Shown here piece after piece: positions 1-64,000 of a stretch of DNA of 64,000 bases (the stretch's first letter is position 1; every line of letters begins with the position of its first letter). The notes under the pieces were generated by a model. That model did no database searches, had not been told where the DNA came from, and saw nothing but the letters and a program-made list of their open reading frames with translations. Source of the DNA: an uncultured delta proteobacterium (GTDB taxonomy: Bacteria; Desulfobacterota; Binatia; UBA9968); assembly GCA_963727625.1 (NCBI GenBank), contig CAVSHR010000001.1:1-64000 (forward strand). The letters run 5' to 3'. The position numbers and the translations under genes are program-made.

Positions 1-1
1 G

Positions 2-532
2 GAACAAAAGTAAGCTGATCAAGAAAACATCAAGAACAGATTTCTGGATCAGAGCGTCAAAAAACATCGCGGGGGCGTAAAGCGATAGAATGACAGCAGC
101 GGCGACTCCCGCCGCGCGCGAATAAAAAGCTCGGCCTGCCCAATACAACATCACACAGGAAGCGGCGCCTATGACGATTTGGATGACACGAATCAACCAG
201 AGATCGCGAGCCCCAAAAACCTGAAGGAGGGCTAAAAAATAGGGGTACAGCGGAGCTTGATAAAAAACTTCCCGCCCCAACCAATCACCGCCGGCGATTT
301 GTCGCGACCACTCGGCGTAGCTGCGACCGTCCGCCGCGAGATGGTAAAAGAGCGGAAATGATTCGATCTGAAACAAGTACAGCAGGCGAACACCGAAAGC
401 AGATACAAAGACAGCGATAGAGATGACGAGATCGCTCCCGATGATTGCACCGCCGGAGGACTCGCTGGACGAAGCCGCACCCCTTCTCCTTCTCGAATTC
501 TCGCGGTCCCGCAGATCAGATATTGCGTTCAA
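2..532 (-). CDS. GT39/ArnT/PMT-like membrane glycosyltransferase, N-terminal part (runs off left edge)
   Basis: Not in the ORF track because there is no stop in the window. Manual minus-strand translation: ...LVISIAVFVSAFGVRLLYLFQIESFPLFYHLAADGRSYAEWSRQIAGGDWLGREVFYQAPLYPYFLALLQVFGARDLWLIRVIQIVIGAASCVMLYWAG... This shows TM1, a D-x-x-x-Y loop and a PLYPYFLA motif typical of GT-C enzymes. Start (TTG 532 or GTG 598) is uncertain. Confidence 0.8.
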   Translation of the reverse strand, partial: MNAISDLRDRENSRRRRGAASSSESSGGAIIGSDLVISIAVFVSAFGVRLLYLFQIESFPLFYHLAADGRSYAEWSRQIAGGDWLGREVFYQAPLYPYFLALLQVFGARDLWLIRVIQIVIGAASCVMLYWAGRAFYSRAAGVAAAVILSLYAPAMFFDALIQKSVLDVFLISLLLF

Positions 533-881
533 AGGTAAAAATAACAGCGACCGAAGTGAACAGTTTGATTCGGTTGACTTTGCCTGCTGGGTAAACACGG
601 GCTGCTACGTCAGTCCTTCTCCTCCACAGACCTCCGCAAATGTTCCCGGAAAGCATCCTTCCCAAGATGTTTTTGTCTCGTGGCAACGGGAAATCGCGAT
701 CTAGGGCGACAAAAAACTTGGCGGCGCGATTAGGGTTCATGCGGTGCGGTGAGCGCAAATCTTATCCAGAGCTGGCGAAAGCTCCTGCGGCCCGCCCCGT
801 TGCATCGACTTCTGTTTTTCTTCCTTATCGGTATTTGCATTAAGGGCCTTGACCATTTCCTGAGCCACGCGATTCGTATAC

Positions 882-1868
882 TTACTTAGCGGCATGGCCT
901 TTAAACGCGCGATAGACCGTTTCCGAGATTCCCCCCTTTTCCCGACGTTTTCCTTTTTCATAGGCATCCTCCAGGGCTCGAATGACTTTTGCTCTTAGCT
1001 CCCCGGGCGCGTACCTGTTCGCCATGCGCCGCACAAAATCTAAATTGGCGACAACCGCGTTCCCTCTGCCACGACTGTTATCAATGACGCTGATGGCAAG
1101 CCTTGGCTCGCCGCTATACTTTTTAGCAATTTGCAAGAGAACTCTCGGAGCGCCGATGTGGGTCTGGAGAAACACCTCGACGGGAACTGTTCTCCCTATC
1201 CTGTCGGGCTGTGAGAGCGCTCCGTTGACGAACGCCTCAACAGGGTCGCGATAAATATGCACAATACTGACCGTCTTCCCGGCTTCCAAGGCTTGGGTGA
1301 TTTTTTTATCGGCGGATGGCCAACTCGACAGGGTCGAATCATATATAATCTGGGCGGCCCGAACGAGGTTGGCTATTTGCGCGACACTCGTTATAGCCGT
1401 CGATTTACCGGCGGCCGTCCCCCCGGAAGTGAAAACAACTCGGTCAAGCTGATTTGGGCTCGCGGGCTTTTTTAATTCCCTCCGGTAGATCTCTTTGACC
1501 AGCGCGCTGGCGGGCTCGTGAACCGCGCGGCTCCACGTCGCCCGCGCTTTGATCGATTTAAAATCTTTGGCCTCGACGCCTCCCGGCGAATAGTCGCTGG
1601 ACAGTTCCCTCGCATTGTCGGCATTAAGAACATTGCCGAACTTTTCCTGATAACGAGCGATTGCTTCGTCGGCGTGCTTTTCTAAATACTCGGCGAATCG
1701 AGCTTCCACCTTACGCTCTGCGGGCGAGAGAGCCTTGCCCCTTTCAATCCTCAGGCTGCCAGGATAATAGCGAAGCGGCCGTTCTGCCTGACCAAACGAC
1801 CAAGACCAAGAGGCCGCGATGACCAGCAAAACTAGGAACGGTGGTAGATGCCGTGCCCTACGCATCAT
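882..1868 (-). CDS. Zeta-toxin-like P-loop kinase domain protein with N-terminal signal peptide/membrane anchor
   Basis: Walker A FTSGGTAAGKST, Walker-B-like IIYDSTL, GRTVP and VIDNS motifs of the zeta toxin family. Basic n-region plus hydrophobic FLVLLVIAA at the N-terminus. Confidence 0.7.
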   Translation of the reverse strand: MMRRARHLPPFLVLLVIAASWSWSFGQAERPLRYYPGSLRIERGKALSPAERKVEARFAEYLEKHADEAIARYQEKFGNVLNADNARELSSDYSPGGVEAKDFKSIKARATWSRAVHEPASALVKEIYRRELKKPASPNQLDRVVFTSGGTAAGKSTAITSVAQIANLVRAAQIIYDSTLSSWPSADKKITQALEAGKTVSIVHIYRDPVEAFVNGALSQPDRIGRTVPVEVFLQTHIGAPRVLLQIAKKYSGEPRLAISVIDNSRGRGNAVVANLDFVRRMANRYAPGELRAKVIRALEDAYEKGKRREKGGISETVYRAFKGHAAK

Positions 1869-1999
1869 TGTTCTGAGCTGCTTATATGTCCGTTAAATCA
1901 TCAGGAACGTGCCGTATAAGGGATGTGAGGCCTTTATCGTGGGGCAGAGAGATTAGTTTGGAAGAAGCGTTCCATTAGCAACATCCCGCGATCAATATT

Positions 2000-2599
2000 T
2001 TATGCTTGATCGCGATAGACTTGGTTCTTCTCTATCAGCTGGTAAAATTCCTCATCATCGATCGAAGCGAGGAGGGCCTCGACCGATCGGATGATGCTAT
2101 CCCGATTGCTATTCTCAAGCCCTTTTTGGACTGTAAAAACCGCCCGGCGCAGTGCAATTGCGACTTTGCCTCCACGATCCCAAGCGTCATAACCCCTATA
2201 ACCCTCGCCGTTCACTTTGCTCAGCAGGGTGAGGCCGCCCCGGAGGGATTTCAAACCGTTTTCGTTTTCTCCCAATCGCAGCTGCGTGATCCCGAGGCTT
2301 AGCCAGGCGATATCGTCCTTTCCGTCGACGACGAGCGCCCTTTCCAGAATATGCCGCGCATCGCTGTATCTTTTTTTCCTGTAGTACGCTCTACCCAATA
2401 GCGTCAGGGTGTCTTTATACGTAGGCTCGTCGCTCGCGACGGCTTCGAGATTGACGATCGCTTTATCAATATCGGCCCCTCGCCGCTTCAAGATTTCTTC
2501 TTTACCGGCGTTGTACTTTCCCCCCGTGCCGAGAAAATAATCAGGCCGGGAGCAGCCTAAAGCGACTAACACACATAATGCAAAGTGCCAAGTCTTCAT
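2000..2599 (-). CDS. TPR-repeat lipoprotein
   Basis: Lipobox LVALG-C. TPR-like helices (LGRAYYRKKRYSDARHILERAL, AWLSLGITQLRLG). Confidence 0.8.
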   Translation of the reverse strand: MKTWHFALCVLVALGCSRPDYFLGTGGKYNAGKEEILKRRGADIDKAIVNLEAVASDEPTYKDTLTLLGRAYYRKKRYSDARHILERALVVDGKDDIAWLSLGITQLRLGENENGLKSLRGGLTLLSKVNGEGYRGYDAWDRGGKVAIALRRAVFTVQKGLENSNRDSIIRSVEALLASIDDEEFYQLIEKNQVYRDQA

Positions 2600-2771
2600 G
2601 GGAATCTCCCTTGGTTTTACTACACCATGATAACGCGATTCTCAAGTTAACTGTCAAAGCGCGCCGGAACGCGGCTGACCACGCACGCACGAGCCATCGA
2701 CAACACTCTGAGCGCCTTGAACATGATCTTGACTTTCTCCGGGCGGGGTGGCTAGTTTTCGTCAGGAGGAA

Positions 2772-3434
2772 ATGGCTATGAAAACACAAAGCGTGTTGCG
2801 AATTAGCATCTTCTCTCTGCTTTACGGGATCCTGCTGTGGGGTTGTACCTCGATCAGAGTCGCGGGTGAGATTCAAAAAGGGCGCATGCAGCTGATGTAC
2901 GGCGACCCCAAAGTCGCCCTTGCCCATTTTCAAAACGCCGCCCGGCTTGAACCGGACTACGTACTTGATTATGCAATTCCTCCTCTATTGTATGAAGGAG
3001 TCTGGACCTACGTAGGGCGTGCCTATTATGCCAGCGGGCGCTATATGGAAGCTCGCAGGGCGTTCGAAAAAGCCCGCTCGCAATATGATGACGACGATTT
3101 GGCAAAAATCTATCTGGGATTGGTCCTGGGACGTGATGGTGCTCCCAAACGGGGATTGAATGAGCTCGAAGTCGGCTTGAGGGGTCTGAAAGATTGGCTC
3201 GAATATATTGAGTTCAACACGCGCGAGGGCCAGTTTTGGGATCCAGGCCGGGAGATCAGGTCGGAAATCGACACGACTCTCACGCTGATTGCAAGCGGCA
3301 AAACGGACTGGGAAAGTCTAACCAAAAGCGCAGAATGGGTCGGACTCAAAACTGAAATGGAAATCGACCAGGTCAAGAAAGACCTGTATAGAGACGAGAC
3401 CAACGACGACAACGATGGCTGCGAGGATTGTTAG
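2772..3434 (+). CDS. TPR-repeat lipoprotein, paralogue of 2000-2599
   Basis: RBS AGGAGG before ATG 2772. Lipobox LLWG-C. TPR helices (VGRAYYASGRYMEARRAFEKA, AKIYLGLVLGRDG). Confidence 0.8.
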   Translation: MAMKTQSVLRISIFSLLYGILLWGCTSIRVAGEIQKGRMQLMYGDPKVALAHFQNAARLEPDYVLDYAIPPLLYEGVWTYVGRAYYASGRYMEARRAFEKARSQYDDDDLAKIYLGLVLGRDGAPKRGLNELEVGLRGLKDWLEYIEFNTREGQFWDPGREIRSEIDTTLTLIASGKTDWESLTKSAEWVGLKTEMEIDQVKKDLYRDETNDDNDGCEDC

Positions 3435-3458
3435 TGATCTGAAGACGGCAGTCGCGAT

Positions 3459-3489
3459 AAAAAAAGGGCGCCGCTAGGGCGCCCTTTTT
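3459..3489. terminator. Bidirectional rho-independent terminator
   Basis: A-run, GGGCGCC stem, GCTAG loop, GGCGCCC, T-run, lying between convergent genes. Confidence 0.85.
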
Positions 3490-3507
3490 CAGCCAGTCGG
3501 TCCTGGT

Positions 3508-4983
3508 CTACCAGTTATACGCGACGGTCGCGTTCAAGCTGTGCCACTCGCAGCTCTTGCCGACATTACTCGCATTATTGTTCGAGCAACCAACAGCGTT
3601 CTGCACGGAGAGCGGCGTATTGGACGAATCCCACCAATTCCACTGCATGCCAACCCGAAGCCCCGCCCTCACCGTGTACCACAGGTCCATTTCACGCTGC
3701 AGCAAGCGCATTCTTGAAAAAGAACCGCTTCCAGGCGCACAGTCTACGCCGGTGCCGCAGTCCATGTTGTAGCGGCTAAAGGCCCAGCCAAACAGCACAG
3801 AACCGCGGGTCGTCGCAGACCCCGTCAACGGCCCCTTGGGGCTCCATAAATACAGCTCGTTGGCCAGCACAAAACCGTTTGCGTGGACCCCGCGAAAACG
3901 ATCGTTTTTACCTTCCCAATGGGACATCGGTAGCACAACGTTAAGTGCATAAGGTCCCACCTTGTAAAGGATCGCCGGCTGCAAGAAGCTATGAAGCCCG
4001 CCGCCGATAGCGTTATTGCCCGTGTCGATCAGGGTAAATCTCCCGAGCCGCTCGTCAGTCTGCAGCCGTAGCCGGCGATAAGTTGTACTACCGGCACCGC
4101 CGGTTAGCGCCGCCACACCGGCGCGGTCGTCGACCGGCTCTAGCTCCGCTTCAAACCGAAGCTCAAGGCCGCTCAGCCATTTGTTCTTGACCTTGGCAAA
4201 GGGCTTGCCGCCAATGTAACCTATGAAACTCATCATGTCGCTGTTCGTGGTTCCGCTGTCGCCTGCATTAAGCCGGCCGGTTACGAGATGGGTTTCCAGA
4301 TCCAAGGTCGAGACGCCCACGGGAACTCCGTCCCAAACTAATCCGATCCCCTGGTGGCTGCCGGTGGCAGTGCTAGCATCACCATCATTGATTGAATTTC
4401 TTTCCCAACGCGCGCTGCTGCTCGAGGAAACCGCATGACCCTTCTTTGCCGCGGCATCGAGTCCGACCCTCAGCGCCGGCAAATACGGATTCCACTGCGA
4501 GAAATCAAATTCGAGCTGGGCCCTCTGCAGCTCGAGCGGGATATTGTTCTGGTCCATGTCGAACTGGAGATCGAAATTATAAAAACAGTTGCTCCAGCAA
4601 TAGCTCGTCATAAAAGTGATCCGTCGACCAAAGAGCTTGCCCGCAGTCGCCCCATCGGAATCGTTACCGTCGAGGTGATTATACATCCTCAAATGGAACT
4701 GAGAGCTGACATTGAAAGCCCAGCTCTTGTCCGCGGCCGTGACGGTCAACCCCCGGCCCGGCCGATTGGAGAAACTCGGCAAAGCCGCGGCCGCTTCGGT
4801 CGCCTGCTTCTTTAGCTCGATCTGCTCCGTCTTGACTTGCTCCTGCTCGGCCTTCAACTGAGCCAGCTCATTTTCCAGAGCCTGGATCTTTTCGTCTACC
4901 CCCCCGGCCCGTGCCGGCGTCAGGGCAAATAACAAAACCGCGCCAAGCAGGCAGCCCATCACTCCCAACGCACGCTTGTTCAT
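3508..4983 (-). CDS. Outer-membrane beta-barrel porin (OprO/OprP-like), copy A
   Basis: Signal peptide ending ARA, periplasmic coiled coil (KIQALENELAQLKAEQEQVK), amphipathic beta strands, C-terminal aromatic signal ATVAYNW. Confidence 0.75.
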   Translation of the reverse strand: MNKRALGVMGCLLGAVLLFALTPARAGGVDEKIQALENELAQLKAEQEQVKTEQIELKKQATEAAAALPSFSNRPGRGLTVTAADKSWAFNVSSQFHLRMYNHLDGNDSDGATAGKLFGRRITFMTSYCWSNCFYNFDLQFDMDQNNIPLELQRAQLEFDFSQWNPYLPALRVGLDAAAKKGHAVSSSSSARWERNSINDGDASTATGSHQGIGLVWDGVPVGVSTLDLETHLVTGRLNAGDSGTTNSDMMSFIGYIGGKPFAKVKNKWLSGLELRFEAELEPVDDRAGVAALTGGAGSTTYRRLRLQTDERLGRFTLIDTGNNAIGGGLHSFLQPAILYKVGPYALNVVLPMSHWEGKNDRFRGVHANGFVLANELYLWSPKGPLTGSATTRGSVLFGWAFSRYNMDCGTGVDCAPGSGSFSRMRLLQREMDLWYTVRAGLRVGMQWNWWDSSNTPLSVQNAVGCSNNNASNVGKSCEWHSLNATVAYNW

Positions 4984-5187
4984 CGTCGCCTCCTTCTTCC
5001 CGTTCAGTTTTTCTCTCCTTCAAAGATGCTGAAGACCAGCAGTTTTTTACTTGAATTAGAAATCTAGGACAATCAGCCTTACGTAGGATTTTTAGCTGGA
5101 ATTGGCGGCTTAAATACGAGTTTTACGACTAAAGTAGTAGAAGCGAGATCAACGAGCCCCGTGGGCTTTAGGTCGAGAAAGTGGACC

Positions 5188-5219
5188 AAAAAAAAGGGCG
5201 CCGCTAGGGCGCCCTTTTT
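5188..5219. terminator. Rho-independent terminator with the same hairpin as 3459-3489
   Basis: Same hairpin and A/T tails downstream of porin copy B. Confidence 0.85.
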
Positions 5220-5237
5220 CAGCCAGTCGGTCCTGGT

Positions 5238-6716
5238 CTACCAGTTATACGCGACGGTCGCGTTCAAGGTGTGCCACTCGCAGCTTTTGCCGACATTACT
5301 CGCATTATTGTTCGAGCAACCAACAGCGTTCTGCACGGAGAGCGGCGTATTGGACGAATCCCACCAATTCCACTGCATGCCAACCCGAAGTCCCGCCCTC
5401 ACCGTGTACCACAGGTTCATTTCACGCTGAAGCAGGCGCATTCTTGAAAACGATCCGGATCCGGGCGCGCAGTCTGAGCCGGTGCCGCAGTCCATGTTGT
5501 AGCGGCTAAAGGCCCAGCCAAACAGCACCGATCCGCGGGTCGTCGCAGATCCCGTCAACGGCCCCTTGGGGCTCCACAGATAGAGCTCGTTGGCGATCTG
5601 GAATCCATCCGCGTGCACCCCGCGGAAATTATCGTTTTTACCCTTCCAATGGGACATCGGAAGCACAACGTTAAGTGCATAAGGTCCGACCTTGTAAAGG
5701 ATCGCCGGCTGCACGAAGCTATGAAGCCCGCCGCCGATAGCGTTATTGCCCGTGTCGATCAGGGTAAATCTCCCGAGCCGTTCATCGCCCCGCAGCCGTA
5801 GCCGGCGATAAGTCGTACCTCCGGCGCCACCGGTTCTAGCCGCCACGCCGGCGCGGTCGTCGACCGGCTCTAGCTGCGCTTCAAACCGAAGCTCGAAATT
5901 GTTCAGCCATTTGTTCTTGACCTTGGCAAAGGGCTTGCCGCCGATGTAACCTATGAAACTCATCATGTCGCTGTTCGTGGTTGCGCTGTCGCCGGCGCCA
6001 AGCCTACCGGTTACGAGATGGGTTTCCAGATCCAAGGTCGAGACGCCCACGGGAACTCCGTCCCACACCAATCCTATCCCCTGGTGGCTGCCGGTGACAC
6101 TGCTAGCATCACCATCATTGATCGAATTTCTTTCCCAACGCGCGCTGCTGCTCGAGGAAACCGCATGACCCTTCTTTGCCGCGGTATCGAGTCCGACCCT
6201 TAAATCCGGCAAATACGGATTCCACTGGCTGAAGTTAAATTGGAGTTGGGCTCTCTGCAACTCGAGCGGGATATTGTTCTGGTCCATGTCGAATTGGAGC
6301 GCAAAATCGTAGAAACAGTTGCTCCAACAATAATCGGTCATGAACGTGATCCGTCGACCAAAGAGCTTCCCCGCAACCGCCCCATCGGAATCGTTACCGT
6401 CGAGGTAATTATACATCCTCAAATGGAACTGAGAGCTCAGATTGAAAGCCCAGCTCTTATCAGCAGCCGTAAGGGTCAACCCCCGACGCGGCCGATAGGA
6501 GAAACTCGGCAAAGCCGCTGCCGCTTCGGTCGCCTGCTTCTTTAGCTCGATCTGCTCCGTCTTGACTTGCTCCTGCTCAGCCTTTAACTGAGCCAGCTCA
6601 TTTTCCAGAGCCTGGATCTTTTCGTCTACCCCCCCGGCCCGTGCCGGCGTCGTCGCAAATAGAAATAGACCGACTAGCGAGACGACCGCGCTAATAGACC
6701 AAATTTTCACTTTCAT
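5238..6716 (-). CDS. Outer-membrane beta-barrel porin (OprO/OprP-like), copy B
   Basis: Start reassigned to MKVKIW (RBS GGAGGG upstream). Mature protein is nearly identical to copy A. Confidence 0.75.
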   Translation of the reverse strand: MKVKIWSISAVVSLVGLFLFATTPARAGGVDEKIQALENELAQLKAEQEQVKTEQIELKKQATEAAAALPSFSYRPRRGLTLTAADKSWAFNLSSQFHLRMYNYLDGNDSDGAVAGKLFGRRITFMTDYCWSNCFYDFALQFDMDQNNIPLELQRAQLQFNFSQWNPYLPDLRVGLDTAAKKGHAVSSSSSARWERNSINDGDASSVTGSHQGIGLVWDGVPVGVSTLDLETHLVTGRLGAGDSATTNSDMMSFIGYIGGKPFAKVKNKWLNNFELRFEAQLEPVDDRAGVAARTGGAGGTTYRRLRLRGDERLGRFTLIDTGNNAIGGGLHSFVQPAILYKVGPYALNVVLPMSHWKGKNDNFRGVHADGFQIANELYLWSPKGPLTGSATTRGSVLFGWAFSRYNMDCGTGSDCAPGSGSFSRMRLLQREMNLWYTVRAGLRVGMQWNWWDSSNTPLSVQNAVGCSNNNASNVGKSCEWHTLNATVAYNW

Positions 6717-7232
6717 CCTTCCCTCCTTTTGGGTGTTTATATTTGCCAATTCAATCTCTAATATCTCTAACAATTAATTTTACTACCAACTTTTTTTTCA
6801 GCCTTTCAGCGTCAGAACTGCTATCCTGTCGATGACAAGTTGTCTTTATACGGTACGATTAAAGTTGTATCTCACCGGCGAAAACAGCAAAAACCCCTTA
6901 TGGCCTACGACTTTTAGCGGATTATGGCAGCGCTTGTCAAGAAAATATTTCAAAAATTGACCCATGGGTAAAAACCTCACAAAATATAGTGAGTTAGGCA
7001 AGTTAGAACCCCTACGGCTTGTAAAACACTGCCGGTCCCGGAAAGGCAGAGATGGTTCAATGCGGTGCGCGGTGTTGGGTATTTGTACCGACTATTGAGG
7101 ATTATTATGGATGATTCGGCTGCGACTCTTCCCTGTTTTCACTTTGGTCTCTGGCCGCACGAAAACCCCGTTGGCATTGTCAAGCGATGCATTTAATATT
7201 GCTCAACGCCTAGAGATAAGGAAAAAACAACA

Positions 7233-7685
7233 GTGCGATTGAGAGATATGTCAGCCCTGCCGGTGTTCGCCTTTTTGCTGTTTGGCGGCTGCAGCCCGCG
7301 AGTAGTCCATATGACGCCTGCCGAGGGTCGGCCGGGCGCAGTTGTCAATTTTTCAATGGAATATCTCGTTGGCTGGCCGAGAGTCGAGATAGGCGGCAAA
7401 ATCATCGACTGGCCGCAGCTCAAGCTCACTTCTCTGGATCCCGGGCGAAAAAATGTACCCGGGGAACAACTCGTATGGATCGAAGATAAAATTCTCGAGT
7501 TTAGAATCCCGGATCTTCCGCCGGGAGATTACCAAGTCATCGTATACGACGACAAAGGTCCCCCGGGCGACCCGATCTATTCAGCGTTGGAGACTACGGC
7601 CTATATTGTTTTCCCCCCTGTCTGGCCTTTCGTCTTCCGCTCCAATCAAGGCGAAGTAACGTTTCGCGTGCTGCCGGCAGAATAA
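7233..7685 (+). CDS. Small lipoprotein with IPT/TIG-like Ig fold
   Basis: Lipobox LFGG-C. Ig-like pattern PAEGRPG..V...VEIGG...FRIPDLPPGDYQVIV...VTFRVLP. Start may be ATG 7248. Confidence 0.65.
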   Translation: MRLRDMSALPVFAFLLFGGCSPRVVHMTPAEGRPGAVVNFSMEYLVGWPRVEIGGKIIDWPQLKLTSLDPGRKNVPGEQLVWIEDKILEFRIPDLPPGDYQVIVYDDKGPPGDPIYSALETTAYIVFPPVWPFVFRSNQGEVTFRVLPAE

Positions 7686-7883
7686 CGCCGGCCACCGCCA
7701 AGACTTACCGCTTTGGCAAAAGGACTGGCAATCGCTGAAAGGGTTCTATGACCTATCGTTATTCTGCTCTTTGACCAAATTTCTTCGCGGATTATTCAAT
7801 AGCGGTCGGCGTATCAAAAATAGGCAAATTCTTCCCGGGTTAACCTTGACTCGACAGTACGATGCCGTATATCATTCAGCCCA

Positions 7884-9788
7884 ATGAATATTAAGTCTAT
7901 TGCGGCAATCAGGCTCGCGTGGGTTACGATCTTCGTGATGGCTCTCTCGGCGGGCTGTTCGTCAATTTCGTTGCCATCCTTGCCATGGTCGAGCGATGCG
8001 AAATTGGATCCGACAGCCGAAGCGTTGTACGAAGAGGGCATCCGCAAATTCAACGACAAGCGTTACGTGCGCGCCATCGACAACTTCTCCAAGCTACGGT
8101 CAGATTTCCCTTTCAGCCCCTTGCTGACCGATGTAGAGCTAAAAATCGCCGACGCTTATTATCTGAACCAACAGTATCCCGAAGCCATTAACGCCTTCAA
8201 AGAGTTCCAATCGATGCATCCGACTCACGAGCAGATCCCATTCGTGATCCTGCGTATCGGCCAGGCACACTTCGACCAATTTACCAGCACGGATCGTGAT
8301 CAAAAAAATACCGAAATCGCCAAAGGCTATTTTGAAACAGTCTTAACCAACTACCCGAAGTCGCCTCAAGCGGCGGAGGCTCGAGAAAAATTGGCAAAGT
8401 GCATCGAATATCTCGCCGAGCATGAATTCAACGTCGCCTACTTCTATTATCAGCAAGAAAAATATCCCGCGGCGCGCGATCGCTTCGAGGAAATTGTGCG
8501 CAAGTACAATGACACGCAGACCGCGGTCAAGAGCCTTTTTTATTTAGGCGAGAGTTATCGCAGCGAGAAGAACGCGGTGCGCGCAGCGCTCGCCTACGAG
8601 GCGCTGATCCAACACTATCCGCAGAGTAAGTTCGCCGCCGAGGCTAGAACCCAGCTTGCCCAAGTCGAAAAAGAGAAACATGACCCGCTGGCTTTACTGC
8701 TGATGCGCGACCGGCGCGCCACAACGGCAGCGGCGGAAGTCAAACCGGACCCGGCGCTGGCAAAGCTGCGTGATTTGAAATTGGTCGCCAAGACCGAGGT
8801 GGTTCATGAAAATCCGGGCGATGAGAAAGGGCTCCTGCGCCGCGTCGCCGATACTTTGAATCCATTTTCCTCTTCCGACAACGGCAAAAAAGAAGAGTCG
8901 AAACCCGAGAGCACCGTTGAGCTTTTAGCCAAACGCCATCAAGCGCAGCAAAATAAAGAGTCAGGTGGCATACTCTCTTCGCTATGGCCTTTTGGTTCGA
9001 GCGACGCCAAAAAGACCCGCACGGCGAGCAACGACCCAAAAGCGAGTAAGCTGGTCAACCAAATCGATCAATCTCTCGCCCAGAAGGGCATCGATCCCGC
9101 GGCGCGCCAAGCGGCGTTAAAACCCCCTCCGGCGGATTTGCCGAATACGGACGATCTCGCCAAAGGAGCGCCGCCGGCCACCGAGACCAAGGTGTTGCTC
9201 AGTTCCGTTGATAACAAGTTAAAGAAGCAAGGCCTGGACGGCACGAAACTGCCGCCCGCGCCCGAGGCCGCGGCTGGCTTTAAAGACGTTGCCGCGGCTC
9301 AAGCGATCGTCGCCAAAGCGCAACCGAGCCAGGTGGTATCTCAAGACGTGCAAAGCAGCGGTATCTTGAACAGCATCGATGAGAAGCTCAAGGCTCGAGG
9401 GGTCGAGCCGGCAAAATTTGACAAGGCGCCCTCGGCGGAAGAAATCAAGGCGGCGTCGGCGCAACGGCCACAGGTCAAGAACGTCGAGATTGAGCCCAAG
9501 GTGACCCTGGAGAGAGGCCCGCTATTTCTAAACCCAACGGACGTTCCTGCACAAGAGAAAACGCCATCTCCAGCCAGCGCGGCAGCAAAAAAGTCTGAAA
9601 ACGGCGAGCCCGCCGTCGAAGCGCCGCCTTCTCGGGTTCTGGTAAAGGGGCCGGTACAACCTCAGCTGGCGGCCGCGGAAACTACAAAGGCGTCATCGAC
9701 TTCGGATAACGAACCCAAAGGGGTCATCGATCAGCTTAGCCAGGACGCGGAGAGTATCAGCAAGGCGCTTAACCCGTTCCGCTGGTAG
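7884..9788 (+). CDS. bamD: Outer membrane protein assembly factor BamD with long C-terminal extension
   Basis: Lipobox LSAG-C. BamD TPR signature (ALYEEG, FPFSP, HPTHE, DRDQKNT, YPKS, LAEHEFNVAYFY, AARDRF). About 370 extra low-complexity residues follow. Confidence 0.85.
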   Translation: MNIKSIAAIRLAWVTIFVMALSAGCSSISLPSLPWSSDAKLDPTAEALYEEGIRKFNDKRYVRAIDNFSKLRSDFPFSPLLTDVELKIADAYYLNQQYPEAINAFKEFQSMHPTHEQIPFVILRIGQAHFDQFTSTDRDQKNTEIAKGYFETVLTNYPKSPQAAEAREKLAKCIEYLAEHEFNVAYFYYQQEKYPAARDRFEEIVRKYNDTQTAVKSLFYLGESYRSEKNAVRAALAYEALIQHYPQSKFAAEARTQLAQVEKEKHDPLALLLMRDRRATTAAAEVKPDPALAKLRDLKLVAKTEVVHENPGDEKGLLRRVADTLNPFSSSDNGKKEESKPESTVELLAKRHQAQQNKESGGILSSLWPFGSSDAKKTRTASNDPKASKLVNQIDQSLAQKGIDPAARQAALKPPPADLPNTDDLAKGAPPATETKVLLSSVDNKLKKQGLDGTKLPPAPEAAAGFKDVAAAQAIVAKAQPSQVVSQDVQSSGILNSIDEKLKARGVEPAKFDKAPSAEEIKAASAQRPQVKNVEIEPKVTLERGPLFLNPTDVPAQEKTPSPASAAAKKSENGEPAVEAPPSRVLVKGPVQPQLAAAETTKASSTSDNEPKGVIDQLSQDAESISKALNPFRW

Positions 9789-9841
9789 TCACACCGTTAG
9801 TTTGCGTTTTTTCGGCAGGGGTGGTTCGAGACGGTAATCGA

Positions 9842-10990
9842 TCATCGGTTGTCTCGCCCGCTCGGCGCTCGCACCCGAGTACCTGGCGCGAGTTTTTTCG
9901 GGTCATCGACGATCACTGAATCCCGCTCCGTCAATCCTTGCACCACCTCGACTTCATCGCCCAGTAGGCGCCCGAGCATGATTTCTTGGCGCAGGGCACG
10001 GCCGTCGCGGAATTTGAAAACCGCAGCGCGTTTATTTTCCAAAACGATCGCCGAGCGGGGAATGAATAACGCCTGCCCTTGGGCATCGAGATCGATCCAT
10101 GCCTCGGCGGCCATACCCAGGCGAAACACTCTTCGCGCGTTGGCAAACACGATTTCAATTACATAACTGCTCGCCGTGCCGCCGCTCTGCGGCTCTAATT
10201 GGGTCACTTTACCTTCCGCGGTAACGCCGCGTAGCGCCGCACTCGACACCTCCGCGATCTGTCCGCTGCGCAGCCCTTGGGCATCGTCCCCGGAAACTTC
10301 TCCGATCAGTCTTAGCGTGTCCATATTGCCCAACGTCATGATCGCACCATGCTCGCCAACCACCGCGCCAGGCTCGACAAATCTATGGCTCACCCAGCCG
10401 CTCACCGGCGCGACCAGACGGGTCAAATCGCGAAGCGCGCGAAGTTGCGCCAGCATCGCTTCCTGCTGCGCGAGTCTCGCCCGCGCCAATTCGGCCTGGG
10501 CGCGGCTGGTTGCCGCGGCGCTCTCCGCTCGTTCGAGATCGCGCCGTGGAATGAGGTCTCGGTGCAGCAATTCGCGCTTGGCGGCAAAGAGCGTCTCCGC
10601 TTCGGCCAACTCCCGCTCACGCGCTTGCAGTTCTTGCCGCGCCGCGCGTATACCGGTCTCCCGCGCGCCGATGCGCTGCTCTAAACCATCCGCTTCCACC
10701 GTGGCTACCCGCTCTCCGGCATTGACAAAGTCGCCGACCTTGAATCGCACTTCGGTAACCTTGCCGGCCAAGGGCGATGCGATGTCAAACACGCCGCCCG
10801 GACGAAGCTCGCCGTTTACTTTTATCCGCCGCGGCAGCGACGCGCGGCGTACCTGGATGAGCCGGACGGCAATTTCTTGACCGGCGCCCGCCAGGATGGT
10901 TTCCCGCCCCGCAGGTAAATCGAAAAAATATGAGCCGACAGCGAGCGCGCTAATAACGCCGCACGCCGTGAACCAATACCAAGACTTCAT
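9842..10990 (-). CDS. RND efflux periplasmic adaptor (MFP) subunit, second copy
   Basis: Lipoyl half-motifs IASPLAGKVTEVRFKVGDFV and LVAPVSGWV, hairpin coiled coil, C-terminal GLTERDSVIV. Confidence 0.88.
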   Translation of the reverse strand: MKSWYWFTACGVISALAVGSYFFDLPAGRETILAGAGQEIAVRLIQVRRASLPRRIKVNGELRPGGVFDIASPLAGKVTEVRFKVGDFVNAGERVATVEADGLEQRIGARETGIRAARQELQARERELAEAETLFAAKRELLHRDLIPRRDLERAESAAATSRAQAELARARLAQQEAMLAQLRALRDLTRLVAPVSGWVSHRFVEPGAVVGEHGAIMTLGNMDTLRLIGEVSGDDAQGLRSGQIAEVSSAALRGVTAEGKVTQLEPQSGGTASSYVIEIVFANARRVFRLGMAAEAWIDLDAQGQALFIPRSAIVLENKRAAVFKFRDGRALRQEIMLGRLLGDEVEVVQGLTERDSVIVDDPKKLAPGTRVRAPSGRDNR

Positions 10991-11158
10991 TACGTATTAA
11001 AATTTCTGCCCAGTGAACGATCGGAGATCAACCCGCAAGCCCGGCTCCTAAACTGACAATAATGATTTTTCGCAATCGTTTGGGTCGCGGGCCAGGCCCA
11101 CCGAACGACGCTAGCCCGAATGAAACGGGCCCACCGCGGTGTCTGTTTCAACCGCTCG

Positions 11159-14100
11159 CTAGGGGATTTTGTGCGGCGCGGGGTTCTCCATGCCGAGCTT
11201 GGGGGTTATCGGCTCTGCAGTTGGCATGGTTTCGGTATCGTTCGCTTTGCGGCGCAGCTTGCCCGGCAGGGCAACCGCGAACTCCTGGCACTTTTCAAGG
11301 TACAGATAGACCACAGGTGTAATATAGAGAGTGAGAACCTGCGAGATGAGCAGCCCGCCGACCACCGCAATACCCAAGGGCTGTCGCGCCTCGGCGCCGG
11401 CGCCCCAACCCAGCGCGATCGGCACCGCTCCGACGATGGCGGCCATCGTCGTCATCATGATCGGCCGGAAGCGCACCAGCGCACCCTCGAAAATCGCCTG
11501 CGCCGGCGGCTTGCCGTCTTTGCGCTGCCGTTCGAGGGCAAAGTCAATCATCATGATGGCGTTTTTCTTGACGATGCCGATCAGCATGATCAAGCCGACA
11601 AAAGCGTAGATGCTCAAGTCCATGCCGAACCAGTAGAGCGCGATGAGCGCACCCAAACCGGCCGACGGCAATCCTGAGAGAATCGTCAGCGGATGGATAA
11701 AGCTTTCATAGAGAATCCCGAGCACCAGGTAGACGACAAACACCGCCAGGATGAGTAATACCCATAAGCTGCTGATCGATTTTTGAAATTCCTGGGCGGT
11801 TCCTTGAAAGCTCGTGCTGATGGTCCCCGGCAGTGTTTCGCGCGCCAGCTTGTCGATCGTCTGCACCGCGTCGCCGAGCGCCACCCCTTCGCGCAGATTG
11901 AATGACAGGGTCACCGACGGCAGCTGGCCGGAGTGATTGACCGACAAAGGGCCGGCACCGTAGACAATCTTCGCCACCGACCCCAAAGGCACCATCGGTT
12001 GCGCCGTGCCTGACTGTCCGGTAGTGGAGCGGATGTAGAGCATGGACAGGGCCGACGGATCCTGTTGAAATTTCGGATCCAATTCCAAGATCACGTCATA
12101 CTGGTTGTTCGGCGTGTTTATCGTCGAGACTTTGCGCGTCGCGTAGGCGTTCCAGAACGCCTCTTGCACTTGGCGCTGCGAGATCCCCTGGGCGGTGATT
12201 CCCATGGTCGAGAGCTTGTCGCGGTCGACCACGACCTGGAGCTGCGGGTTACGGATCTGCAAGTCGCTCGCCACATCGCGGAAATTCGGCAGCGCTTTGA
12301 GCCTTTCTTCAAACAGCGAAGCCGAGCGGAAAAGCTCCGGCGCGTCGGTGCTCTGCAAAGTGAATTGGTAGAGGCTGCGGCTCAACCGGCCGCCGATGCG
12401 AATCACCGGCGGGTTCTGTAAAGAGACGCGGATACCGGGGATGCGCGATAATTTCGGGCGCAATTCGCGGATGATTTCATCGGCGGTCTTGGTCCGCTCG
12501 GAGCGATGCTTGAGCTTGACGAAAATGCGCCCGGAGTTGCCGGTCGCGCTGCTGCCGCCGCTGCCGATACGGGAGAAAAAAGACTCGACGTTGGGATCCT
12601 TGGCGACGATCGCAGCCAGTTGGGTTTGGTACTGCATCATCTGTTTGGTAGACACCCCTTCGGCGCCTTCCGTATTGATCAACATCTGCCCGGTGTCTTC
12701 GCTCGGGATAAATCCCTTGGGCACCAATCCGAACATATGAATCGTCGCGTACAACACGACCACCGAAGCGATCATCGTCGTCACATGGTGCTTCATGACC
12801 CAGCCGAGCGAAATCTCGTAGCCTCGGTTCATCGCGTCGAGACAACGGCCGAGAAAGTTATATAACCAGCCGTGTTTCTGCGTTGCCGGCGGACGCAGGT
12901 AGCGGCTGCACAACATCGGCGTGAGGCTCAACGAGATAAAGCCTGAAACCAGAATGGCAACGCAAATCGTCACCGAGAACTCGCGCAGCAGGCGGCCGAT
13001 CATGCCGCTCATGAACAACACCGGGATAAACGCGGCGACCAGAGAAATCGTCATCGACATGATCGTGAAACCGATCTCTTTGGCGCCCTTGACCGCCGCC
13101 TCGTAAGGCTTTTCACCTTCTTCCATGTGCCGGACGATATTTTCGAGCACGACGATGGCGTCATCGACGACAAACCCGACGGCCAGGGTAAGCGCCATGA
13201 GCGAAAGGTTGTCCAAGCTGTAGTCGAGCAGGTACATGACCGCGAAGGTGCCGACAAGGGACATCGGCAAGGCCAAGCTCGGAATGATCGTCGCCGAGAG
13301 ATTACGCAGAAATAGAAAAATGACCAGGATGACCAGCACAATCGTGCCGACGAGCGTCAACTGGACGTCGTGAACCGATTCGCGAATGCCCTCGGTGCGG
13401 TCGAAGAATATGTCCAATTTGATCGACTGAGGGATTTGCTCACGCAGCTGCGGTAACACTTCTTTGATCGCGTCGACCACTTCCACGACGTTGGCGCCGG
13501 CCTGGCGCTGCACGCCTAAAATGATCGCCCGCTTTTCCTTGAACCAGCTCGCCTCTCGGGTGTTCTCAACGCTGTCGAGGACGGTCGCAACATCTTGGAG
13601 GCGAATCGGCGCGCTGTTGCGATAGGCCACGACTAAACGCTTGAACGCCTCGGCATTTTTGAGCTGGCCGTCGGAAACCAAAGTGAACGCCTGGTTGGTC
13701 GCATCCAAGGTTCCCACCGGCAAGTCGACGTTGCCCCGCTGAATCGCGCTGACGACATCGTCCATGCCGATCTGCCGCGCCGCCAGCTGATTCGGGTCGA
13801 GCTGAATGCGCACGGCGAATTTTTGCGAGCCGAAAACGTTCACCTGGGCCACGCCGTTAATCATCGAAATGCGTTGGGCCAGAATGGACTGAGCGTATTC
13901 GTCAACGGTCGACAAGGGTAAGGATTCCGAGCTCAGGGCCATCAGAAAAATCGAATTGTTCGCCGGGTTAACCTTACGGTAGGAGGGCGGGTTGTTCATA
14001 TTCGGCGGCAGGTCGCGTAGCGAGCGCGAAATCATCGATTGCACGTCCTGCGCCGCCGCGTCGATATCCCGGTTGAGATTGAATTGCAGGGTAATCTGCG

Positions 14101-14365
14101 TGCGCCCGAGGGTGCTCACCGAGTTGATCGAGTCCAGACCCGAAATGGTCGCAAACTGTTTTTCCAGCGGCGTTGCCACGTTGGCAGCCATCGTATCCGG
14201 GCTAGCACCGGCCAGATTGGCGCTGACCACGATGGTCGGGAAATCCACCGGCGGCAAGTCGCTCACCGGCAAAGATCTGTAGCCCATGAAACCAAAAAAG
14301 AGTATGCCGACCATGACGAGCGTCGTCGTGATCGGCCGGCGGATAAACAGTCCGGAGATGTTCAT
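11159..14365 (-). CDS. RND efflux permease, MdtB/MdtC (MuxB/C)-like
   Basis: FIRRPITTTL start, VGFVVDDAIVVLENI, GIVKKNAIMMIDFA, RFRPIMMTT; 1068 aa. Confidence 0.95.
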   Translation of the reverse strand: MNISGLFIRRPITTTLVMVGILFFGFMGYRSLPVSDLPPVDFPTIVVSANLAGASPDTMAANVATPLEKQFATISGLDSINSVSTLGRTQITLQFNLNRDIDAAAQDVQSMISRSLRDLPPNMNNPPSYRKVNPANNSIFLMALSSESLPLSTVDEYAQSILAQRISMINGVAQVNVFGSQKFAVRIQLDPNQLAARQIGMDDVVSAIQRGNVDLPVGTLDATNQAFTLVSDGQLKNAEAFKRLVVAYRNSAPIRLQDVATVLDSVENTREASWFKEKRAIILGVQRQAGANVVEVVDAIKEVLPQLREQIPQSIKLDIFFDRTEGIRESVHDVQLTLVGTIVLVILVIFLFLRNLSATIIPSLALPMSLVGTFAVMYLLDYSLDNLSLMALTLAVGFVVDDAIVVLENIVRHMEEGEKPYEAAVKGAKEIGFTIMSMTISLVAAFIPVLFMSGMIGRLLREFSVTICVAILVSGFISLSLTPMLCSRYLRPPATQKHGWLYNFLGRCLDAMNRGYEISLGWVMKHHVTTMIASVVVLYATIHMFGLVPKGFIPSEDTGQMLINTEGAEGVSTKQMMQYQTQLAAIVAKDPNVESFFSRIGSGGSSATGNSGRIFVKLKHRSERTKTADEIIRELRPKLSRIPGIRVSLQNPPVIRIGGRLSRSLYQFTLQSTDAPELFRSASLFEERLKALPNFRDVASDLQIRNPQLQVVVDRDKLSTMGITAQGISQRQVQEAFWNAYATRKVSTINTPNNQYDVILELDPKFQQDPSALSMLYIRSTTGQSGTAQPMVPLGSVAKIVYGAGPLSVNHSGQLPSVTLSFNLREGVALGDAVQTIDKLARETLPGTISTSFQGTAQEFQKSISSLWVLLILAVFVVYLVLGILYESFIHPLTILSGLPSAGLGALIALYWFGMDLSIYAFVGLIMLIGIVKKNAIMMIDFALERQRKDGKPPAQAIFEGALVRFRPIMMTTMAAIVGAVPIALGWGAGAEARQPLGIAVVGGLLISQVLTLYITPVVYLYLEKCQEFAVALPGKLRRKANDTETMPTAEPITPKLGMENPAPHKIP

Positions 14366-15792
14366 GATTCGCCTCGCGCTGCCGCGTTAGCCTTACGCCC
14401 GGGGGAGCCGGCGCGGTCACGATCGCCGCGCCCTTTTCTGCTATCGCCATTGGCTCCATCCCTCGCGTTGCCGGTCGCGCCTCTTTCAGTCTTCATAGCC
14501 GGCTCGGCATTTTCGCCGCCTGCTTTTGTGCGCCCCCGCCCCCGTCTAACCCCGCTCTTGGCGTCCGCCGCGGTTTTTGTCGCGTTTTTCACTTCGATGC
14601 GCGAGCCCGGTCCGAGCAAGAATTGCCCTTCGCGCACTACCCGTTCACCCGCGCTTAGCCCTTTGGAGATAATCGCTTCGCCTTCGTTGGTCCGAGCCAG
14701 GGTGACCGGTCTCATTTCGACTCGGTTGTCGTCCTTGACGACAAAAACATGTTGCCCTTCCTGACCTACCTGTATAGCTTCGGACGGAATCACCACGAGA
14801 TCGGACTGAGTTGCCAGCGTCAAGGCAACATTGACGAATTGGCCGGGCCAGAGGCGCCGCTCGGCATTGGCGAAGACGCCTTTGAGCTTGACCGTGCCTG
14901 TAGCGCGATCGACTGCGTTGTCGATAAAATCCAATTTCCCTTGCTCCGGGCGGCCCTCGTCTGAAGCAAAGCTGGCTTCCACGCTCAAGGCTCCTCTAGC
15001 GCTGTGGCGCTTGAGGTCGGCGAGGTGCTGCTCGGGAACGGCGAAGGTAACATAGATCGGATTGATCTGATTGATGACCACAAGCGGCGCGCCGTCATTG
15101 ACTCGAACCAAGTTTCCTTCGTTAACCAATAGGCTACCAACCCGGCCGTTGATCGGAGAATAAATGTAGCAATAGCTCAATTGCACCTTAGCGTTTTCCA
15201 CCGCGGCCTTGTCGGCATTGACGACCGCTTCCGCAGCGTCTGCGTTGGTTTTGATCTGATCGTATTGTTCGCGCGAGACGTATTGTTTCTCGACCAGCTC
15301 CGCATAACGGCGGACCTGCTCGCGGGTATTTCTCAGCTGCGCCGAATCACGAGCTAAATTGGCCTCCACTTGCTTCAGCGCCGCCTCCAAAGGACGCGGG
15401 TCGATGGTGTAGAGAAGCTGGCCTTTCTTAACGTCCTGGCCTTCCTTAAAATGAGCCCGGTTGAGCACGCCGGTAACCTGGCTCTTGACCGAGACTGTCG
15501 CAAAAGCTTCGACGTTACCCACAGCGCGAATCTGCAGCGGAACGCTTTTTTGCACTGCCGTGGCGACCACCACGGGGACCACTGCGCTACCTCGCGACCG
15601 GCCGCCGCGCCCCTGCCCTTGTTGCCCCTGAGCCGCGCCGGGCTGTCCTTGACGGCGGCCGCCATCGGAACTTTCCGGGTTGGTTTGCGGGCTCACCCGC
15701 GGTTTATTGATCGACCAGGAGGAGTATTGTTGGAAACCGGCAAAACCGACGACGACAAGGAGTAGTGCGAAAACCCATATAGAACGTCTCAT
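14362..15792 (-). CDS. RND efflux periplasmic adaptor (MdtA-like)
   Basis: VKSQVTG..FKEGQDVKKGQLLYTIDPRP, IYSPINGRVG, FIDNAVDRATGT, LWPGQFV. ATGA overlap with the permease. Confidence 0.92.
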   Translation of the reverse strand: MRRSIWVFALLLVVVGFAGFQQYSSWSINKPRVSPQTNPESSDGGRRQGQPGAAQGQQGQGRGGRSRGSAVVPVVVATAVQKSVPLQIRAVGNVEAFATVSVKSQVTGVLNRAHFKEGQDVKKGQLLYTIDPRPLEAALKQVEANLARDSAQLRNTREQVRRYAELVEKQYVSREQYDQIKTNADAAEAVVNADKAAVENAKVQLSYCYIYSPINGRVGSLLVNEGNLVRVNDGAPLVVINQINPIYVTFAVPEQHLADLKRHSARGALSVEASFASDEGRPEQGKLDFIDNAVDRATGTVKLKGVFANAERRLWPGQFVNVALTLATQSDLVVIPSEAIQVGQEGQHVFVVKDDNRVEMRPVTLARTNEGEAIISKGLSAGERVVREGQFLLGPGSRIEVKNATKTAADAKSGVRRGRGRTKAGGENAEPAMKTERGATGNARDGANGDSRKGRGDRDRAGSPGRKANAAARGES

Positions 15793-15830
15793 AGCAGGAC
15801 CTGTTTAGCCCCTTTCGACTAACACCGGAA

Positions 15831-17231
15831 TTACTTGATCGATCCCGGCTTCAATACCCCGACCCGGCTATCCCCCATCGCCCGCGCCAGTTGCGCGTCG
15901 GCGATCTTATAATCATAAACTGTGCGTATATAGGTGGTTTGCGCGTCCGTGTAAAGGGTTTCCGCATCGGTAACTTCGATGATCGAGCCGACACCGACTT
16001 CATAACGCCCACGCGCGAGATCGAGGTTCTCCTTGGCCGCCTTGGCGGCCGACTCCGTCGCTTTGATCCTTTCCTGGGTTTCGACCACCCTAAGGTAACT
16101 CTGCTCGACCTCCAGCGCAATCTGCTGCCGGCGGTCCTCTTCCTGGGCTTTGACGTTGTAATAGTTGTGCAAAGTCTCTTCGACTCGATTGGTCGTGCGA
16201 AAGCCGTCGAAGATCGGGATGTTCAAGCTCAGTTGCACCGACCAGGTCGGCTGCAATGGAAAGGTGTTCACATTTCGCCCGTTGACCGTCTGATCGCTGA
16301 CATGGCGCCGGCCATAACTCGCATCGAAATTAATATCGGGCAGGTGGCTGCGCCGCGCGGTGGCAATCAATTGATCCGAGGCGCGTCGCTGGGCCTCGAA
16401 GCTCTTTAACTCCGTGCGCGAATCGAAGGCGACATCTCTTGCGCCGGCAAGATTCATCGAAAACACCACTTCCGGTGAGTCCTCCGCCACCGGCTGCTCG
16501 GGGAGACGCGGCGAGCCCATGGCATTGCGCAGGGTCACCCAGGCCACCTTGACCGAGTTTTCCGCGGCGATTAAATCAGCTTGCGCCGTGTAAAGATTTG
16601 CCTCGGCGCGGGCGACGTCGATTTTGGCCCGGGTGCCGACCTCGAAGAATCCCCGCGCTTGGCGCACCAGCAGCTCCCGGTTGCGCACCGTGTCTTTCCG
16701 CACATTGACGATCGCCTTGACCCCCAAGTAAACATAGTAGGCCTGTTTGATCGCAAGGATGATATCCTGGGTGGTGGTTTTATAATCTTGCTTGGTCGCG
16801 TTCAAAGTTTCCCGCGCCGCCTGGACGTTGCCTTCGCGCTTACCGAAGTTGTACAGCGTCATGTTAAAGTTCGCCTGGCTCGAGAACGCGTCCGCCGCGT
16901 GATCGTTTCCGCCGCTGGTGCTGCTCTGGCTGGTCCGGTAGGAATTACTTAAGCTAATCGTGGGATAGTAAGCGGCCGTTTGTTGGCCGAGCACCGCCGC
17001 CTGAGAACCTATACGTTCGTTCGCCGATTTAATTCTCGGATGATTGTCTAGGCCGATGCGCACCGCGTCTTCGATCGTGAGCAGTTTACCGGTGGGCGAA
17101 GGCGAAGTTTGATTTGCCGGCGCCGCTTGCACCTGCATTTGGATGTCCGCCGCGTACGCGGACCGGGCTAGATCTCCTTGCGCCGCCAAAACGGCAATCA
17201 GCAAAACTAAAAATCCCTTCCTCGCAGTCAT
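15831..17231 (-). CDS. TolC-family outer membrane efflux protein
   Basis: Start reassigned to MTARKG (RBS GGAGGG). LTIEDAVRIGLDNHP, LNIPIFDG, RYEVGVGSIIEVTDAE motifs. Confidence 0.92.
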   Translation of the reverse strand: MTARKGFLVLLIAVLAAQGDLARSAYAADIQMQVQAAPANQTSPSPTGKLLTIEDAVRIGLDNHPRIKSANERIGSQAAVLGQQTAAYYPTISLSNSYRTSQSSTSGGNDHAADAFSSQANFNMTLYNFGKREGNVQAARETLNATKQDYKTTTQDIILAIKQAYYVYLGVKAIVNVRKDTVRNRELLVRQARGFFEVGTRAKIDVARAEANLYTAQADLIAAENSVKVAWVTLRNAMGSPRLPEQPVAEDSPEVVFSMNLAGARDVAFDSRTELKSFEAQRRASDQLIATARRSHLPDINFDASYGRRHVSDQTVNGRNVNTFPLQPTWSVQLSLNIPIFDGFRTTNRVEETLHNYYNVKAQEEDRRQQIALEVEQSYLRVVETQERIKATESAAKAAKENLDLARGRYEVGVGSIIEVTDAETLYTDAQTTYIRTVYDYKIADAQLARAMGDSRVGVLKPGSIK

Positions 17232-17563
17232 AGAGTGAGACCCTCCCTTGCTCAAGCGCCCGCAGAATATATGTGTTTTGCCCGACGAAATCAAAACTGC
17301 TGCGAGCCAGGTTGTTGACTTGCCTTTCCAACGCTCAAAGGCTGTTTCCTCGACCGATCACAGTAGCGGCACGAAAATTCTCAGCGCGCCGCCGCCTTTG
17401 ATTTTCATCGGGAGCGCCAATAGGGTTAGCCAAGCCGACGAATTTTCCTTTGTCCCGGGCGGCAGCGCGAAACGTAAAAAACGCGCGACACAACGACAAC
17501 GCGGCGAGCGTTCTTATCATAAAGCCTCTGGCCTAGCGATGGGTTGGTAAAAGCTCGAAAGGT

Positions 17564-18013
17564 TCAGGGGTTCTTTCGGATGGCGTCTAGCTGTCTTCTC
17601 GCGTCGGCAAAATCGGGGTTAATTTTAAGCGCGGCTTCAAATGCTATTTCCGCCTCGGCCGTGCGGCCGGCGGCGGCCAGCGCTCTGCCCAATTCGTAAT
17701 GCGCCACGTCGTCGTCCGGGCAGATCGCCAAGCCTTGGCGGTAGAGCGAAATCGCTTCCTCTCGGTTCGTCGATAATTGCGCTTTGTCGAAATATTCGCG
17801 AAAGGCGCGGATGCAATCTTTTCGTTTTTGGTCCTGAAGCTGCTTGCCGGCGGCCAGCGCTTCCAATTCCTTGCGCTGCCGGGCAATCTCCGCTTCCTGC
17901 TGGCGGATTTGTTCCGCCTGGCGCTCAAGGAGTTCCGAATTGCACGCGGTAAAAATTACCGCCGCGACTAACAAAACCAACACGTGGATTAATGGCTTGG
18001 AAAATCTTTTCAT
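17564..18013 (-). CDS. Small coiled-coil/TPR lipoprotein
   Basis: Lipobox IFTA-C, coiled coil, TPR AHYELGRALAAAGRTAEAEIAFEAALKINPDFADA. Confidence 0.8.
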   Translation of the reverse strand: MKRFSKPLIHVLVLLVAAVIFTACNSELLERQAEQIRQQEAEIARQRKELEALAAGKQLQDQKRKDCIRAFREYFDKAQLSTNREEAISLYRQGLAICPDDDVAHYELGRALAAAGRTAEAEIAFEAALKINPDFADARRQLDAIRKNP

Positions 18014-18021
18014 AACGCAGG

Positions 18022-20352
18022 TCATTCCACCTTAGATCTCATGGATTCCAATGCAAGATAAATCTTTTCCGCCTTGATCGGCAAGTCTTTGATACGCGCG
18101 CCGACGGCGTCATAGATGGCGTTGGCGATCGCCGGCGCCACGGGAATCAGCCCGCTTTCGCCGATGCCCTTGGCGCCGAAAGGACCGTTGCGGTCGGGCA
18201 CTTCGACGCAGATCGAATCGATCACTGCCGGCATGTCGCCGAGTGAAGGCAGAACATAATCGACCGAATTGGGATTGATCAGCTGGCCGTTGTCGTAGGC
18301 GATCTCTTCGAACAGCGCTTGGCCGATGCCGGTGATCGCCGCGCCGACCAGCTGCTGACGGCAGCCGAGTGGGTTAAGCGCCTTGCCCACGTCCACCGCG
18401 CTGACATATTTGATAAGCCGGCACTTGCCCGTGTCGGTATCCACTTCGACTTCGGCCGCCCCCGCGGCGAGAAACCAAAAAGCCGAAGTGGTCTTCTCGC
18501 CGAATTCATCTTTAACCGAAGTCTTCACCTGGCCCTCGCCGACCAGCGTGCCGCCCTGCATCCCGAAGCGCTTGAACATCACCTCCGCATAGTCGAGTTG
18601 GGTTTCCGGCAAACGAAACTTACCGTCGGCAAAGCTGATTTTCTCCGCGGGAACGCCATATTCGGTTGCGACGATTTGCTTGAGCTGACGCAGAACGTCC
18701 CGCGCTGCCAGCTGCACCGCTTTGCCCATGTGAAAGGTCGAGCGGCTCGATGAAGTCGTCAAATCGTACGGTACCACGTCGGTGTCGACGCCGAGCACTT
18801 GAATTTGTTGCATCGGAATCGCCAGCTCTTTGCCGGCGATCTGCGCCAGCACGGTCTCCGAGCCCTGCCCCATTTCCACGGTTCCAGTATAAATGGACAG
18901 ACTCCCATCTTCGTTGAGCTTCACCACCGCAGAGGAGATCGAAGGCGTGATCGTCGCTTTGATCATGCAGGCCAGCCCCTTGCCGCGCCTCCAATTCGAT
19001 CCGCTTGAACCTTGAACCCTTGAATTCTTGAACTTGTTTGAATTCCAACCAATCGACTTCGCCGCCTCGTCGAGACATTCCTTGAGCCCCACCGCGCGCA
19101 GCGTCTCGTCCGTGACGAATCTATCGCCCTCGTTGTAGCCATTCTTTTTGCGCAGTTCGAGGGGATCGATTTTCAGTGCCGCGGCGATGATGTCCATCTG
19201 CGATTCCACCGCCCAGGCCGATTGCGACACGCCGAAGCCGCGAAACGCGCCCGCCGGCGGTTTGTTAGTATAGACCGAATAGGAGTCAATCTTGAGATGA
19301 GGAATTCTGTACGGTCCCGCCGCCGTATAACCCGATTTCTTCGCCACCCGCGGCCCGATCTCAGCGTACGCTCCGGTGTCGAGATGAATCTCACACTCGC
19401 GCGCCACCAGCGTACCGTCGTTCTTGACCCCGGTCTTCATGCGAATGAACGCGGCGTGCTTGGTGATCGTATAAAAAACTTCCTCGCGCGACAGCACGAT
19501 GCGCACCGGCCGGCCGGCCTTCTGCGCCAGCGCGACAGTGATCGGCTCCACCTTCGGATAGACCTTGCCACCGTAGCCACCGCCGAGGTACGGCACGATA
19601 ACGCGCACTTTCGCCACCGGCACTTTGAAAATATTGGCCAGCTGGGTACGCACCACAAAAGGGTTTTGCGTCGTCGCCCACACGGTAATCCGGCCGCCCG
19701 GATCGACGGCGGCTATGCAGGCATGGTTCTCGAGAAAGCTATGCTGCGTCGCCGGCAGGGTGAAGACATCTTCGAAAACTTGGTCCGCTTCGGCAAAACC
19801 TTTTTGAATGTCGCCGCGGTGGAGTTTGAAATGAGTGCAAACGTTGGTGCCCTCGACCGGTTTGAGCTCGGCCAGATCGGCAAATCCCGATCCGGGTAGT
19901 TGCACCGAATCATGAACCAGTACGGCGTCCGATTTCAGGGCCTGCTGCACGTCGAGCACGCTGGGCAGCTCTTCATACTCGACTTCGATAACCTTCAACG
20001 CTTCTTCGGCCGTGTCGACGGTCAAGGCCGCTACTGCCGCCACCGGATCGCCCACATGGCGCACCTTCTCCGTGGCAACGATGGTTTGGTCTTTAAAGAC
20101 CGGGCCGTAGTAGGGCTCGATCCCTTCGTCGTGCAGGATGTCGTCGCGCGTGAGCACCGCAACGACGCCGGCGACCTTGAGGGCCGGCGAAACATCGATG
20201 CGCCGAATGCGCGCATGCGGATAGGGGCTGCGCAGAATCTTGCCGTGGCACATGCCCGGCACACTCATGTCTGCCAGATACTGCGCCTTGCCGGTAACTT
20301 TCGTCAGATAATCCAAGCGCCGATAGGATTTGCCGATTTCCGTCACTTCCAT
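18022..20352 (-). CDS. Xanthine dehydrogenase family molybdopterin-binding large subunit
   Basis: KVTGKAQY, RSPYPHARI, GGGYGGK, AFRGFG, EMGQG, KGIGE (catalytic Glu). Confidence 0.95.
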   Translation of the reverse strand: MEVTEIGKSYRRLDYLTKVTGKAQYLADMSVPGMCHGKILRSPYPHARIRRIDVSPALKVAGVVAVLTRDDILHDEGIEPYYGPVFKDQTIVATEKVRHVGDPVAAVAALTVDTAEEALKVIEVEYEELPSVLDVQQALKSDAVLVHDSVQLPGSGFADLAELKPVEGTNVCTHFKLHRGDIQKGFAEADQVFEDVFTLPATQHSFLENHACIAAVDPGGRITVWATTQNPFVVRTQLANIFKVPVAKVRVIVPYLGGGYGGKVYPKVEPITVALAQKAGRPVRIVLSREEVFYTITKHAAFIRMKTGVKNDGTLVARECEIHLDTGAYAEIGPRVAKKSGYTAAGPYRIPHLKIDSYSVYTNKPPAGAFRGFGVSQSAWAVESQMDIIAAALKIDPLELRKKNGYNEGDRFVTDETLRAVGLKECLDEAAKSIGWNSNKFKNSRVQGSSGSNWRRGKGLACMIKATITPSISSAVVKLNEDGSLSIYTGTVEMGQGSETVLAQIAGKELAIPMQQIQVLGVDTDVVPYDLTTSSSRSTFHMGKAVQLAARDVLRQLKQIVATEYGVPAEKISFADGKFRLPETQLDYAEVMFKRFGMQGGTLVGEGQVKTSVKDEFGEKTTSAFWFLAAGAAEVEVDTDTGKCRLIKYVSAVDVGKALNPLGCRQQLVGAAITGIGQALFEEIAYDNGQLINPNSVDYVLPSLGDMPAVIDSICVEVPDRNGPFGAKGIGESGLIPVAPAIANAIYDAVGARIKDLPIKAEKIYLALESMRSKVE

Positions 20353-20356
20353 CGCG

Positions 20357-20818
20357 TCAGCTCCCCGCCACGTTCTGGATTGCCCGGACGATTTCTTGAT
20401 AGCAGCCGCAACGGCAAAAGTTTCCCGCTAGATAGTCGCGGATCTGCTGTTCCGACGGCTGCGGGCATTCGTCGAGCAGCGCCTTGGCGGCGAGAATGAA
20501 TCCGGAGGTGCAGTAGCCGCACTGCAGCGCGCCGAATTCCATGAAGGCTTCCTGAAGCGGATGCAGGGCGTCTTTTTGGCTTAAGCCTTCCACGGTTAAG
20601 ATTTCACCGCCATCGGCGTCCACAGCGAGAAACGAGCAAGCGCTCACCGGCTTGCCGTTGAGCAGCAGCGTGCAGGCGCCACAAACTTGAATATCGCAAC
20701 CTAGCTTGGCGCCGGTGAGACCAAACTGCTCGCGCACAAGGTCTAACAGCATCGTGCGCGGCTCGATTTCAGCGCTGCGCTCCATTCCGTTTACTTTGAG
20801 CGAGATCGATTTTTTCAT
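20357..20818 (-). CDS. Xanthine dehydrogenase family 2x[2Fe-2S] small subunit
   Basis: GCDIQVCGACT...C; QCGYCT...CRC. Confidence 0.95.
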   Translation of the reverse strand: MKKSISLKVNGMERSAEIEPRTMLLDLVREQFGLTGAKLGCDIQVCGACTLLLNGKPVSACSFLAVDADGGEILTVEGLSQKDALHPLQEAFMEFGALQCGYCTSGFILAAKALLDECPQPSEQQIRDYLAGNFCRCGCYQEIVRAIQNVAGS

Positions 20819-21693
20819 TTATTTCCTAGCGCCCGCGCGTAAGCTTTTATCGCCGCTCGCTTAACCAACGTTCCAACGATCGCCCGTTTGTACGGCTCCG
20901 AGCCGCGCAGATCGCTCGTCGGCCTGCATTCGGTCGCAGCGATCTTTCCCGCTTCAAGAGCTAGTTCCGGAGACACTTCTTTGCCGATCAAACTTGCTTC
21001 GGCTTCGTGCGCGCGTACCGGCGTCGCGCCGACGCAACCGAGCACGACGCGCGCGGCCGCCACGGATTTATTTTCTCCGTCCAAGGTAAACCGCACGGCG
21101 ACGCCCGCCGACGGCTTATCGACCACGGAACTGCTGGAGAAGCGGAGGTATTCGATGCCGGAGCGCGGCGGCAGCGGCGGGATCACCACTTGCGTAATGA
21201 TCTCGTCCTCGGCCAAACTCGTCGTGTAAAAATCGATGAACAGCTCTTCGACCGGCATCGCGCGCTGCCCCGCCGGGCCGGTAATTTTCAATTTTCCATC
21301 CAGCGCAATGAAAATCTGCGACAGATCGGTGAGCGGCTCCCCGGAGGCAAGATTGCCGCCGACGGTGCCCATGTTGCGCACCCGAATGTTGGCGACTTCC
21401 CGTTCGGCTTCGCACAGCACCGGGAATTTATCCTTGACCAGCGCCGAGGATTCTAGCTCGCGATGGGTCACCAGCGCGCCGATGATCAAACCTTCGTTCG
21501 CGTCGTAGCGAATTCCTTTAAGCTGGGGAATCTTTTTGATGTTGACCAGAGATTTAGGTTCAAGAAGTCCCTGCTTCATGAGGATGGTGAGATGCGCCCC
21601 GCCGGCAAAAACTTTCGCTTCGCTGCCATGTTGTTGTAGCAGGGCGCAGGCTTCAGCGACTGTCGTCGGTTCAAGGTAGTCGAAATTCTTCAT
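20815..21693 (-). CDS. Xanthine dehydrogenase family FAD-binding medium subunit
   Basis: FDYLEPTT, AGGAHL, IRVRNMGTVGGNL, SDLRGS..YKR. Confidence 0.95.
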   Translation of the reverse strand: MKNFDYLEPTTVAEACALLQQHGSEAKVFAGGAHLTILMKQGLLEPKSLVNIKKIPQLKGIRYDANEGLIIGALVTHRELESSALVKDKFPVLCEAEREVANIRVRNMGTVGGNLASGEPLTDLSQIFIALDGKLKITGPAGQRAMPVEELFIDFYTTSLAEDEIITQVVIPPLPPRSGIEYLRFSSSSVVDKPSAGVAVRFTLDGENKSVAAARVVLGCVGATPVRAHEAEASLIGKEVSPELALEAGKIAATECRPTSDLRGSEPYKRAIVGTLVKRAAIKAYARALGNK

Positions 21694-21706
21694 GCGCCGT
21701 TCAGGA

Positions 21707-21830
21707 AAATTCGAATATCGAAATTCGAAACAAGCTGGGAAAACTCAAATCCAAATATTAAAATCTGAAACGGCCCAGTTTGGAATTGTTCGCTCTTCGA
21801 TCATTTGAATTTGTTTCGGATTTCGAGTTT
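21707..21830. repeat. Intergenic inverted-repeat element built from 7-bp TCGAAAT-like units
   Basis: Left arm AATATCGAAATTCGAAACAA (21714-21733) and right arm TTGTTTCGGATTTCGAGTTT (21811-21830) are reverse complements at 17/20 positions. Confidence 0.7.
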
Positions 21831-21840
21831 ATGCCATTTT

Positions 21841-23187
21841 CTAGAGGTACTTCACCTTATCGACGCCGGGGATTTCAATTTTCTCGAAACGCCAGCGGTC
21901 CTTCATCGGCGCGGTGGCGTCGATGCCCAGCCCGGCCGTCACCCGCGCTTCGGGGCAGGAAGGATCTAAAGTGGAACAAGCGATGCGCGGCACGATGATC
22001 GCGTCTTTGTCCGCTTGAAAGCGCGTCGACATCGCCCACTCCACCTGCATCGGGTCGAAGGCGTCGATGTCGTCGTCGACCACAATAACCTGCTTGAGAC
22101 CGATGCCCATGGACAAAAGCGCCAGGATTACGTTTCGCCCTTCGTTCTCGGCGCGCTTTTTAATTGAAATGACCACGTGATGACGAAAGGTCCCGCCCGG
22201 CGTCATATTGACGCCGCGCACTTCTGGAACAATCTTTTTCGCCTCGCGGTACACCACCGCGGCGTTGCCGTATTCGATCAAAGTGTGGTTCTCAGTTACC
22301 GGCATGCCGGTGAGCGCGGTCTGCCAGATCGGATTCCGGCGCATGGTGATCGCCGTAACTTTAACCACTGGAGATTGCTTGGCCTCGCTGTAACAACCGG
22401 GATATTCACCGTAGGGTCCATCGGCGACCCGCTGGCCGGGAATCGTCATGCCTTCGATAACCACTTCGGCAAAGGCGGGGACTTCGACGTCGATGGTCTC
22501 GCACTTGGTCAATTTCACTGCCGCGCCGCGAAGGCCGCCAGCGACATAAAACTCGTCGATGCCGAACGGCACGCGCGCTTGTGAGCCGACCACGATGGCC
22601 GGCTCGACGCCGACCGCCGTGGCAACTTCCAAGCCGCGGTTATTCTCTTCGGCTTTCAAGATCATCCGGCCGAGATGATGGTCCGCCGGCGCCCATAGCG
22701 ACAGTCGGTCTTTGCCGAGCACCAGCATGCGGTGAATCGATAGATTGCGCACACCGGTGTCGAGGTCTTTACCGACTTGCATGCCGATGGTGACATAGGG
22801 ACCGCAGTCTTTGCTCGCATGGGTGACAATGGGCAGCTTGCTCAAATCGACCTGCTCGCCGGTCCATTTGATTTCTTTGCAGGGCGCGTCGCCGATGACT
22901 TCGGGCGGAATGCGTTGGTCTTCCAGAGTCAGATAGCGTTCCAGCATCTGCTCTTGCGGCACGCCGAGCCCGAGAGCGACCAGCTTGCGCGTCGCGAAAA
23001 GGCCACCTAAAACGCGCCAGCCTGGGTAGTCTTTGACGTTTTCGAACAGCAGTGCCGGCCCATCGATATCCGAAGTTTTGCGAATACCGGCGGCAATTTC
23101 ATATTTGACGGCGACTGCGTCTCTGATCCGCAGTAACTGTCTTTGGCTTTCAAGGTGAGTTAGGAAACCTCTGAGATCTTCGAACAT
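21841..23187 (-). CDS. UbiD-family (prFMN-dependent) decarboxylase
   Basis: DLRGFL start, GPALLFENV, NLSIHRM (Arg), DGPYGEY, VIVVDDDID...VEWAMSTR, LDPS, GIDAT. Confidence 0.93.
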   Translation of the reverse strand: MFEDLRGFLTHLESQRQLLRIRDAVAVKYEIAAGIRKTSDIDGPALLFENVKDYPGWRVLGGLFATRKLVALGLGVPQEQMLERYLTLEDQRIPPEVIGDAPCKEIKWTGEQVDLSKLPIVTHASKDCGPYVTIGMQVGKDLDTGVRNLSIHRMLVLGKDRLSLWAPADHHLGRMILKAEENNRGLEVATAVGVEPAIVVGSQARVPFGIDEFYVAGGLRGAAVKLTKCETIDVEVPAFAEVVIEGMTIPGQRVADGPYGEYPGCYSEAKQSPVVKVTAITMRRNPIWQTALTGMPVTENHTLIEYGNAAVVYREAKKIVPEVRGVNMTPGGTFRHHVVISIKKRAENEGRNVILALLSMGIGLKQVIVVDDDIDAFDPMQVEWAMSTRFQADKDAIIVPRIACSTLDPSCPEARVTAGLGIDATAPMKDRWRFEKIEIPGVDKVKYL

Positions 23188-23436
23188 GGGCAGTTCCTTT
23201 TGTCGAACTGGAGGCCGCTGAATTCAACCCGCCAGGCTCGCGTCCGCTGGGACACTTTTAGCAGCGAAGTCCCTCTCAGTTCAACCTGAACCGAGCTGGT
23301 ATGCCGAGCGCCCCGTGCGAGAAAAGCAATATCAGCAGGATCCCTTGAGCTAGCAGGAGAGGCCTTCCTTGACAGCGCTTGGCCATTTGCATCATAAAAC
23401 CTTGCAGACCCATCGCCGGCAGGGAGGTTTTTTTTC

Positions 23437-24873
23437 ATGGCGAAAGATCTACGCAGTTATCTGGACGAATTGTTGGAGAAGCACCCCAAAGACGTCGTTG
23501 TCGTCGATAGGGAAGTCGACCCGCGCTACGAAGCCAGCGCCATCGTCGAGAAGCTTGAGAAAGAAAATAAATTTCCATTGGTCTTTTTCAAAAACATCAC
23601 GGGCTCGAAGCTTCCCCTGGTGATCAACCTCGGCGCCACCTATGAGAGACTCGCCTTATCCCTCGGTTCTCCGTCGGTGCCGCAGATGGTCAAAGATCTG
23701 GCCCACCGCGAGCACCATCCGATCCCGGTGAAAGAGATCGCCGCCGCAGACGCCCCCTGCAAGGAAGTCATTCTCAAGGGCGCCGACGCCGACTTGGATC
23801 TCCTGCCGGTTCTAACTCACAACGAAGGCGATGCCGGCGCTTACATCAACGCCGCCGCGCTGATCTGCAAGGAGCGCGGCACCGGCGCGGTCAACGTCGG
23901 CATCTACCGACACCAAAAGCAGGGCAAACGGCAGCTCGGCTTGATGATCAATCCGAGCAACCACGCGAGCTACATGCGCGCCGAGTACGAAGATCACAAC
24001 GAACCAATGGAGGTGGCGCTGGTCATCGGCCACCATCCGGCGCTCAACATGGCCGCCGTCAGCAAGCAGGCCGGCGTCGGTTCGGAGCTGGAAATTGCCG
24101 GCGCCTTTCTCGGCGAGCCGCTCGAAGTGGTCAAAGCGGAGACGGTTAATCTCATGGTGCCGGCCCATGCCGAGATCATCATCGAAGGCATCGTGCCGCC
24201 GAAGAAGCGCCACTACGAAGGCCCTTTTGGCGAGTGGCCGCATTACTATTATAAGGAGGGCGAACAGCCCTTCATCGAAGTGACCGCGATCACCATGCGC
24301 AACAACCCCATCTATCAGAGCATCCACAGCGCACATTTCGAACATAATATCATCGGCGCGGCGCCGCGTTTGGGCAGCCTGCTCAAGCGCGTCCAGGAGG
24401 TCGTGCCAAGCACCACCGGCGTCAACCTGCCGATCTCGGGCGCAGCCCGCTCGCACTGCTATATCTCGGTCAAGAAGCGCGCCGAGGGCGATCCCAAGCA
24501 AGCCGCCCTCGCCGCCCTGGTCACCGATCCGAGCATCAAACATGTCATCGTCGTCGATGACGACGTCGATGTGTTCAATGAGACGCAGGTGCTCTGGGCG
24601 CTGGCGATGCGCTTTCAGGCCGACCGCGACCTGGTCGTGATACCGAACATCATCGGCTCGCACTTGAATCCCACGGCCTATGGCTACGATCGCTTGGCGC
24701 GCGGCCCGATGGAAACGAAATTGATTTTCGACGCCACCAAGCCGCTGCCGCCCTACGATTTCCCCAAAGAGGCGCAGGTGCCGGACGAAGTGCTCAATAA
24801 AGTCGACCTCACGCGGGACACGCGGCCTTACGAGCCGGGCAAAGACGACAAAGCGATTACAGGCAGGTATTAG
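23437..24873 (+). CDS. UbiD-family (prFMN-dependent) decarboxylase, second paralogue
   Basis: DLRSYL start, NVGIYRH, EGPFGEW, VIVVDDDVDV...VLWALAMR, LIFDATKP. RBS GGGAGG. Confidence 0.93.
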   Translation: MAKDLRSYLDELLEKHPKDVVVVDREVDPRYEASAIVEKLEKENKFPLVFFKNITGSKLPLVINLGATYERLALSLGSPSVPQMVKDLAHREHHPIPVKEIAAADAPCKEVILKGADADLDLLPVLTHNEGDAGAYINAAALICKERGTGAVNVGIYRHQKQGKRQLGLMINPSNHASYMRAEYEDHNEPMEVALVIGHHPALNMAAVSKQAGVGSELEIAGAFLGEPLEVVKAETVNLMVPAHAEIIIEGIVPPKKRHYEGPFGEWPHYYYKEGEQPFIEVTAITMRNNPIYQSIHSAHFEHNIIGAAPRLGSLLKRVQEVVPSTTGVNLPISGAARSHCYISVKKRAEGDPKQAALAALVTDPSIKHVIVVDDDVDVFNETQVLWALAMRFQADRDLVVIPNIIGSHLNPTAYGYDRLARGPMETKLIFDATKPLPPYDFPKEAQVPDEVLNKVDLTRDTRPYEPGKDDKAITGRY

Positions 24874-24978
24874 AGAACAGCAGCGATGACGGGCAGAAGC
24901 GTTTCACGAAGGATCATGATGGAGAATCGGCGAATTCGCTTTTTGATTTCGTCGGCGCCTTCATTCGCCGCCGCGCGA

Positions 24979-25653
24979 TCAGCGATACCCCATCGCCGCC
25001 AGGAACTGTTTCAACGAAGAGAATTTTAAGTAGGGATTGGTCTTTTTCTGCTCGCCGATCGTGGCGTGCGGCTTCGCGGCGTAATTGTGGCCGGGGAAAA
25101 GAATCGTTTCGTCCGGCAACGCCATGAGTTTCTGGGTCAGGCTGTAATACATCTGCTCGGCATTGCCGCCGGGAAAATCCACCCGTCCGCAGGCGTCGAT
25201 GAACATCGTGTCGCCGGAAACAACACGGCCGTCGACAAGAAAGCATTGCGAGCCAGGGGTGTGGCCGGGGGTATGCAGCAATTGAATCTCGACGCCGCCC
25301 ACGTCGATCTTATCGCCGCTATCGGTCTTCACAATATCGGACGGAGCGAGGCCCTTCAGAGCCTCCGCCTCGACCCTGTGCACCACGACTTTCGCTTTGC
25401 ACTTGCTCAGAAGTTCGGTAACGCCGGGGATCTCGACATTCGCGAACCGCCCGCCAACGTGATCGGGATGGGTGTGGGTAACGAAGGCATGGGTGATTTC
25501 GACGTCGTCTTGAGCCGCGATTTTGAGGACCGTGTCGATTTCCCACGCGGCGTCGACGACGGCGACTTTGCGAGTCTCTGTCGAGCCGATTAGATAAACA
25601 TAGTTCTGCATTGGACCGATTTCGATCTGTTTAAAATAAAGTCGGTTATCCAT
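24979..25653 (-). CDS. MBL-fold metallo-hydrolase (glyoxalase II-like)
   Basis: THTHPDH, HTPGHTPG, SGDTMF, GRVDFPGG, FPGHNY. Start MDNRLY. Confidence 0.92.
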   Translation of the reverse strand: MDNRLYFKQIEIGPMQNYVYLIGSTETRKVAVVDAAWEIDTVLKIAAQDDVEITHAFVTHTHPDHVGGRFANVEIPGVTELLSKCKAKVVVHRVEAEALKGLAPSDIVKTDSGDKIDVGGVEIQLLHTPGHTPGSQCFLVDGRVVSGDTMFIDACGRVDFPGGNAEQMYYSLTQKLMALPDETILFPGHNYAAKPHATIGEQKKTNPYLKFSSLKQFLAAMGYR

Positions 25654-25759
25654 ATTTGGCTCTCCCCCTCCTTCATCCTCCCCCACACGCAAGACTCAGA
25701 GTCGCGCCAACCCTAGACTCTACACCCTAAACTCTCGACCCTTAGCCGCTCTTCGCCCG

Positions 25760-26530
25760 CTACATCCCCATGATATTGTAGCCGGCATCGACGTGAAGGA
25801 CCTCGCCAGTCACCGCGCTGCCCCAATCGCTGCACAGATAGAGCGCGGTCTTACCGACCTCTTCGGCGTCGATGTTGCGTTTGAGCGGGGCGCGCTCGGC
25901 GACGTGATGGAGCATGGACTTGAAATCGGAAATGCCCGCGGCGGCGAGAGTTCTGAGCGGACCGGCGGAAATCGCGTTGATCCGAATCCCCTTCGGTCCG
26001 AGATCATGGGCGAGGTAGCGCACACTGGCTTCGAGCGCCGCCTTGGCGACGCCCATGACGTTGTAATTGGGGATCACTTTTTCCGAACCCATGTAGGTCA
26101 GCGTCAGGATCGAGCCGTTGCGCCCTTCCATCAGCGGCGCCGCTTTCTGCGCCAGGGCAATCAAGGAATAAGCGCTCACGTCCATGGCCAGATGAAACCC
26201 CGCGCGGCCGGTCTGAACAAAAGGATTGGCGAGGTCCTCCTTATTGGCGAAGGCGATGGCGTGGATCAGGATATCAACGCCGCCCCAATCCTGCTTGAGT
26301 GCCGAGAAAACTTTTTCGATCTCTTCATCCTTGGTGACGTCGCAAGGCAGGATAATCTTCGAACCAATGCCCTCGGCCAACGGCCGCACGCGCTTTTCCA
26401 AAACTTCGCCGGCAAAGGTAAATGCCAACTCCGCGCCCTCGGCGTGAAAAGCCTCCGAGATCGCCCAGGCGATGCTCCGCTCGTTGGCCACACCGAAAAT
26501 CGCCGCTTTCTTCCCATCCAATAAACCCAT
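25760..26530 (-). CDS. fabI: Enoyl-ACP reductase FabI
   Basis: [45 protein letters not shown]. Confidence 0.97.
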
Positions 26531-26605
26531 CGGTCAACCTCCGTAATTCCTACGCTGGAACCGTCGCGAACTATGAACTTTCTCGGTTCCCGCCCTTTTG
26601 CCTTT

Positions 26606-27214
26606 TTACTTTTGCCTTTTGCCTTTTTCCACCAGCCCCCGCTGCCAGAGATACTCAGGCTCACCTGTTTGCTTGGCGATCCAGCGCGATAGCACGAAGA
26701 ACAGATCGCTTAAACGATTGACGTACTTGAGCGCGTCGGCGTTGATTTCTTCCGTGCGCGAAAGCCGCAAGATTTCCCGCTCGGCGCGCCGGCAGACCGT
26801 CCGGCATTGATGCAGATAGGCGCCGATACGCCCGCCGCCTGGCAGGATAAACGACATGAGTGGCTCGAGATCCTTCTGGCACCGGTCGATTAGTTTTTCC
26901 AGGCGCGTGATTTCTTGATCGCCGACGCGGAACATCCCCGGTTGGAAAAACTCCGGCGGCGTCGCCAGCTCGCTACCTAAATCGAAGAGCTCGTCTTGCA
27001 ACCGGCACAACACCTCGTCTAAAAATTGGTGCGCCTCGCCTGCGTCGAGGCTCTCTTCGTTGAATACCCGGGCCAAGCCGACGATGGAATTGAGCTCGTC
27101 GATGGTGCCGTAGGCGTCGATGCGCGGCGAATCTTTGGGCAGGCGTTTGCCGCCGACCAGGCTGGTTTCGCCGCCGTCGCCGGTACGGGTATAAACTTTG
27201 GTGATTCGAACCAT
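26606..27214 (-). CDS. PduO-type ATP:cob(I)alamin adenosyltransferase
   Basis: Start MVRITKVYTRTGDGGET. GTIDELNS, FILPGG, RTVCRRAER, YVNRLSDLFF. Confidence 0.95.
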   Translation of the reverse strand: MVRITKVYTRTGDGGETSLVGGKRLPKDSPRIDAYGTIDELNSIVGLARVFNEESLDAGEAHQFLDEVLCRLQDELFDLGSELATPPEFFQPGMFRVGDQEITRLEKLIDRCQKDLEPLMSFILPGGGRIGAYLHQCRTVCRRAEREILRLSRTEEINADALKYVNRLSDLFFVLSRWIAKQTGEPEYLWQRGLVEKGKRQK

Positions 27215-27291
27215 GGCCGGTAATGTGCGACCGCTAAGAATTTCGTACGCAACCCCGGCGATTTTAGCTTCGCCGTCTGCGCCCACTGATT

Positions 27292-28653
27292 TTATAACTT
27301 TTTCTGCCAAATAAGGTAAGCCGGGATACCGAGGCCGACAATGAAGACTCCGACTAAGGATTCCCAGGGTTTCTCGACGACCGAACCCCAGACGATCCAA
27401 AGATTCGCCGCGATAAACAAAATCGGTACGACTGGATAACCCCAGAGTTTGTAAGGGCGCTTGAGGTCCGGTTTTTTAAAGCGCAGTACGATGACCGAGC
27501 CGATGGTCAACGCAGAGAACAAAGTAATGATAACACTGACATAGGTAAACAACGTGGCGAACGTGCCGGTGAGGATGAGCATGCAGGACCATACCGCCTG
27601 GAGAATGATCGCATTGGTCGGCGTGCCGAAGGTCGGGTGCACCCTGGTCAGCCCCTTAAAAAATAAGCCGTCCTGGGCCATCGCGTAGTAGATGCGTGGG
27701 CCGATCATAGTGACGACGTTGAGAGCGCCGAGAATCGACACGGTGATCATCGCCGTGATCCATGCCGAGGTCTGATGACCGAACAACGCCGTAGTCGCAA
27801 CTTCCGATACTCGAAGCGCGCCCTTCATCTCCGTTACCGGCACACCGTAAATATAAACCAGGTTGATCGCCAAATAGAGCACGATGACGATGGAAACTCC
27901 CCAGAGCAAAGCACGCGGCAGATTTATTTCCGGATCTTTGACCTCGCCGGCGATATAGATCACCGCGTTCCAGCCCGAATAGGCGAAGATCGCCGGAATA
28001 AATGCCGCGGCAAAAACGCTCGAATCGCTGATCTTTTCCCAATCGAAGAACGGTCTGAAATGCGCCGTGTTGCCCTGGCCGACGAAAACGCCCAAAACGA
28101 TAATTCCCAACAGCGAGCCGATCTTCAAAGTCGTCAGCACGTTTTGTGTCAGCGTTCCTTGGCGCACGCCCAGACAATGCAAGCCTGAAATCAGCAGTAC
28201 GATGGCGATCGAAAACCCTGTGCCGAGGGTCGCATGAATCGATAAACCCAAAACACTGAACGAGAAAATTGTCTCTTGTGAGCCGAGCACCGGAAAGAAA
28301 AACGCCATGAAACCGCTGAAGCCCACGGCGAGAAATGCGATCGCGCCGGAAAACGTCACAAGAAACGACGACCAGCCGGACAGAAAACCGGTGAGTTTAC
28401 CGTAGGCTTCGCGAATGTAAACATAATCGCCGCCGGCGAAAGGGAGGCTCGCCGACAACTCGGCGCAGCTCAGCGCCCCGGTCAGCGCCAAGAGCCCGCC
28501 GAGAACCCACACCAGCAGAACTCCCCCGGGCGTGGGTAACGTCTCGGCGATCACCCCGGTGGTGACGAAGATCCCGATGCCGATCATGTCGCCGGAAATC
28601 AGCATCACCGCATCGAACAGGCCAATTTGTCGCTTGAGCTCGTGTTGCGCCAT
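27292..28653 (-). CDS. APC-family amino acid permease
   Basis: MIGIGIF, AELSASLPFAGGDY, FAYSGW, GEVKDP..NLP; about 12 TM segments. Confidence 0.93.
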   Translation of the reverse strand: MAQHELKRQIGLFDAVMLISGDMIGIGIFVTTGVIAETLPTPGGVLLVWVLGGLLALTGALSCAELSASLPFAGGDYVYIREAYGKLTGFLSGWSSFLVTFSGAIAFLAVGFSGFMAFFFPVLGSQETIFSFSVLGLSIHATLGTGFSIAIVLLISGLHCLGVRQGTLTQNVLTTLKIGSLLGIIVLGVFVGQGNTAHFRPFFDWEKISDSSVFAAAFIPAIFAYSGWNAVIYIAGEVKDPEINLPRALLWGVSIVIVLYLAINLVYIYGVPVTEMKGALRVSEVATTALFGHQTSAWITAMITVSILGALNVVTMIGPRIYYAMAQDGLFFKGLTRVHPTFGTPTNAIILQAVWSCMLILTGTFATLFTYVSVIITLFSALTIGSVIVLRFKKPDLKRPYKLWGYPVVPILFIAANLWIVWGSVVEKPWESLVGVFIVGLGIPAYLIWQKKL

Positions 28654-28796
28654 GGCGACTATCCTTAGCAGGGAATTGGCCAGGCAAGCAACTTATTCGC
28701 GCAGCAATCAGCCTTCCGCCCCGCACCGTTGGAACGGCACAGAAATATGTTAGCATTTTGACTGATCAGAACCGGAACAGCGATCGGAGGCGTACT

Positions 28797-29468
28797 GTGC
28801 GTCTAGTTTCCTTAATTCTTGCGTTGATCGTCCTGCCCTCGCCCATTGCGGCTCAAGACGCGGTCACGCGCGACCAGCACCAGATGCATCGGCTGCACAA
28901 CGATCCGATGGCATACATCGGTGCGCTGGAAGACCCCAAGCGCGATCTCTACCAGAAACCGCGCGAAGTTCTAGCCGCTCTGAAGATCAAGCCGGGTGAA
29001 GTCATCGCCGACATCGGCGCCGGCTCGGGCTACTTTACCTTCCGCCTCGCCCAGCATGTCGGCAAGCAAGGGAAAGTTTATGCGGTGGATGTGAGTCCCG
29101 ATATGATCTTGCATCTCAACCGGCGCATCCGCGATTTGAAAGCCGCGAACGTGGTCACGGTGCTCGCCGATCCCGACGACCCGCTGCTTCCGGAAGGTTC
29201 GGTAAATCGCTTTTTTTTCAGCGACTCCTGGCACCATATCGAAAATCAGAGCAAATATCTGGCGTTGATGAAAAAACTCCTCAAGCCCGGCGGCGAGATC
29301 GTCATGATCGATTTTCAAAAGAAAGAACTACCCTTCGGCCCGCCCATGCAGATGAAAATCGCCCGAGAGGACCTAGTCAAGCAGATGGAAAGTAACGGTT
29401 TTCGCCTGACCAAGGAGTATACTTTTCTGCCCTATCAGTATTTCTTGGAGTTTGTCCTAAAAGGCTAG
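28797..29468 (+). CDS. Class I SAM-dependent methyltransferase with signal peptide
   Basis: GTG start after GGAGG. IADIGAGSGYF motif I, VYAVDV, LKPGG. Hydrophobic N-terminus ending IAA-Q. Confidence 0.88.
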   Translation: MRLVSLILALIVLPSPIAAQDAVTRDQHQMHRLHNDPMAYIGALEDPKRDLYQKPREVLAALKIKPGEVIADIGAGSGYFTFRLAQHVGKQGKVYAVDVSPDMILHLNRRIRDLKAANVVTVLADPDDPLLPEGSVNRFFFSDSWHHIENQSKYLALMKKLLKPGGEIVMIDFQKKELPFGPPMQMKIAREDLVKQMESNGFRLTKEYTFLPYQYFLEFVLKG

Positions 29469-29477
29469 GCGCTCCAG

Positions 29478-29830
29478 TGCCCCCGGTAAAATACTTGCTG
29501 GGTAATTTCGTTATCGGCGGCGCCGCCGAAGGGCGCCATTCAAAGCTCGGTTTGAGCCGTTCGAGCTCGAAGTCCATCCGGTCGATGAGGAACGGCACCC
29601 AACTGCTGCCCGCTTCCAGGAACACGACTTTGGTTTTTGGAAACCGTTCCGAGACGCCGCTCAAAACGATGGTGATGCAATGCATCGCGATCGGCAGCGG
29701 GTGGCTGAGCACATGAGCTTCGATATGGCGGCTGAAAACTTCCAGCCCCAAACCCGCTTTTGGCGAGCCATGGATCGCCAAGGCGCAATCCAACTCTTCC
29801 GCGGCGCGGGCAAAATAAAGCGGCGCAACT
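29478..29830 (-). pseudogene. Internal fragment of an amidohydrolase_2 family gene
   Basis: AAEELDCALAIHG...SHP...GVSERFPKTKVVFLEAGSSWVP...DRMD...KLPSKYF. The N-terminal HxH motif and C-terminal Asp motif are missing. Confidence 0.75.
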
Positions 29831-30071
29831 GTTGAAGCAGCACCTTTCGCAATCGAAAAAAATGCAGCGCAAAATAGGATGAGTCCCGCCAACAGGTCGT
29901 CGACCACGGGCTGCTCGACGAAATCAGCCGTCCCGCCACAAACAAGCCGCGTTGACCGTACTGCGCCATGGGTGAATAGTTTGACAGCTATTCTGGATGT
30001 GCACTAATTAGACGTGCACTAAAGGCGGAAATCGAAAAAAAACCGCCTTGCCGCCGAAGGAGTACAGATAG

Positions 30072-31160
30072 ATGAAAGGTTTAGGGAAAATTCTTTTAAC
30101 GCCCCTGGCCCTGTTTGGGTTTTTTTTACAGTCGGGATCGGCACTCGCCGCAGCGCCGGAAGAAATCTGGAAGTCGCTGGAAAAACTGCCGATCGCCGAA
30201 CGTGAAAACAAGCTTATCGAAGGCGCCAAAAACGAAACCGAAATGATCTGGTACACCAATACCGGACTGGCAAACGCCAACCGATACATTCAGGCCTTCG
30301 AGAAGAAGTATCCGTTTATCAATGCTCAGGTATGGCGCTCCAAGACGCGTCAGGTGGTCCAAAGGATCGTTGCCGAGGCTCGCGCCGGACAACACCTAGT
30401 CGACGTGATCAAACCGTCGACCGATCTGGTACCCGTGTTGCTCGAAGCTAAGATCCTCGCCAGCTACGAGACCCCGGTGCGGGCGATTTACCCGAGCCAC
30501 GCCAAGGCGTCCTCTTATACCAACATGAACTACGCCTTTCGTATCTTCTCGTTCGATCCGCGCAAGGTGTCGCGCAAAGATGTCCCCAAAAGTTGGGACG
30601 ATTTACTCGTGCCCCGCTGGAAAAACGAGATCCTATTTGATGAATCCTCCTTGGAAGAAGTCGTCTCGCTGCTCGCGGTATGGGGCAAAGACAAAGCCGT
30701 GAATTATCTTACCCGGTTGAGCCAGCAGCAGCTTTTGATTCGGGTCGGCCGCGATACCACCACGCAAACGATGATGGCCGGAGAAGCGCCTCTCGCGGTG
30801 ACGACCTATGCCTACAACAGCGAGAGTCTGAAAGCGACCGACGCGCCGATCGACTGGGTCGCCGAAGACTTAATCCCCACGCTCATGTACCCGCTGACGC
30901 TGGCGCGCAACGCGCCCCATCCCTACTCGGCCGCTCTGTTCTACGATTTTTTGCTGTCGGAAGAAGGGCAAAAATTGATCGCGAGGGAGGGCCGGGTGGT
31001 CGCCCATCCTAAAGTCGATCCTATCTATCCGCGCATGAAAGAGCTGCGGGGTCTGCTCGGCACTTCCAGAGTTCAGCTGAACACGGTCGAGCAAAGCCAA
31101 AAATTCTACAAAGATGGCCTGCAAATCTTGGACGAGATCATCTTGAAGCGAAAGGGCTAG
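30072..31160 (+). CDS. ABC substrate-binding protein (Fe3+/thiamine/2-AEP-like cluster)
   Basis: Signal peptide, FEKKYPFI, PKSWDDLL.PRWK, APHPYSAALFYDFLLSEEGQ. Orphan, with no adjacent permease. Confidence 0.9.
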   Translation: MKGLGKILLTPLALFGFFLQSGSALAAAPEEIWKSLEKLPIAERENKLIEGAKNETEMIWYTNTGLANANRYIQAFEKKYPFINAQVWRSKTRQVVQRIVAEARAGQHLVDVIKPSTDLVPVLLEAKILASYETPVRAIYPSHAKASSYTNMNYAFRIFSFDPRKVSRKDVPKSWDDLLVPRWKNEILFDESSLEEVVSLLAVWGKDKAVNYLTRLSQQQLLIRVGRDTTTQTMMAGEAPLAVTTYAYNSESLKATDAPIDWVAEDLIPTLMYPLTLARNAPHPYSAALFYDFLLSEEGQKLIAREGRVVAHPKVDPIYPRMKELRGLLGTSRVQLNTVEQSQKFYKDGLQILDEIILKRKG

Positions 31161-31314
31161 CCAGCAAATAGTTCGTGGGCCGGAGGAACTTCGATGTTAG
31201 GCGCTGAAACTTTCGATCATATCGCGATTCCGCCGACAACCATAAGGAGATCTGCGTGCGGCGCAAGGCGCTACCGCCTTCCGCTGGCGTCAGCCATTTC
31301 ATCTTTGGGACCAC

Positions 31315-31612
31315 ACTTTCGGAGAAGTCGCGCAGTTCTATCAAGAGGAAGTCCAAAGCGCCGGTTACGAGCCCGAGGGGGCGCTCATGCACGGCCGCGG
31401 ACTCGGCGAAGACGCGCCAATGCTCTGGGGCGCGCGCCGCGACTTCCCGGAAAAAATATACCAAGCTCAAAGAAGGGCACGTCTTCATCCTGAAGCCGGC
31501 GGCCAAGCAAGGTTTCATGCGCGATTCGATCCGTGCCGGCGACACCGTGGCGATCGAAGCGAACGGCGCCAGAAGGCTCGGCAAACGCGACCTTCAGTTT
31601 AGCAGCGTATAG
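31315..31612 (+). pseudogene. Frameshifted C-terminal remnant of an M24-fold hydrolase
   Basis: One frame gives TFGEVAQFYQ...LMHGRGLGEDAP. After a shift near 31450-31465 the next frame gives KLKEGHVFILKP...AGDTVAIEANGARRLGKR. This matches the C-termini of 31812-33032 and 57367-58563. Confidence 0.8.
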
Positions 31613-31811
31613 CCGATTTTAGGCAGATGCATTGACGTGGCGGATCATTCAGGACTCCGGCACTCCAAGATTTAACGGGTTAGATATCCGACGGCGCGGT
31701 TCGAAAGAGCGCGGAGCCTATAGGAGAGGCAGCGAGAGACCTTTGACGTTTTTTCTGATTCCGGCTTGTCGAACCACTTGAACGTTTTGAACGAATTGAA
31801 CGGAGTCCAAA

Positions 31812-33032
31812 ATGGTTGAACTCTACCCCTACCCGAGATTTTCCCTGGCCGAGCGCGACCGGCGCTGGAAGGCCGTGCGCACGAAAATGGTGGAACAAAA
31901 CATCGATGTCATCGTCGCGCCGCAGAACACCGGTCATTCGATGGATTTTCAAGCCAACACCCGCTACCTCACCCATTGCGGCGGCGGCGGCGATGCCGAT
32001 ATCGCCGCGGTCTTTCCTTTAAACGGCAATGTCACCGCCATCGCCACGACGGCGAATCCGCGTTGGACGACGACTCAGGACTGGACCACCGACGTGCGTG
32101 AAGCCCGCCGAGAGTATGGGAAAATCATCATTGCGCGTTTGAAGGAATTGAAGTTAGAGCACGGCCGCATCGGCATCACCGGCCTCGGCGAAGTGGAAGG
32201 CACGCGCACGCCGGAGGGTACCATTCTGCACGGTACCTGGCAGCGCATCCGCGCTGCCTTCCCCCAGGCGCAGCTGGTTGACGCGACACCGATCTTGACC
32301 GAAGTCCGCTACACCAAGAGCGAGGAAGAGATCACTGTCTTGACAAGATCGATGGAGATCGTCGAACTCGCCTATCAGGCCGAGATCGAAGCAGCCCGGC
32401 CCGGCGTCAGAGACTGGGACGTTTGGGCAGCCACGCAGTACGGTCTGATGCGCAACGGTTCCGAGATGCCGGTGCACTGCAACTGGATTTCCGGCAAGAA
32501 TCCCAAGCGCACGCTTACCCGGCCAAGCATGCGCCTTCTCGAATTCGGCGATTTGATCATCAACGAAGTCGAAGCCTCATGGATCGGCTACCGGGCTCAG
32601 GGCGTGCAGCCGGTGTTCGTCGGAGCAGCCAACCCCGTGCATCAGGAACTGGTCAAAGTGCAGCGCGAGATTTTCAACTGCGTGATGGAAAATTTAAAAC
32701 CGGGAGTGACCGTAAAAGAATTAGCCGAGCTCACCTTGAAAACCGGCGCATTGGCCGCGCCGAAATCCGGCCCGGCCGCGGGCGCCCGCGGCGATTTGAA
32801 CATGCATGGGCGCGGCGCCGGCGACGACGGTCCCATCATCACCGCCCATGCCAAAAGCCCGCGCCAGCTCGCCGTCACCCTGCAAGAAAACATGGTGTTT
32901 ATCTGCAAACCCTCGGCGATCGCCGCCGACGGCGAATCCGTCAGCACCTGGGGCGACACAGTGGTTATTACCAAAAACGGCGGCAAGCGACTCGGCAAGC
33001 GGCCCCATGATCTAGCGGTTTCCGGCGGTTAA
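31812..33032 (+). CDS. M24/creatinase-fold hydrolase with atypical metal-site residues
   Basis: Creatinase-N start (SLAERDRRWKAVR), RYTKSEEEI, GDLIINEVE, MHGRG, FICKP, GDTVVIT. Confidence 0.88.
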   Translation: MVELYPYPRFSLAERDRRWKAVRTKMVEQNIDVIVAPQNTGHSMDFQANTRYLTHCGGGGDADIAAVFPLNGNVTAIATTANPRWTTTQDWTTDVREARREYGKIIIARLKELKLEHGRIGITGLGEVEGTRTPEGTILHGTWQRIRAAFPQAQLVDATPILTEVRYTKSEEEITVLTRSMEIVELAYQAEIEAARPGVRDWDVWAATQYGLMRNGSEMPVHCNWISGKNPKRTLTRPSMRLLEFGDLIINEVEASWIGYRAQGVQPVFVGAANPVHQELVKVQREIFNCVMENLKPGVTVKELAELTLKTGALAAPKSGPAAGARGDLNMHGRGAGDDGPIITAHAKSPRQLAVTLQENMVFICKPSAIAADGESVSTWGDTVVITKNGGKRLGKRPHDLAVSGG

Positions 33033-34538
33033 CTTTCTCCGCAAGTGAAACAGCAGAATCGCGAGGGTCAGGCCGGTCAGTCCCCACGCAAACCAGTCGC
33101 CGAAGCGCACATAGTAAGTCTCACCATTGAGAATCTCGACTTCGCTGTGCATCACCGCCGGCGTGAACAGCGGTAACGATCGAACCAGTTCGCCCTTGGC
33201 GTTAACCAAAGAAGTAACGCCGGTGTTGGTTACCCGCAACAGGCTGCGCCGGGTTTCAACGGCGCGAAATTGCGCCAACCATAAATGCTGCCAAGGCCCC
33301 ACCGAACGGCCGTACCAGGCGTCGTTGGTGAGATTGACCAAGACATTCGCGCGCGCCTCGCTGACAAACTTGCGCGCCAGATCTGGCATCAAGTCCTCAT
33401 AGCAAATCAGCGGCCCAATCCGGACGCCGCGCGACAAATGAAACACCACCGGCCCTGTTCCAGGCGTAAAGCCGTCGGCGAAAGGCATCGCCGGCAGCAA
33501 CTTGAGAATATTCGCGAACGGCAAGTACTCGCCGAAAGCGAGCAGCACCTGCTTGTGGTAATGGGCAAGCAGCCGGCCCTTGGCGTCGGCGAGAAATGCC
33601 GTATTGAAGGCTTTACCGTCGGCGCCGCCGAGCCGGCCGCGAAAACTCTTGGCGCCGAAAATAAAAGAAGTGCGATCCGAGGGCAGCACCGGCATCAGCT
33701 CGGCCGGCAGAACCGCCAGCGCCTCGGGAACGAAGACTTCGATGGACGATTCCGGCCAGACGACCAGGGAGGCGTCGTCGGCCAGTTGCGCCGTGAGCCT
33801 GCGGTGCGTGTCGAGATTTTTTTGCGCCAACGCCGGATTCCATTTCATGTCGATGTCGACGTTGCCCTGCACCGCAGCCACCGAGAGCTTGCGCGCCCCG
33901 GCCATTTCTTCATCCACGGCGGCGAGCCGCTGAACCCCATAAACGATCGAGACGACAACTCCGAACGCCGCATAGGCAAGCGGCAGCCAGGCGAGCGGCC
34001 GTTTCTCGCGCCTGGAACGAAGCCAGCGGTAGAGCGCTGCGTTGACCCAGATAACGATGAAGCTCACACCGTAGGGACCGACAAGATCGGCACTCTGGAC
34101 GACCCATCCGAAAGCAATCTGCGAGTTGGCGACATGCCAGGGAAACAACAGCGGATACAAAAATTCGCAGGGCACCCAAACCACCGCGGGGAAAATAGCG
34201 AGCGGGCCGAAGCCGACGACGCGCAGTAGCAAAACGAAGAACGCCATCTGCAGCGCTTGCAAAGCCGCGTAAGCCAGAAACACCAACACACTCACGCTGT
34301 AGGGAAAGCCGCCGAAGGCGCTGATCGTATAAACCAACCAGTAAAAGCCGATGAGGTGCGCGGCCACGCCCATCGACCAGCCGTAGAACATTGCGCGACG
34401 AGTGGTTACCGCCTGATCGATCGCCCAAAACAACGGCACAAACGCGACCCAGGCGAGCGGAAACAAAGTCGGTGACAAGAACGGCGCCGCCAGCAGGTTC
34501 GCGGACAGTATCGGAAGGAATATGTTGGGCAATTTCAC
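33012..34538 (-). CDS. lnt: Apolipoprotein N-acyltransferase
   Basis: TM N-terminus, VQGN, WPES (Glu), YHKQVLLAFGEY (Lys), ICYE (Cys), TNDAWY, RVTNTG. Confidence 0.95.
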   Translation of the reverse strand: MKLPNIFLPILSANLLAAPFLSPTLFPLAWVAFVPLFWAIDQAVTTRRAMFYGWSMGVAAHLIGFYWLVYTISAFGGFPYSVSVLVFLAYAALQALQMAFFVLLLRVVGFGPLAIFPAVVWVPCEFLYPLLFPWHVANSQIAFGWVVQSADLVGPYGVSFIVIWVNAALYRWLRSRREKRPLAWLPLAYAAFGVVVSIVYGVQRLAAVDEEMAGARKLSVAAVQGNVDIDMKWNPALAQKNLDTHRRLTAQLADDASLVVWPESSIEVFVPEALAVLPAELMPVLPSDRTSFIFGAKSFRGRLGGADGKAFNTAFLADAKGRLLAHYHKQVLLAFGEYLPFANILKLLPAMPFADGFTPGTGPVVFHLSRGVRIGPLICYEDLMPDLARKFVSEARANVLVNLTNDAWYGRSVGPWQHLWLAQFRAVETRRSLLRVTNTGVTSLVNAKGELVRSLPLFTPAVMHSEVEILNGETYYVRFGDWFAWGLTGLTLAILLFHLRRKLTAGNR

Positions 34539-34586
34539 GGGTGAGATTATCGTGAATCGGAGGCCGATCGAAGATACGGGGCGATC

Positions 34587-35159
34587 CTAAAGTGGCTTGA
34601 CTTTAAACTCATACACCAGCTCTAAAAACTGCACAATAATTCTCGCCGTTACGCCCCAGATGTCCCAGCCGTTAACGTAGAAGTGATAACTCGGATGGCC
34701 GCCCGGGGATAAATAATCGTTTATGGTGAAATTGGGCGGCTGCATCAGCGCGGCGATCGGCACCGAGGCCACCGCCGTGGTCTCCGCCGGATCGAGGCGA
34801 AAATCGCAAGCCGCCGGGATCACACCGATCACCGGCGTAACCACCAGACCGTAGCCGGCGGTGAATTCGTCCAAGCGGCCAAGAATCCGCACGCAGCCGG
34901 GATCGATGCCGATCTCTTCCCAGCTTTCGCGCAGCGCAGTTCCGACGACATCGGAGTCGCCCGCGTCGACGCGGCCGCCCGGAAAGGCGATCTGGCCTTT
35001 ATGCGTGCGCAGATGGTCGGCGCGCTTGGTCAGCACTAGATAGTCGCCGTCTTGCCGCTCTTGAATCGGGATTAACACCGCCGCCGGCTTGTGGCCGTGG
35101 CCGCCGAGCGTTTGCGGCGCGCGGCCGTGAAGGGCTTTGACGATTTTTTCTGCGACCAT
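34587..35159 (-). CDS. CoA pyrophosphatase (NudL-like Nudix hydrolase)
   Basis: AAVL, LTKRADHLRTHKGQIAFPGG, Nudix box ALRESWEEIG, IWGVTA. Start MVAEK assumed. Confidence 0.9.
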   Translation of the reverse strand: MVAEKIVKALHGRAPQTLGGHGHKPAAVLIPIQERQDGDYLVLTKRADHLRTHKGQIAFPGGRVDAGDSDVVGTALRESWEEIGIDPGCVRILGRLDEFTAGYGLVVTPVIGVIPAACDFRLDPAETTAVASVPIAALMQPPNFTINDYLSPGGHPSYHFYVNGWDIWGVTARIIVQFLELVYEFKVKPL

Positions 35160-35242
35160 CGCTGAGAAACTTTTTGACCCACCGGCGTTCTGTGATAAAT
35201 ACGATTTTAACTTAGTCATTCACCCGGTAAAAGACTAGCATC

Positions 35243-35899
35243 GTGAAAGACCGCGATATTCATTCGGCCATCAGGATTTTGCGTCGTGAAATGCCCAAAT
35301 GGGACACGCCCATCGTAACTTTGATGGCGGAGACGTACGAGAGTCCCTTCCGCGTGCTGATTTCCTGCATCTTGAGTCTGCGCACGCTGGATTCGACCAC
35401 CGCCAAAGCGTCGCACCGCCTTTTTGCCCGGGCCGATTCGCCGCAAGCCATGCTCAAGCTCACCGCAAAAAAGATCGAGAAGCTGATCTATCCGGTGGGT
35501 TTCTATAAAACCAAAGCAAAAAATATTTTGCAGATCTGTCGCACACTGATCGATCAATACGGCGGCAGAGTTCCCGACGAGATCGACGAGCTATTGACGC
35601 TTCCCGGCGTCGGCCGTAAGACGGCAAATTTAGTGGTCACGCTCGGCTACAACAAGCCAGGCATCTGCGTCGACACCCATGTGCACCGGATTTCCAATCG
35701 CTGGGGCTACCTCACCACCAAAACACCGGAGAAAACCGAGTTTGCCCTCAGAGATAAACTGCCGAAAATATATTGGATCGAATACAACGATTTGCTGGTA
35801 AGCTTCGGCCAGCAGCTGTGCCGTCCGATCTCGCCGGTTTGCAGCCAGTGCCCGGTGAAACGGTACTGCCGGCAGATCGGCGTCACGGTGAGGCGATAA
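35243..35899 (+). CDS. nth: Endonuclease III
   Basis: HhH LPGVGRKTAN, VDTHVHR, [4Fe-4S] motif C-x6-C-x2-C-x5-C. Confidence 0.95.
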   Translation: MKDRDIHSAIRILRREMPKWDTPIVTLMAETYESPFRVLISCILSLRTLDSTTAKASHRLFARADSPQAMLKLTAKKIEKLIYPVGFYKTKAKNILQICRTLIDQYGGRVPDEIDELLTLPGVGRKTANLVVTLGYNKPGICVDTHVHRISNRWGYLTTKTPEKTEFALRDKLPKIYWIEYNDLLVSFGQQLCRPISPVCSQCPVKRYCRQIGVTVRR

Positions 35900-35901
35900 A
35901 T

Positions 35902-37131
35902 ATGGCGCAAAACTTTCCCGTTGGTTATTTCACCCACAACATCGAGCCGGTCGGTTATCATGATTTGAACGGCAAGCCGGCATTCAAGCTGGCGATGCAG
36001 GAAGACAATCATCGCTGGTATCTCTATGTCGCCCATCTCTGGCATCGCGGCTGGAGCGTGCTCGACGTCACCGATCCAACGGCACCGGAGTTTTGTACAT
36101 TTGTACCCGGGCCGGAGAACACCTGGACGATTCAGATCCAGGTCGCCGAAGGCAAGATGATCACCGGCCTCGAGCGCATTGCCCCCGGCTGGGGCGGCGC
36201 CGAGGGCCAACCGTTTGCCGAAGGCTTTTTCATCTTCGATGTGAGCGAACCGACCAAACCGCGGCAGCTCGGCCACTTCAAAACCGGCAGCACAGGGAGC
36301 CATCGAAATTTTTACGACGGCGGCAATTTAGTTCACGCTGCCGCGGGTGCCCCCAGCTTGACCGGGAAAATCTACCGCATCATCGATATCGCCGATCCCG
36401 GCAAGCCGCGCGAAGTCGGCCGCTTTTCCTTGCCGGAGCAGGCCGCGGGCGCGAACATGAACGGTTTAAAATATTCCTGCCACGGTCCGGCCCATATCGA
36501 AGGCGATCGCGCTTATCTCTCCTACGGCGATGGCGGCGGCATCATCCTCGATGTCAGTGATTTTTCACAGCCGAAGATGGTGAGTCAAATTGCCTTTCGC
36601 GGCATCACCGCAACTCAGGGGATCCATACCTATTTGCCGCTGCCGCGCCGTAAGATCGCCTTGATCAACGACGAAGCGATCCGCGAAAACGGCGACGAGA
36701 ACTTGAACATGGCCGGCATTGTCGATATCAGCGACGAAAATCTTCCGCGCATGCTGTCGCTCTTTCCGCTCCCCCAGCCGGCGCCGGAAAGCGAGCTAAA
36801 AAATTTCTACGAGAAGGCCGGCCGCTTCGGGCCGCACAACCATCACCACCCGAACCATCAAGCCTGTCTCGAAGATCGCGACGACATCGCGTATTTGACA
36901 TACTTCAACGCCGGGCTGAGAGTCTACGATATCCGCGACGCGCGCCAACCCAAAGAGATCGCCTATTTCGTGCCCGCGGACCCAACGGTTCGAACCGGCC
37001 TTAAGCCCACTCGATTGGTCGTCCAATCGGAAGACGTAATCGTCGACCGGCGTGGCTACATTTATCTGAGTGATAAGAATCACGGCATACACGTTCTCCG
37101 TCTTCAGCACGTTTGGCCCTACGCGACCTAA
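35902..37131 (+). CDS. LVIVD-repeat beta-propeller protein
   Basis: Repeated VLDVTDP/IFDVSEP/IIDIADP/ILDVSD/IVDISD/VYDIRD. Start MAQNF directly after nth. Confidence 0.85.
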   Translation: MAQNFPVGYFTHNIEPVGYHDLNGKPAFKLAMQEDNHRWYLYVAHLWHRGWSVLDVTDPTAPEFCTFVPGPENTWTIQIQVAEGKMITGLERIAPGWGGAEGQPFAEGFFIFDVSEPTKPRQLGHFKTGSTGSHRNFYDGGNLVHAAAGAPSLTGKIYRIIDIADPGKPREVGRFSLPEQAAGANMNGLKYSCHGPAHIEGDRAYLSYGDGGGIILDVSDFSQPKMVSQIAFRGITATQGIHTYLPLPRRKIALINDEAIRENGDENLNMAGIVDISDENLPRMLSLFPLPQPAPESELKNFYEKAGRFGPHNHHHPNHQACLEDRDDIAYLTYFNAGLRVYDIRDARQPKEIAYFVPADPTVRTGLKPTRLVVQSEDVIVDRRGYIYLSDKNHGIHVLRLQHVWPYAT

Positions 37132-37248
37132 TGCTAAAAAGACTGGAGCCCCCGACGGAAGTCTCATTTTCAGCCGCCCAAAACGACAGCGCCATCCTTG
37201 ACGGTGGCGCTTGGGTGCCGACGGTGTGGGAGGAGCAGGTATTTTTGA

Positions 37249-37572
37249 CTAGGGCCTCATCGACTCGGGGAAATACTTCGATGGCGCCCACACGTTGACG
37301 GCAAAGTGGTTGCAGCCGAGAATGCGCAACTCGCGCATGATGCGAATGTAGTCTTGGGAATCAATGAAGTCGCGCCAGTTGTCCAAGGTCTCGAAGTCGA
37401 TCGTGATGGCGACGTGGGGCGTTACTTCGAGCGGATTGCGGTAGTTGCGAATTTCGATCACGCCCTTATGCCCCAAGGTCGTCGGCAGCCAATCGTTCTT
37501 GGCCTTGTTGGCATAGATCGTCAGATTGGCCTTTTGATCCGGCAGGTCCCATTGAATCACGAAATGCACCAT
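37249..37572 (-). CDS. Small dimeric alpha+beta barrel (EthD/ABM-like) protein, 107 aa
   Basis: Start MVHFVIQWD overlaps the SDR stop (TAATG coupling). Ferredoxin-like pattern IDFETLDNWRDFIDSQDY. Confidence 0.65.
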   Translation of the reverse strand: MVHFVIQWDLPDQKANLTIYANKAKNDWLPTTLGHKGVIEIRNYRNPLEVTPHVAITIDFETLDNWRDFIDSQDYIRIMRELRILGCNHFAVNVWAPSKYFPESMRP

Positions 37573-38363
37573 TATTGGATCCCCCTTACCAAACCTCCGT
37601 CGATTTGAATGGTCGTCCCGGTGACGTAGCTCGCCCGCTCCGAGCCAAGAAAGACGATCACGTCGGCGGTTTCTTCCGCCGTGCCATAGCGTCCGAGCGG
37701 CACCTCGGCGGCCATTTCCTTGTTGACTTCCTCCACCGGTCGGCCAAGCCGCTCGGCCCTGGCCTTGTTGAGCTTTTGCGCCCGCTCGGTGTCGATGCGC
37801 CCCGGACAAATATTATTGATCAAAATTTTGTCGCGCGCCAGCTCCCGGGATAGAGTCTTGGCTAAACCGATCACCGCGCTGCGCACCGCGTTGGACAATA
37901 CCAATCCCGCGATCGGTTCCTTAACCGAATATGAAGTGATGTTGATCACCCGCCCGCCGCCGACCTTGCGCATATGCGGCACCGCCTCGCGGGTCATGCG
38001 CATGGTGCTCATAAAGCTCAAGTTGTAAGCGTTATTCCAGTCTGCGTCGGTGAACTTCATAAACTCGCCCGGGGGCGGACCGCCGGCGTTATTGACGATG
38101 ATATCGAGCCGGCCGAAATGTTGGGCGCTCTGGTTGACAAATTTTTTGATATCATCGGGCTTGGACATATCGGCCACCATGGCCAAAACCTCGCTACCGG
38201 TTTGCTTGCGGATCGAATCCGCCGCTTCGTTGAGCGCCGCTTCGCCGCGCGCACAAATCGCTACTTTAGCGCCTTCTCGCGCAAACCCTAGCGCCGACGC
38301 TCGGCCCATTCCCTGGCTCGCACCCGCCACCAACGCAACTTTGCCTTTCAATCCTAAATCCAT
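37572..38363 (-). CDS. SDR-family oxidoreductase
   Basis: GASQGMG, NNAGGPPPG, SNAVR (variant of YxxxK), YVTGTTIQIDGG. Confidence 0.93.
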   Translation of the reverse strand: MDLGLKGKVALVAGASQGMGRASALGFAREGAKVAICARGEAALNEAADSIRKQTGSEVLAMVADMSKPDDIKKFVNQSAQHFGRLDIIVNNAGGPPPGEFMKFTDADWNNAYNLSFMSTMRMTREAVPHMRKVGGGRVINITSYSVKEPIAGLVLSNAVRSAVIGLAKTLSRELARDKILINNICPGRIDTERAQKLNKARAERLGRPVEEVNKEMAAEVPLGRYGTAEETADVIVFLGSERASYVTGTTIQIDGGLVRGIQ

Positions 38364-38508
38364 CCTGGTTCATCCCCCTGGTAGTTTTCAGTCTGCGGGA
38401 TACTAGCAAACCGCAAATGGCGGGTCAAAAAGACGATATCATTCAACAATGATGGATTGCACGGCCCGGGACGCGCCGCTGCGTCCGTGCCTGTTCAATC
38501 GGTCGAGG

Positions 38509-38754
38509 CTATTTCTGCGCCCAGTAAATGTTGTCGCGAAACTGGGGTTGCAGCCGTTTGATGTAAAGGCAGAGCATGCCGTGAACGCCGAGCTGGCGTA
38601 ACTTGCGCGGGTCGCCGGAACGCAATGCGTCTTTCTCATCCGCACTAAGTTCGTAGTCGCGCATCACCGCCTCGAAATCCTTGAGGGCACGATCATAGAC
38701 CGACTCGTTTATTTTGAGGTCAAACAGCAAACGACTCAAATCATAACAGCTCAC
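38509..38754 (-). CDS. LigA-like small subunit of class III extradiol dioxygenase
   Basis: YDLSRLLFDL...YELSADEKDAL..GD...L..LGVH pattern, directly downstream of a LigB-like gene. Confidence 0.75.
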   Translation of the reverse strand: MSCYDLSRLLFDLKINESVYDRALKDFEAVMRDYELSADEKDALRSGDPRKLRQLGVHGMLCLYIKRLQPQFRDNIYWAQK

Positions 38755-38823
38755 GATGTCCTCCGCTGCGCTTTCGCTTGCAGATTTTTATCCGCGTCGG
38801 CGCATGAGACCCGAGACTCTAAA

Positions 38824-39690
38824 CTAAAGAGAACTCCAACTGACAAAGCCCCAACCGGTGGCGACGAAGTCGGGCATGTAAGCAGTATAGGTCGCCTTGG
38901 CATCGCCGACGGCGCCGACCACGACCATCCAGTTGAGAAACTCCGTGTCGCCCGCTTGCAAAAGATCCTGCACGGAATAGTCCACCAGGCGTTTGCCCTT
39001 GCCTTCGCGCATCACTTCCAGAAGTTTGTGATCGAAGCCTTCGTCGATCTCACCGATGCGTGGCGAACCGGGAAAGTGCGAAAGCCCGCCGGTGGCAAGT
39101 ATCGCCACCCGCTCTTTTGAATGATCGGCGACCTCGCGAATCAGCTGGCCCACTTGATAGCAGCGCCGCGGCGACGGCGACGGATCGACCCAGGTGTTCA
39201 CGTAAACCGGCAAAATTGAAATCTTGGGATCGGGCAGCAAGAAATACAGCGGCACCGTCTGAGTATGCTGCAACTCGATATGTTCGCCGTAAGAAAAATC
39301 GATGCCCTTTTCCATGCCGGCGCGAATGATCGCTTTGCCGAGCTCTTTGTGATTGCGGTAATGAAAATGATGGCGGGTAAACTTTCCCTTGACTTCGTCG
39401 CCGATGGTCACGAAGAAGGTCGGAATATTGTTCCAAAAAAAGTTGACGAACTGGTCGTTAGCGACGACGATCAGCACATCCGGCTTGGCGGATTCGAGGT
39501 CTTTACGCAGGAACGCAAAAGCGTTCTCGGCATCCTGGCGGAGTTTTTTCTGCTGCTCGACGGTGGGTCGGGTCACCGATCCTTGCGGCGCCATGCTGTA
39601 GTGAAGATCCATAAAATCTTTCCACTCGTCGCCGGGCTCGAGAAGCATGTTAGGGGCGTGGCTCGCTGCCAAGGCAGAAACTAACGGCAT
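38824..39690 (-). CDS. LigB-family class III extradiol ring-cleavage dioxygenase
   Basis: Start MPLVSALAASHAP (RBS GAGGAG). KPDVLIVVANDQ, LATGGLSH, IDEGFD, TEFLNW. Confidence 0.88.
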   Translation of the reverse strand: MPLVSALAASHAPNMLLEPGDEWKDFMDLHYSMAPQGSVTRPTVEQQKKLRQDAENAFAFLRKDLESAKPDVLIVVANDQFVNFFWNNIPTFFVTIGDEVKGKFTRHHFHYRNHKELGKAIIRAGMEKGIDFSYGEHIELQHTQTVPLYFLLPDPKISILPVYVNTWVDPSPSPRRCYQVGQLIREVADHSKERVAILATGGLSHFPGSPRIGEIDEGFDHKLLEVMREGKGKRLVDYSVQDLLQAGDTEFLNWMVVVGAVGDAKATYTAYMPDFVATGWGFVSWSSL

Positions 39691-39862
39691 AGGGCAACTC
39701 CTCAATGAATTTATGAAAACCCTATTCCCCGACTCGGGAAAAAGCAAATATGAAATTAGCGGCCGACGGCCCTGTGACAAGAAAGCCTTGTCGCCGCAGC
39801 GGCGCCATGAAGATCAACTCGTATGTGAAACTAACCAGGGCTAGGGCGATTGAAGCAAGTCA

Positions 39863-40000
39863 TCAAAGCATGCGGTAGTTGCGGACGGAGAAATATATCA
39901 ACGCCCCCACGGCCAGCACCGATAAAATCGGGTGGTTCAACGCCCAACCCAGCGCCGGCTCAAAGATATTATTAAGGATGTAGTCGACGAACCTACCCAT
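39863..40000 (-). CDS. 45-aa single-TM small membrane protein
   Basis: Below track cutoff. RBS GGGAGA, then MGRFVDYILNNIFEPALGWALNHPILSVLAVGALIYFSVRNYRML. Confidence 0.6.
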   Translation of the reverse strand: MGRFVDYILNNIFEPALGWALNHPILSVLAVGALIYFSVRNYRML

Positions 40001-40447
40001 GGGTTCTCCCTATTCGCGCGCGGTGATTAACGCCATTTATAACAAAAGCAACTTCTGGTTCAACGAGCAAGATTGGCAGCGAGATTGCGCTGCTCCGTTT
40101 CTTTTCGTTGCAATCTTTCATTCGAGGTTAAGCGTTGACATCGCCGTCGTTGATCGCTCCGACTCCAAGGGGCGCGGCGCGCTGAGAACCCCAACGCTTC
40201 CTTCGGCTTCCTGCGCGGCGTTGCGCAACATGATCCAAAGCAAAATCGCTTCGAGATCGTCCGACGCGCAATTGGTCAGACTATAGCATTTTGAGTAAGC
40301 TTTCAGAAGTTTATTGTACAATCTTGCTCTTTTCCGGCCAAAGCTGTCCCGAAGAGATCCTCAAAGAAGCATTGCATCGACCGAAGAATTTAAGCAAGCA
40401 AGCGAAAAAACAAGCGGTTTTTCACAACGAGAGATCATTCGACCGTT

Positions 40448-40463
40448 TGGCACCGGCGTTGCT
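40448..40463 (+). promoter_or_regulatory. sigma54 (-24/-12) promoter
   Basis: TGGCAC-CGGCG-TTGCT is an exact TGGCAC-N5-TTGCW consensus about 40 nt upstream of ATG 40502. Confidence 0.7.
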
Positions 40464-40501
40464 CTATCTACGGAACATCAATGCCACCGGAGGAGTGATC
40501 G

Positions 40502-40651
40502 ATGAAACTACTGCTCGCCACGATGTTCAAGAAAGTGCCAGTGCGAACGACCAAACAGAGGGTCACACTCTGTAAGCGCTGCGGCACGCGCATCTACTCG
40601 TTGAGCTATCTCAAAGCCCATCTCGAAGCCCACGATAAAAAGAATCTTTAA
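40502..40651 (+). CDS. 49-aa protein with a classical C2H2 zinc finger
   Basis: RBS GGAGGAG (40489-40495), then MKLLLATMFKKVPVRTTKQRVTLCKRCGTRIYSLSYLKAHLEAHDKKNL, containing C-x2-C-x12-H-x3-H. Confidence 0.7.
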   Translation: MKLLLATMFKKVPVRTTKQRVTLCKRCGTRIYSLSYLKAHLEAHDKKNL

Positions 40652-40682
40652 GCTCTAACCGACATTGGTAAGGATATCGACA

Positions 40683-40829
40683 ATGAATTTTTCGCTAATC
40701 TCTTGGAACGAGTTCCGTGAAGCTTTGAAACAACGGCAATCCAGCAATCTTCAACTCTGGCTGCGCCGCTGGAAGTTTACAAACGAAGGGGTCATTCTCG
40801 CCGACCCTCGCATCGCAGGCACGAGTTGA
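40683..40829 (+). CDS. 48-aa hypothetical small protein
   Basis: TAAGGA upstream. MNFSLISWNEFREALKQRQSSNLQLWLRRWKFTNEGVILADPRIAGTS. Confidence 0.35.
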   Translation: MNFSLISWNEFREALKQRQSSNLQLWLRRWKFTNEGVILADPRIAGTS

Positions 40830-40912
40830 ACGCCGCGCTGGTGATCCGATGGATTTTTTCAAGACTAGCGGTTCGCCGTTCTCGCACCCCGAAAACGCGA
40901 TCGTAATACAAC

Positions 40913-41149
40913 ATGCATCGGCTCCAAACAAATTCTGGCCAGGACGTCCCGCGCGCGATCAATCAGCGCTGTAATCACAAGCTGGCCCTTTTGATCGATC
41001 CCACGGATCGTGAACTGCATGAACTGGAACAAATGCTGGCAAGCTGCCCCAACTGCAGCCGCTGGATGCCGGGCGACGGACCGATCATGGCGGTTGTCAT
41101 GAGTCGTGGGAAGAACGCCGGCAACGAGGTGCCCCATGAGCTGGTCTAG
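40913..41149 (+). CDS. Hypothetical small Cys/His protein
   Basis: CNH...CPNC motifs; no clear RBS. Confidence 0.35.
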   Translation: MHRLQTNSGQDVPRAINQRCNHKLALLIDPTDRELHELEQMLASCPNCSRWMPGDGPIMAVVMSRGKNAGNEVPHELV

Positions 41150-41255
41150 ATTCGAGCGTGGCGATTTGAAAGCGGTCACAGTTCTGCGCGCATTGCGAAT
41201 CGCTTAGTCAACCAGAGTCATTACTCAAAGCTGAGTAGTACAACTGAGAAACAAA

Positions 41256-41525
41256 ATGGAAGCCGTAAAAATCATCATGCCCGCCGCCGAACGAAAACCC
41301 TGCGTGTGCGGCGCCACCCTTTATGTCAGCCGTGGATCGACCGACAAACGCAAAGCCGAAGTATGGCTCTGCTCGCGCCACTGCGGCGCACGCGGCCTGA
41401 GCTACGAAGGCGCGCTGCGGCGCAAAGTACGCTTGGACTTGCTGAGTTGGGGCGACCTGCGCCGCAACGCCCGGGCGCTCATCGCCGCCCACGCGGACGA
41501 TGACGACACTCGCCTGTTACAGTGA
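41256..41525 (+). CDS. Hypothetical zinc-ribbon-like protein, 89 aa
   Basis: PCVCG...WLCSRHCG motifs; GC-rich coding-like sequence. Confidence 0.5.
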   Translation: MEAVKIIMPAAERKPCVCGATLYVSRGSTDKRKAEVWLCSRHCGARGLSYEGALRRKVRLDLLSWGDLRRNARALIAAHADDDDTRLLQ

Positions 41526-42029
41526 TTTCAACCTGAAGGCCGCTGAGCCGTCGCGAAGCAGAGACCCAGCGGCGGTCTGCCGGCAAAGTTGCAATTGCCC
41601 GAGAATATCGGCCTCACTTGCGCGAAACCCGACTGGAGACAACAGCCGAAATTCACGGGGCGATTTCTTGCCAATCCAGTCCGAATCCTGCGTGGTCGCA
41701 GTTTCTGCTTCACGGGTAATTTTCAGTTTTCAATAGCGCAATAGGGTTGGGCCTATCCATTCCAGTCGAAAAATACCACGCTAGCGCATCCGGTTTGGTT
41801 CGCCCTGTGCGCGCGAGCACCAACAGAGGTTGACATAGAAAACCCGCATCGGCTATTTTTCGCGTGATACAAGCTTACAGCTTTAGGCTTCGAGACTCCG
41901 TTGTTCTCTTCCTTCAAGGTCGGCAACGGGTCGCTGGATCAGCTAGCTGGATTCCTCAATAATTACCGAAAGAAATTTTACAGCTCTGCATCTTCCAATC
42001 TAAACTTCAACCATCCACAGGAAACAATC

Positions 42030-43307
42030 ATGGCCGAACAAAATTCAGGCGCGGAAGCGTCCGCAGGTCAAACATCGAGATTCGAAATTTTCCGCAATCG
42101 CAACTTTCGCTATTACTGGGCGGGGACGATTTTCTCCAACGTCGGCGAGCATATCGAGAATGTGATTCGAAACTGGTTGATCTGGGAACTGACGCACTCG
42201 GTCTTCTGGCTGATGGTGATGGTTTTCATGCACTGGGTGCCATTCGCTATCCTTTCGATACCCGCAGGAAGCATCGCGGACCGAGTCGACCGGCAACGTT
42301 TGATCATTTGGACGGAGGTCGGCCAGTGCGCCGCGGCCTTTGGCATGTTCTTTACGACCTATCTGGGCGTTATGGACCAGTATTGGATGTCCGGTTGGCT
42401 CATCCTTCACAGCGTGTCGGGGGCTCTAAGCAATCCGTGCCGCCAGCTCCTTCTTCACGACATGGTAGGTCAAGAGCATCTTTTGTCCGGGGTCGCCCTG
42501 ACTTCCTCGCTTCGGTTTGCCACCCAATCGGTCGGCAAACCGATCGGCGGCCTCATTTTGTTGACGCTCGGCACGACGGCTGGTTATTTTGCCAATGCGG
42601 TTGCTTATCTTCCGCTCTTGCTGGCGTTGCTGACGGTCATTCGCGTTTCCCAGAATCAAGTCGCGCGACCACGCCCCGCCTTTGAAGAGTTCAAGCAAGG
42701 CCTCAGGCATATGCAAAGGGAAAAATCCATTATCGCAACCATCTGCGTCGCGATCGCACCGAGCGTATTCGTCGGTAACGGCTTCGACCCGTTCTTGGTC
42801 ATCTATTCCGATACCGTTTTCGGAATGGGCGCCAAAGGCTATACGTACTTTATTACCGCCGTAGGCATCGGCGCGCTGGCCGGCGTGGCGGCCCTGAGTT
42901 ATGTCGGCAATGTTCAGTGGAAGGGGAAAATGCTATTTGGCGGGATATTCGGGTTTTGCTTCAGCATGCTCGCTTTTGCCCTGTCCCGATCCATCGTTCC
43001 TTCTCTGGTCTTTTTGTTTCTCTATGGCTTCTTCCAGGTCATCCACAATACCTCGGCGACCACCATGCTCCTCGAAAACGTCCCTTCGGACATGCGCGGA
43101 AGAGTCATGGGGGTATTTAACTTCGGTCGTCTCGGGCTCCGGGTGGTCAACGGACCATTCTTTACCGTGCTCAACAAACTCGCTCTTTTAGCCACTGCAG
43201 GCGCCTATGCATCCAACGCATTAACGCTCAGCGCGGCAGCCTTGACCGTGGCTTTGCTGACGGTTGGCCTGGCGATTTTAGCCCCGAACGTGAGTAAACA
43301 AAAGTAA
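42030..43307 (+). CDS. MFS transporter (MFS_3/EntS-like)
   Basis: Start MAEQNS (AGGA). FRNRNFRYYW, AGSIADRVDR, VPSDMRGRVMG; about 12 TM segments. Confidence 0.92.
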   Translation: MAEQNSGAEASAGQTSRFEIFRNRNFRYYWAGTIFSNVGEHIENVIRNWLIWELTHSVFWLMVMVFMHWVPFAILSIPAGSIADRVDRQRLIIWTEVGQCAAAFGMFFTTYLGVMDQYWMSGWLILHSVSGALSNPCRQLLLHDMVGQEHLLSGVALTSSLRFATQSVGKPIGGLILLTLGTTAGYFANAVAYLPLLLALLTVIRVSQNQVARPRPAFEEFKQGLRHMQREKSIIATICVAIAPSVFVGNGFDPFLVIYSDTVFGMGAKGYTYFITAVGIGALAGVAALSYVGNVQWKGKMLFGGIFGFCFSMLAFALSRSIVPSLVFLFLYGFFQVIHNTSATTMLLENVPSDMRGRVMGVFNFGRLGLRVVNGPFFTVLNKLALLATAGAYASNALTLSAAALTVALLTVGLAILAPNVSKQK

Positions 43308-43726
43308 CCGGGGGTTCATCCACCAAGCGATGCCCAGACGAGCGACAGATCGCTAAACCGCTGCTGGGCGCCTTCGCTCGCGGTAAAATCAATCAAACAA
43401 TCGGCTTCCATACAAGCGCAAATTTGGGACATGCGTCGTGGAACATTTCACTGGCCTCATTCGCGCCGCAGGACGGGCTGTCTTTGAGTTCAGCAAACTT
43501 GCAACGCGGAGAAAATCAGTCGAGAACACGATGCGCATCCTGGCCCAAATCATCGCAGGCAACGTCTCTCCGCCGATCAACTCCAATCAGGCTATCGAAT
43601 CCAGCGTTCGATACTAGTAGAAATTGGCACTTAACAAAATATGAAAAAATGGTAAAAGAACCCTGCCCCGAGCCTAGTTAACGGCCTAAGCCATTACGGG
43701 ACGAAATTAAATCTGAAGGTCGAATA

Positions 43727-43770
43727 TGGCCGGGGACGGGACCGAACCGCCGACACGGGATTTTCAGTTC
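43727..43770 (-). mobile_element. Degenerate 3' half of tRNA-Phe(GAA), probable att scar of an integrative element
   Basis: Minus strand reads ACTGAAAATCCCGTGTCGGCGGTTCGGTCCCGTCCCCGGCCA: anticodon loop CTGAAAA, T-arm GGCGG-TTCG.TC-CCGTC and acceptor 3' strand. D-arm and 5' half are absent. Confidence 0.75.
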
Positions 43771-44125
43771 CGATATGGTAGCGGGACCATCTGCTACATC
43801 GGTCGTCAACTGAAGGAATTCAAGCATCTGAAGGCACTGCGCTGTCCCTCGATTTTCCGTTCGAAACCCATTGCCACAAATCGCTCCGGCAAAGTCGTGA
43901 CGAAGTAATGCGAAAAACAGGAAATCGGAGCCACGGTCATTCGAATCCCGTTCAAAAATCGACCGTGGCTAACCCCGTGCTAAAGACGCAACGGCCGCCC
44001 GGATGCTACCAACGGCACACTTTGCCGAAGAAGAGAAGGGCGTGCTTTTCGGCAATGGTTCCCTGTAGTTTGTCAGCCAAAGTTGGAACATGTCATAATT
44101 CCGTCGTTAGATCCTTGCCAGGCGC

Positions 44126-45184
44126 ATGATGTTTTTTTTGCGAATAGGTGGAAGTTTTATTCTTGCGGCGATGGTGTTCGTCCAGGGCTGCGCCGCGGTT
44201 CAACTCATTTCCGAGCAATCGGTCGAAAACAAGCTGGCGAAGGTAAAGCTGGGGGCATCGACGAAAGCCGAGATCGAAAACTTATTCGGTAAGGAACACG
44301 GTGCTGAAAACCTTCGTTGGATTTATAACCTGTCGGATACGGCGTTGGGAATTTCCGAACAAAAAACAGGAACGCGGGTCGGAATATTTCCGGTTGAGGT
44401 TGCAACGACACCGACCAACACTCGAGCGCTGATCACCGTGCACTTCACCGGGAGCGGAACGGTGAACGGTTTGGAGGTGGCACGATTCTTTAACCCTCCT
44501 TTCACCAACGACTACTGGTACCTTATAAACGGGGGCGCGGAGAAGATCCTGAAATCGGCCGAGCGTGCCGGCGAAACAAGTAATTTTCGCGTCGTCGGCT
44601 CAAATACCTCAGCCGGCAGGTTCGCGCTGGAAGACAGCCTGAGCAAGGCTCAAATCACCGTGACTTTAGCGAAACAAACCCTTCACATCAGCTCAATAAA
44701 TCCTTACGACCCGCTGGCTAACGAGTATCGCGTGTTTACCAAACGCGAGAGCGCGTTTATCGATAAAATATCGGCGTTGATCGCCGGACAAGAGCCGGCT
44801 TGGCTACGGGCAGAAACGAACGCTGACACGCTTAGACGTAACAATCGTATTCCCAGCAACACCACCGGGCAACGGCCTACTAAATCGTTTCGGAACAACG
44901 AACTCGCTCCGACCCACTCTCCTGAACTTACTGCCAGTCCGCCCGCTACCCCACAACAACTTTCGAAGACAGCCCACCTGTCATGGAAAGACAATAGTGG
45001 CAATGAAAACGGCTTTAGAATTTATCGAATCACAGGCAACCAAAAGATAAAGATAGCCGAATTGGGACCCAACACCACCGCTTATATTGACAAAGACGCT
45101 CCGCCCAAAGCGTGTTTCGCGGTGACCGCATTTAATTCCGCTGGGGAGTCTTCCCCGACTAACAAAGTTTGTCTGCCAGATTGA
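44126..45184 (+). CDS. Lipoprotein with BamE/SmpA-like N-domain and C-terminal fibronectin type III domain
   Basis: Lipobox FVQG-C. VKLGASTKAEIENLFG..RWIY. FN3 LSWKDNSGNENGFRIYR...VTAFNSAGES. Confidence 0.75.
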   Translation: MMFFLRIGGSFILAAMVFVQGCAAVQLISEQSVENKLAKVKLGASTKAEIENLFGKEHGAENLRWIYNLSDTALGISEQKTGTRVGIFPVEVATTPTNTRALITVHFTGSGTVNGLEVARFFNPPFTNDYWYLINGGAEKILKSAERAGETSNFRVVGSNTSAGRFALEDSLSKAQITVTLAKQTLHISSINPYDPLANEYRVFTKRESAFIDKISALIAGQEPAWLRAETNADTLRRNNRIPSNTTGQRPTKSFRNNELAPTHSPELTASPPATPQQLSKTAHLSWKDNSGNENGFRIYRITGNQKIKIAELGPNTTAYIDKDAPPKACFAVTAFNSAGESSPTNKVCLPD

Positions 45185-46387
45185 CGTGCTCCGCGTACTT
45201 GCGCGCACGCTCGTCCATCCGGATTTCCAATGCTTTGCGTCTCTGTGGATCGGACATAATTCTGATCGATCCACTTTTCGGCGACACGTAAGGCAGCGGC
45301 CTCCGTGGATGACTTTGTATCAAAGCGGGGTGTGTATCACCGCCGGCAACTTCGACTCCATCAAGCCCGAAGGTTTTCGGCTTTAGCTCCGCCCATCCAT
45401 GCCAGCGTCCGGCTTCTTCCCAAGACGACATTACGAGTTCATAGTCATTGTAGAAATTGACCATCGTTTGTGGCTTTGCCTGCTTTGGCCTCGCCCCGAT
45501 TTTGCCCGGGGGGGGGCGCTTCCCTAGTTCCGCTTCTTCCCGACAGACGATTCCTGGGCATCGGGCAAGTGAAACAAACGGTACCCAAGCATAAGGACGG
45601 TTAGGGGCGTGCGGCTTCGCAAAACCGATGAATTGCGTAACTGCCAAGACGTTCCAAAGTTCAATGGGTTCTTTGGGCTTCTGGGTGTTGTCCGAGATCG
45701 AACGCGAAAAACCTAGAACTGAAAAGAGTCTATTTCGTCATAACCGAGACTAGCACCGGCTTGTTAAAATACTGATTGGGTCTGATTGTTGCCTCGTCTC
45801 TTGTACATCCGCACGCTAGATTCACGAACAAAACTCATTGAAAGATTTTCGGATCGAATCTCTCCGTCCCTGGTTTCATATTCAGTCTCTATAGCCGGGC
45901 GATCTGAAATTGACGGGCAGCTGTTGCTGACACACCGTAAGTGTACATGCTTATAATCAATGTATCCCCCCACAGCGTGAAGTACTTCGGGAACGCGCTC
46001 GAAACCAAATTGCCCGTTTGACTGATCGCGCCGTGCGCTACCTTCACGGTCGAGAATTTTGATGTTTTCAATCGCGAGGGAAAAAAGGGATAAGCCCAAT
46101 TATTGAAAGTCGAAGGTCCCCCTTGCTGGGGCAACAGGAAAAGAAAACCAAACGACACGAGGATTCTAGATTCTCGTAGCGCGTGTAGCATCGAGAAATC
46201 ACAATGGAATTTTTCTGCTTTGCCATGACTTTGCCAGTAAAATAACCCCCACCCTTCTAATCCATTCACGTCTCACAGAACGAATCAACGAAAACCACAA
46301 GAAATATCATGGCCGATTCGGTATGGTGCGACACGGGCAAAGCGGAATGTTCAAGCAGAAAGTCTGACTGGCTCGCAAACGGGAATC

Positions 46388-47128
46388 TCACGGTGCACGG
46401 AAAGCGATCGGCCCCATGAAGGATTCAGCCATTGAGTGGGTGTCATTCGAGTCGATCGAAATCGTGATGGCTCTGGGGTCATCGGGAGCTTCGCCGAATA
46501 TCTTCGCGTAGTCCTCGGCGACGTTGCGGTGTTCGGTCAGCCACTTGCCGAGGTCTCCTGATCCGGACCTCATCACCACGAACGTCACCGTCCCGGTCTT
46601 TTCGCTCTTCACGATTGTAGCCGCCGGAGTCGTCGCGTCCCAGACATAGCCGATAATCCGCGAGCGAAGGAATCCGGGAAACCTCGGCCATACGACATAG
46701 AGTTGGGCAGCCAGATCCGTGGTTTCTTTGTGCCGTAAGTCGCCGCCCACCGGGAGAATCGTGGCCTTCCAGTTCCACTCCAGGATTGGGGTTTCCTTCA
46801 AATTAACCTTCCCTGTGATGTCTCTTACGATGGTCGAATGATCGTTTCGACTCTTTAGGTGGAGAACCCGCCGGCCAACGGCTTGCTCGATCGTGAAATC
46901 ATAGTCGGCTCGCCGCCCAAAGGCTTCGCCCGTCCATCCCGAAGGAATCCCTCTTCGACTCACCGCATCCGTCAACCAGTCCTCAATCACGACGGCGCGA
47001 GCAGTGCCGGCAGCCGTGAGAAGCGCAAGGAAAGCCGCGGACATCAAACCCACCCACACATTCCTGGAATTCAGAAAGCCAAGATAAAACATTACACGCT
47101 CCAACTCGTCATGACGCTCTCGTGGCAT
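46388..47128 (-). CDS. DUF3047 family protein
   Basis: TPILEWNWK...GGD...D.AAQLYV...IGYVWD...VMRSG...W..E.RNV..DY...FG...DSNDT. True start is probably downstream of 47128. Confidence 0.8.
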   Translation of the reverse strand: MPRERHDELERVMFYLGFLNSRNVWVGLMSAAFLALLTAAGTARAVVIEDWLTDAVSRRGIPSGWTGEAFGRRADYDFTIEQAVGRRVLHLKSRNDHSTIVRDITGKVNLKETPILEWNWKATILPVGGDLRHKETTDLAAQLYVVWPRFPGFLRSRIIGYVWDATTPAATIVKSEKTGTVTFVVMRSGSGDLGKWLTEHRNVAEDYAKIFGEAPDDPRAITISIDSNDTHSMAESFMGPIAFRAP

Positions 47129-47708
47129 TAGCTCCGGGGATCAATTCCTCTCGGCGACGCAACATCAATTTGAATCCAAACAAGAACGACAGCACGAATC
47201 AACGCAATTCAAAGGAAAAATCCCTTTTCATTCGGTAGACTCAGCCCATGGCAGGGATACAGGGTCAATCCGGGCCACCAGAATGCTTTCAGACGGCCTG
47301 GCCAGCGTCTCACAGGGGCGCGTCAACGGCGCGCTGAATCCCACCGACCAGTCGATTCGAGATGAAGAGAGTTGGCCAGAATAAGCGATTGATTGATCAC
47401 GGCATGGGATCACTGATGAGTCACTCCGTCGAGAGGCAGCAGTCAAGCCCGAACAGCTGCACGTCGGCGTGCGAAATAATCGAATGGGAAAGTTGTGGCA
47501 ACGCAGCAAACGAAAATAAACTTCGACACCCAGCGGCGGCGAGCCGGCAAAAATTCGGCTGTTTTGACCATGGGATTCAGCACCTCGCAGGACTTGCGCC
47601 TGTAGTAGCTATGACTAGGGAAATTGCTGATCATCGAGAAGCGGAACTCATTCGCTTGAGAAAGTGCCGGGCATCTTAGCACCGACATTTGTCCTGTGGT
47701 GAGCGTGC

Positions 47709-49466
47709 CTAGTCGTGTTCTACCAGCAGGGCTCTGCGACCAATTAATGTGAGCAAAAATGACGCACTTGTCACTGCTAAACTCATTGCAGCTACGAGAC
47801 CATGTTGTCCGCCTTCCTGGTACATTCCCCATATAAGTGCAGCTAACATAACGTTAAATGGTGTCATCAAGATGACCGAAATAGTACCTTCCCGCAGAGA
47901 GTGAACCGCAACCCAAAGCCACCCGTTTAGAAACGATGGCAAAAGCAGAGGTAGCGTGACTCGGAGGAATGTCGTTCGTTGAGATGCTCCACTTGACGCT
48001 GAGGCTTCCTCAAGTTCTTTGTGAATTTGAACAACCGCGGCGCCCATGACACGATTTGAATAGCTCATATACCTGGTGATATAGGCAATGATGATGATCC
48101 AAATGGTTCCATAAATCTGAACCGATGGTATGCTCAGATACAAAAATATGAGGGCTAGGCCAAAGACGATGCTGGGGACTGCCGTATTCAAAAATGTCAA
48201 CGTGTCTGGCAAAGAACTTCCCCAAAATTGACCTCTTACAGCCATCCAGGCCGTCACCGTGCTCAGAAACATGGTGGCAGTTGCAACGATCAGCGTAACG
48301 ACCACCGTATTGGTCGTGGCAGCTCTAAACTGCTCCAGTCTTAACAGCTCCCTGTAGTGATCACCCGTGAGATGCGCCATTCCTTCGAAAGACGGAATGT
48401 TTAGATAGGGCTGCAAACTAATCCACAAAAGGATGAGCAACGGGAGAACTGCTGCAAGTATTAGGTAAAGGGAAATACCTCCGAAGGCCACGTACTTCCA
48501 TTTTCCGAGTGAAATTATTCGGGGACGATACCCCTTCCCGGTTATAACCGCGTACATGTGTTGCCTTTTGACAACTTTTCGGTAGCTAAGGATCAGCGTC
48601 AGAGCAACAAGAAAAAGCATCATGCTGTAACCGCTTGCCAATCCGTAATCTGGCAGACCGTCGTATGGATGTGTGGCCAAGTAAATTTTTGTGCTAAAAA
48701 CCCGAATGCCGGCGCCCAACCCTAAAATCGCCGGGATCTGAAAATCGTCGAGAGCCGCTGCAAAGAAATAGACAAAGCTTGCGAGCAGAGCCGGCCTCAT
48801 CAGAGGCAAAGTAATTTTCAGTTGGGATTGAACTCTCGTAGCCCCCGATACTTCGCTGGCTTCCTCAAAAGATGGATCGAAGCTCCGAAACGGACCGGCA
48901 ATGAGGAGCATAATCGACGGAACGAGAGATAAAATACTGACAAAGATGATTCCGGGAAGTGTATAAATGTTAAACGGACCTGTGGTCGTGTCCATTGAAA
49001 ACACACTTCTTGTAACAACGTTGACCACACCAATGCTTGGACTGGCAAGAAACGACCAGCCAATGGCCTTGATCATCGCGGGCATCGCCAGCGGAATCAA
49101 CAGCAGGGTAAACAATAAATTTTTACCTGGCAAATCTGTTCTTTCAGTCAACCAGACCAAAGGAATCGCGATAGCTAAAGCTCCGCTCACACTGCACAAA
49201 GCGTAGAGAAGGCTGTTTCTGAATAATATGTACGTCTCGGGAGATTGCAAAACCTGGCTGTAATTCGCCAACGTCCAAGGTACGGCTTCAGTCGGAAGTC
49301 GGTCGCCTGTGCTTTTGAAGCTTGAGAGAACAAGCAGAATGAGGGGTGAAATTACGAGATAGATTACAAATACCGCAATCAAATAAAAAAAGAGCTTATC
49401 CAAGCTAAGATAGCTGCGCATCCGCTGCAATTTTGGAAAGCCCGTGGGTTGACGAAATTTGCTCAT
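47709..49466 (-). CDS. ABC transporter permease (FbpB-like, two EAA domains)
   Basis: ERTDLP, DPSFEEASEVSGA, QIHKELEEASASSGA. Confidence 0.92.
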   Translation of the reverse strand: MSKFRQPTGFPKLQRMRSYLSLDKLFFYLIAVFVIYLVISPLILLVLSSFKSTGDRLPTEAVPWTLANYSQVLQSPETYILFRNSLLYALCSVSGALAIAIPLVWLTERTDLPGKNLLFTLLLIPLAMPAMIKAIGWSFLASPSIGVVNVVTRSVFSMDTTTGPFNIYTLPGIIFVSILSLVPSIMLLIAGPFRSFDPSFEEASEVSGATRVQSQLKITLPLMRPALLASFVYFFAAALDDFQIPAILGLGAGIRVFSTKIYLATHPYDGLPDYGLASGYSMMLFLVALTLILSYRKVVKRQHMYAVITGKGYRPRIISLGKWKYVAFGGISLYLILAAVLPLLILLWISLQPYLNIPSFEGMAHLTGDHYRELLRLEQFRAATTNTVVVTLIVATATMFLSTVTAWMAVRGQFWGSSLPDTLTFLNTAVPSIVFGLALIFLYLSIPSVQIYGTIWIIIIAYITRYMSYSNRVMGAAVVQIHKELEEASASSGASQRTTFLRVTLPLLLPSFLNGWLWVAVHSLREGTISVILMTPFNVMLAALIWGMYQEGGQHGLVAAMSLAVTSASFLLTLIGRRALLVEHD

Positions 49467-49601
49467 TGTTTGGGCGCGCGCTTAACCAATCCCGATGAAA
49501 AACTTAAAAAAAACCTGGGGTCTACAGTGACGTCGAATAACCGAGACGGAATCCGCCCTTGAACCGCATAAAAATCGTTTGCGCTAAAGTTGGAATGTCT
49601 C

Positions 49602-49640
49602 TCGATGATAGGGACCATCAAAGATGGTCCCTATCATCGA
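49602..49640. terminator. Perfect 18-bp stem-loop between SBP and permease genes
   Basis: TCGATGATAGGGACCATC-AAA-GATGGTCCCTATCATCGA. Confidence 0.7.
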
Positions 49641-49680
49641 TCGCTGGATGCAAGTATGGTTAGCTAACGAAATTAATTGC

Positions 49681-50730
49681 TCAACGCAGCACGCCCCATG
49701 TTTTTCCAATTTGTCTTCTCGTCTCTAGCATCGCGGCGATTTTATCCAGCGTGAGATCGTTTGTGTAGAAAAATTTTCCTCCCATTTCCTCGATTCGATC
49801 GAAAAACGGGTTGCCCTTTGCTGCAAGGCCGTAACCCGTTTTTCCCGCGTATTTAATACCTTCGGGGGAAAGCAACCAGCCGGCAAGGAGTTTTGTTGCA
49901 TTGGGATGCGGACTGCCCTTTATCGGCACGATAACCAGAGCCCTTGTCAATATAGGATTGAGGGGCACGACATCAATTGGCGCTCCCTTTTCTCTAATTT
50001 CCTCAATTCTGGGGCTTCCACATCCGATCGCCGCTTCACCTATCACCACTTTGTCCGTTGATTCGGTGCAACGTCTCACCCACTTAGGGTTCTGTTTCGG
50101 GAAAGCTTTGATAAAGTTCCAAAATTTTTCTTTACTCCAGACCAGGCTTAGGTGACTGAAGCCGTACGGTCCACGAGCATCCATCGCGATTTTTCCCTTC
50201 CACTTCGGATTCAGCAGGTCCTCGTAGCCTTTAGGAAGGTCGGGTTTTTTAACCAGATTCGTGTTGTAAATGAATAGATTTGTATTATGCCCAACCACAG
50301 GGAGATTGTTTTTCGTGAAAAACTTAAACCTACGGGGTGTCGGCGTCAGTTCTTGCGGATCGATTTCTGCGATCAGGCCTCGGTCCACCATTTTTTGCGC
50401 CGGTACTGGATCATCCCAATAGGCATCTACGGTAACCATGCCCGCCTGAGCTTCGGTTATAATCTTCGTACTTGTTTTCGGTCGCCCCATGGTGGTGATC
50501 GTAAATTTAATTCCTGGAAATCTTTCCTGGAATCTTTTGACCCCTTCATCTCCGCCAACGGCAAGGTTTCCATTGGTAGAAATAAGAATGACCGCACCTT
50601 CCTTTTTTGCCGCGGGATACTGCGTCTGTAGAACTTTCTCCCAAGGTTCCTGTCCATTTGCGATTGAAGAGCCTCCCAGTCCCGTTAAAATGGCAATTGC
50701 CAGAGCAACAAAGAATTTCTGCCTGAGCAT
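49681..50730 (-). CDS. ABC substrate-binding protein (Fe3+/thiamine-like cluster)
   Basis: Signal peptide, AAKKEG, YNTNLV...PKGYEDLLNPKWKGK, PHPNATKL..WLLSPEG. Confidence 0.9.
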   Translation of the reverse strand: MLRQKFFVALAIAILTGLGGSSIANGQEPWEKVLQTQYPAAKKEGAVILISTNGNLAVGGDEGVKRFQERFPGIKFTITTMGRPKTSTKIITEAQAGMVTVDAYWDDPVPAQKMVDRGLIAEIDPQELTPTPRRFKFFTKNNLPVVGHNTNLFIYNTNLVKKPDLPKGYEDLLNPKWKGKIAMDARGPYGFSHLSLVWSKEKFWNFIKAFPKQNPKWVRRCTESTDKVVIGEAAIGCGSPRIEEIREKGAPIDVVPLNPILTRALVIVPIKGSPHPNATKLLAGWLLSPEGIKYAGKTGYGLAAKGNPFFDRIEEMGGKFFYTNDLTLDKIAAMLETRRQIGKTWGVLR

Positions 50731-50854
50731 ATCCAGTCCTCCTATTATTATATTAATGTGTTTTTGTGGTTACTAGCAGCCCATTTCTCAATTTAAGCAC
50801 GGAAGTGTCGTCCGACTTTGAAAAAAACCCGAATCGCCGCCAGCAAAACGAGCG

Positions 50855-52981
50855 TTAGGCGGGCGTCTCAAGGATTGGAAGATGTACTTTCGCGTCCAAT
50901 ACCATTGGCCCATTAGCGGTTGAAGAAAAAACTATCGGATTTATATCTATAGCGGTAATTTTGCCTTTGAGGTCGAGTGCCATACGAGAGACGCTTTTAA
51001 TTGAATCGATTATTTCACCAAGGGCCAAAGTACCATGCGAAATAGCTTCTCTCAAATACGAAAACGACTTTAGTTCTGCCATCATTTCCTCAGCATCAAC
51101 TGTTTTGATGGGTGCGAGGCGTAACGAGTAGTCATTTAAAACCTCTGCAAAAACCCCCCCCAGTCCGAAGAGCACGACCGGACCAAAGGTTGGGTCATAT
51201 TTAACACCAAGAATAAATTCGTGTTCGTGGTCAATGTACTTTTCCACAGTGACATTAACAGGCTTACGAATACCGGCAGACTTAGATCCGTTGTTTTTAA
51301 TAGTCTCGTACGCATTCGCCAGCTCCTTTACGTTCGAAATAGCACGGCTAACTAACCCAGCGTCGTTTTTATGAGCGATGCCAGGGACAATCCCCTTGAG
51401 AATTACCGGAAAGGTTAGCCGCCTAGCGGCAACCATTGCTTCATCCACCGTCGCAACAGTCAAGTGATCAGGAGTCCTAAAGCCATAACAGCTAAGTACT
51501 TTTCTTACATCCGAATCAGTCGCCATAGCAGTAGACGACTTAGTCTTCACAAACTCATCAAGTTCTGCAGGCGCCTCGCCTGATGTAATGCTCTCTACTC
51601 TACCGTTCTTTCGTTTGGCGCAGAATCGACCATACTGCATAATGCTCCGAAGGACCCTGAAACACGCATCCGTCGAAAGGTCGCAAACTGGAATTTGGTA
51701 TGGCTTGAAAATGTTTTCCATCGCTTCCTCGTCCAGACTCATGATCCCAATGGCCGTCTTTTTGTATTTTGTTGCCGCTTTGCAAAAATGCTTTGCGTAT
51801 TCTTCGCGAACCGCTAGCGGACCAAGAAACAAAAGCAGACAGTCGCTTTCTGGATCCGAGGCGAAGGCATCGCAAACCGTTGATAAAAAGCCGGGTGTCC
51901 TCGATGTACCGGCAGTATCAAAAGGATTCGCCAAGATTGCTGATCTTCGAGGAGGAATTTTTGCTCTGGTCTCCGCCGAGATGTCCGCTAGCTCTACGCC
52001 ATATTCCGCGGCTTTGTCGGCCATTAGACTGGCACCGGCACCGGTTGAGGTCATAACCATCAGTTTTCCTTTTGTCGGCGCTGATTGGTTCACAATCATT
52101 CTCGCGGCAGTTAGAAACGCCTCAACCGTGTCCGTCGAGATGATCCCGTACTGACGAAATACCGCGTCATAAACCTCACCGGACCCTGCCATCCGGGATG
52201 TGTGAGCCATGGTCGTCAGCACCCCACGCTCAGACTTTCCTACTTTCAGGACGACGATTGCCTTTCCTGACTGATGTGCCTGATCGGCCAAGCGCACGAA
52301 ACGCGGACCGTCTGGGATACCTTCGATAAGTAAAGCGACAACCCTAGTGTGGCCGTCGTTTAAAAAGAACTCCAGATAATCACAGAGATTTAGGTCAACT
52401 TCGTTACCGGTACTCACCACATAACTGATACCTTGACCTGCATGAAATAATCGAGTGGCGAGGGACCCAAGGAGGGCTCCGCTTTGAGAAGCAATGGCAA
52501 GGGGGCCGGGAGATAAAGGCAAGGCATAGGAAAAATTGTAACCCAGAGGAAGATTCCTTATCACGTTGAATACGCCATGACAGTTAGGCCCGCAAACCCT
52601 GATACCATATCGCCTCACAATATTGACCAGAGCCTCCTGACGTTTCTGGCCGACGTCTCCTAATTCACTAAACCCTCCTGACCCGACTATCGCTGCTTTT
52701 ACTCCTTTCTCCCCACATTCAGCAATAATACTCGGAGTTAGAGACGCATCGACCATCAGGATTGCTAAATCTGGAATTTCCGGGATGTCTAGAACGGATT
52801 CATAACTCCGGATACCCGCAATATCCTTAACACGCGGATTCACCGGAAATATTTTACCTGGAAATTTAGCCTTAATCAGGTTCCGAAGCGGGTAACCCGA
52901 AGCCTTCTCAAAGTTGGAAGACGCCCCGACAATGGCAACAGATTCCGGTTCGAAGAGCGAGCGAGTATTAGAATCTACCAT
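50855..52981 (-). CDS. ADP-forming acyl-CoA synthetase (acetate--CoA ligase family)
   Basis: LFEPESVAIVGAS, GPNC, SQSG, STGNE, AHT (phospho-His), NPFD, HKNDAG, DPTFGPVVLFGLGG, DINP. Confidence 0.93.
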   Translation of the reverse strand: MVDSNTRSLFEPESVAIVGASSNFEKASGYPLRNLIKAKFPGKIFPVNPRVKDIAGIRSYESVLDIPEIPDLAILMVDASLTPSIIAECGEKGVKAAIVGSGGFSELGDVGQKRQEALVNIVRRYGIRVCGPNCHGVFNVIRNLPLGYNFSYALPLSPGPLAIASQSGALLGSLATRLFHAGQGISYVVSTGNEVDLNLCDYLEFFLNDGHTRVVALLIEGIPDGPRFVRLADQAHQSGKAIVVLKVGKSERGVLTTMAHTSRMAGSGEVYDAVFRQYGIISTDTVEAFLTAARMIVNQSAPTKGKLMVMTSTGAGASLMADKAAEYGVELADISAETRAKIPPRRSAILANPFDTAGTSRTPGFLSTVCDAFASDPESDCLLLFLGPLAVREEYAKHFCKAATKYKKTAIGIMSLDEEAMENIFKPYQIPVCDLSTDACFRVLRSIMQYGRFCAKRKNGRVESITSGEAPAELDEFVKTKSSTAMATDSDVRKVLSCYGFRTPDHLTVATVDEAMVAARRLTFPVILKGIVPGIAHKNDAGLVSRAISNVKELANAYETIKNNGSKSAGIRKPVNVTVEKYIDHEHEFILGVKYDPTFGPVVLFGLGGVFAEVLNDYSLRLAPIKTVDAEEMMAELKSFSYLREAISHGTLALGEIIDSIKSVSRMALDLKGKITAIDINPIVFSSTANGPMVLDAKVHLPILETPA

Positions 52982-53098
52982 AAGGCTGAGACTTTCCTCC
53001 TTCAGCGGATGTACTTAGTTAAGTGGTGAGTTGCAATTTTTGCAAACGACGGAAAAACAACAATGATATAATCGATATTACTCCGGGGATGAAGCATT

Positions 53099-54250
53099 TC
53101 ACCCGGAGCGGGCCTTTAAGGGGGGTAGCTGGGGTTCCTCTTTTGAAGAATAATCCGGCCTTTGAAAACTCACGATTGGTGCTTTCCACGGTGATGGAGC
53201 ATTTTGATAAACCGAAGGTCCCTTCATAAAGTGTTTCGCCTCATCCAGTGTCTCGATAAAAGGCATGTCCATAGCGTAAAGTTTATTATAACGGGGCCGG
53301 GGACCGGTCTTAGAAACGTGACCCCATAGCGGATGGCCTACGACCTCTTCCGCCAACCACACAGCCTCGATCAGTTTTTCAAGGTCAACAGCCGTATCAA
53401 TACCCATCTCCTCGAGCATGTTTATCAAGTCCTCTGTGGGCGCGAGTCCCGCACCGCGACCGTTACCGCAAAACGGGCAGCCGCCCATACCGCCGATCGC
53501 TGGCTGGAGGCGCACAGTGTCTTCGCTGGTGAGGGTTTTGATCGCCACATATGTGGATACAAGAGCCATACCTCTGGTGTTATGCAAATGAAGATTGAAA
53601 TCACGTATGGATGGCCACCGTTCCTTGATTGCGACGAGTTGACGTTCTACCTGATCCGGCATGTTCCATCCCATCGGATCGGAAATGCTGACTCTAGTGA
53701 CAGAAATCCCGGCTCCGTCCCACAGCACATACTGTCGTTCCAACATTTTCATTCGCTGTTCCTGGGAAACGTCACCAGTCCAGTTCGATCCCCAAGAAGC
53801 ACTTATTCCTATCCCAGCCTCTTTAAAGCCGCTTGCTTGACACCCTTGAACCACTTTGGGCCACCGGGAGATTTGCTGTTCTTGTGTCCGGTTTATGTTT
53901 CTTTGGGCAAACACGTCACACATATAAACTCCGGTCTGAGCTGTATCCTCCTTTTCGCTCAGAGGTGGAACATGCTGCCGTATCCGCTCTTTTCCTCTTT
54001 CGTTCAGGGCTGTTGCCACATATCTAACACTTGGATTCGGATGGAAACCCTTGACCAGTTCATCGATACAGGCCATTTGAGGCACCCATTTAGGATTCAC
54101 GAAAGAGCCTACAGCGATTTGTTTGAGACCCGTTTCTGACAACGCGTCCAATAATTTTATCTTGCCTTCGACTGGGATATCCGGGCGTTCAATTTGCAGT
54201 CCATCTCTCATGCCTTCCTCAGTCAATACAATTCTTGGATAACCACTCAT
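53099..54250 (-). CDS. HMG-CoA lyase-like (DRE-TIM) acyl-CoA lyase
   Basis: EGMRDGLQ, SFVNPKWVPQMA, HLHNTRG, GGCPFC, PTEDL. Confidence 0.88.
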   Translation of the reverse strand: MSGYPRIVLTEEGMRDGLQIERPDIPVEGKIKLLDALSETGLKQIAVGSFVNPKWVPQMACIDELVKGFHPNPSVRYVATALNERGKERIRQHVPPLSEKEDTAQTGVYMCDVFAQRNINRTQEQQISRWPKVVQGCQASGFKEAGIGISASWGSNWTGDVSQEQRMKMLERQYVLWDGAGISVTRVSISDPMGWNMPDQVERQLVAIKERWPSIRDFNLHLHNTRGMALVSTYVAIKTLTSEDTVRLQPAIGGMGGCPFCGNGRGAGLAPTEDLINMLEEMGIDTAVDLEKLIEAVWLAEEVVGHPLWGHVSKTGPRPRYNKLYAMDMPFIETLDEAKHFMKGPSVYQNAPSPWKAPIVSFQRPDYSSKEEPQLPPLKARSG

Positions 54251-54358
54251 GTGTAACTCCTTATGGGATTTCTCGGCCCTGTCCCGGATTGAAATACGAA
54301 CTACTTGGCCGGCTCCGCTCTACGTCTGGAAAACCTTGGCTTGAAAGCCATTGAGATG

Positions 54359-55147
54359 TTACGAGTCTTTCCAAGATGAGGAACGCTTCTCCGTGAAAGC
54401 TCGTGCGCCTTCTTTCGCGTCATTGCTCTCATATGGACTCGGGCCAGGAGCCATTTTGAGGGCAAAAAAGAGCGGGGTTCCTAGGGACTTCACTGCCAAT
54501 TCCTTCATCCGTCGTAAAGAAATCGGGGCGTTCTTAGCAATTCTTTCTGCTAGGCTATGTGCTGCTGGAAGGAGTTCGGGCAACGGTACGACTCTGTTAA
54601 CCAACCCAATGCGTTGCGCTTCCTCTGCAGAAACGTGATCCCCAGTGAAAAGCATCTCCATTGCGATACCTCTCGGTACAAGGTACTGGAGCATCACAGA
54701 TCCGAAGTTCGCCCCACGCCCGACTTTTGCCTCAGTCAAACCAAACGACGCGTTCTGCGATGCGATGCGAATATCGCAAGCTAAAGCCAGTTCGCAACCA
54801 CCAGCCAACGCATAACCGTTCACAGCGGCAATAACGGGTTTGTAGGTCTCGAGCGCAATGGTGCTGGAATTAGGTGGTTCACCCAGAGTACCGTAGTCAG
54901 GCCCTACTCGATTAGTGTTGTTATCAAAAGACTCCTTGTGTTCCTTTAGGTCCCCACCCGCGCAAAAAGCACGGTCGCCTGTTCCCGTAACGATCGCAAC
55001 CCTCACCGAAGGGTCGTAGCGAACCTTGCTGAACGCATCTATCAGACCTTGCCGCACATCCCTACCTAACGCGTTCATTCGTTCGGGACGATTGATAGTC
55101 ACTACCGCAACAGCACCTTTTTGTTCATACAGAACATACTCTGCCAT
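54359..55147 (-). CDS. Enoyl-CoA hydratase/isomerase
   Basis: NRPERMNAL, AFCAGGDL, GGCELALACD, FGLTEAKVG (both catalytic Glu present). Confidence 0.93.
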   Translation of the reverse strand: MAEYVLYEQKGAVAVVTINRPERMNALGRDVRQGLIDAFSKVRYDPSVRVAIVTGTGDRAFCAGGDLKEHKESFDNNTNRVGPDYGTLGEPPNSSTIALETYKPVIAAVNGYALAGGCELALACDIRIASQNASFGLTEAKVGRGANFGSVMLQYLVPRGIAMEMLFTGDHVSAEEAQRIGLVNRVVPLPELLPAAHSLAERIAKNAPISLRRMKELAVKSLGTPLFFALKMAPGPSPYESNDAKEGARAFTEKRSSSWKDS

Positions 55148-55681
55148 ACTCTCACTCCTTTACCTCGTGTGAACTTTTTAGATTTTGTGACGAGTCCAAA
55201 TTTCATTACTTAAACAAAATAAGTCAAATTTTGCAATGACATTTATTCCGTTATTCTGCCAAGTCATTGTTGACAAAATTGTTTTAGTTCGTTAGGTCTC
55301 GTGACACGGATGTTTGATCCATCCTGCAAACACTGCGACGACTGCGTCGTTCCCGGGAAACGCTAAAAGTGGATTTGCCACGCTCAAGGCCCGAGGAGTC
55401 CTTTTCGTTATAGCTTTTCGAGCAAAAGCCGCGATATTTTTCGTTGGCCTACGCACTCGTCATTACCGAGGCGGCCGAGCTCGGCATTTGTCAGGGGCGT
55501 TGGTCAACGCGATCGACGGCACGAACAGGGAAAGCTTTGCTGACCTAAGAACCGGGGGAAGGCGGCGAGCGCGGGGGGTCGGAATTATGTATGAAGGAAC
55601 AGGCAACCCAGAGGAACGAAGCGCGAAAAAAAAATCGCCATGCTTTCAACATGAGGCAACTGCACAGATTCGAGCGAGATC

Positions 55682-56065
55682 ATGTTTAACACGCAATTTG
55701 AGCGGGGGTTATTGCTACATACCTGGAACATGGTCGGGGAAAACGGTAGACCGCCGAGCTTCGACGACCTCTGGGAATCTGCAGCGTATGCGGAGCAGCT
55801 TTATTTTGACCATGTCTGGCTGGGTGACAGCGTTTGCATTCTTAATCGGGCGCGCGGAGATTGTCTGACCACGATGGCCGCTTTAGCCTGTAAGACGAGC
55901 CGGATAAGAATCGGGACGGTTCCATTGATCGCCGCTTAGCGCAATCCGTGACTCCTGGCGCATGCCTTGGCGACGTTGGACATTATCTCGAAAGGCAGGC
56001 TTTGCGTTGCCGCGAGTTTGGCTCCGACCATGGAATATAATGAACGGCAGTTGATCGCCGTTTGA
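55682..56065 (+). pseudogene. LLM-class flavin-dependent oxidoreductase remnant
   Basis: AEQLYFDHVWLGDS...TSRIRIGT.PLIAA*RNP*LLAHALATLDIISKGRL. Two in-frame stops (TAG 55937, TGA 55949), truncated after about 125 codons. Confidence 0.85.
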
Positions 56066-56250
56066 GACGACTTCGAGTGCCGACCGTTTGACGGATGTTG
56101 GGCACCGTCAGCAGCTTTGTTGCCGGGCTGGCATCATGAATCCGATACCCTGTCTTGACTTAAAGTCGACGACTTGAATAGCTTGCTTGGGGTCAGCGTG
56201 AAGAAGGTCGGGCTTCAAATTTAAAAGCAACCCTCTAATGTATAGCCGTC

Positions 56251-57315
56251 ATGGTTGAAGTCCACAATCTCCAGAGAATCTTTAACGTCGGTCAAAGACA
56301 AGTCGAAGCTCTTCGCCGTGTTAATCAGGAGGTTCATGAAGGAGAATTTCTAGTGCTTCTCGGGCCCAGCGGTTCGGGCAAAACGACGCTGCTTCGCTGC
56401 GTCGCAGGACTGGAAACGCCCGACGACGGCGAGATCCTCATATCGGGACGAACCGTATTTTCGAAGCGCGACGGCATCAATGTTCCTCCGGAGGACCGGC
56501 AAATCGGCATGGTCTTTCAATCCTACGCGATCTGGCCCCACATGACGGTCTTTCAAAACGTGGCGCTGCCTTTGATCTACGGCCATAAACGGATACCACG
56601 ACACTCGGTGAGGGAAAGAGTTCTCGATGCACTGCGATTGGTTCAACTCGACGAGCTCGCTGAACGTCCATCGCCGCTGCTGAGCGGCGGGCAGCAACAA
56701 CGGGTTGCCTTGGCTAGGGCTTTAGCCGTGAATCCGAGCCTCATCCTGATGGATGAGCCGTTGAGCAACCTCGATGCAAGGCTGCGAGAAGAAATGCGGG
56801 ATCACATCAGAGATCTCGCAAAACGCCTCAAGATGACCGTCATCTATGTTACGCATGATCAAGTCGAGGCCATGGTCGTAGCCGATCGCATTGCCGTCAT
56901 GAGTCTCGGTTCGATCATTTCAATAGGCTCGCCCGAGGCGCTTTACCAATGCCCCGCCAATAGAAATGTTGCCGAGTTCTTTGGCTCGATCAATTGGTTG
57001 GAAGCGGAAATCGTCGAGCAAGGGGTCTTGAAAACGAAAATGGGGAAGCTTTTGTCGGACCAACCCGGTGTCGCCGGACAAACCGGGATGGTAGGCCTTC
57101 GACCCGAAGACATCGATCTCGGGGGCCGTTCGGTGGAACCCTGTAATGAGTTCGAGGGCGAGATCCTATCCCGCACTTTTCTTGGAGACCTTACCGTCTA
57201 TGAGGTAAAAGTCGGCGATGCCACCCTGAAAATAAAGACCATGCAAAAAGGCTGTGTCGAAAACCCGGTGAAAATTAAGATCCCGATACAGCACGTTAAA
57301 TTTTTCGCCGCATGA
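56251..57315 (+). CDS. ABC transporter ATP-binding protein (FbpC/PotA-like, TOBE)
   Basis: GPSGSGKT, LSGGQQQRVALARAL, LMDEPLSNLD, VTHDQ. Confidence 0.96.
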   Translation: MVEVHNLQRIFNVGQRQVEALRRVNQEVHEGEFLVLLGPSGSGKTTLLRCVAGLETPDDGEILISGRTVFSKRDGINVPPEDRQIGMVFQSYAIWPHMTVFQNVALPLIYGHKRIPRHSVRERVLDALRLVQLDELAERPSPLLSGGQQQRVALARALAVNPSLILMDEPLSNLDARLREEMRDHIRDLAKRLKMTVIYVTHDQVEAMVVADRIAVMSLGSIISIGSPEALYQCPANRNVAEFFGSINWLEAEIVEQGVLKTKMGKLLSDQPGVAGQTGMVGLRPEDIDLGGRSVEPCNEFEGEILSRTFLGDLTVYEVKVGDATLKIKTMQKGCVENPVKIKIPIQHVKFFAA

Positions 57316-57366
57316 TTGGCAGTGTCAAGAGAGCCGCCGACAACGATTGAAAGATGAGGATTTTTT

Positions 57367-58563
57367 ATGGAACAACAAAATTTGATAGCCTTGCCCTCCG
57401 TCGCGGAGCGCGATCGGCGCTACAAGAACGTGCGCGAGCGCATGGCCAAAGAAGGAGTCGACGTGCTGTTGCTGCCGGCGAATCACAGCCGGTGGGAGCA
57501 AATGATGGCGGACTCCCGCTATTTGAGCGGCCTTGGCGGATTTGCCACCGAGGTTTTCACAGTTTTCCCAAAGGAAGGCGCCCCGACAGCCTATGTCTTT
57601 AATCGTGCGGGATGGTGGAAACAGGCGCAAAACTGGATCGCCGATGTCCGCGATGGGCGCAACCGATGGGCGCAAAATGCCATTGAAAAACTACGCGAGT
57701 TGGGCTTCAAGAACGGCAAAATCGGTATCTCGGGCTTGGCGGGCATGGTTCGCGCTCCGGACGGAATCATTTCTCATGCGACGGTTGAAACGATTCGGAA
57801 GGCCTTTCCCGAAGCACAAATCGTCAATGCAACGCAGCTCATGCAGGATGCGCGCGCCGTCAAAAGCGACGAGGAGATTGCCTTTTTACAGCGCTCGATG
57901 GACATCATCGAGGAGATGATTCGCACGATGCAGAAAACCGCGCGGCCGGGAGTGACGGAAAAGGAGCTTTATGCGAAAATGATTCATACCATGTTGAGTC
58001 ACGACGGAGAGCTGCCGACATTGTTTTTTCTCGGTACCGGGCCCGACGCGACCCAAAGCACGTTTGTTCCCACCAATCGGGTTATGCAAGCCGGCGATCG
58101 AGTGATCAACGAAATCGAAGCGAAATATGGAGGATATGCGGCCCAAGCCGTGTGCCCTATGGTGCTCGGGCGCCCGAAAGGCGATTTGGAAGAGATGGTC
58201 GAGCTTTCCGCGGCATGTTTCTATGCCATTCTCGAACAAATGCGCCCAGGCGTTACGTTTGGGACCCTGTTCGAGATCTACCAGAAAACCGTGGACGAGA
58301 GAGGTCGGGGAAAATTCCGCTGGAGCCATCCGATGATGCATTCGCGTGGCTTAGGAGACGATGCCCCCGCCTTAATGGGCGATAGCGATATTGAACGTCT
58401 GGGAAAAAGACCGTTGGAGAAAGGCATGGTTTTCATTTTGAAGCCTCGCGTCCGGCAGGAGTCTGGTAGAGGAAGCGCAAGCATTGGCGACACCGTGGCG
58501 ATTGAACAGAGCGGTGCCCGTCGGCTGGGGAAACGGGAAATGAAACTTTTAGTAGCAGAATAG
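57367..58563 (+). CDS. M24/creatinase-fold hydrolase with atypical metal-site residues
   Basis: SVAERDRRY, RAVKSDEEI, GDRVINEIE, MHSRG, FILKP, GDTVAI. Confidence 0.88.
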   Translation: MEQQNLIALPSVAERDRRYKNVRERMAKEGVDVLLLPANHSRWEQMMADSRYLSGLGGFATEVFTVFPKEGAPTAYVFNRAGWWKQAQNWIADVRDGRNRWAQNAIEKLRELGFKNGKIGISGLAGMVRAPDGIISHATVETIRKAFPEAQIVNATQLMQDARAVKSDEEIAFLQRSMDIIEEMIRTMQKTARPGVTEKELYAKMIHTMLSHDGELPTLFFLGTGPDATQSTFVPTNRVMQAGDRVINEIEAKYGGYAAQAVCPMVLGRPKGDLEEMVELSAACFYAILEQMRPGVTFGTLFEIYQKTVDERGRGKFRWSHPMMHSRGLGDDAPALMGDSDIERLGKRPLEKGMVFILKPRVRQESGRGSASIGDTVAIEQSGARRLGKREMKLLVAE

Positions 58564-58576
58564 GGATAGCGATCGT

Positions 58577-59518
58577 ATGGCGCTTTTACTGGCACGAAAG
58601 GAAATCGCAAAACTACTAGACCTGCGGGTTGCAATGCAGGTGCTCGAACGGGTCTATCGGGACCAGGCGGAAGGAGGTATCGACACAGTTTCTCCGCTCC
58701 GCCTGATGAACCGAGGGATTCGATTGGTGGCCGGGAGATTGAACCTTCAGAACCGGGTCGGTGTCCGGCTAAGCGTTACCGGGAGCAGAGCTCTGGCACT
58801 GGTTTTCGAGATCGATTCCGGGAAACTTCTTGCGATCATGGGGTATCCTTTCAGCAATCTCCGAATAGGCGCGACGGTAGGCCTAGCTTTTGAGCGCCTT
58901 GTAAAGCCTGGAGTCAAAAAAGTCGGCTTAATTGGCAGCGGCGCTATCGCCCCCTGGATCCTTCAAACCGCGGTCAGTCTTCGGCCGATCGAAGAGATTA
59001 AGGTATTCAGCAGAAGTCCCGAACGGCGACAGAAGTTCGCCGAAGAGATGACGCAAAAATTCGGCGTGAAGGTCGTTGCGGTGGGCCGTCCGGAGGATGC
59101 GATTGAGAGCGCTGAGATCATCCTTGTCAGCACCAATTCTCCCGGGCCCGCATTGTTCGGCAAATGGTTAAGACCAGGAGTTCCCGTCATCGGCACCGGA
59201 CGACCGAACGAGTTCGACGATGAAGTTTACTTGAAGGCGAAACTAATCGTCGTTACATGTAAAGAACATGAACTGGGTTATTACGATAAAGTACTCGACA
59301 AGCCTCTGCTCCGGCTAACTGACCAGGGAAAAGTCAATTGGAATGAAGTCGCGGAATTGGGGCAAATCGTCACCGGTCAAATTAACGTCGATCGCAATTC
59401 CAATGACATCTACGTCGTCCGCGAATCCCAGGGCGGTTACAGCGACGTTGCCCTTGCTGCATGGGTGTATGAAGAAGCGACACGACAGAAGCTTGGAAGC
59501 ACCTTTGTTTTCGACTGA
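58577..59518 (+). CDS. Ornithine cyclodeaminase/mu-crystallin family protein (divergent)
   Basis: FSNLRIGATVG, Rossmann LIGSGAIA, VFSRSPERR, ELGQIVTG, SDVALA. Confidence 0.85.
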   Translation: MALLLARKEIAKLLDLRVAMQVLERVYRDQAEGGIDTVSPLRLMNRGIRLVAGRLNLQNRVGVRLSVTGSRALALVFEIDSGKLLAIMGYPFSNLRIGATVGLAFERLVKPGVKKVGLIGSGAIAPWILQTAVSLRPIEEIKVFSRSPERRQKFAEEMTQKFGVKVVAVGRPEDAIESAEIILVSTNSPGPALFGKWLRPGVPVIGTGRPNEFDDEVYLKAKLIVVTCKEHELGYYDKVLDKPLLRLTDQGKVNWNEVAELGQIVTGQINVDRNSNDIYVVRESQGGYSDVALAAWVYEEATRQKLGSTFVFD

Positions 59519-59632
59519 ATCATCGCGAAATTTTTGATCCCCGCCGAACGGCGAAACCGGGGTTTCCATCTGGCTTTCGCCAAAGGAGATTTTCGACATT
59601 ACCCGAATCGATTAAAGCAAAGGAGACTATTC

Positions 59633-60760
59633 ATGAATATCACTGCGAGCGCGTGGAAAATTTCATTGTTGACGGTAGCGGTCTTATCTTTCGTGCCGAT
59701 CTTTCCCCCGGTCGGACGAAGCGAGGCGGGAGAAGCTAGAACTCCGGCATTGGAGCAATTGATCAAAGCGGCCAAGGCGGAAGGGGGCCGCTTTATCGCG
59801 GATGCGGTAATCGATGACCCACGAGGGCGAAAAGAAACCGAGATTGCGATGGAGAAGATGTTTGGTTTCAAGGTCACTTGGGAATCTGTAGACCTAATGA
59901 ACCAGAATCGATTTGCCGCTCGTCTGTTAAAAGAGCTGGAGGCAGGCAAGCAACCGTCGACGGATGTCTTCAACGGAACACAGTCTACGATCCCTCGGCT
60001 GATTAAAGCCAAGGCACTTGAACCGGTCAAAAATTGGCAGCTATTGCTTCCGCGGATACCGAAAGAAGCGATCGTACCGGGGGGTGGGGCCCTAGTGGAA
60101 CGCACGAGAATCGGCGGCTTGGCCTACAACACGAATCTAGTCCCAGCAAACAAGGTCCCGAAAAAGATAAATGATTTTTTGGATCCCTTCTGGAAGGGCA
60201 AACTCGCGTCGACGACCTACGCGGCGGTCTGGGACCGCGCCAGCATCAGAGCCGACGGGAGCTTTGACAGCGACAGAGCCCAGCGGATCGCCGATCTTTT
60301 GACGAAACTGGTGAAAGAAAAGCATATCATTGGGATACTTCGTTGTGGCGATGATAATCGAATCGCTAGCGGCGAATTTGCGGGATTGGCTTTAATGTGC
60401 AGCCAGGACACCGTGGACTTGGCTAGGCGCAAAGGTGCGCCGCTGCAAATGGCTTATCTCGACGAAACCAGCAACTTGACGCATTCCTACGTAGGCCTCA
60501 TGAAAAACGCCAAATTCCCCAATATGGCCAAGCTTTTTATGGTTTTCTTAAACACCGTAGAAGGGCAAGCCCTGCTTCGCAAGTGGGAAGCCGCGGACAC
60601 CAGTTTTTATCCAGAAAACGATATGTACAAACTCGTCCAGAGTCTGAAGAAAAGAAACGTCGAACCTCCCTATATCGATATTCCCACATACTTGAAAGTC
60701 AAAAACGAAGTTGAGAAGTGGAAAGACCTGTATAAGAGAATCCTCATAGGTCAGAAATGA
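59633..60760 (+). CDS. ABC substrate-binding protein
   Basis: Start MNITAS (AAGGAG). LIKAAKAEG, YNTNLV...PKKINDFLDPFWKGK, PNMAKLFMVFL...EGQ. Confidence 0.9.
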   Translation: MNITASAWKISLLTVAVLSFVPIFPPVGRSEAGEARTPALEQLIKAAKAEGGRFIADAVIDDPRGRKETEIAMEKMFGFKVTWESVDLMNQNRFAARLLKELEAGKQPSTDVFNGTQSTIPRLIKAKALEPVKNWQLLLPRIPKEAIVPGGGALVERTRIGGLAYNTNLVPANKVPKKINDFLDPFWKGKLASTTYAAVWDRASIRADGSFDSDRAQRIADLLTKLVKEKHIIGILRCGDDNRIASGEFAGLALMCSQDTVDLARRKGAPLQMAYLDETSNLTHSYVGLMKNAKFPNMAKLFMVFLNTVEGQALLRKWEAADTSFYPENDMYKLVQSLKKRNVEPPYIDIPTYLKVKNEVEKWKDLYKRILIGQK

Positions 60761-60909
60761 GGACGCAGGGCAAGATTGAAAGCGATAAGCCGCGACACAA
60801 ACCGGGCGCTTGCTTCAATGAAAAAGTATCGTGCCGCGAAGCATGGCCATTCGAAATGTACCGTCGATCTGGAAAATTCCAACCTCGCAATTCATAGAGG
60901 AACGAATTC

Positions 60910-62661
60910 GTGGAGTCGGTGTTAAGATCCGCAAGGGCCCTTATGCCTAACGTACGCGGCAGCAAAATTTTTAGGGCCAGTTTTTTACTTCTTCTTGCAA
61001 GCGGAGTGCTTCTTTCGGTCGTTATTTTATTGCTTGCCATCGTTTTGGTCATCGCGTTCCAAGATCCTATCGACGCCTCCGTTTACACCCTAAAAAATTT
61101 TCGCAACCTTTATCTAGAGCCCTTTGTCTATTCCACGTTGCTCAATACGGCCGGATTTACACTTGTTGGTACGTTCACCGCGTTGTTCTTTGCGGTACCG
61201 ATCGCTTGGTTGGCTGAGCGAACCGACCTTCCGGGTCGTAGTTTGATCTTTCCGCTGATGATGGCCAGCACCATCCTCCCAGGGCTTTTTGGCGCACTCG
61301 GGTGGCTCTTCATGTTTCATCCGCGCATCGGGACGATTAACCGGTGGTTGATCGATTTCTTGCCGTTTCTCAAAACCGCGCCGATCAACATCGTTTCCAT
61401 CCCGGGCATGGGCTTTATATCCGGATTGGGAATGTCGTCACTCGCTTTCGTCATGCTTGCCGCGACGTTCCGAGCCATGGACCCTGCCCTTGAAGAAAGC
61501 GCGCAGGTCCACGGCCTAGGCTTCGTGCACCGCTTCTGGAAAGTGACGCTGCCATTGATGTGGCCTGGGATCCTTGCCGCTGGAATTTACGTTTCGACCA
61601 TCGGACTGGCCTCCTTCGATGTGCCCGCGATCATCGGAATGGCAAATCGAATATTCACGTTCAGCACATTTGTATTTATTCATGCAAATCCCGAAGAGGG
61701 CCCCCCTAACTTTGGCATCGTAGGCGCCGCCAGCGTGTTTATGATTCTGGTCGCCCTACTTTTAAGCTGGGTGTATATGCGGGTCATCAGACAGTCCCAC
61801 AAATATAGCGTGGTCACCGGCAAGAATTATCGCCCGCGAATGATTGAACTAGGCCGCTGGTGGTTCGTCGGTTGGATTTTTATCGGGACCAAGCTTCTGC
61901 TCAGCGTTGTCCTTCCGTTTCTAGCGCTCGTGTGGGCGTCTCTGATACCCTATTTTCAGCCGTTTTCGCGAGCAGCGCTAAATCTCGTTTCTCTGGAAAA
62001 CTATTACCGCATCCCTTGGGACCAGTTTTGGACGGCAGCTAAGAACACTGCTATTTTGACTCTGGCGGTTCCTACACTGCTTATATTCGTCGGAATCGTG
62101 ATTTCCTGGGTCGTCATTCGTTCCGGGTCAAAGTATGCCGGAGTCGTGGATACCGTCGCATTTTTGCCCCACGCGGTTCCAAACCTCATTTTCTCCGTGG
62201 CCATTCTTATCGTTGCGCTTTTTTGGGTGCCGGATTTTATTCCTTTCTACGACACAATTTACATTCTGATCGCCAGTTTTGTTATCGCGCGCATTAGCTT
62301 CCCGACGAGAGTTTACAATAACGCGCTGCTGCAGATTCATAAGGAGCTCGATGAAGCCGCTTACATATCCGGACTTGGGACGCTGCGGGTCTTGCGTCAT
62401 GTGCTGATTCCATTACTGCGGCCGGCGACGCTTTATGCATGGATTTGGCTTGCGCTGCTTTCCTACCGGGAGCTGACCCTCGCTGCCTTTTTGACAGGAA
62501 GATCAAATCAAACGTTACCCACCTTGATCTTGTCTCTCGTGTCAGCGGGACAATCGACCATTGCCGCCGCGGTCTCGCTCTTGTTGTTCGTGTTCATGAT
62601 TCCGCTGGTCATTTTATATTTCTTTTTCGGTCGCCGGAGTTTCCAGATGGGTGTCCCCTAA
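60910..62661 (+). CDS. ABC transporter permease (FbpB-like)
   Basis: ERTDLP, DPALEESAQVHG, QIHKELDEAAYISG. Paralogue of 47709-49466. Confidence 0.92.
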   Translation: MESVLRSARALMPNVRGSKIFRASFLLLLASGVLLSVVILLLAIVLVIAFQDPIDASVYTLKNFRNLYLEPFVYSTLLNTAGFTLVGTFTALFFAVPIAWLAERTDLPGRSLIFPLMMASTILPGLFGALGWLFMFHPRIGTINRWLIDFLPFLKTAPINIVSIPGMGFISGLGMSSLAFVMLAATFRAMDPALEESAQVHGLGFVHRFWKVTLPLMWPGILAAGIYVSTIGLASFDVPAIIGMANRIFTFSTFVFIHANPEEGPPNFGIVGAASVFMILVALLLSWVYMRVIRQSHKYSVVTGKNYRPRMIELGRWWFVGWIFIGTKLLLSVVLPFLALVWASLIPYFQPFSRAALNLVSLENYYRIPWDQFWTAAKNTAILTLAVPTLLIFVGIVISWVVIRSGSKYAGVVDTVAFLPHAVPNLIFSVAILIVALFWVPDFIPFYDTIYILIASFVIARISFPTRVYNNALLQIHKELDEAAYISGLGTLRVLRHVLIPLLRPATLYAWIWLALLSYRELTLAAFLTGRSNQTLPTLILSLVSAGQSTIAAAVSLLLFVFMIPLVILYFFFGRRSFQMGVP

Positions 62662-62746
62662 AAATCGGGCTCGAATTAACCCTCATGCGTTTAACGTTAG
62701 CGGGGTCCAATCGAAATCCACTTTCAATCGTTCAAGGAGGTCAACT

Positions 62747-63160
62747 ATGGTAAAAATCAGAACCTTCGATCATTGCGGCTTTGTCGTTGAGGATATTCCA
62801 AGAGCGCATCAATTCTACAACACGCTCCTGGGCGCAAAGCCCTTGCACATTCAGAATCTTAACACCCAGAGACTTTACCACGGCGGATTTCCCGTCATGT
62901 CGTTCGTCGAGATGGGCGGGCACCGCTTCGAGCTCTGTCTGGCCCAGGAACCGTTGCCGAACGCCGAGACAGGCAGCCATATGCCGCGCATCGGATTCTC
63001 CGTGACCGGTCAAGTGATGGACGAAATGGTCAAACAACTGGACGAGCATCAAATCCCACACGAAGGCCCAATCAAGTACCCGGATTCGTTACCGTTCGAT
63101 CGAACGATGCGAGTTTGGGACCCTGACGGAAACACGTTGGAATTTTGCGTGCGCCGCTAG
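62747..63160 (+). CDS. VOC/glyoxalase family protein
   Basis: Start MVKIRT (AAGGAGG). DHCGFVVEDI..A..FY, WDPDGNTLEF. Confidence 0.88.
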   Translation: MVKIRTFDHCGFVVEDIPRAHQFYNTLLGAKPLHIQNLNTQRLYHGGFPVMSFVEMGGHRFELCLAQEPLPNAETGSHMPRIGFSVTGQVMDEMVKQLDEHQIPHEGPIKYPDSLPFDRTMRVWDPDGNTLEFCVRR

Positions 63161-63171
63161 CGGAGGAAATC

Positions 63172-63621
63172 ATGGTTCAATACGAGGATATTAGTCATTT
63201 AGCGATGGAAGTCACCGACCTTGATCGAGCGGAGCAATTTTACGGTAAGGCGCTCGGAATGGAGATCGTCTACCGCGACCAGGGTGAACTCGGCAACGGC
63301 CGACTCATTATGAAAAATGCGACCGGCCAATTCCTGATTCTCGAGAAAGCCGACAAGCTGTCGCAACGAGCGCGTTTCTGCGGACCCGACGTCAATAATG
63401 TACCCGACCCAAAGGCGGGTTTCCGTTACAAAGGAGCCCATCTCGCGATGAGCGTCGGGTCCATCGAAGAGTACGATGAAATCTACGCAAGATTGGAGCC
63501 TAACGGAGCCTATCTCGAAGGCGATTTACGGGCAGCGCAGCGCAAGCCCGGAGAGAAAAGCGTTTATTTTTATGACCCGTTCGGTAATCGACTTCAGCTC
63601 ATCATTCTGCCGCCTGCATAG
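63172..63621 (+). CDS. VOC/glyoxalase family protein
   Basis: Start MVQYED (GGAGG). SHLAMEVTDLDRAEQFY, HLAMSV, YFYDPFGNRLQL. Confidence 0.9.
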   Translation: MVQYEDISHLAMEVTDLDRAEQFYGKALGMEIVYRDQGELGNGRLIMKNATGQFLILEKADKLSQRARFCGPDVNNVPDPKAGFRYKGAHLAMSVGSIEEYDEIYARLEPNGAYLEGDLRAAQRKPGEKSVYFYDPFGNRLQLIILPPA

Positions 63622-64000
63622 GGCGGGTATGCCAATGCCCCCCACGGCTGGCGGAAGTTTCATGTGCTTTAACCCGGTAGCAGATCGCACGCGATGTCGG
63701 GTAAATGTTCGGAACACTTTCTGCTTAGCGAGTAATGCGGCCGCTGCCTCACCAAATCGCTCCGCAACCGTGCCCTTCGTGTGATACCGGGGCGAGTCCG
63801 TGGTGCGGCTCGCCGAATTCGGACACTGCCTCTAACACTTACGGATGATACAAGAGGGAGGATCGAGCATCCCATGGGTGTCGACCACGAGGCGATCGCG
63901 GATGTAAAGGCGGCCATTGTATACCGAACCATCCCTATGTCTGAAGTTGGGATGTTTGCGCGGCGTACCCAAAACCGCCCATGGCATCTTGCTGATTAGC

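Follow-up and report, generated by a model that had tools for sequence, protein, structure and literature searches.

The classical C2H2 zinc finger is a hallmark DNA-binding module of eukaryotes, and its group includes proteins that carry a single finger, such as GAGA factor and SUPERMAN. Bacterial proteins of the Ros/MucR type likewise have a single Cys2His2 site and, in the account of Ros given in PMC9779718, their finger is unlike the classical one in spacing and fold, with basic flanks that matter for DNA binding. Stand-alone zinc-finger proteins of fewer than 70 residues, with regulatory and stress phenotypes, feature in reports on Haloferax volcanii (PMC6562870; PMC11241148; PMC10716476), and the report on FlgZ (HP0958) of Helicobacter pylori describes a zinc-binding protein that is functionally tied to RpoN (PMC3372290).

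Here we describe g1, a gene for a small basic protein with a finger of classical spacing, in a 64,000-nucleotide window of DNA (the whole stretch that was analysed) from uncultured soil bacteria, the Binatia; the family to which g1 belongs is uncharacterised. On the ORF list the gene occupies 40502..40651 of the + strand, with its ATG at 40502 and its TAA at 40649-40651, and encodes 49 residues with a pI of 10.7 and a net charge of +10, to which the N-terminal arm contributes +6. The ribosome-binding site GGAGGAG (40490..40496, +) ends 5 nt before the ATG, and a similar purine-rich word 4-16 nt 5' of the start is present in 31 of 34 distinct g1 loci. The sequence-only reading of this DNA had proposed a 49-residue ORF with a C-x2-C-x12-H-x3-H motif, a basic N-terminal arm and a strong ribosome-binding site, all of which can be read directly from the sequence and the ORF list. 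Orthologues with 73-96% identity and uninterrupted by stop codons occur in 18 of 24 genomes of the same genus (a count that takes in the unpublished genome G005), public metagenome-assembled genomes (MAGs) provide 31 loci, and the protein falls into 98 clusters of a 5.8-billion-protein set; in other public assemblies an orthologue is a called gene labelled 'hypothetical protein'. Across 153 pairs, pN is 0.128 against a pS of 0.718 (pN/pS 0.18), indicating purifying selection, and the variable columns number 25, 19 and 46 of 49 at the three codon positions. Six of the 24 genomes gave no g1 match, and the LigB search made in four of them cannot establish gene absence: the LigB contig stops within the intergenic region in G002 and G021, and G022 and G023 have no LigB match at E 1e-40. 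The other two, G001 and G010, are 60-65% complete. g1 is thus a real, conserved gene. It had been called apparently undescribed, which agrees with our searches, as curated families do not cover it and no published description of the g1 family was found in the literature.

Upstream of g1 lies an exact sigma-54 (-24/-12) promoter sequence, TGGCAC-CGGCG-TTGCT (40448..40463, +), whose GG and GC doublets are spaced by 10 bp within the TGGCAC-N5-TTGCW context. If the C of the GC element (40462) is placed at -12, as is usual for sigma-54 promoters, transcription is predicted to start at 40474 (+). The pattern TGGCACN5TTGCW matches once in the 64-kb window, where 0.07 matches are expected; one match is also reached in 7 of 100 shuffles, and the 6.62-Mb genome has 17. 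Such counts alone are weak evidence, and it is conservation that settles that the match is no accident. The box stands 48-54 nt 5' of the g1 ATG in 31/31 public MAG loci and, as TGGCA[CT]-N5-TTGCT, keeps a fixed distance from the gene in 33 of the 34 distinct orthologous loci, where T,G,G,C,A and T,T,G,C,T are invariant and the flanking bases differ between loci. The matching machinery is encoded in the genome, with a single rpoN (one PF04552 match at E 3.7e-62, within an open frame of 522 aa) and 27 full-length bacterial enhancer-binding proteins (bEBPs; PF00158, E 6.8e-65 or better). The earlier proposals of an exact box and of a sigma-54-type expression unit, together with the checks for rpoN and for a conserved -24/-12 element in relatives that had been suggested with them, are therefore borne out. 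In vivo, g1 is probably transcribed by sigma-54 polymerase, in which case its expression would need an ATP-dependent enhancer-binding activator answering some signal. Neither adjacency nor a search for conserved blocks identified a cognate bEBP or an upstream activator site: the PF00158 search found no bEBP on the window's contig, and in five relatives the nearest one is 34-90 kb away or on another contig. This genome's C9 paralogue of g1 does have two GAF(-PAS)-AAA+ activators in its vicinity, at 4-6 kb, and one of them gives an HTH_8 match, but such adjacency was not seen at g1 or at the C9-type copies of G004, G008, G014, G017 and G018, and adjacency was rejected as a general rule for finding the cognate bEBP.

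The only conserved blocks upstream of g1 are a sigma-70-like promoter that faces away from it and an A-tract/T-tract inverted repeat. A consensus scan places the former, TTGGCC-17-TACAAT, at 40313..40341 on the - strand, ahead of a divergent operon with Pfam matches to LigB, LigA and SDR, whose first gene is a conserved 45-aa membrane-type ORF (39863..40000, -) that tblastn recovered in 28 of 31 loci and in the window, with 311-813 nt between it and the g1 ATG. A k-mer search had brought out a block around TTGTACAA, which most loci conserve between -155 and -191 relative to the g1 ATG; we rejected it as an activator site, as it coincides with this minus-strand promoter, and elsewhere in the genome it lies beside just one other sigma-54-like box, and loosely. 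A sigma-54 promoter for the LigB operon was likewise rejected, since no minus-strand box recurs and only scattered matches with 1-2 mismatches occur, in 5 of 28 regions. In 12 of 28 intergenic regions the inverted repeat (40404..40423, no strand assigned) occupies the same position; the shuffles give 0.29, and of 119 other windows 5 contain it. Within the repeat lies the string AAACAAGCGGTTT (40408-40420), which had been read as an IHF-like site; this differs from WATCAANNNNTTR at two positions, and matches of equal quality number 407 in the window against 389 expected, so that as an IHF match it is at chance level and the proposal is without statistical support. The divergent arrangement of g1 and the LigB operon is kept in 28/31 loci while the downstream side varies, and shared descent within one genus may be the simple cause of this synteny. 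An Rfam scan of 39700-42000 gave no match at E up to 1.

Downstream, g1 is followed on the + strand by three further conserved small ORFs: g2 (40683..40829), 48 aa, Trp-rich, helical and without Cys; g3 (40913..41149), 78 aa with C-x-H ... C-x2-C; and g4 (41256..41525), 89 aa with C-x-C ... C-x3-C and a conserved basic helix region. Each has a lower pN than pS (0.264 vs 0.695 for g2, 0.272 vs 0.682 over 4 sequences for g3, 0.221 vs 0.608 for g4). They are present at 17, 19 and 14 of 32 g1 loci, respectively, g2 lying 3' of g1, and all three are missing from 8 of the 32. Both g3 and g4 occur in 13 of the 24 genus genomes, each time adjoining g1. None of g2, g3 or g4 has a Pfam or NCBIfam family above cut-off, and g4 falls into 254 database clusters, among which the names listed are all 'hypothetical protein'. 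A stretch of about 2 kb that looked like 'empty' intergenic DNA is thus home to five or more small genes under conservation, which the ORF track behind the sequence-only reading apparently lacked. With gaps of 31, 83 and 106 nt and no terminator-like site on the + strand within them, g1 is probably the first gene of a variable operon with up to three more small ORFs. The idea of a stand-alone unit survives for the protein, which has a single finger, and fails for the gene, which probably opens this variable operon.

Turning to the protein, the ligands are Cys24, Cys27, His40 and His44 in the pattern C-x2-C-x3-I-x5-L-x2-H-x3-H, so that the arrangement C24-x2-C27-x12-H40-x3-H44 falls within the classical C-x2-4-C-x12-H-x3-5-H. 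The ligands are invariant in the 18 orthologues and, with G28 and L37, in all 114 family sequences, which answers the earlier call for homologues with conserved Cys and His. The hydrophobic core of a classical finger has an aromatic residue after the second Cys and a Leu before the first His; here L37 takes the latter place, and the core positions I31 and Y32 are invariant in the orthologues and [IVM][YFW] across the family. The claim that the 12-residue spacer sets this finger apart from Ros/MucR holds as well, and Pfam gave no ROS_MUCR match at E up to 1. An AlphaFold2 model, also proposed beforehand, predicts a beta-beta-alpha fold with two strands (residues 22-23 and 30-31) and then a helix (34-48; pLDDT 75; 84/83/79 over residues 21-49). 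Classical C2H2 fingers fill nearly all the top Foldseek ranks (SUPERMAN, 1njq, for instance, with an rmsd of 0.8 A over 25 residues), and C2H2 or C2HC fingers make up most of the best 50 rows listed by VIA-align, headed by the ubiquitin-binding finger 3wup in a tie with C2H2 fingers. A family profile matched human HKR3/TZAP fingers in the PDB (E 6.2e-5 and 2.4e-4) and multi-finger proteins in a 1.84-billion-protein set, of which the one checked, P0219, has 37 zf-C2H2 stretches in Pfam. The best fold and profile matches of g1 are therefore classical C2H2 fingers, all of them weak, and the suggested Pfam scan went against the proposal: zf-C2H2 scores 15.9 bits (E 0.019) on g1, below the gathering score of 25.2, zf-C2HE scores 17.7 against a cut-off of 30.1, and neither g1 nor its paralogues reach the cut-off of any Pfam or NCBIfam model. 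As a finger of this kind, g1 would be expected to bind one Zn(II) through its Cys2His2 ligands.

The genome holds three paralogous single-finger subfamilies, of which g1 represents the short, basic branch; they are part of a larger family that extends to distant members of 59-75 aa. Among 22 paralogue genes (2 copies here and 20 in same-genus genomes), 17 have a sigma-54-type box by a strict pattern and the other five show, by eye, GG-N10-GC variants or a box masked by the choice of start codon, so that nearly all copies examined appear to carry such a box. The longer paralogues, of 66 and 69 aa, have a conserved amphipathic C-terminal helix, which was lost in the 49-aa branch, whereas that branch gained the conserved +6 arm, with F9, K11, P13, V14, T17, Q19 and R20 invariant in the 18 orthologues. 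In classical DNA-binding fingers, set positions of the helix contact the bases; by this rule g1 presents Ser33, Ser35, Tyr/Phe36 and Ala/Lys/Val39, and the 66-aa paralogues present Pro, Glu, Leu and Ala. Judged by these residues, the g1 helix does not look like that of a canonical DNA-reading finger.

The explanation we favour, although we put it at slightly below an even chance, is that RNA polymerase with sigma-54 transcribes g1 from the promoter at 40448-40463, that transcription probably continues into g2-g4, which come and go between species, and that the product, a very basic 49-residue protein with one classical-type beta-beta-alpha finger after a conserved basic arm, would bind nucleic acid through finger and arm together, in the single-finger-plus-basic-region mode of GAGA factor. 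A plausible target would be the intergenic region common to g1 and the divergent LigB operon, or RNA. It is the strongly basic character of g1 (net +10) that suggests nucleic-acid binding, and the main rival is UBZ-like protein binding. The 66-aa subfamily has a pI of 6.3, acidic to neutral, and hence nucleic-acid binding cannot be a property common to the whole family. With gene, promoter and fold unchanged, the finger may instead be a protein-binding module, UBZ-like or another non-DNA C2H2, and g1 a small adaptor or modulator, which we regard as possible yet distinctly less probable. The helix surface without typical base-contact residues, the acidic 66-aa subfamily and the amphipathic helix of the longer paralogues all fit such a role, as does the ubiquitin-binding finger as the single best VIA match. 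zf_UBZ (PF18439) matches relatives of g1 at 13.3-20.2 bits, under its cut-off of 25.6 (E 0.00047 for P0312, 0.023 for P0259 and 0.029 for the C5 paralogue), and g1 itself has no zf_UBZ match at E up to 1. Its partner could, for example, belong to the sigma-54/bEBP machinery, be an enzyme encoded next to g1 or come from g2-g4; a sigma-54-type box at nearly all paralogue copies would fit feedback on that machinery, and the 8 of 32 loci that lack g2-g4 mean that g1 cannot depend on them. Against protein binding, no partner was identified, and the exchange of the C-terminal helix for a conserved basic arm in the 49-aa branch points to nucleic acid.

A role in metal or stress response is an improbable alternative, in which a sigma-54 activator would switch on the small Cys/His proteins g1, g3 and g4, whose task would be to bind zinc or some other metal, or buffer it, or to protect targets under stress. 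The sigma-54-dependent zraP of E. coli offers a loose analogue, and sigma-54 control, three finger paralogues per genome and four-ligand Cys/His motifs in three of the four operon products (g1, g3 and g4) are in keeping with it. However, one metal site per 49-89 residues makes a poor buffer, the high conservation of non-ligand residues, including the whole basic arm, argues for a specific macromolecular partner, and no metal transporter or sensor was found among the nearby ORFs examined.

We consider it quite improbable that g1 is a ribosome- or RNA-associated micro-protein, either comparable to the small basic zinc proteins S27ae and L40e or modulating translation: the scores for such proteins lie far under thresholds and draw on the CxxC knuckle alone, sigma-54 control speaks against a housekeeping role, and the family, found in 1 of 301 genomes of a phylum-wide draw and in one lineage only among the genomes searched, is not distributed like a ribosomal component. 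A phage origin was considered and set aside. One distant family member sits between holin-like and lysozyme-like ORFs at two near-identical metagenome loci, an anecdotal observation. PHROGs gave no match above cut-off for g1-g4 or the paralogues, and a viral-contig scan was also without a match. Horizontal transfer was considered on composition and set aside, as the locus, at a GC content of 0.47-0.63 against 0.55-0.58 for the contigs, shows no clear anomaly. Finally, that g1 is a non-functional chance ORF behind a chance promoter match, as the single-window statistics with one exact box in 7/100 shuffles could by themselves allow, is hardly credible, being contradicted by the comparative sequence data, namely the retained reading frame, the codon-position pattern with its pN/pS of 0.18, the box kept in 33/34 loci and the 98 database clusters.

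What is unusual here is that free-standing fingers of classical spacing form a conserved family in bacteria, found only in one uncultured lineage among the genomes searched, with three paralogues in this genome and a sigma-54-type promoter before nearly all examined copies. If zinc binding and the target are as proposed, g1 would be a natural 49-residue C2H2 domain suited to testing autonomous folding, and its family would form a new class of output gene in the sigma-54 regulon and a data point in the debate on the origin of the eukaryotic finger. A bolder reading, which we think unlikely, is that the Binatia hold an autonomous lineage of classical-spacing fingers that serve as sigma-54-induced micro-regulators, the 49-aa form acting like GAGA factor on the LigB intergenic DNA or mRNA, and that this lineage is possibly related to the ancestor of the eukaryotic finger. 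Were it true, the g1 family would be a prokaryotic counterpart of that ancestor, and the Ros-derived origin put forward in the literature would have a competitor.

Among the described systems, FlgZ, a C4 zinc-ribbon (DUF164) protein of larger size, acts by stabilising RpoN; we found no similarity to g1 in sequence or fold, and a link between g1 and RpoN beyond the g1 promoter is speculation. The C(P)XCG proteins of Haloferax resemble g1 as stand-alone zinc fingers of fewer than 70 residues, but they are in the main C4 proteins with a pair of C(P)XCG motifs and belong to another domain of life, and sigma-54 is not known from archaea. Look-alikes of a g1 orthologue in the ESM Atlas include 62-65-aa archaeal clusters with zf-C2H2 or zf-met, which we note as a lead only. 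The UBZ finger (PF18439) of Y-family polymerases scores below cut-off, the strongly basic arm of g1 is without an equivalent in the 31-residue UBZ chain that was matched and, to our knowledge, ubiquitin is absent from bacteria. Ros/MucR shares with g1 a bacterial setting, one Cys2His2 site and a basic flank, and differs from g1, which has a spacer of 12 residues in a protein of only 49. The classical C2H2 finger (TFIIIA/Krueppel-type, PF00096) shares the C-x2-C-x12-H-x3-H spacing, the two conserved hydrophobic positions and the predicted beta-beta-alpha fold, and gives the best structural and profile matches, whereas g1 is bacterial, free-standing, 49 aa long and placed behind a sigma-54-type promoter, has Ser/Ser/Tyr/Ala at the base-contact positions and Ile/Tyr for the usual Phe, and scores below the Pfam gathering score.

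The 49-codon open reading frame g1 (40502-40651, +; ATG at 40502, TAA at 40649-40651) follows a ribosome-binding site, GGAGGAG (40490-40496, +), and a sigma-54 box, TGGCAC-CGGCG-TTGCT (40448-40463, +), both read from the sequence. Its ligands Cys24, Cys27, His40 and His44 form a C-x2-C-x12-H-x3-H motif, the two positions of the hydrophobic core are filled by Ile31/Tyr32 and Leu37, and an arm rich in Lys and Arg lies N-terminal to the finger; on promoter, RBS, frame and finger motif the sequence-only reading described the window exactly. A six-frame search of 40 relatives found orthologues without stops, at 73-96% identity, in 18 of 24 same-genus genomes (a count that takes in G005, a genome flagged unpublished) and chance-level matches only (E 0.1 or worse) in the 16 genomes of the order's other genera. 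Scanning public MAGs, one genome per GTDB species, gave 31 loci, with record titles mostly of the form "Candidatus Binatia bacterium", "Deltaproteobacteria bacterium" or "uncultured delta proteobacterium"; merged with the same-genus loci and the window, these make 34 distinct loci, 32 of which encode 49 residues and the other two 50 and 51. Across the 18 aligned orthologues 23 of the 49 columns are invariant, including all four ligands and seven arm residues. Selection is evident in pN of 0.128 against pS of 0.718 (153 pairs), and 25, 19 and 46 of the 49 columns vary at the first, second and third codon position, respectively. A large protein set holds g1 in 98 clusters at 90% identity; most are called at 49 aa, bear the name "hypothetical protein" and have no Pfam domain recorded. 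We conclude that g1 is a real, conserved gene.

A search of the window for TGGCACN5TTGCW returns a single exact match where 0.07 would be expected. By itself this count is at most suggestive: one match is reached in 7 of 100 shuffles, and the whole 6.62-Mb genome contains 17. In the relatives, TGGCA[CT]-N5-TTGCT lies 48-54 nt 5' of the g1 ATG in 31 of 31 public loci and is kept in 33 of the 34 distinct loci, with the letters T,G,G,C,A and T,T,G,C,T invariant and the spacer and flanks variable; an RBS-like word precedes g1 in 31 of the 34. The sole locus without a box near g1, in the same-genus assembly G008, has g1 starting 149 nt from a contig start, while the LigB contig of that assembly closes with the familiar intergenic blocks and a TGGCAT-N5-TTGCT box, after which comes unrelated sequence, so that an insertion or assembly break between promoter and g1 seems likely. 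Contigs end within this intergenic region in three same-genus assemblies (L095 in G002, L096 in G021 and L097/L024 in G008), and the spot may hold a repeat or insertion that breaks assemblies. Taking the C of the GC element, 40462, as -12, transcription would start near 40474, as the sequence-only reading had expected. The assembly (15 contigs, 98% complete by marker genes) encodes one rpoN, a 522-aa open frame with a Sigma54_DBD match at E 3.7e-62, and 35 Sigma54_activat matches, 27 of them full-length, stop-free and at E 6.8e-65 or better. None of these activator genes is on the window's contig, and neither here nor in the five relatives that were checked does any lie near g1. Further exact boxes in the genome, at C4:1108498 (+), C6:331093 (-), C12:449423 (-) and C12:407146 (-), with minus-strand offsets counted along the reverse-complemented contig, precede ORFs that start with signal-peptide-like hydrophobic stretches. 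It is firm that g1 encodes a micro-protein that is translated and under selection, that its four Cys2His2 ligands have classical spacing, and that it follows a conserved -24/-12 promoter in a genome with many sigma-54 activators.

The IHF-like site that had been proposed upstream did not hold up: AAACAAGCGGTTT differs from WATCAANNNNTTR at two positions, and with 407 equally good matches in the window where 389 are expected, the call carries no weight. The string sits within an A-tract/T-tract inverted repeat (40404-40423). Repeats of this form occupy the same position in 12 of 28 intergenic regions, compared with 0.29 in shuffles and 5 of 119 other windows, and the one here may bend DNA, bind IHF or bind the activator. 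Two more conserved upstream blocks, around 40313-40341, were considered as an activator site and set aside; since they coincide with a minus-strand sigma-70-like promoter, TTGGCC-17-TACAAT (40313-40341, -), we take them to be the divergent operon's promoter. This operon, kept in 28 of 31 loci, comprises a 45-aa membrane-type ORF, a LigB-type extradiol dioxygenase, a LigA-like ORF and a short-chain dehydrogenase, and its strand has no recurrent sigma-54 box. The 45-aa ORF (39863-40000, -), first in the operon, has one hydrophobic helix and the C-terminus ...RNYRML; it is present in 28 of 31 related loci and was not part of the earlier description.

The downstream side of g1 varies between loci. 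Three conserved small ORFs follow in the window, all on the plus strand, two of them Cys-rich and none with a Pfam or NCBIfam family: g2 (40683-40829; 48 aa, Trp-rich, no Cys), g3 (40913-41149; 78 aa, C-x-H ... C-x2-C) and g4 (41256-41525; 89 aa, C-x-C ... C-x3-C). They occur in 17, 19 and 14 of 32 loci, respectively, and all are missing in 8, one of which has just 490 nt downstream. Purifying selection on them is weaker than on g1 (pN/pS of 0.38, 0.40 and 0.36, against 0.18), one g4 copy is split and one g3 copy has a stop codon. In whole-genome searches g3 and g4 were each found in 13 of the 24 genus genomes, always beside g1 on the same contig and nowhere else. The 254 database clusters of g4 carry only the name "hypothetical protein" among those listed. 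g1 is probably the first gene of a variable small-ORF operon; because g2-g4 come and go, promoter and g1 form the invariant unit and the downstream genes are accessory.

Two paralogues of g1, of 69 and 66-70 aa, are encoded in the same genome on contigs C9 and C5, with the core C-x2-C-G-x3-[YF]-x4-L-x2-H-x3-H and a conserved C-terminal helix. An exact TGGCAC-N5-TTGCT box stands 54 nt upstream of the C9 copy, and TGGTAT-N5-TTGCT precedes the C5 copy. Among 22 paralogue genes examined (these two and 20 from about 45 weaker, paralogue-level matches in relatives), a strict pattern finds the box in 17, and by eye the remaining five have TTGCG or ATGC variants or a box masked by start-codon choice, so that nearly all examined copies are linked to a sigma-54-type box. 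The 69-aa copy (L094, C9:256000-271500) lies downstream of two E1-alpha/E1-beta pairs of 2-oxoacid or acetoin dehydrogenase type. It is separated by 4-6 kb, holding a sulfotransferase, a cupin and an FAD/BBE oxidase, from two sigma-54 activators of GAF(-PAS)-AAA+ type, one of which has an HTH_8 match; this adjacency to activators is not kept in five relatives. A profile of the three subfamilies collects 455 clusters, chiefly of 66 or 69 aa, whose names are absent or wrong. Many 66/69-aa members (among P0002-P0120) are annotated "ribosomal protein S27AE", "ribosomal protein L34E" or "uncharacterized OB-fold protein", which look like automatic transfers from the CxxC knuckle; in NCBIfam, the S27ae model scores far under its cut-off. 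An exhaustive profile search returned 201 representatives at E 0.001 or better, including more distant single-finger proteins of 59-75 aa with unchanged architecture, all metagenome records where looked up. None of 300 other genomes drawn evenly from the phylum yielded a family member under a first-look filter that scored at most 20 candidates per genome. One distant member of about 60 aa (L092/L093, about 1365-1690; CxxCGGK...H...H), without a sigma-54 box, is flanked by a holin-like small membrane ORF and an ORF with a T4-lysozyme-like motif; the setting looks like a prophage lysis cassette, for which PHROGs and a viral contig scan gave no support.

An AlphaFold2 model of g1 from a 114-sequence family alignment (mean pLDDT 75; 79-84 across the finger) has short strands at 22-23 and 30-31 and a helix at 34-48, a predicted beta-beta-alpha fold. 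Foldseek against the PDB gave no match at E 0.001 or better, which is unsurprising for about 30 residues; its top rows are nearly all classical C2H2 fingers (ZNF484, ZNF512, CLAMP, SUPERMAN, CTCF, BCL11A), with SUPERMAN (1njq) at an rmsd of 0.8 A across 25 residues. Alone, g1 scores below threshold in Pfam (zf-C2HE E 0.0048, zf-C2H2 E 0.019). The family profile finds human HKR3/TZAP fingers (E 6.2e-5 and 2.4e-4) and Miz-1 (1.5e-3) in the PDB, and multi-finger proteins among 1.84 billion representatives; the one checked in Pfam, P0219, has 37 zf-C2H2 stretches. As a lead only, a language-model look-up of a g1 orthologue returned small "C2H2 domain-containing" clusters, part of them archaeal.

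We propose that g1 would be expressed under an activator and its signal, that each protein would bind one zinc ion, and that it may bind nucleic acid as single-finger-plus-basic-region domains do. The branches of the family differ by charge: the 49-aa branch is extremely basic (pI 10.7, net charge +10, N-arm +6), the 69-aa branch has a pI of 10.3 (+8, N-arm +1), and the 66-aa branch is acidic (pI 6.3; -1, N-arm -3). The basicity of the g1 branch and an arm conserved as much as the finger argue for nucleic-acid binding, which we hold tentatively, at a little short of an even chance; given the conserved divergent arrangement, the shared LigB-g1 intergenic region would be a reasonable first candidate target. 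Against this proposal, g1 and its orthologues have Ser, Ser, Tyr/Phe and Ala at the helix positions with which classical fingers read bases, and one branch is acidic. These two features, together with a protein-binding UBZ finger as the top structural match, level with C2H2 fingers, make a protein-binding adaptor a serious, if somewhat unlikely, rival to nucleic-acid binding. Most of the remaining probability goes to metal or stress buffering and to ribosome or RNA association.

The weight of the finding hinges on zinc binding and on the target of g1. Its billing as apparently undescribed stands: full-text literature searches turned up no account of the finger family, and nothing beyond Ros/MucR, Haloferax micro-proteins, FlgZ and unrelated papers; no Pfam, NCBIfam or PHROG model covers it. 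Fold class and promoter class are each textbook; the novelty lies in combining them in a free-standing bacterial finger with classical spacing, from a lineage-specific family of three paralogues, nearly all examined copies of which have a sigma-54-type box.
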